Shown piece by piece: positions 1-32,940 of a DNA stretch of 32,940 nucleotides. A model generated the notes under the pieces. That model ran no database searches, was not told the origin of the DNA, and was given only the letters and a program-made list of their open reading frames with translations. Every line of letters starts with the position of its first letter. The stretch's first letter is position 1. Origin of the DNA: Chiloscyllium plagiosum (Eukaryota); assembly GCF_004010195.1 (NCBI RefSeq), contig NW_025213419.1:1-32940 (forward strand). The letters run 5' to 3'. Both the position numbers and the translations under genes were made by a program.

Positions 1-3000
1 GCCTATTCCTATCAGCCTGTCCAACCCGACATAACTCATCCTCTATCCGTGATGATTTTCTGACACCTGAGCAGCTCTCTATGTTAAAAACATTCTCCAG
101 CACTTCCACTCACTCCCTATCGTTGTAACCTCCTCCAGCCATGACAATCCTCCGTCTTCTGGTCAGACTCTCCAGCTTCTAAAGCTCTCCCAGTCGTTAG
201 AACATTCTGTAGCACCAACAAACGTCCCTATCCCTCTAATGTTATCCAGCAACAACTAACCTCACGAGACGTGTAAAATTGTCAAGCACCAAGACCCATT
301 CCCGATCCCTGTCACGTTTTCCAGCACCTACACATCTGCCTATCGTTGTATTGGTCTCTAGAACGTAAACACATTGCCTATCATTCTGCATTTTCCAGCA
401 CCTACACCAATCTCTATCCATGTAACAGTATCGAGCACTTACATCTCTCGATATCCGTTTATCATTCACCAACACCTGCACCGTTGTCTGTCCCTGTAAC
501 ATTCTCCAGCACCTCCAGCCGTTACTATCCCTGTAACCTTCTCCAGCCCCGCCAACTCACCTTATCTGGTAACGTTCGTTGACTCCTAAACTCTCCCCGA
601 TCCCTCATAAATTCTCCAGCACCTGTACCACACGTTTTTCCTGTAAGATCTCCAAACCGTGCAACAACTTCCTATTGCTGTACATTCTCTAGCTCCTTCA
701 CTTGCTCCCTGTCACTGTGACATTGTCCACCATCTACACCCTGTCTATAGCTGTAACATTCACCAGCATCTATACCACACTGTATCCATTTAACATCACT
801 GAACCCGGCACACAGTCCAAATTACTGCGAAATTCTGCCACACCAAAGGTCTCCCTAATCATGCAACATTGTGCAGCACCTAAACCAGACCGTATCCTTG
901 TACTGTTCTCCATCACCTACACTGCTGCTTATCGCAGTAATATTCACCACACAGACACTCACTCCATATTCCTGCAACATTTTCTGGCAGGTACATGCAC
1001 TCCATTTTCCTGTAATATTCTACTGCATCTACCCACACTACCGATCACTGGAACATTCTCCAGCACCTACAGCCACTTCCTATGCCTGTAATTTGTTCCA
1101 ACCCCTACATACCCCATCCTCTATCCATGATCATTTTCTCGCACGTGAAAGGCTCCCTCTCTCTGAAACATTCTCCAGCACCAACACCCTCTCCCAATCC
1201 TTGTAACCTTCCCCAGCCACGACAGCCTTCCTCTATCTGTCACATTCTCCAGCACCTGCACTTCTCCCACTCACTGTGACATTCTGCAGTACCTCCATCC
1301 CGCTCCATTCCTGTAACCTTCTCGAGCACTTAAACCCAACCATTTCCCTGTAACATTCTCCAATACCTGCATCCCTCCCTTTTCATGCAACACTTCCCTC
1401 CCCTCCAGCGACCCACTATCCCTGTTAATTTGTTACGCACCTTCGCCCACTGCCTCTCCCTGTATCATTCTGCTGCAACAACATGCGTCCCACTGCGTCT
1501 AACATTCTACAGCAACGCCACAAATCTCTGTAACTTTGTCCAGGACGTACACACATTCCCTTTCCAAGCACCTCCTACCATTCCCGATCCCTGCTACTTT
1601 TTCCAGGATCAACACATCACCTTATCGCGGTACCATTCTCCAGAACCTACACTTCTCCTATCACTTTTACATTCTCCAACAGCTTCATCTCTCCTTATCC
1701 ATGTAACATTATTCAGTTGCATTCTCCAGCACCTCTATTCCTTGTTATAACAGGAAAATTCGCCAGGCCGGCTACCTCACCTTATTCCGGTCGCGTTCTC
1801 CAACCCGTAATCCACCCTTACCCCTGTAAACAAGGAGCCAAACTGCATCACCCACTATTCCTGTAAGATCACCAAACTGTACAACTACTGATGATTGCTT
1901 TAACACTGTCTAGCACCTTCACCAACCCCCTGCCTGTAACATTCTTCAGCATCGATACGCCCTCTATAACTGCAACTTTCAGCAGCACCTATACCACACC
2001 GTTAACATTTGGCATCTCTAAACCGTACAGTCATTCCATATTCTTCCACAAAACTCTACCACAACTAAATCTCTCTCTATCCTTGTAATATTGCACAGCA
2101 CGTTCACCACTCCATATTCTTGTGGCATTCTCCAGCTGCCGATTGCTGTAACATTCTCCATACCTACACGCACTCCCTTTTCCTAAAATATTCTCAAGAA
2201 CATTCACCCACTCCCTATCACTATAACGTTCTCCAGCAACTGCACACATTACCAATCCCTGGAACATTCTCTCGCACCCAAAGTCGCTGCCGTGTCTGTG
2301 ACGTTCTGCAGCACATGCAGCCACTCCCTATGCCTGCAATCCTGTTCAGCTCCGTCACACCCCACCCCCTATTTGTGAAACTTTCTCCAGCACCTCAACC
2401 GATCCATCTCCCTGTAATATTCTCCAGGTGCTTCACCCACTCACTGTTGCTGTAACATTCCCCAGCGACACCACCGTTTCCTTTCCATGTGACATTCTAC
2501 AGCACCAACAACGTTCCATATCCCTGTAATATTCTCCAGAACAATCTTGGGCGGCACGGTGGCCCAGTGGTTAGCACTGCTGCCTCGCAGCGCCAGAGAC
2601 CCGGGTTCAATCTGTAAGACTCTCCAGCTCCTATACACCTCCATATCAAAAGTAATGTCTCCAGACCTTACACTAACTCCTTTATCCCGCAAAATTGTCC
2701 AACACCTTCTCCCCTCACTATCCCGATAACCCTTTTCACCACCTTCACCCTTCCCTAATCTGCCACTTTATCAAAGAACTACACTTATGCCCCATCCCTG
2801 TGCCCCCTATCCAGCACCGACACCCCTCCCTTTCCCTGTAACATTCTGAACATCCAACACTCTTTCTCTGTTCCGTAACATTCTCTCGCACCGTTACCTC
2901 TTGGTTTCACTGTAACCTTCTCCATCAAATACACGACTCCATATCCCTGTAAAATTTCTATCCTTTACGTTCACTCTCTTTTCATGTAAGGTTGTCCAGC

Positions 3001-4472
3001 ACCATCACGCACTCCCTGTCCCTGTGATAATATCCTGCAAGTCCAGAAACTCCTCATATTGTTGCCCTTGTCCAGCACGTACACCTCACCACTTCTCTGT
3101 CACATTCTGCATCACCTACATCTTTCACGATCCATGTAACATTCTCCCGCACGTACTCCCACCCCATATCCCGGTGACATTCTCCAGCATCAACACTGAT
3201 TCCTGTCCCTCTAACATTCTCCAGCATCTGTGCACCTCACTGACCCTGTCACCTTCACCAGCCACAATACCACTCCCTATCCACTGTCACTTTATCCAAC
3301 TTCTCCAGCCTTCCCGATCCCTGTAAACGTCTCTACCAGTCTCTATAAGAGTAAGATCTCCAAACCATTCATTACTGATGTAAATTGTCCAGCACCTTCA
3401 CCCACTCCCTGTCACTGTAACATGCTCCAACACCGACACCCCACTCGGTTCCTGGACACGTCTACATCACCTCCATCACTCTCGATCCCTGCAGCTTTTT
3501 TCGAGCACCTACATCCCTCCGTATTCCTGTAACTCTCTGAATCACCTACACTACTCCCTATCACAGTAATATTCTACAGCACCTACACCACACTCTGTTA
3601 GTGTAACCTTCACCAGGCCTTCACCCACTGGTTATCCATGTAACGTAATCGAACAATTAATTGCCTCCCTACCCCATTAAATTTCCAACCAGTACAACTA
3701 TTCGCTTATCCTGTAACATTGGCCATCTCGTCTACCCACTCCGTATTCCTGTAACATTTGCCAGCACCTACTCTCATGCCTATCCCAGTAACATTCACCA
3801 GCAACTGCACAATACTCAATTATTGTAACTACTCCAAATCCATGTTCCTGTAACATTCTCCAGCACCTATACCAGTCCCTAACCCTGTAACATTCTACAG
3901 CACCTTCACTTGTCCTTATAGCTTCGATCGTCTCATGTTCCTACACACGTATTTATTTCTGTAAAATTCTCCAGCAACTATTCCATTAATTATTGGTGTA
4001 ACATTCCGCAAAACCTACACGTCCTCCCTATCCTGTGACATTCTCTATCACTTGCAACCATCCCTATCCCCGGAAACTTCTCTAGACTCTAAACCCCTCG
4101 CTTTTCCGGTAACCTTCTCCAGCACGACCATGCAGTCCCTATTCATGTAACATTCTCCATCCATCCCTTATTAGCATTCCCTATCTCTTTAACACTCTCC
4201 AGCTCCGGAACACCTCCGCATCCCTCCAACAGTCACCAGCACCTATACACGATCCGATCCCTGTAACATCTCCAGCCTCTTCGAACAATCCCTATCCCTG
4301 GAAAATGTGTCCAGCACTTTCACGGAAATCTTGTCCCTGTAAAATCTTTCATCACCTACAGCAACTCCCAATCCCTGTCACATTGTTCCAGAAATACACA
4401 CCACGACTTCCCTGTTAAATTATCCGAACCGACATCACTCCCTATCCGTGCAATATTACTCAGTACCTACTT
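1..4472. repeat. Degenerate ~37-bp minisatellite, consensus approx. CCCTGTAACATTCTCCAGCACCTACACCACTCCCTAT
   Basis: CTGTAACATTCTCCAGCACC-like cores recur every ~37-38 nt (e.g. ctgtaac at 3848 and 3885). The + strand is strongly C-rich and G-poor, and units are heavily diverged. Confidence 0.93.
2549..2612 (+). mobile_element. tRNA-derived head of an HE1-like SINE (isolated 5' fragment)
   Basis: gggcggcacggTGGCCCAGTGGttagcactgctgcctcgcagcgccagagacccgGGTTCAATC carries Pol III A and B boxes. It matches the heads of the longer SINEs at 16100, 17355 and 18053. Confidence 0.88.
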
Positions 4473-4473
4473 C

Positions 4474-4686
4474 CGAGCTTGTGAGGACAGGAATAGGAGG
4501 ATAGAGCAGATGAATGCATGGCTGAGAAGCTTGTGTATGCGAGAAGGATTCACATTTTTGGGTCATTGCAATCTCTTTTGGGGTAGAAGTGAACTGTACA
4601 AGAAGGATGGATTACACCTAAATTGGAAGACGTCTAATATACTGGCAGAGAAATTCGCGAGACCTGATCGGGAGGATTCAAACTAG
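4474..4686 (+). pseudogene. CR1 ORF1 C-terminal remnant (SGNH esterase-like domain)
   Basis: Translates to ...RNRRIEQMNAWLRSLCMREGFTFLGHCNLFWGRSELYKKDGLHLNWKTSNILAEKFA.... DGLHLN is the DxxH motif of CR1 ORF1 esterases. Ends at TAG ~4686. Confidence 0.8.
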
Positions 4687-4809
4687 GAAGGATGGGGGTG
4701 GGGGCTGAGGTTGCATCCAGGGAGATTGTGAGGAAAGAGATCAATATGAGACTGTTGAGAACAGAAGGAAATCAAAGAGTCAGGGCAGGCAGTGATAAGT
4801 TCGGAATAA

Positions 4810-7060
4810 TAAATTAAATTGCATTTATGTCAATGCAAGGGACCTAACGGGGAAGGAAGATGAACTCAGGGTATGGTTAAGAACATGGGCCTGGGATATC
4901 ACCGCAATTACACAAACATAGCTCAGGAATGAGCAAGACTTGCAGCTTAATGTTCCACGATTCAAATGCTACAGGAAGGATCGAAGATGATGCAAGTGAG
5001 GAAGCGCAGAGGCGTTTTTGAAAAGAGATCACATTTCAGCTGTGCTGTGGGAGGATATTCCTGGAAATACATTCAAGGGATGGCTGGAAAATGGGAAGCC
5101 GTCAGGAACGAGATAACGAGAATACTGAGAAAGTATATTCCTGTTACGGTGAAAGGAAAGATTGGTAGGTATAAGGAATGCTGCATAACTAAATAAATTG
5201 ATGGTTTGGTTCAGAAAAAAGGAAGTATATGTAAGGTTTAGACAGGATAGATCAAGTGAATCCTTAGAGTTTAAACGCAGTAGGAGTATGCTTAAAAGGG
5301 AAATCAGGAGGGCGAAAAGGGTACATGACTTAGCTTTGGCAAATAGAATTAAGGAGTATTCAAAGGTATTGTACAGATATATTAAGGACAAAAGGATAAC
5401 TAGGGAGAGAATAGAGCCCCTCAAAGATCAGCAAGGCGGCCATTGTGCATAGCCTCATAAAATGGGGGAGATACTAAACGAGTACATTGCTTCAGCATTT
5501 ATGTTGGGAAAGGATAGGGATGATCTACAATGTAGGAAAATAAATAGTGACACCTTGCAAAATGTCCATATTACAGAGGAGGGAGTGCTGGATGTCTTGA
5601 ATCGCAAGACGGTGGATAAATCCGCAGGTCAAGATCAGGTGTACACTAGAACCCTGTGGGAAGGTAGATAAGTCATTGCTGGGCCTCTTGCTGTGATATG
5701 TGTATCATCAATAGTCACAGGTGAGGTGCCGGAAGACGTGAGGTTGGCTAACGTGGTGCCACTGTTTAAGAAGTGTGGTAAGGACAATCCAGAGAACTAT
5801 AGACCAGTGAACCTAACGTCGTTGGTGGGCAAGAATCCTGATGGACAGGATGTACTTGTATTTGGAAAGGCAAGGACTGATTAGGGATAGTCAACATGGC
5901 TTTGAGCGTGAGGAATCATGTCTAACAAACTTGATTAAACATTTTGTAGAAGTAATAAAGAGATTGATGGGGTTAGAGCGGAAGATGTAATCGAGATGGA
6001 CTTCAACAAGGCGATCGAAAATGTTCCTCTGGGAGACTGGTTAGCAAGATTAGATCTCACGGAATACAGGGAGAACTAGCCACTTGGATACATAACTGGG
6101 TCAAAGATAGAAGAGAGAAGGTGGTGGTGGACGCTTGTTTATCAGACTGGAGACATGTGACCAATGGAGTGCCGCAATGATCGGTTATCGATCCTACCGC
6201 TTGTCATTACCATAAATAATTTGGATGCAAGCAGAAGAGGAAATTAGTGAGTTTGCAGGTGACACAAAAATTGGAGGTGTCGTGGACAGCGAAGAAAGTT
6301 ACCTCAGGTTACAACAGGATGTTGACCAGATGGGCCAATGGGTTGAGAAGTGGCAGATGGAATTTAATTCAGGCAAATGCGAGTGCTGCATTTTGTGAAA
6401 GGAAATGTTAGCAGGACTTATACATTTAATAGTAATGTCCGAGGGAATGTTACTGAACAAAACGACCTTTAGCTCCTTGAAGTGGAGTCGCAGGGAGACA
6501 GGATAATGAAGAAGGCGCTTGGTAGGCTTTCTTTTATTGGACAGAGTGCTGATTCCAGGAGTTAGGTGGTCATGTTGCGGCTGTACAGGACATTGGTTAG
6601 GCCGCTGTTGGAATATTGCATACAATTCTGTTCTCCTTAACATCAGAAATATGTTGTAAAACTTGAAAGGGTTCAGAAAAGATTTAGAAGGTTGTTGCCA
6701 GGGTTGGACGATTTCAGCTATAGGGAGGGGTTGAACAGGCGAGGGCTGTTATCCCTGGAGCATCGGAGGTTGAGGGGTGACCTGATAGAGTTTCACAAAA
6801 TCATGAGGGGCATGGATCGGATAAATAGACAAAGTCTTTTCCCTTGTGTGGTGGAGTCCCGAACGAGAGGGCATAGCATTAAGGTGAGCGGGAAAGATAT
6901 AAAAGAGAGGGCAACTTTTTCACACAGAGGGTGGTACGTGGATGGAATGAGCTGCCAGAGGAAGTGGTGGACGCTGGTACGATTGCAACATTTAAAATGC
7001 ACTTGGATGGGTATATGAATAGGAAGGGTTTGGAGGGATATGGGCAGGACTCTGGCAGGT
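4810..7060 (+). pseudogene. CR1 ORF2 remnant (APE endonuclease start plus reverse transcriptase), disrupted
   Basis: ORF-track fragments 5198-5452, 5462-5671, 5693-5884, 6692-7018 and 6931-7197 are all CR1 ORF2-like. The catalytic FADD reads FAGD at ~6253-6264. Most of the endonuclease is missing after ~5070. Confidence 0.9.
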
Positions 7061-7153
7061 GGGACAAGATTGGGTTGGGATATCTGGTCGGAATGGGTGG
7101 AATGGACCGAAGGGTCTATTTCCATGCTGTATATCTCTATGACTCTGTGACTC

Positions 7154-10100
7154 AATCGCTGTCCCTGTCACTGCAGTTCAACACCCTATCCCTATAACAT
7201 TATTCACCGCTAACACCCCTCAAACACTGTAACATTTTCCAGTATCTACACACCTCCCTATTCTGATCACGTTCTCCTGGTCCTCCTCCCCTTCCGATCC
7301 CTGTAAACTTCATCAACACCTGCACCACTCCTTGTTCCTGTAAGAATCCAAACTGTACACCTACTCCTTATTGCTTTAACATTTTCCAGCTCCTTCAACT
7401 ACTCTCCGTCACTGAAATATTCTCCAACACCTACACCCGCCCGATTCCTGTAAACTTCTTTATTAACTGTCCCACTCTATCCCTACACCCTTTTCCAGTA
7501 ACTACACACATTGCTATCTCAGTAACATACTGCAGCATCTACACACCTCCCTGCCTAAATAACATTCTTTGGCACATACACAACTCCCTATTACTGTAAC
7601 ATTCACCAGAATCTAGACATCTTTACTTGCCCTATAAAACTCTCCAGCACCTGCACCGCTCCATATCCCCGTATCATTCCCTCAGGGCCCACCCTTTTCC
7701 ATATCACTGTAACATCTCCACACACATACCCCAGCACCGACAATCACTGCCTCTCCGCGGAACATCCTCGAGAAACTAACACCCTTCCTCCCCCTGTAAA
7801 ATCTCCAACCAGTACGACTACAACCTCATCCTGTAAAAGTGTCTAGCACCTTCATCCACTCGCTATCTTTGTAACATTCTCCGGCATCTGCACCCCTCCA
7901 GATCGCTGTCACATCAATAAGATCCTCACCACTCCCAACTTATGTAACATCTCGGAGCCAGACACTCACTGTTCATGTAACATTCGCCAGGACCGACGCC
8001 CCTCCCCATCATTTACCAATGCCGAGCACCGACAGCCTTCTTTACAACTTTACCATTCTCTGGCACCTATACCACTCCCGATCTCTGTAACATTCTCCAG
8101 TACCTACATCCACTCCCCATCCATGTTAGCTTCTCTGGCCCCTGCAGCCTCACCCTAGCCCTGTAACATTCTACAGCACCTGCACCACTCCTGATCCCTG
8201 CCACATTCACCAGGACACTCATCACTCACAATCTACGGAACATCTCAGAGCCCTACACCCACTCGCTAATCATGAAGCATTCACCAGGGCCTACACCCCT
8301 CCCTATCCGTTTAAGATTGCCCAGCACCTGCAGACCTCCATACCGCTTTACCATTCCCTGGAAATTATATCTCTGCTTATCCCTGTAACATTCTCCAGTA
8401 CCTATAACCAATCCTGAAACCAATCTCCAGCAACTGCAGTCGTCTGTATCCCTGTGGTTTTCTCCAACACCCACTGTCTATTCCGGTATATGCTCCAGGA
8501 CCTACACACACTTCCTATCCTTGTGACTTTCTCCAGCATCTATACCGCTCCCTATCCCTGTAACATTCTCCAGTCGCTTCACCTACTCCCTATCCCGTGA
8601 CATTCTAAAGCGGATACACCCCTCTCCACACCTGCAAAGTTCTCCAGCGCCTAATTCCTTCCTTGCACCTATAACACACTCTGACATCCTCACCCTCAAT
8701 ATCCCTGCAACTGTCTCCAGCACCTGCTTACCTCCCTCTCTCTGTTACATTCCCCAGCACTTGCACCCATTCCCGATTCCTGTAACATTCGCCAGACCCG
8801 ACACACGCGCTATACAAGTAACATTCTGTTGCCCCGATACAAACTGTCTATTCAAGTAACATTCACCAACGCCAACAGAATTCCCCATGCCTGTAACCAT
8901 CTGTACCATCGGCTCTGCTCTCTGTCCCTGTCATATTCTCCATCGCCTACATACACACTCTCTTACCCTGTTACATTCTCCACAACCTACTCTGCTGAGG
9001 ATGCCTGTAATAGTTGACAGTCCTTCCCTCCACCTCTAATATTCTCCAGCTCCTATATGCTTCCCGACACGTATAAACTACTATAATATCTGCACAACTC
9101 TCTATCCTGTAACAGCTTCCACATACCTCCCTTTCCCTAAACATTTCTGCAGCACTTCTGCCCTACCTGTCCCTGAAACATTTTCCAGCATCTGCACCCA
9201 CTCCTGATTCCTGTATCATTCCCCAAAACATACACTCATCACTTTCTCTGTGACATTCTCCCGAACCTCCAACCCTCCCTATCCCTGTAACATTCCCCAG
9301 CACCTAAAGCCTCTGAATCATTATAGTGTTCTCCAGCACCGGCACCCACTCCACCTCCCTGCAAGATTCTATAGTACCGACACTCACACCCTATCCCAGC
9401 AACATTCTCCAGCACTGACACCCACTTCCCATCCCTGTCGTTATTCCCTAGCACCTACACGCCTTCCTATCCATGTAACAGTCTCGATGTGGCTACCAGT
9501 TTTCACAGGCAAAGCCATAGACACTCACACGCTATCCCTGCAACAATCACCAATACTGACAACCACTCCTCATCCCTTTGTTATTTTCCAGCACCTATAC
9601 CCCGTCATATCGCTGCAGCACTGACTCCCAATCCCTGTCGGTATTCCCCAGCCTCTATACCCCTTCATATCCTTGCAACATTCGACAGCACATACACACA
9701 CTCCCTTTCGCTGTAACATTTTCTAGTACCTACACAGACTCAATATCCCTGAAATATTCTCCAGCAGATTAACTCCTCTCTCTCTGAAACATTTTCCCTC
9801 ACCTACACCCAAATGTGATACTCGTAACATTCGCCAGCAACGACAGCACTGCTTACCACTGTATCTTCCTCCAGAAATTTTACACTTCGTTATCTCTAAC
9901 TTTCTCCAGAACCTACAGCTTTTCCTACCCAGATCCGTCCTCCAACTCCTGCACTCATCCCTGTCCCTTAAAATTCTCAAAGATCATTTCCACTCTCTAT
10001 CAGTTTAAACCGTCCTTATTAAACCTGCGCACCCTTTATTGCTGTAACACTGTCCAGCCTAAAAGACATCGTTATCTGGGTAAGATTCTCCAGCACCTAC

Positions 10101-11360
10101 ACCTCTTCGCTTTTCTGTAACATGCTACACCACCTACACTCCTTCATATCCTGTAACATTTTCCAGAAACTACTCTGAAGACCTATCCAGTTAAGAGTCT
10201 CCAGAACCTACATCGTTCCCTAACCTTGATACCTCCTCCAGATACTGCACTCCTCCCTATCCCTGTAACATTTTTTCAGGACCAACCTCGAATCTGTATT
10301 CCTTTAAACACGTCCAGCCCCTGCCCACTCCCTATTTCTTTCACCATGCCCAGTCTCGACAACTCTCCTTATCTGGGAAACAGACTCCTGCTTCCACAAC
10401 CCTCCGTATCCCTGTAAAATATTCCATCACCCATACTCCTGCCGATCACAAAACCCTCTTTCAGCCCTGCACCCCTCCCTATCCTTGTCACATACTCCAG
10501 CAACTAGACCGCGACCTACTGTTGCAATATTTGGCAGTCGTCATACCCTTCCTCCACCTGTAACATTCTCTGGTAAATGGACAACAATTAAACCACCTCC
10601 AACATTCAAATGTTTCCTTTTTAATTGATGACACAATACTAGGTGGGTATGCGGGTTCTAGTTTGAGAAAGATCAAAATTGACGTCATTCTCCAGAACCT
10701 ACAACTTTTCCTACCCTGACATGTCCTCCAACTCCTGCACTCATCACTATCCCTTAAAATTCTCAAAGATCATTTCCACTCTCTATCAGTTTAAACCGTC
10801 CTTATTAAACCTGCCCACCCTTTTTTGCTGTAACACTGTCCAGCCTAAAAGACATCGTTATCTGGGTAAGATTCTCCAGCACCTACACCTCTTCGCTTTT
10901 CTGTAACATGCTACACCACCTACACTCCTTCATATCCCTGTAAAACTTTCCAGAAACTACTCTGAAGACCTATCCCGTTAGGAGTCTCCAGACCCTACGT
11001 CGTTCCCTAACCTTGATACCTCCTCCAGATACTGCACTCCTCCCTATCCCTGTAACATTTTTTCAGGACCAACCTCGAATCTGTATTCCTTTAAACACGT
11101 CCAGCCCCTGGCCACTCCCTATTTCTTTAACCATGCCCAGTCTCGACAACTCTCCTTATCTGGGAAACAGACTCCTGCTTCCACAACCCTCCGTATCCCT
11201 GTAAAATATTCCATCATCCATACTCCTGCCGATCACCAAAACCTCTTTCAGCCCTGCACCCCTCACTATCCTTGTCACATACTCCAGCACCTAGACCGCG
11301 ACCTACTGTTGCAATATTTGGCAGTCGTCATACCCTTCCTCTACCTGTAACATTCTCTGG
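7154..11360. repeat. Continuation of the ~37-bp minisatellite
   Basis: Same CTGTAACATTCTCCAGCACC periodic core and same strand as 1-4472. Confidence 0.92.
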
Positions 11361-11476
11361 TAAATGGACAACAATTAAATCACCTCCAACATTCAAATGT
11401 TTCCTTGTTAGTTGATGACGCAATACTAGGGGGGTATGCGGGTTCTAGTTTGAGAAAGATCAAAATTGACGTCATT
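9902..11476 (+). repeat. Direct tandem duplication, two ~787-bp copies (9902-10689 and 10688-11476)
   Basis: The copies are near-identical. ORF-track pairs 10226-10417 and 11013-11204 differ at only 2 of 63 aa. Both copies start ttctccagaacctaca and end gatcaaaattgacgtcatt. Confidence 0.95.
11365..11445 (+). mobile_element. Short CR1 RT fragment (also duplicated at ~10578-10658)
   Basis: aatgtttccttgttagttgatgacgcaatactagggggg reads NVSLLVDDAILGG and the first copy reads NVSFLIDDTILGG. Both resemble the CR1 motif SKFADDTKLGG. Confidence 0.5.
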
Positions 11477-11549
11477 TGGTTTTGAATCCTCACATTGTGA
11501 GGAAGTAATTTACACGTGTGTCACCAGTTCTTTCTTCTCCTATTTAGCA

Positions 11550-12600
11550 TAGTTTCAATATGTTCGCATACTATACTCGATACCTTATTGATACCATACT
11601 GACACGTACCCAGCATAAGTACGAGATAGTTCGCCTGACTCAACTTCTTCTCAGTTAGGTGGGGACGACTCAACCTGACTTTGAAGGGATCTACTACCAG
11701 TGGTTATAATACTAACACGTCATCCCTTCGGGAAAACGTCCGAATCACAGAGCTTTCATCAGCTAGCAGCTACATCCAACATTGTGGCCACTTTAGGTGC
11801 TCTTTACCTAACTCACCTACACGATTTAAGCTCTCCCTCACCTCCAATACATAATTTAAGTGTAAGATATCCGACTTTCGATTTGTCAATTTTTCTACCA
11901 TTAATTTCAAGGAAAGTCTCACTTCATGCTCGAATATTACCTCAAAGGGAGTGAACTGAGTAGATTCGATTGATGCATCTCTAACGGCAAACAATACGCA
12001 TGGAATATCTTTATTCCAATCATTCAGGTAATCCTGACAGCATCTTCTCAATATGGTATACAAGTTCTGATGTCACCTTTCTTAAGCACCCTGGGATTCA
12101 GAAACATATGCACTGGATTTCACGTGTTGTATACATAAGCTATCCATAACCCCCGTAAAGGTCTCCTCAGTAAAAGTTTACCCTCAGTCCGAATGACTCT
12201 CTCTCAGTAGGCCATACCGTGTGACGAAATCTAAAATTTGTCTACCTCTGCTTTTGCCTCGATACTCAGTTATGGCTTTGCCTGTGAAAACTGATAGCCA
12301 CATCGATTGTGGTTAACAAGTATTTTTTCCACATTTAGTTCTCAGAAGGGGACTTACACAATCACAAGCTGTGTGAAAGGTTCTCCGATTGCAGGAATTG
12401 GCCACAAAGGTGCTGGTTTTGTTACATTCTGTGGCCTAATTACCGTTTGGCATGCATGACGCGTTCAGCAAAAGCTAACCACATCCTTGTGCTTTCTTGG
12501 CCAATAGAAGTGCTTTCGTACCTTAGCCTGAGTCTTTCCTACCCCAATGTGACCTCCAACAGTTAGGTCGTATGCTACCCCTAGCACTTCCTGTCTGTGT
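11550..12600 (-). pseudogene. Gypsy integrase remnant
   Basis: HHCC-type zinc finger at ~12570-12440, catalytic-core C-terminal half in ORF 11770-12063, and a degenerate GPY/F-like region at ~11690-11600. Stops and frameshifts present. Confidence 0.85.
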
Positions 12601-13142
12601 TATACTGGCAACCAACCTCGTACACTTTGGCCCATTTCTCCTCTGCACTAGCCTGTGGTGGTCTCCATTTCCATCTCAGGTTTCAATCTTGCAGATAATA
12701 ACCCTCCAGAATATTCTCTGCCTCATTTTTGGAGTACTCATCCACAGATGTAACTTTTATCGTCTTGTCTTAGTGTTGCAAAACGCTTATCCTTTCAGGA
12801 CTACACACTTGTGTTTGACCCGCTGCCTATTGAAGCTCTTCTAGCATCATGATGTCAAACAGGGTATCCGCTAATTGCCCCTCAACTCCGTCATCTTGTT
12901 CTTTACTTTTTGCTCGTACTTATGATATTGTTCTGGTCACCACGCAATCTGTGCAAATGTTTCTGGTTTAACACATCAGTTTCTTGGTATTCCGTGGGCT
13001 GATCCACAGCAAGGGGTTTTACTGCCACTTTGGATTTTGCCAAATCATTCCCATGGACAAACTTAATTCCTGGAATTGATAGATTAGAGTGGTGCTGGAA
13101 AAGCAAACCAGGTCAGGAAGCTTCCGAGAAGCAGGAAAATCG

Positions 13143-13169
13143 GCGTTTCGGGCAAAATCCCATCATCAG
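13143..13169 (-). ncRNA. Degenerate hammerhead motif (opposite arm)
   Basis: Reverse complement CUGAUGA-U-GGGA-UUUU-GCCC-GAAACGCC. The cleavage triplet GUC is mutated to GCC. Confidence 0.6.
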
Positions 13170-13215
13170 GAACAGAGGCAGGGTGCCTGCAGAGTGGAGA
13201 GATTTACCTGCCTCT

Positions 13216-13251
13216 ATTCCTGATGAAGGGCTTTTGCCCGAAACGTCGGTT
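13216..13251 (+). ncRNA. Minimal type-I hammerhead ribozyme motif with intact core
   Basis: CUGAUGA (13220-13226), extra A, stem II GGGC-UUUU-GCCC, GAAA, CGUC with predicted cleavage after C13247. The palindromic ACGU stem III is typical of Penelope-associated hammerheads. Stem I is weak in this copy. Confidence 0.8.
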
Positions 13252-13451
13252 TTCCTGCTTCTTGGAAGGTGCCTGACCTTTTATCTTCCAGCACCACTCG
13301 AACTTAGACTTTGGTTTCCAGTATCTGTAGTCCTTGATTTTATCTCCTGGAATTGATAGCCTCTCAATTACTGCCACTGTAACTTGCCCAATCTTAATCT
13401 GGCACTGAAACATGGTCTTCTATTGGAAACGATTAATTTATGTTTTTTTTT

Positions 13452-14419
13452 NNNNNNNNNNNNNNNNNNNNNNNNNNNNNNNNNNNNNNNNNNNNNNNNN
13501 NNNNNNNNNNNNNNNNNNNNNNNNNNNNNNNNNNNNNNNNNNNNNNNNNNNNNNNNNNNNNNNNNNNNNNNNNNNNNNNNNNNNNNNNNNNNNNNNNNNN
13601 NNNNNNNNNNNNNNNNNNNNNNNNNNNNNNNNNNNNNNNNNNNNNNNNNNNNNNNNNNNNNNNNNNNNNNNNNNNNNNNNNNNNNNNNNNNNNNNNNNNN
13701 NNNNNNNNNNNNNNNNNNNNNNNNNNNNNNNNNNNNNNNNNNNNNNNNNNNNNNNNNNNNNNNNNNNNNNNNNNNNNNNNNNNNNNNNNNNNNNNNNNNN
13801 NNNNNNNNNNNNNNNNNNNNNNNNNNNNNNNNNNNNNNNNNNNNNNNNNNNNNNNNNNNNNNNNNNNNNNNNNNNNNNNNNNNNNNNNNNNNNNNNNNNN
13901 NNNNNNNNNNNNNNNNNNNNNNNNNNNNNNNNNNNNNNNNNNNNNNNNNNNNNNNNNNNNNNNNNNNNNNNNNNNNNNNNNNNNNNNNNNNNNNNNNNNN
14001 NNNNNNNNNNNNNNNNNNNNNNNNNNNNNNNNNNNNNNNNNNNNNNNNNNNNNNNNNNNNNNNNNNNNNNNNNNNNNNNNNNNNNNNNNNNNNNNNNNNN
14101 NNNNNNNNNNNNNNNNNNNNNNNNNNNNNNNNNNNNNNNNNNNNNNNNNNNNNNNNNNNNNNNNNNNNNNNNNNNNNNNNNNNNNNNNNNNNNNNNNNNN
14201 NNNNNNNNNNNNNNNNNNNNNNNNNNNNNNNNNNNNNNNNNNNNNNNNNNNNNNNNNNNNNNNNNNNNNNNNNNNNNNNNNNNNNNNNNNNNNNNNNNNN
14301 NNNNNNNNNNNNNNNNNNNNNNNNNNNNNNNNNNNNNNNNNNNNNNNNNNNNNNNNNNNNNNNNNNNNNNNNNNNNNNNNNNNNNNNNNNNNNNNNNNNN
14401 NNNNNNNNNNNNNNNNNNN
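13452..14419. other. Assembly gap (N run) inside the Gypsy gag region
   Basis: Run of N. Confidence 1.
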
Positions 14420-14806
14420 TTTTTTGTTTCTCTGACACACGTCGAAGTTCGAGTAATGCCCTTTCAATTACAGCTTTCCCTTTGTCCTTCGTTAAACCCA
14501 AACCTAACCTCGTTGCTCATTCTAAAACTATGGTATATTTATTTCCTTCTAAAATTTCTTGGCACGTTTGAGAATCACGTTCAAATTCCACATTCTCTTT
14601 CACAATTTTAATTACCACTTCTCTCAGTTGTAATTTAATCAGCCAAAATTCAAGAAAATTAATCAAAGAGATTACCGACGTTTTATTTAAAGATGTCGGG
14701 CACTAACCTGTAAATGTTAAAACCTACTGGGATATTTTTAATATCCACATCTATTAAAATCTCTCTAACAAGTTCAAATAACAAATCCAACACCCAAACC
14801 TTTAAA

Positions 14807-14824
14807 TTCTCGGACGATCCCTCA
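14807..14824 (-). promoter_or_regulatory. Primer-binding-site remnant, tRNA-Pro type
   Basis: Minus strand TGAGGGATCGTCCGAGAA matches the tRNA-Pro PBS TGGGGGCTCGTCCGGGAT at 14/18 and lies just upstream of gag. Confidence 0.6.
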
Positions 14825-15079
14825 AAACACCGCATTGCGTCATTGGTTTTTAATATCGTCAATATACTTTGTTCAAACTTGAGTTGAGTTTGGATTTTCT
14901 TTGTTATTTAAACTGATTGGCGTAATTTGAGTTTGCTTTTTGCTCTCCAGGCAGCCAGCTACTCTAGCTGCTGGAACAAAAATGTTATAGTCTATCTTGT
15001 TTAGAACACTTGGTGCTGTCAGGTAGTTTGTTTTCTTTTAACTTTTCTGAAGGTACAGAACACTTCTCTACCTTCATAC

Positions 15080-15995
15080 CGTGAGAAACGTAGGTTATCC
15101 AGGTATATATTGGGATACTGCTCGTGCAAGGTCATGAGGGGTGGGTGTATCTGGATTATATAGAGGAGAGCTTACTGTTGGAATGTGTGTTCAGCGCAAG
15201 ACAGCATGTACTGTTGCACCTGGGGCTTAGGAAAGAGATTGAGCAAGTGGATCCAGTATCAGTAAGGAATCGTTTTGGGACACAGGAACCATTCTTTTAG
15301 AATTTCAGGATAATGATGGAGAATGATTTGCAATAATTCCGAGTGAGAATGGCATGCAAAAATTGAGAGTCAGAAAAGTTCGTTGACTGTGTGTGGCCTC
15401 CAATGTGGTAAGAATGAAGCTGGGAAAGTTTCACTGGAACACTCCGTTGGTTAGAAAAGAAAAAAAAAAGAACCATAGGCTCCTTTTAGTGAGGAGGCGG
15501 CTTGGGTACAATCGAGGAATGGCCCCTCAAATGGGAAGAGCAGGATAAATAAACCTAACCCTTCCTCGATGATGGAGAACAATCGAATCGATGGCAGGTA
15601 GAGAATCCAATTGCAAAGCAAGAATAATGCTGAAGGATCGGTTAGACATCGTAGAGCTGGCCGGGATTATACGAAAACCGAAAGCCCACGCACAGCTGTC
15701 CATGAATACACTGTGCACACCTCACAGAGAGCGTGTTAAAAGATTGAGTAATGCTGGTTCGAAACCAGAAGAGGGAGTTCCACCTGGAAAATTTATATCT
15801 GCGAGTACTCAGAATGCACTTGGATGTGCTGTAGATGTATGTTAATGGAAATATTCAAGTGGAGATTGGATGATTATTGATACAAAAAACTAACGTGTAA
15901 GAATACGTGGGAGGAGGAGGTTATTCCACAGCAATGTGTTCAGTTGAAGGGCTGGTGTAACCATGATTGGCCAAATGTCATGCTTCTGTCATAAG
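15080..15995 (+). mobile_element. Highly decayed CR1-like LINE 3' portion
   Basis: The 3' end (atattcaagtggagattggatgattattg...gctggtgtaaccatgattggccaaatgtcatgcttctgt) resembles the CR1 terminus at 6990-7130. The upstream boundary is uncertain. Confidence 0.45.
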
Positions 15996-16099
15996 ATGTC
16001 TGCGTCGTTCAGCCTGATATCTTGAGACTCCTCCAAATCGAATAATATCTTGCCTCTTCAACGAGTTTGATCCTGTACGATATATTATGAACTCTGTAC

Positions 16100-16392
16100 G
16101 GCTGCATGGTGGCTTTTTGGTTAGTACGGCTGCCTCACAGTGCCAGGAAGCTGGGTTCAATTCGAGCCCCGGGAGACGATCTGTGAGGAGTTTGCACATT
16201 TTCCTTGTGTCTGCTTGGGTATCTCCGTCTCTTCAGTTTTGATAAATGGGCCATGCAGATTTGTTCAGCGCGTTTAGGGATGTGCGGATTTGGGAAATGC
16301 AGAGTATTAGGGTGGAGAGATGGGTCTGGCTGGGTGTGGACATCCCTTGGGCCAAATGGCCTGTTTCTAACCTGCTGAGATTCTATGATTCT
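16100..16392 (+). mobile_element. HE1-like tRNA-derived SINE with CR1-type tail
   Basis: A/B-box head (ggtggctttttggttag...gggttcaattc), body gagtttgcacatt, 3' gggccaaatggcctgtttc, and tail attctatgattct. Confidence 0.88.
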
Positions 16393-16394
16393 CT

Positions 16395-16940
16395 GCAATC
16401 ACCATCAGCCCATGCTGACCTCCTTATCTCAGTAACTCATGCAAGCCGTATAAACTTCCTTTCTCTGGAATCACCTCCAGATTTTGCAATTCTCCCTCTT
16501 TATGTAACATTTCTGAAGTGCTCACAACTCTCCATCCCTCTGTAACTGCTCGATCCATTGAAACTTCTCAATCTTTGCAATCTACTCTAGACCACGTCAT
16601 CGCCAACATCACTTACTCCCTCGTGGCCTGTCAAATGTCCTTAACTTCACAGCCTTCTCCAGTCACTATAATCCTCATCGCATATGGAAATTTCTCCAAC
16701 ACCTACAACTTTGCCATTCTCTTTTCTTTGCTCCAGTCTCGACAATTTTTCTTGCTGTGTAACCTAATCCAATGCCTAACCAGCCTTGCAATATCCTTTT
16801 CACTCTGATACAGCTCCCAAGTCTGTAACCACCTTCTACCGCTACACAGCTCATTATCTCTGCAATATTCAGATTGTAAATACATCCCCATCTTTTGAAA
16901 CACCATCAGCCTTCCAGATCCCTGTAACATCTGCCAGATG
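16395..16940. repeat. Further decayed block of the ~37-bp minisatellite (also ~17360-17650)
   Basis: Recurrent tgtaacatt/ctgtaac/ttctccaacacctacaac cores on the same strand. Confidence 0.7.
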
Positions 16941-17089
16941 CTAAAAGTGAAATAACTACACAGAGGTCACCAAATCACCTCTGACGCTCCAGTTTACTTC
17001 TCTCAGCCAGAAAAACTTCATGAATATAATTTCCCTGATTCGGACTGTTCATATAATGAATAATGTTTTCCTATTGCCCTCATTCTCTC

Positions 17090-17355
17090 GAATAATAGAA
17101 CACATCCAATGTATGCCCTTTGGCCCAACAAGTGCTCACTAATACTTGGCCTTGACTAATACCCGTAATCTGAACATACTTAAACAATGGGCAACTTAGT
17201 ATGGCCAATTGATCTGCACGTGCTTTTGAATTGTGGGTGGAATCCACCGAGGAGAATGTGCAAACTCTACACAGACAATCGTCTGGAGCTGGAACTGAAA
17301 TTGGGTTCCTGGTAATATGAGACACCAGTGACAACCGCTGAGCTACCATGCCACC
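17090..17355 (-). mobile_element. HE1-like SINE, decayed
   Basis: Reverse-complement head (ccgctgagctaccatgccacc), gagaatgtgcaaactctacacagac body, and ggcccaacaag tail region. Confidence 0.85.
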
Positions 17356-17734
17356 GTAACTCCAGTCACGACAAAATTACTCCACGTATCTGTAGTGTTT
17401 ATAAACATCTACATATCTCCCAGTCTCTCAGACCATCTCCAGCTGCCAGAACCCTCTTTCTGTAAGATTCTCCGAAAGAAGTCCCATACATTTCAGTATA
17501 ACCTCCTCTTATCAACAACCTATAGCACCAATATAATCTTTTCTTCTGTTTTCTTAAAACTCTCTATCTTAATTTCTTTCAAGCAGAAAGCTTCTTCCCC
17601 ATCTCTAACCGCTTCTAAAAACTCAAACCAACTACTGTGGCCTTGTACATATCCGGGAGCATGGTGAACTTAACAAAGTAGAAAGGCTGTAGAAATGAAT
17701 GGGTTTATAGCGGAGTGAATGGTTGGCACAGAGG

Positions 17735-18053
17735 AATTACAATCCCTACATTGTGGAAACAGGCCATTTGTCCCAACAAGTCCGAAGATTATCCAACCCA
17801 GAGCTCTACATTTACCCAGACTAGTGCGTCCAACCGATCTATCCCGGAACACTAAGGACAATTTATCATGTCCAATTCTCCATTATTAGTACATCGTTGG
17901 ATTATCAGACGAAACTGGAGCTCCCGAAGGAAACCTGCACAGATAAAGGAAGAAAGCGTAAAGTCCACATAGGCAGTCGCGCGAGTTTGGATACGCACGT
18001 GTGTCACTGATGCTGTGAGACAGCAGTACTTACCACTGAGCCATCGTGCCACG
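17735..18053 (-). mobile_element. HE1-like SINE
   Basis: aatccctacattgtggaaacaggccatttgtcccaacaagtcc (3' end) through cagcagtacttaccactgagccatcgtgcc (head). Confidence 0.88.
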
Positions 18054-18069
18054 CCAGACACAGTAAAAA

Positions 18070-19050
18070 CTTGATTTGCAGACGTTTTGTCCTCGTCCAG
18101 TGCTCTTCACTGACATCTTAAGTGTTTTGCATCCGCATGTGAATTTCTCCGTTCTGTCTCAGTTGGATTTCACTTGATTCCTTTCTTTTTTGCTTCTGGT
18201 TGGCTGTTCTGGTTGTTCAATGCAGTGCGGGTTTGTTGGTGGAGTCCGTGGATTAGTTCCATGTTTCCAGGAATTATCTCGCTCTCCTTTGTTTAGATTG
18301 TCCTATGAAGGTTATTTTGCCCCAGTCGAATTTGTGGTCCTGTCATCAGTGTGCAAAGTACTGAAGATGTCACTTACCAGGGAGAGACAGTCGTGACGTT
18401 TAGTGGCTAGTTGGTGTTCGTGGATGTGGAGTGCTAGTTGTCTACCTGTTTGCCACGCTATCTTACATTAAAAAATCTCGGAACTGATAGCCAGACTTCT
18501 CCGATCACCTGGATTCATGACAGCCAATAAACTTACAGCCACGCTCAGACAACAACTCATCAGAACAAAATGCCTATTCTCACCATTTGCAAGACAAACT
18601 TCATTTATATTATTCCAAAAAATAGACTGCCTGGAATACTACATAGGACAAACAGGCAGACAGTTATCAATCCACATGCCTTGTGCACCAACTAGTTTCG
18701 ACACGCCATGAACAGCTGACCAAATAAATATACGCACAGATGACTTCGACCTGGACAACACATCACTCATAGCACACGCTAAACAGTGGACTGCCAGAGA
18801 ACTCCTCGGATCAGGGCACTCAGCTACGGATTCCATCAACAAGCACATTGACCTGGACCAACAAAATCAGCCACTACACAAGTAATTGGTACCGGCAAGT
18901 GGAAGCAGCAGAAATGGAGCCAAATAAATTCTAGAATGCACAGCACAGAGGCACTTCAGAAGAGGCTGCAAAGTACTGAAGATGTCATTTAGACAAGGGC
19001 CAAAGCGTCAGGAAATCAACTTGCGAGGTCGGCAACAGACCCACAACCAC
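18070..19050. mobile_element. Penelope-like element remnant with inverted arms (minus ~18070-18455, plus ~18470-19050) and GIY-YIG fragments
   Basis: The plus arm encodes ...ANKLTATLRQQLIRTK...DCLEYYIGQTGRQLSIH.... The minus arm carries the same GIY-YIG region in reverse. Degenerate hammerhead motifs lie at both outer ends (~18076-18122 minus, 18976-19009 plus). Confidence 0.85.
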
Positions 19051-19052
19051 AT

Positions 19053-19142
19053 CATTCGCGATGAAGGGCTTTTGCACCAAACATACATTCTCCTGCACCT
19101 CGAATAATCCCTGACCTGGAGTGCTTCTCCAGCACCACTCTC
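19053..19142 (+). mobile_element. Single arm of the 13083-type hammerhead element, decayed
   Basis: attcgcgatgaagggcttttgcaccaaacatacattctcctgcacctcg...cctgacctggagtgcttctccagcaccactct aligns to 13216-13300. Confidence 0.75.
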
Positions 19143-20494
19143 TCGATAATCACCACCATGACAACTGGCAAAGGAACAACAAATCTTTACGCAAACCGTG
19201 AAAATGTCAAAGAATTGAGGATTTGCCTGTTGGTTTGTACATTCCAAAAATAAAAATCGTAATGAGACGCAAATGCAGAGGCCCATTTCCGAGCGACATC
19301 TACCTGTTTTGACTATTCTGTTCAGGTTGGAGGAAGAGTCTATCATCTTTCTGATCGGATTTTGGAGCTTGGTTCCAGGATAGATTAGATCCGCTGACCA
19401 TGTTCAGGAGAAAGTGGGGTCTTGGGATCTTCCTCATCTCATTATGGGAATGTTTCACAGAATAAATGTGGATAGCTATAAATGATTAATGCAGTGGGTT
19501 TTTTTTCAGATCGCAGTGTATTTATCTATTCTGTGTCTCTGTCTCCACGTGACTCTTGCCGAAAACACTTGCAAAAGAAATGATTCTATGCACAACTCCC
19601 AGGTATCAATTCTTGATCAATGGTCCGCTCAACAGGGGCTCAGATCAGAACAAACTGCCACTTTCTGAGGTAATATTACTGGGAAAAAGAAATTTGTATC
19701 AGCTAGTATGAAATCGATCTGCATCATTGAACAGAATTTCTGTCTCAGTGTGGGCGCCACTTACAGGCCTCACGTGCCAGACTGGCCTGTCATCGTCCCG
19801 ATTTTATTTTTGCTGCAGACAGACACAGTGAGCTCAGTAATAACATATTTTTGTCAGGTAGTATGTTTGCCAGATTTCGTCAAGAGTTTACCTTGTACAT
19901 GCTCTTACAGACGAAATATTGAACTGGTTGTTCCATCTTCGTTTTCACTTCACCCAAAACCTAAAGCTGTTCTTGTCTTTGGAATCTTCTTCAGTCTCTA
20001 GCACAATCCATAACTCTGTAATATCCTCCAGCCTTTTTATAACTTTTCAATCTATGTAATTTCCTCTGGACCATGGAACCATTCTGGTCTTTGAAACCTG
20101 CTGTATTTCGAGAAGGCAAATGAAATAATAGTTTTAAATGTTCTGAACTATGTCAGATGCATCTGTCAGAATGAAATGTAGCTACAGTGTGACCAAGACT
20201 GAGAATTGGTTGTACAATTGTTTTCACTATTTATACAGAAAGGATAAAAATGCCAACAAGTGAAGTGGTATTGTGTATTAAAGGATGAGATCAGTATTAT
20301 TGTGATGATAATCATATTACATACTGTACCACTCTGCCCATTCCCATCATCCCTGCATATTAATCCTAACATATATTGGTAACGTATGAAACTTTCAGAA
20401 AGTAGCACAACACAGAGGCGATCGTTCTGAATATTGTCTATGTTGTACAAAATACAATGCTTCGTTGAAGTCATTTTTCTGACTCACCAGCCAC

Positions 20495-21000
20495 CATAGG
20501 CTTTTACGTGCAGATCTCGGCATCTTTTGAAAATGGTGTAAGAGTTTCTGCCGCTACTTCATTTCCATGTGTGACTTCTAGATTCCATCCATACTCTGGC
20601 TTAAACAACAACTTTAATCAACATTTCTCTAATATTTCAACGAACTACGTTAAATATTCGCTGCTGGTCACTGAGCTCTCCAACAGGAACAAGATACTCC
20701 CACCCTCTCTACCCAGCCCCCGATTATATATGCAAACCAATCAAATCTCCTCTCAGCATCCTCTGATCCAATTTTNNNNNNNNNNNNNNNNNNNNNNNNN
20801 NNNNNNNNNNNNNNNNNNNNNNNNNNNNNNNNNNNNNNNNNNNNNNNNNNNNNNNNNNNNNNNNNNNNNNNNNNNNNNNNNNNNNNNNNNNNNNNNNNNN
20901 NNNNNNNNNNNNNNACTGACTATGGTCTCATTTATTGTACATTCCTCTCTATTGTTGATGTCCCCAAAGGCCTTGACTTGCATCTTTGTGGGTTACTAGC
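20495..21000 (-). mobile_element. Decayed CR1 3' region spanning an assembly gap
   Basis: 20520-20615 is the reverse complement of the FFTQRVVxxWNxLPxxVVEA...FK region. KAFGDINNREECTINE at 20983-20915 resembles the upstream CR1 C-terminal motif. Confidence 0.5.
20776..20914. other. Assembly gap
   Basis: Run of N. Confidence 1.
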
Positions 21001-21732
21001 TCCACTCACCTGCAGCCCCCATTTGGTATTTTTTAAAGTCTCGTTTTTAATTTCGAGTCAAATTCAAGTAAGACACATCAGTTTATAAGATACTGCCTCA
21101 AACCGACACAGTCAGGTTAATTGCACACGATCGTTCTTCAACAAATCCAGGCCGACCTTCCTGCAGTCGTTGGGACTTTCTCAGTGACCGTTTATCCTCT
21201 GTCAGAATATTCTTGGTTTCGACATATTTAGTCATTCCGTTGCTCCAAAATAACTAAATTTGCGGTGTTAGCCGTTCTCCCGTTATTTGGTACCATCCCT
21301 GTATCCAGTGAGAACTGGATAATGGTGGTCAGTGTAAGACAGGGGATTTTTCCAGGATTCTTTCAACAACCTAGGACATTGTGTTAGCCCATTATAAAGG
21401 TGTGATATAATTCCGCACTTCGTAATTTATAACTCTCCAAAACTTCACACTACAATGTGTGGAACACCTCTCTGTTTTGTGTCAGATCGACAGAGGCCTG
21501 ATTTATCTTGTGAGTTAGTCAAGTGTTATTTCTGTTGGGTTTTAGGGAGGGTGTCTGTCTACAAGATTAAGAGCATATTCTCATGAGATCATCCCAATCT
21601 GTCTCATTAACTACTTTCTCTACCCTCTTGGTCTTCCTCTCACTTGACATTAACCATATGATTTTCGCCTTCGGCAAAAAAGTGCCCACTGCCTGAATTA
21701 CCGTGAATGGACGAGTCCCCCTTTTACAGGTG

Positions 21733-21921
21733 AAATTGAGGACTGCAGATGCTAGAGATCAGAGTATAGACTAGAGTGGTGCTGGAAAAGCGTTGCAATT
21801 CAAGCCATCTCCGAGGAGCAGCAGCCCTTCCTGACAAAGGCCTTTTGCCAGAAACATTGATTTTCCTGCTCCTCGGTGCTGCGATACCTGCTGTGCTTTT
21901 CCAGCAACACTCTAATCTAGT
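21733..21921. mobile_element. ~190-bp fold-back hammerhead-type element (same family as 13083)
   Basis: Arms tagactagagtggtgctggaaaagc and gcttttccagcaacactctaatcta. Degenerate core ttcctgacaaaggccttttgccagaaacatt. 14-bp direct repeat CCCT(T/G)TTACAGGTG at 21719-21732 and 21922-21935. Confidence 0.85.
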
Positions 21922-22864
21922 CCCTGTTACAGGTGCCAACTTTTAAAAAGTCATTACACTTTTGTATTCTTAATCCGAAATGGCCCTAGGCACGGCAGGT
22001 GGGGTAAAACCTGAGCCCAACTTTGTAAACAAGTCTCCGATGTTCTGGTGAATGGCGTGGTGCAGGAGATGTACATTATCTTGCTCCGAACTTGACAGGT
22101 GAGACCACGGCACCAGACCTTGTCAGCTTGCTATGACGTTTACCACTGGTTCAGTGAGGTGCCAGCCTTCTCGGTAAATGCTCAGCTGTGACTGCCTCAA
22201 CTCTACCAGGTTAAATGACACCATCTGCACTTTGTGTCCTCGCACTCACTGTTAGTGCATCCATCTCCCCACCAAGGCTCATGTTTTCCCTCTCCCACTA
22301 TGAATGCAGCACTTTCTCTCATTCTCTCTCTAACCTCTCTTCTACCCGTCTCCACAACTTATCATCGTGCCTGTGCTGCCGACTCAACCATTCAGGACAC
22401 CTCGCCACCTTTCCATCAGCTCCACCCGCACCAAAAGCTGTGCTACCCACTGCCATCGCCTGTGTTACCTCTTGTTACTCCTGTCATTCCAGAAGCCTTA
22501 ATCCACAATAGGGCAGAAAGAACCAAGAGAGATATAGGTCGTCCCAACATTTCGCCCTTCACCCCTAACAGGGGAAGGAACCTAACCATAACAATCACAA
22601 GAGGCTGGCTGACCTGTCCAAGCTCTCGGGCTGTTATCTGAAACTCCCATTGACTCCCTGTGCTGGACAACTTTACTGCTTTTGGGGCAAATATATCAAA
22701 CTTCCTGGTTTTGTGGCTATGCTAAGCAACAAGCAAGTACAGCAGCGTGTGAACCTGGAAGCTCTGGTTAGGGGGCAAAACGACTAAAGGCAATGTTTGT
22801 GAGAAGATTTGTCGCTCGCGTGCTCGTTGTTGTGGTTCTGTTTGCCGAGCTGGGAATTTGTGTT

Positions 22865-22904
22865 GCAGACGTTTCGTTCCCTATCTAGGTGACATCCTCA
22901 GAGC
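22865..22904 (-). ncRNA. Hammerhead ribozyme motif, second family, intact core
   Basis: Reverse complement CUGAGGA-U-GUCACCU-AGAU-AGGGAAC-GAAACGUC-UGC. Stem II has two mismatches and stem I has one. Confidence 0.7.
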
Positions 22905-23738
22905 TTGGGAGCCTCCTGTGAAGCGTTTCCTCCGGCGTTTATATTAGTTTGTCTTGAATTGTTGTCTGAGACTGGCTGTTGGTTTTTGTGCTGTTATGAG
23001 TCCTAGTGGTCGTAGTAGTCTGAAATATTCTTGATGTATAGTAACTTGGCTAGTCCTCTGGGTTGTGGCATGTCCTCATTCCGTTGTCTTTCCCTTAGGC
23101 ATCAGTTGATGAAATTGAGGGGGTATCCGTTTTTGGCGAATACATTGTAGAGGTGTTCTTCTTCCTCTTTTTGCAGTTCTGGTGTGCTGCAGTGTGTTGT
23201 GGCCATTTTGAAAATTGTCTTGATGCAACTTCTTTTGTGTGTGTTGGGTGGTTGCTGAATTACGAAAGCAAACAAACCAACATGCCACATTCAGACAACA
23301 ATTCACCAGGACAAAGGACCCGATACCCACCATAAGCAAAACCAAAGTCGTGTACAAAATCTCATGCAAGGACTGCACAAAAAACTACATAGGACAAACA
23401 GGAAGACAGCTAACGATCGGTATCCATGAACACCAACTAGCCACGAAACGACACGACCAGCTACTAAGGATCCTTAGTAGTGGCACACGCAGATGACAAG
23501 CAACATGAGTTCGACTGGGACAACCCTACTATTATAGGACAGGCCAAACAGAGAACAGCCAGGGAATTTCCATAGGTATGGCACTCATCCACAGATTCTA
23601 TCTACAAACACATCGACCTGGACTCAATATACCGGCCACTGCAGTGCACAGCTGGAATTGACGACCGGAAGCGGCAGAGACAAATCATTATAAATGTCGG
23701 TAGAAGCATCACAGAAGCACTTCACAGGAGGCTACCAA

Positions 23739-23777
23739 GCACGAGGATGTCACGTTTACAGGTGACGAAACGTCTGC
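23739..23777 (+). ncRNA. Hammerhead ribozyme motif, second family, core U deleted
   Basis: GCA-C(-)GAGGA-U-GUCAC-GUUUACAG-GUGAC-GAAACGUC-UGC has a perfect 5-bp stem II and a GCA/UGC stem I. Confidence 0.65.
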
Positions 23778-24359
23778 AACACAAATTCCCAGCTCAGCGA
23801 ACAGAACCACAACAACGACAAATGGCAGGGTAATGTAGGATAATGATTTTGTGAGCCTTCATTTCAGGTCAAGGTGTCGGTGCACAAATATCCAGTGAGC
23901 AGCCAAGAGGTGCAGTCGATGAGTTGAGTGTGTGTCCCTGAAAACAGTGTCGTTACAGCAGCGTTGCAGTAAGAGTTGTCAGTGCACTCAGAGATTCAGC
24001 ATTGATGCGGAGAACTGGACTGTCAGTAGGTCGGAGATGTGCTGCGATGGTATGGTGAGGCTGGCATATAACAGATGCCAGCATTGATGGGTGTGGAATG
24101 CATGCATCTTCTGTCTGTGCAGTGTACCTCGAGACGTTGAAGTTCAAGATAGAAGTCTGCAAGAGGGAGGGCTGAGGAGGAGTTATCAGTTACCAACTCT
24201 GACTTCCATCTCAAATACTCCAGATTGTGTTTCCCCCTGTTGGAGCAAGGACACGAAGCTGCAAATTGTTGACAAGAGATCGACATTAATTTGTCTGTTG
24301 GTCATCAGTAATCAGTGAATGAGCATCTCGCCACTCCCGTTCTAAAGGTTTGACTCTTC

Positions 24360-24900
24360 TAATAGAATATCTCATGAAAAGGCCCTTCAGCTCAGTAAGC
24401 CTGCACTGACAGATGACGCCCTTCTAAAGTTAAAAAGGAAGATTTTGCTTTGGCATGTTCTATGTCAGTCCATTCTGGGCCTACTCATGTCTGTGTCAAG
24501 ATATCTCTTATTAGTTGTTATTTTATCCTCTTCTCATCTACCAGTGCACTTCAGTGTACTTTCACATGCTGTCTGGAAAAGAAAAAGAAAAGATTTTCCT
24601 GTGAAACTTCCATCAAACTATGCCCTTTTTTTTTACCAAGAACATATGGCCGCAAGTAAATGATATATCTAGTCTCGGATAAAGCCTCGAAGTATTCTTT
24701 TGCATGCCTCTGATGAATTTTTACATGTCTATCAGTAAACTGCGCAGCCACTGATGACGAAGTAAAAACAAACCAAGTTTCTCCAGTTTCGCCTTTAGGA
24801 TGGATTTGATAGTGTGATCGGTTTTACGTTTGGTAACATGTTTCCACTGAGCCACTTCAATCTGCCCTCAGAATATCTACGACTGCTCTGATTCTGATTT
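24360..24900 (-). mobile_element. Old CR1 3' fragment
   Basis: atagaat...aggcccttcagctcagtaagcctgcactgac resembles the reverse complement of a CR1/SINE terminus and is followed by decayed C-terminal-like sequence. Boundaries are approximate. Confidence 0.4.
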
Positions 24901-25467
24901 ATCGTTTCATTATTGTTTCCTATTCAACTGAATGAAATCTCGTCTCACTTAATAAAATAGTTCTGGGTCATTCTTAAACTCCAAGTCTTATTATAGCTTT
25001 GTCCTTTGTAATACTTACGTTTGAAACAAATGAATTGAGATCTCTATTCCCGAAATATTGTCCTTTTTCAACCAGATGGCAATGGCAATGAGTGCGGAAG
25101 GTGCTCTCTAGGGAGTGCCATAGCATACACACATGATGGAGAGTGTCAAAATGTTTGAGTACTGTTGAAATTGTACTCATTCACACAAGTGGACTTTGTT
25201 CCATAATGTTGCTGACGTGTATCTCGGAGATAATGGACAGGCTTTAGTAAGACAGGAGAAAAGTTACAAATTGTAGGATTCCTAACATCTGTTCTGAAGT
25301 TCTCAACATACCAGCTGTATTGTTTGGATAAACCTGAACACGTTAGTGACAATGGATTCAGCAATGGCAATGTCTTTCGATGTTGAATAGCAATGGTTAG
25401 ATGTTATATGATGGTCATTGTCTGACACTTGTGTAGCACGATTGATTCTTGCCACTTCCCAGTCCAA

Positions 25468-25675
25468 AGTAAAAGTGAGGACTGCAGATGCTGGAAACCA
25501 GAGTTTAGGTCAGAGGGGTGTTGAAAAGCACAGAAGGTCAGGCTGCAGGCGCGAAATCGACGAAATCGCATGAACATTCCTGATGAATGGCTTTTGCCCG
25601 GAACGTCGATTTTCCTGCTCCTCAGATGCTGCCTGACCTGCTGTGCTTTTCCAGGACTGGTCTGATCTAAACATA
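25468..25675. mobile_element. ~210-bp fold-back hammerhead-type element (same family as 13083) nested in the LINE
   Basis: Arms gaaaagcacagaaggtcaggc and gcctgacctgctgtgcttttc. Core CTGATGA-A-TGGC-TTTT-GCCC-GGAACGTC (25580-25607). Imperfect direct repeat CCAG(T/C)CCAA at 25459-25467 and 25676-25684. Confidence 0.82.
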
Positions 25676-26571
25676 CCAGCCCAAGCCCGGCTGATGTCCA
25701 CATCTTGCCGCATTTGGACTGCTTTTCGGGTTTGAGCAGTTGAGAATTGCAAACCCTTGTATAAATCTCATTTCATCTGACCGTATCAAAGAGCAAGCTT
25801 TCAGACAGTTGGTTTTACAAAGTACCTGTTGCCTTTGTTCTTCCAGATAGCTGTCGGTTTGTAAGGTGCTGTCGCATCATTCTTCGTGCAGTGAATCTTG
25901 TAGATGTTACATATTGCGAGTGCTGAGCATCAGTGGGGGAGGGGATGGAGGATCATGGAAGTGATAGCCATTACATTGGCTGGTTTTGTCCTGGGTTATT
26001 ACTGAGATGTAATCCATCATAGGAATTTGGGAGTTAGGATGTAAGCTATGCACTGCACACTTCATGCCCTCTGACATCCTCTTGAAGACATTTTTTTTAA
26101 TGTGGCTAGTCCATGCAAGTTCCTGTCAAATATAGAACCCAGGATGCTGATCAACACCGTATTAGGGACGCAGTGATAGAAATGGTATTGAAAATCAAAG
26201 ACGGTGGTTCAATTGTTTGTCATATTGTATGTCTCATATTTTTGTGGCCGGAATATTACTTGCAATTTCTCAAACTAAACCTGGATGTTTTCCAGGTCTT
26301 GTTGCATTAAAGGTGGTCTGTTGAGGAATGCCATAATCAGTGAACATTGACACTCTGACCTCATCACGGAGAAAGGGTAATTGAAACATCTGTAGTCTCG
26401 GACACCTATTTTCCTGAGGAATGGCTGCAGAGCTGTCCTGGACTTCGATTTACTGAACTGACAAAAACCAGATATTTTGGTCGTGATGCTTCTAAACAGA
26501 AGAGTACATTCTAAAAGTTCTGACTAACTTTCATTTTAATCGATCTCCTATTGTCACGCACTCTTCAATGG

Positions 26572-26657
26572 TTAAAAATCACACAACACCAGGTTAAGGT
26601 TGATCAGGTTTAATTGGAAGCACACGAGCTTTCGGAGCGACGGTCCTTCATCTGGCA
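26572..26657 (-). mobile_element. Short Penelope pseudo-LTR-like fragment with a third-family hammerhead motif
   Basis: Reverse complement CAGAUGA-A-GGA-CCGUCGC-UCC-GAAAGCUC-GUG has a palindromic AGCU stem III and one core substitution (CUGA to CAGA). It interrupts the surrounding LINE. Confidence 0.65.
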
Positions 26658-28055
26658 TTTCCAAATCATGACTCTTTAATGGTGCCTTCATATTAAGAGA
26701 AATTAGTCTAACTGCTCCTTTGGAATTCCATTCTGTTGAACTGATCTTGCAATGGGGTCAGGAAACGCGTGAGCTTGACGGGACACGAACTGGAAGCATC
26801 TGAGCTTGTTGTTGCTGATTGATCACATTATTGCTAAAACTTCCTTTACATTTACGTGGTACACCGTACACCGATTGGTCAGTGACTGGCTGTAATGCAA
26901 GAGCCCTGCTTTTTGTATACAAGACATAATTGGGCCATTTATAACATTGTTGGTAGAGGGCAGTGTTCTTGCTGGAATGGAACACGTTCACGAGAGATGT
27001 CTTAAGTAAAATCAGAGTCCTCAATGTTTCCAGCCAATTCTTGACACTGTGTGAAGTGAATTGAATTATCTGAAGATTGGGGTCTCTGATGCTGGGGTGC
27101 ACTGAAGGAGGTCAGCATGGATCATCTACTTCACCCTTCTGGCTGAAGATTGTTACAAATGCAGCTGCTTTGTTGTTAATTTCAGGTGTGCTGCACTCCA
27201 CCAAAACTGGGGATTTCATTGTTGGAGAGAAGCCTCCTCCTCCAATGGTCTGTTAATTTTTTGCTATCTTTCATGAATAAAGGTGCAGACCTGGAGAGAT
27301 AGATTGGAATTGTTTATTGTGGGATCACTGAGCTGTCCATCACTTTCTGGTATGCTGTTTTACATGCATGTGAACCTACGTTTAGATGAAGACAATAAGA
27401 GCTTCTCCAGGTTGTCCCCTCATATCTGGATCTCTCTGATGTTGTTCCCGGCATGTCCTTCCAAAATCTTTGCCGAATGAGAGTGAATCCCTGGCTTTAA
27501 GGTTTCTGCAGAGGGGGAGATATCGGAGGCCGTGAGGTTGCAGCCTGTATCAGTTGTCCAAAATATTATTCCACTGCAGCTCATGGACGCCTGACTGTTA
27601 GTTGCGTGACATATTCAAAGTCTGTCCCATTCAGCACACAGGTGGCAACATAATATGGTGAGGAGTCTGTAAATTGTGAAAATGACTCTTCCCCTACATA
27701 CGGACGGTCCCTCAGTCATTTCTATCGATATATTAAATACTGAGCTGTATCTGCACCAAGTGTATTGATGAAGAAGTGGTCAATTATAACCTGCCGCAGA
27801 GCAGTCTGTCAGCCACAGGATTCAGCATCAATGCTGAGCTTCATGTTGACTACAGACGAAAGAGCCTAACCCCCTCCCCCACTGTCTGGCTCTGGCCTGT
27901 CGGCGGGACAAAACTAACCAGAGCAGATGATGATCTTGCCGAGGAAATATTCCTGTTCACTGAATCCTGTCTTACAATATCGGACTGTTGCCTGATTTGC
28001 CTGTGGGAAATATATAGCAGGTCACTTTCACATCTTCTACAATGAAGAGTTAATG

Positions 28056-28666
28056 NNNNNNNNNNNNNNNNNNNNNNNNNNNNNNNNNNNNNNNNNNNNN
28101 NNNNNNNNNNNNNNNNNNNNNNNNNNNNNNNNNNNNNNNNNNNNNNNNNNNNNNNNNNNNNNNNNNNNNNNNNNNNNNNNNNNNNNNNNNNNNNNNNNNN
28201 NNNNNNNNNNNNNNNNNNNNNNNNNNNNNNNNNNNNNNNNNNNNNNNNNNNNNNNNNNNNNNNNNNNNNNNNNNNNNNNNNNNNNNNNNNNNNNNNNNNN
28301 NNNNNNNNNNNNNNNNNNNNNNNNNNNNNNNNNNNNNNNNNNNNNNNNNNNNNNNNNNNNNNNNNNNNNNNNNNNNNNNNNNNNNNNNNNNNNNNNNNNN
28401 NNNNNNNNNNNNNNNNNNNNNNNNNNNNNNNNNNNNNNNNNNNNNNNNNNNNNNNNNNNNNNNNNNNNNNNNNNNNNNNNNNNNNNNNNNNNNNNNNNNN
28501 NNNNNNNNNNNNNNNNNNNNNNNNNNNNNNNNNNNNNNNNNNNNNNNNNNNNNNNNNNNNNNNNNNNNNNNNNNNNNNNNNNNNNNNNNNNNNNNNNNNN
28601 NNNNNNNNNNNNNNNNNNNNNNNNNNNNNNNNNNNNNNNNNNNNNNNNNNNNNNNNNNNNNNNNNN
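28056..28666. other. Assembly gap
   Basis: Run of N. Confidence 1.
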
Positions 28667-29924
28667 TCAGTTAAAACTTAATGAAGTTAACAATAATTAA
28701 ATTACCCGATTGCAAAGTTAACTACTACACAATTCAGTAACTGTATTAAATGGCTGATTCATGTTCAGGTCAGTGAACACGCCGTCTTCTAGTCAGCAAA
28801 GCTGTGGAAAATAACTTTGAAAAAAGCCTGATTTCAGACACTGAGCAAATGGGCACCACCACTGCCTCCAAAACGCTGTTCATCTCTAAAGTCAGTCCAG
28901 AGAGCTTTGAATCTGGAGCTGGACTGTTGCTCACACAATCCCTTTCGATGGAAAGTTAGATACATACCGGTTCAACAGGGACATATTTGGCCCAGACTGG
29001 CCAATGCACAAGTACAGGGCTTTGCGCTGGCCCAAACATATTTCAACATCTGTATTAAAGGCCTGAAAACAAGCATGCCTTGCAAGTTTACCTCTTCTGG
29101 TTTACCACCAAAAATGCGTAACTCTGCACCATGGACCCGATTTTGAATGAAGGGACCATAAAGAGGAAAGATTTCTGCAGAGCATAGCACCTTACATTTA
29201 ATTTCTCATAAACCATGTTCAGCGTATGTCAACTCAACAACTGCAGTACCCAAACGGTGTTTGCAGTTGCATGGATGGGCATTTTGATCCCGGCCCAATG
29301 TCATTGCGCATGACTTGGGATATAATTTCTTTGTACATGTTTGCAGCATTCTTCTGAACATTAACAGCGAACACATTTTTAACTGAAGATACTTCGTGCT
29401 TTGTTAATAGGCACCCTTCGATTACTCAATAAGCACCAAATTCGCCCATTTATTCAGTTTTCTTTCAAGACAACATGCTGACAATATTAACCAAATCACA
29501 GTTAGAGGCTTTGAAATGACGACTTTCGTTACCGTACCTAAGAACAAGTAATTAAGAGTTGCCAGGATTTTCTAAATATACAATCATTTTTATTTGTACA
29601 AATACTGTGTGCGAAAATGCACAGCAAGACTTTTCATTCCAACAATCTCACTGTGTATCTAAACATTCTACAGTCAGATATGAGTCCATTTTCAATTGTT
29701 TTTGTGTATCCTACTGTTCAGTAGTGTGTTTACCGAATGGCAGTGTTTGTATGCTGCTAGCTATGTAATAGATACCACTGAAAGACTGACTGATTTTTTT
29801 CAAAGAGCATATCCCTCCAGCTGTTCACAACAAAGAAGGTATTGCCTCGACTCAACCAGCCTGCGCTCAAAAAAAAAACCCAAACTCAATGTCCAGCAAT
29901 GGCATGTTGGACAATATTTTTCAT

Positions 29925-30178
29925 TCTAATTTTTTCCTGGAAAGTGATTGGACCAGTATTAATTTCCCGTCCCTTGCTGCACTTGAGAAGGTGGAAATGA
30001 GTTGCCACATTAACCCCTCCATTCCACGTATTGTTGGTGAACTTACAATACCATTAGGGAGGGTACCTGAAACTGTGACTCAAAAGGAGTCGTAATGCAT
30101 TTACAAATCAAGATTGTGTGTGGCTTGGAATGGGAAGTGAACATAATGGTGGTCTCATACATCTGCTGTAGTCCGTTT
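29925..30178 (-). mobile_element. 3' end of the second CR1-clade LINE family, decayed
   Basis: Recognised from ccagtattaatttcccgtcccttgctgcacttgagaaggtgg...gtgtggcttggaatggg...catacatctgctg, which resembles a common elasmobranch LINE terminus (from memory, not searched). Confidence 0.5.
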
Positions 30179-30180
30179 TT

Positions 30181-30274
30181 TTAGATTAGATTAGATTACT
30201 TACAGTTTGGAAACAGGTCCTTCGGCCCAACAAGTCCACACCGCCCCGCCGAAGCGCAACCCACCCATACCCCT
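30181..30274 (-). mobile_element. Young SINE/CR1 3' tail with (TCTAA)n end
   Basis: ttagattagattagattacttacagtttggaaacaggtccttcggcccaacaagtccacacc. Confidence 0.85.
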
Positions 30275-30289
30275 CACACAGTCCGGTGT

Positions 30290-30522
30290 GCTGAGGTCAT
30301 GTTGCAGTTGTATAAGACTCTGGTGCGGCCGCATCTGGAGTATTGTGTGCGGTTTTGGTCGCCATACTATAGGAAGCATGTGGAGGCACTGGAACGGGTG
30401 CAGAGGAGGTTTACCAGGATGTTGCCTGGTATGGTAGAAAGATCGTATGAGGAAAGGCTGAGGCACTTGGGGCTGTTTTCATTGGAGAAAACAAGGTTTG
30501 GGGGTGACTTGATAGAGGTGTA
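30290..30522 (+). mobile_element. Young CR1 ORF2 C-terminal fragment running into a gap
   Basis: Open frame EVMLQLYKTLVRPHLEYCVRFWSPYYRKHVEALERVQRRFTRMLPGMVERSYEERLRHLGLFSLEK is a canonical CR1 post-RT motif. Confidence 0.93.
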
Positions 30523-31147
30523 NNNNNNNNNNNNNNNNNNNNNNNNNNNNNNNNNNNNNNNNNNNNNNNNNNNNNNNNNNNNNNNNNNNNNNNNNNNNNN
30601 NNNNNNNNNNNNNNNNNNNNNNNNNNNNNNNNNNNNNNNNNNNNNNNNNNNNNNNNNNNNNNNNNNNNNNNNNNNNNNNNNNNNNNNNNNNNNNNNNNNN
30701 NNNNNNNNNNNNNNNNNNNNNNNNNNNNNNNNNNNNNNNNNNNNNNNNNNNNNNNNNNNNNNNNNNNNNNNNNNNNNNNNNNNNNNNNNNNNNNNNNNNN
30801 NNNNNNNNNNNNNNNNNNNNNNNNNNNNNNNNNNNNNNNNNNNNNNNNNNNNNNNNNNNNNNNNNNNNNNNNNNNNNNNNNNNNNNNNNNNNNNNNNNNN
30901 NNNNNNNNNNNNNNNNNNNNNNNNNNNNNNNNNNNNNNNNNNNNNNNNNNNNNNNNNNNNNNNNNNNNNNNNNNNNNNNNNNNNNNNNNNNNNNNNNNNN
31001 NNNNNNNNNNNNNNNNNNNNNNNNNNNNNNNNNNNNNNNNNNNNNNNNNNNNNNNNNNNNNNNNNNNNNNNNNNNNNNNNNNNNNNNNNNNNNNNNNNNN
31101 NNNNNNNNNNNNNNNNNNNNNNNNNNNNNNNNNNNNNNNNNNNNNNN
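30523..31147. other. Assembly gap
   Basis: Run of N. Confidence 1.
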
Positions 31148-31379
31148 GGACCAAGAACACCTTTCTAACTCACAAATCATATCTATCCCTCTGAGCTCGG
31201 AAATCTTCTTCAAGTTCCACCTGCTACAGTGGTATGTTCAACAAATGGTAACAGATTGACATTAAAATATCTTTCCGAAGGAGCTGAGTGAGGACTTGGT
31301 TCGCTCATTTGTTGGAACAGCTAGTCTGCAATTCAGATTAATAACAACAGTCTGGTTTTTATTCTTGCACTGTCAAAAG

Positions 31380-32940
31380 TGAGCATAATGGATTTTCACA
31401 TTCAACCTCTCCCTGACTTGAGGCATGATGACTGTTTAATAAAACCACCACCCGTCGTCTCCGTTAAACAAGAGAAGAATATGATCATCCCGATCAGACC
31501 TACAGGTTTATCCGTGATACCTACCCCCGCCTCCGAGGAACTGCTGCAAACCTGTTGTGGATCTGATATGTCTGCTTTCAACCAACCCCAATCATATTTT
31601 TTGTACCAGGCATGACCTCAAACAAGGCAGATGATTCCCTGATCCCCATTTGCTCCAGATTTGACACTAATCCTTGATTCCACACTTGATCAAATGCAGT
31701 TTTGATAATGCTAAGCGCTGTCACTCTCGCCTCACCCATAGAGTTAAGCTGTGTGTTTTCTTGTTGTCTATCCCAAGGCTTCAATTGGGCCAAGTGATGA
31801 GTGTATCTCGCAAGCCCTAACTGAGCTTCAGTGAACAGGTTTCTGCCGAAGAATTGCTGTTTTATATCACTGTAGATGGCATCTTTCATCACTTTATTGA
31901 TCATAACGATTAGAGCAATGGGGCAGTCATTGAATATCTGAAGTTTGTGTGTGTACAGGACACACCCGCAGTTTTCCACATTGTCAGGTAGATGCTCGTG
32001 CTGTCGCCCAGCAGGAACTGCTCGAATGGAATAATATTAGTGCCGACAACGTTTGCATGATCAAATTCCTTCAGCTGTTTGTAGATACGACACAAAATGA
32101 ATTGGTGTATCTAAGATTGCCATCGAAAATAGATCATTTTATCGACACTTGCCGTCATCATTTCTATCGCAGCCTCATCTATTCTATTGTTGATTCTGCC
32201 GTCATTAAGCAAATTTACAACTGTGTATCCTCCTCCTCTCGTGAGTTGTTTGACTGGCCACCACCATTCACACTGACTGCATGTGACAGGATGACAGAGA
32301 TTCCGTCTGATTCATTGGTTAGCTCTGTCAATCACTTGCAGCTTTCGCTATTTGGTGAATCAGTGGTCCTGGTTGGTCACTTCACCTCATTTTGAGGCAT
32401 ACCTGGTGCTTCGATTGGCAGGCGCTCCTCTGTTCTCTGCTGAACAAAGACGTATCATCTGGCTTGATGATCAAGGTAACTTGGAGCATATGCTCGACAG
32501 TGATAGTGCATCTTGTGCCGGGCTGCAATTCTGCTGCTGTTGGTAAAGACTCGAATCACCTCGCACAGCCCAGTGCGAAATTACCAGATCTATCAAAATC
32601 TGTCCCGTTTAACACAGCAAAAGTGTAGGACACAGAGAGATTATTCGCAATGTAATAGTGGAACTTTATCTCTGGAAATAATGTGTGCAGTAGACATTGT
32701 TACCAAAATGCTAATCAATCAATGTGTCTGGATTCTGTCGATTGCTGGGAATGAGTTGAAGTATGTTTCTCGAGCTGAGTCATTCCCTCCCCAACGAGTG
32801 CAGACCCAGTCCAGCATCTATGTCCTTTTGGATCCGATCATTTCGATCAGTCACGTTACTGCTGAGTCCCTCTTGGTTCTTTTGAAGTGGCCCATCTGGT
32901 ATACAACCTCCAGTTTGCCACATTCTCAGAGTTTCCTCCA
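31380..32940 (-). mobile_element. Decayed CR1-clade LINE RT region (second family)
   Basis: ORF 31578-31979 PIALIVMINKVMK...LFTEAQLGL...GEARVTALSIIKTAFDQVWNQGLVSNLEQMGIR corresponds to the RT motifs PISLL..SKVME, QFGF and LDIKAAFDRVWH. Confidence 0.8.

Follow-up and report, generated by a model that had tools for sequence, protein, structure and literature searches.

A palindromic hammerhead-bearing insert in Chiloscyllium plagiosum as a probable product of a Penelope-like element

The window analysed here (32,940 nucleotides of Chiloscyllium plagiosum, positions 1 to 32,940 of contig NW_025213419.1) contains a 262-bp palindromic insert which, by its sequence, is composed of a single hammerhead-bearing repeat end in two copies, each 5'-truncated, placed head to head (5' to 5'). 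We consider it highly probable that the insert goes back to one insertion event, carried out by the reverse transcriptase/GIY-YIG protein of a Penelope-like element (PLE), and that two copies were joined in the process; it has likely been inert since. The assignment to PLEs is based on architecture and motif. It belongs to a kind of sequence that has already been described and is retro-inserted, and it is likely to be the dead-on-arrival product of a very abundant PLE and not a new ribozyme element.

Target site and layout of the insert

An identical 15-bp target site duplication (TSD) is present on both sides of the insert (Table 1), and a match to the left flank of this quality did not occur once among 400 stretches drawn at random from the window. 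Between the duplications lie inverted arms (13084-13182 against 13207-13302) which pair in two blocks, 13110-13182/13207-13279 (73 nt, 89%) and 13084-13107/13279-13302 (24 nt, 83%), and the insert as a whole folds with a predicted energy of −158.5 kcal/mol (z = −16.7), a value equalled by none of 200 shuffled sequences. Sequence and fold thus bear out the preliminary description on this point, in that it had reported a 262-bp insert with inverted arms and an exact 15-bp TSD. The host sequence contains an integrase zinc-binding domain (Integrase_H2C2, 12444-12608, E = 1e-10), and when the two flanks were translated separately one shared minus-strand frame was found on either side of the TSD, with many stops along the remnant. 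The shared frame, the integrase domain and the stops together identify the host as a decayed Gypsy-type remnant, and the earlier claim that the insertion split a Gypsy reading frame is confirmed by the frame common to both flanks. The empty site is deduced solely from the TSD and the continuous host frame; none of the 15 joints listed (of 220) in the DNA runs skips the insert, and a search for relatives of the host flank protein that lack the interruption gave none among three candidates. The claim that the insert has no ORF needs to be qualified, since a stop-free frame of 117 codons (13003-13356, plus strand) crosses it, but stands in so far as the translation has no Met and no real homologues: protein searches with this frame gave no homologue among 49 candidates, and the four matches among representatives were repetitive unrelated proteins.

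The apparent loop of the hairpin (13183-13203, read on the minus strand) equals the upstream continuation of the family, in register, at 18 of 21 letters, a comparison made by eye against the sequence upstream of 13207 in contigs from two DNA runs (X1 and X13). Because of this match the loop can be assigned to the left, tail-less copy and is not a spacer. The arms are not terminal, as there is a surplus of 38–42 nt on the right side only, and the termini of the insert are not inverted repeats of each other. A 38-nt tail confined to the right and unlike termini make the palindrome asymmetric, and a symmetric, MITE-like unit is not borne out; the apparent loop, too, belongs to the left copy. Two letters (13129/13260 and 13122/13267) are common to both arms at positions where most sequence aligned on the right arm differs, which fits a single source variant.

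Table 1. Features of the insert, its host and the other copies of the family, in positions of the window
Feature	Positions	Strand	Remarks
Decayed Gypsy-type remnant (host)	12444..13451	-	Reaches an N gap at 13452
Left TSD	13068..13082		15 bp; last 3 nt also compatible with the terminus of the tail-less copy, a possible microhomology
Tail-less 5'-truncated inverted copy of repeat end	13083..13203	-	121 nt
Degenerate minimal hammerhead	13138..13173	-	Core start 13169; U16.1 to C (13143); 3-bp helix II
Head-to-head junction	13204..13206		3 nt; fits neither copy, including in comparison with loose contig ends
Tail-bearing 5'-truncated copy of repeat end	13207..13344	+	138 nt
Minimal type I hammerhead motif	13216..13251	+	Full core; predicted cut after 13247
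One-sided 3' extension, PLE-type tail	13307..13344	+	38 nt
Right TSD	13345..13359		15 bp
Fourth copy, single-arm, worn	19054..19141	+	TSD unconvincing (79 of 400 random stretches equal)
Second palindromic copy	21733..21921		~34-nt tail on minus-strand arm
Third palindromic copy	25468..25670		~38-nt tail on minus-strand arm

Hammerhead motifs and predicted folding

Cores of hammerhead type start at +13220 and −13169, 51 nt apart. The plus motif has its core at 13220-13226, an extra A (13227), a helix II of 4 bp (13228-13239) and GAAA (13240-13243), with a palindromic ACGU replacing helix III and GUC before the predicted cut; the cut site proposed earlier, after C13247, agrees with this predicted core geometry. 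Helix I, which has 4–5 bp in PLE minimal hammerheads, is weak here (CG, UG, a UU mismatch and AU, so that three of four positions pair, one of them as G-U), and the G-U position (13249) is A-U in most relatives in the sequencing runs. The core features of the plus motif agree with those of the metazoan PLE minimal hammerheads (min-HHRs; Cervera and de la Pena 2014, PMC4209133): C3-A9, G12-A15.1 and U16.1-H17 are present, as are an extra nucleotide after A9, a G10.1-C11.1 pair and a palindromic 15.2-16.2, and helix III is missing. It differs from the Schistosoma min-HHRs in that helix II has 4 bp against their 7–8 bp, and from PLE min-HHRs in the internal U-U of helix I and in the closeness of the two cores (PMC4209133). 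Pairs of minimal hammerheads on opposite strands, 100–700 bp apart, were noted in the same 2014 study, whose available text makes no mention of sharks (PMC4209133).

The minus motif has GCC where GUC is expected, which places C at position 16.1, and from this sequence is likely to be inactive. The canonical letter at 13143 is found in most aligned sequence (122767 of 155937 in depth in DNA run X1; in RNA run X21, 82/86 and 44/69 reads), indicating that the defect arose by decay of this copy. Of the hammerhead reported on each strand, then, two motifs are indeed found and the plus motif alone is intact. Rfam, which the preliminary description had named as a check on the hammerheads, gave no hammerhead match in the window at E ≤ 1, and at E ≤ 10 the locus gave two sub-threshold matches to miRNA hairpins and no hammerhead family. 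Copies of this kind risk mis-annotation as MITEs or miRNA hairpins.

According to the available text of the 2014 study PLE min-HHRs show no cleavage as monomers and weak cleavage as dimers (PMC4209133). When the plus monomer was folded the optimum (−14.1 kcal/mol) had a mispaired core, against −4.8 kcal/mol for the forced hammerhead, and in the optimum of the dimer (−29.8 kcal/mol) the core was still mispaired, against −18.9 kcal/mol for a forced form without helix I. On these predictions no more than weak cleavage would be expected of the plus motif, and that as a dimer or with the help of protein. In folding of the whole insert 26 of 28 core-region positions were paired at a probability above 0.9, and a read-through RNA is predicted to keep the plus ribozyme trapped within the hairpin; the earlier suggestion that such an RNA would bury the ribozyme is thereby supported at the level of modelling. 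In RNA run X21, a poly(A) single-cell library of which 2 in 100 were covered, 1087 reads were found in both directions, almost all of them from other copies and not assignable to the insert locus; five were at least 99% alike, 99% continue into other sequence, and starts or ends did not pile up anywhere among the 1087. Given the type of library this is a weak test of cleavage or of small RNAs. No sign of editing was seen, as the counts of letter changes are similar in the DNA and RNA runs. For PAc, the Poseidon element of Anolis carolinensis, there are likewise no RNA ends at the hammerhead cut site in the part of the report available (Frangieh et al. 2024, PMC11167929).

Sister copies and the making of the palindrome

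Four copies of the family lie in the window (one per 7.6 kb of non-N sequence) and three of them are palindromic (Table 1). Flank repeats over 14–15 bp are present at all three: the TSD of the second copy agrees at 13 of 14 positions (21719-21732/21922-21935; none of 400 random matches is as good) and that of the third, which is worn, at 11 of 14 (equalled by nine of 400 random stretches). In both of these copies the hammerhead is found on the tail-less arm only, and in the same two of the three the tail arm ends before reaching the hammerhead. All three palindromic copies have a tail-less arm that ends within ~2 nt of one point, a tail of 34–38 nt and a tail-less arm that extends further 5' than the tail arm, and all three have different centres. 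Related contigs numbered 33013 in X1, 18544 in X4 and 27825 in X13, three DNA runs from two organisms, with depth, which is not a copy number, concentrated on the insert. The 15 joints listed (of 220) exit the short arm between 13101 and 13172 and enter the long arm between 13210 and 13220. Among the 12 rows listed (of 370) there are seven joints with one to three known intervening letters, which exit the short arm at 13100, 13102, 13115, 13118, 13149, 13157 and 13172; it should be noted that many joints have unknown intervening letters and may reflect poor alignment to a worn copy. The fixed 3' ends, the differing centres and the varied joints make it likely that the palindrome arises anew with every insertion instead of being copied whole.

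This bears directly on the main proposal of the preliminary description, a distinct palindromic element, little described so far and moving as one unit. The proposal is not supported by the centres, which differ in three of three copies, nor by the joints, which vary in three DNA runs; moreover the architecture is the published one of PLEs and one of the two motifs is intact. The strongest form of it, in which a stable non-autonomous palindrome is transcribed and retro-inserted whole with its back-to-back ribozymes under selection, would account for a clean unit bounded by TSDs, a strong hairpin, very many relatives and some joints that recur across several contigs and runs, and it could draw on the finding that cis-acting sequence of the pseudo-LTR (pLTR) can suffice for mobilisation in trans (PMC3846280). 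We nevertheless think it very unlikely, because the three copies of the window have three centres and two of them lack a hammerhead on the tail arm, the joints vary between sequences in the runs, the minus motif is defective, folding predicts a plus core fully paired within the hairpin and no pile of RNA starts or ends is seen in the 1087 reads. A DNA MITE moved by a transposase, which would also be short, non-coding, palindromic and of high copy, has next to nothing to recommend it beyond that likeness and is the least probable reading of all: it is contradicted by termini that are not inverted repeats, the inverted arm stops 38–42 nt short of one end, the TSDs are of 14–15 bp, and the centres vary while the 3' ends are fixed. 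The fixed short TSDs and transposase-type terminal inverted repeats which had been named as the mark of a MITE are thus not what is found here. The preference of the preliminary description for a retro-inserted hammerhead repeat of PLE type is, on the other hand, supported by the tail, the TSDs and the variable centres.

PLE insertions are known to have an inverted 5'-truncated copy beside the main copy and a tail of 30–40 bp at one end (PMC8557442; PMC8969392). In one case from rotifers an inverted pLTR comes with a tail of 31 bp and a TSD of 9 bp, the TSDs of rotifer PLEs being 8–10 bp long and head-to-head the most frequent arrangement (PMC3846280). In the window the head-to-head inverted 5'-truncated copy is present in three of the four copies of the family, the tail at one end measures 38, ~34 and ~38 nt in the palindromic copies, the TSD varies in length and preservation (15/15, 13/14 and, weakly, 11/14, with none for the single-arm copy), and the hammerhead typical of pseudo-LTRs is present as a motif. 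The insert is thus like the EN+ PLEs (Penelope/Poseidon, Neptune, Nematis) in its inverted truncated copy, one-end tail, TSD and hammerhead (PMC8557442; PMC3846280; PMC8969392), but differs from them in that its copies amount to only 121 and 138 nt with no coding sequence left, and from the rotifer PLEs in its TSD of 15 bp (14–15 bp in the family) against 8–10 bp (PMC3846280). A longer upstream continuation of the repeat is found in loose contig ends, with 30 letters visible. No reverse transcriptase or GIY-YIG gene linked to the family was found by the protein searches with the insert frame. Shark repeats of this type, we assume, sit downstream of Neptune-type coding remnants.

In the reading that we prefer the endonuclease would cut both target strands ~15 nt apart and each 3' end would prime reverse transcription on the element RNA, the tail arm being copied from a distal start site and the tail-less arm from an internal one, as by PAc in vitro. 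With PAc in vitro, cutting and extension take place on both target strands, two reverse transcription start sites bracket the tail, giving likewise two 3' ends a tail length apart, and in the available text ribozyme cleavage is not needed (PMC11167929). Two such start sites account for the tail. Both cDNAs would then stop early and be joined at the centre, either through fold-back of the longer, tail-less cDNA, whose newly made sense strand could anneal to the tail-primed one, or through end-joining. In this reading the hammerhead would be an ordinary passenger of the pseudo-LTR, and its double occurrence would follow from the double copying of the pseudo-LTR. The likeness to PAc, an autonomous element studied in vitro, is one of description, and ATT fits one of the two inferred nicks (PMC11167929). 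At the insert the putative bottom-strand nick (13060-13075) is followed directly by ATT, the preference of the anole PLE endonuclease, and the top-strand nick is not. A simple fold-back of the tail-primed cDNA was also considered and is ruled out, since the tail-less arm reaches further 5' in three of three copies.

With regard to the joining step alone, there is an alternative which overlaps the explanation just given: the origin would be a PLE, and the inversion would come from self-priming on an antisense template, as for rotifer Penelope. The model was devised for the head-to-head arrangement (PMC3846280), and the private letters common to both arms fit the copying of one arm from the other. 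However, the junction has three unmatched letters and neither palindrome nor microhomology, and the model alone does not give two fixed 3' ends, which the two start sites of PAc do; we therefore regard self-priming as the lesser possibility, at perhaps one chance in several. A hammerhead repeat of retrozyme or SINE type, moved by another retroelement (e.g. the CR1-type LINE of the window) and inverted by chance, is much less credible than that. In its favour, no coding parent emerged from the protein searches with the insert frame, and TSDs of 15 bp are within the range of LINEs. In addition, non-LTR retrozyme monomers have been found in one chondrichthyan (bioRxiv 10.64898/2026.07.22.740005), and the animal non-LTR retrozymes are likewise non-coding, carry a type I hammerhead and are likely PLE-derived (PMC7229834; bioRxiv 10.64898/2026.07.22.740005). 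Retrozymes, in the sources available, are nevertheless made of direct tandem repeats with ribozymes on the same strand and form circles, whereas the insert is inverted with one intact motif and has at its locus no direct tandem units with same-strand hammerheads and no poly(A) or simple-repeat 3' end. Its hammerhead is minimal and not canonical, and the combination of overlapping inverted duplicates and a tail on one side is the signature of PLEs (PMC8557442).

Beyond the joining of the arms, there is a regularity in where the longer one starts. In the three other copies of the window, and in 14 of the 15 joints listed (of 220), a count which an indel variant near 13215 may inflate in the read data, the longer arm starts at the equivalents of 13216-13220, that is at the 5' edge of helix I and not at the ribozyme cut site. 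In the insert studied, which is the exception, the arms start upstream of the core by 13 and 34 nt. A short master RNA could begin at the usual point; alternatively the reverse transcriptase could pause there, or fold-back microhomology beside helix II could be responsible. That a non-coding master RNA of ~130 nt, running from the 5' edge of the hammerhead to the tail, mobilised by a PLE protein in trans and mirrored at each insertion, largely drives the family is a speculative extension to which we would not give more than a modest chance. If it were true, NSRE1, a main repeat of the nurse shark, would be related to the family, and with so many junctions available genome data by themselves would suffice to test the second-strand step of PLE insertion. 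The greater length of the tail-less arm, together with its frequent start at the 5' edge of the hammerhead, has a bearing on the way in which the inverted ends of PLEs are built, a question which the 2021 and 2024 papers, in the parts available, leave open.

Relation to NSRE1 and other repeats of the window

Both probe primers of NSRE1 (nurse shark, 2006, PMC1513397) find their best match in the window in this family, with the published overlap of 8 nt. On the right arm the two primers agree at 18/24 and 16/24 letters, on the left arm at 16/24 and 17/24, and in the third copy at 16/24 and 19/24; the comparison covers the 40-nt probe region only, which is 66–79% alike, and 16/24 is reached by chance elsewhere in the window for each primer. 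NSRE1 is ~100 nt long with 17 copies per 170 kb, compared with 4 per 30.6 kb here, and it was left unclassified, the available text of the paper mentioning neither a hammerhead nor a palindrome (PMC1513397). As its primers are best matched here and at the published spacing, the family is likely to be a relative of NSRE1 as far as these short sequences go, which offers a likely identity for an old unclassified shark repeat. No description of the family as a hammerhead PLE was found in the literature, a search outside which lay Repbase/Dfam, closed journals and supplements; those of PMC4209133 and of the 2026 preprint may list shark motifs. Expansion of PLEs in whale-shark introns has been reported (10.1101/443036). 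The insert itself is one of very many stumps of PLE type and matters little. Scans with patterns of the family gave no loci in metagenome contigs and none in viral contigs. Separately, 48 metagenome loci with a 19-nt motif were considered as relatives and rejected; they are taken as chance because none matches beyond ~36 nt around the motif.

A second Penelope family, not related to that of the insert, has the same inverted layout at 22793-23816: its minus-strand arm bears a ~31-nt tail, both arms have hammerhead-like cores, and the TSD is weak (9/11; 20 of 400 random stretches equal). It contains a piece like the reverse transcriptase C-terminus (minus strand) and a GIY-YIG-like piece (plus strand), and its relatives carry reverse transcriptase domains. 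The Penelope coding fragment is 80–85% identical to Hemiscyllium and Chiloscyllium proteins in six of eight matches, and a six-frame Pfam search of the two Penelope fragments gave no GIY-YIG match. The identity of these control fragments is founded on protein matches with PF00078/PF26215 together with a sequence motif. At 18200-19050 lies an older remnant of the same second family, 67% alike to 23255-23816; its hammerhead, at 18976, is worn, and the single-arm copy at 19054-19141 begins right after its 3' end.

The remaining sequence is also repetitive. Positions 1-4450 and 7150-11400 form a long, C-rich and strongly strand-skewed array of degenerate ~37–38-nt units, 65–80% alike to one another, which gave no Pfam matches and is likely to be an old satellite; inside it is a recent tandem duplication of ~787 bp (9902-10689/10688-11476, 96% identical), and a 36-nt piece of the Gypsy-type integrase (12271-12306) recurs inverted within it at 9484-9519 (97% identical). 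Decayed LINE remnants, 67% alike over 224 nt, lie at 4450-7150, which has no Pfam match, and at 30280-30522, and are presumably CR1-like, to judge by motifs in the translations. Short dispersed repeats at 16097-16380 and 17110-17360, and also at 17740-18050, occur in opposite orientations (71% over 112 nt) and, we assume, resemble the tRNA-derived SINEs of sharks. Finally, the segment 26570-26660 ends in a hammerhead-like stretch on the minus strand (~26620-26655; GAAAGCUCG after a CUGAUGA-like start, by eye) and is probably a third family of PLE type.
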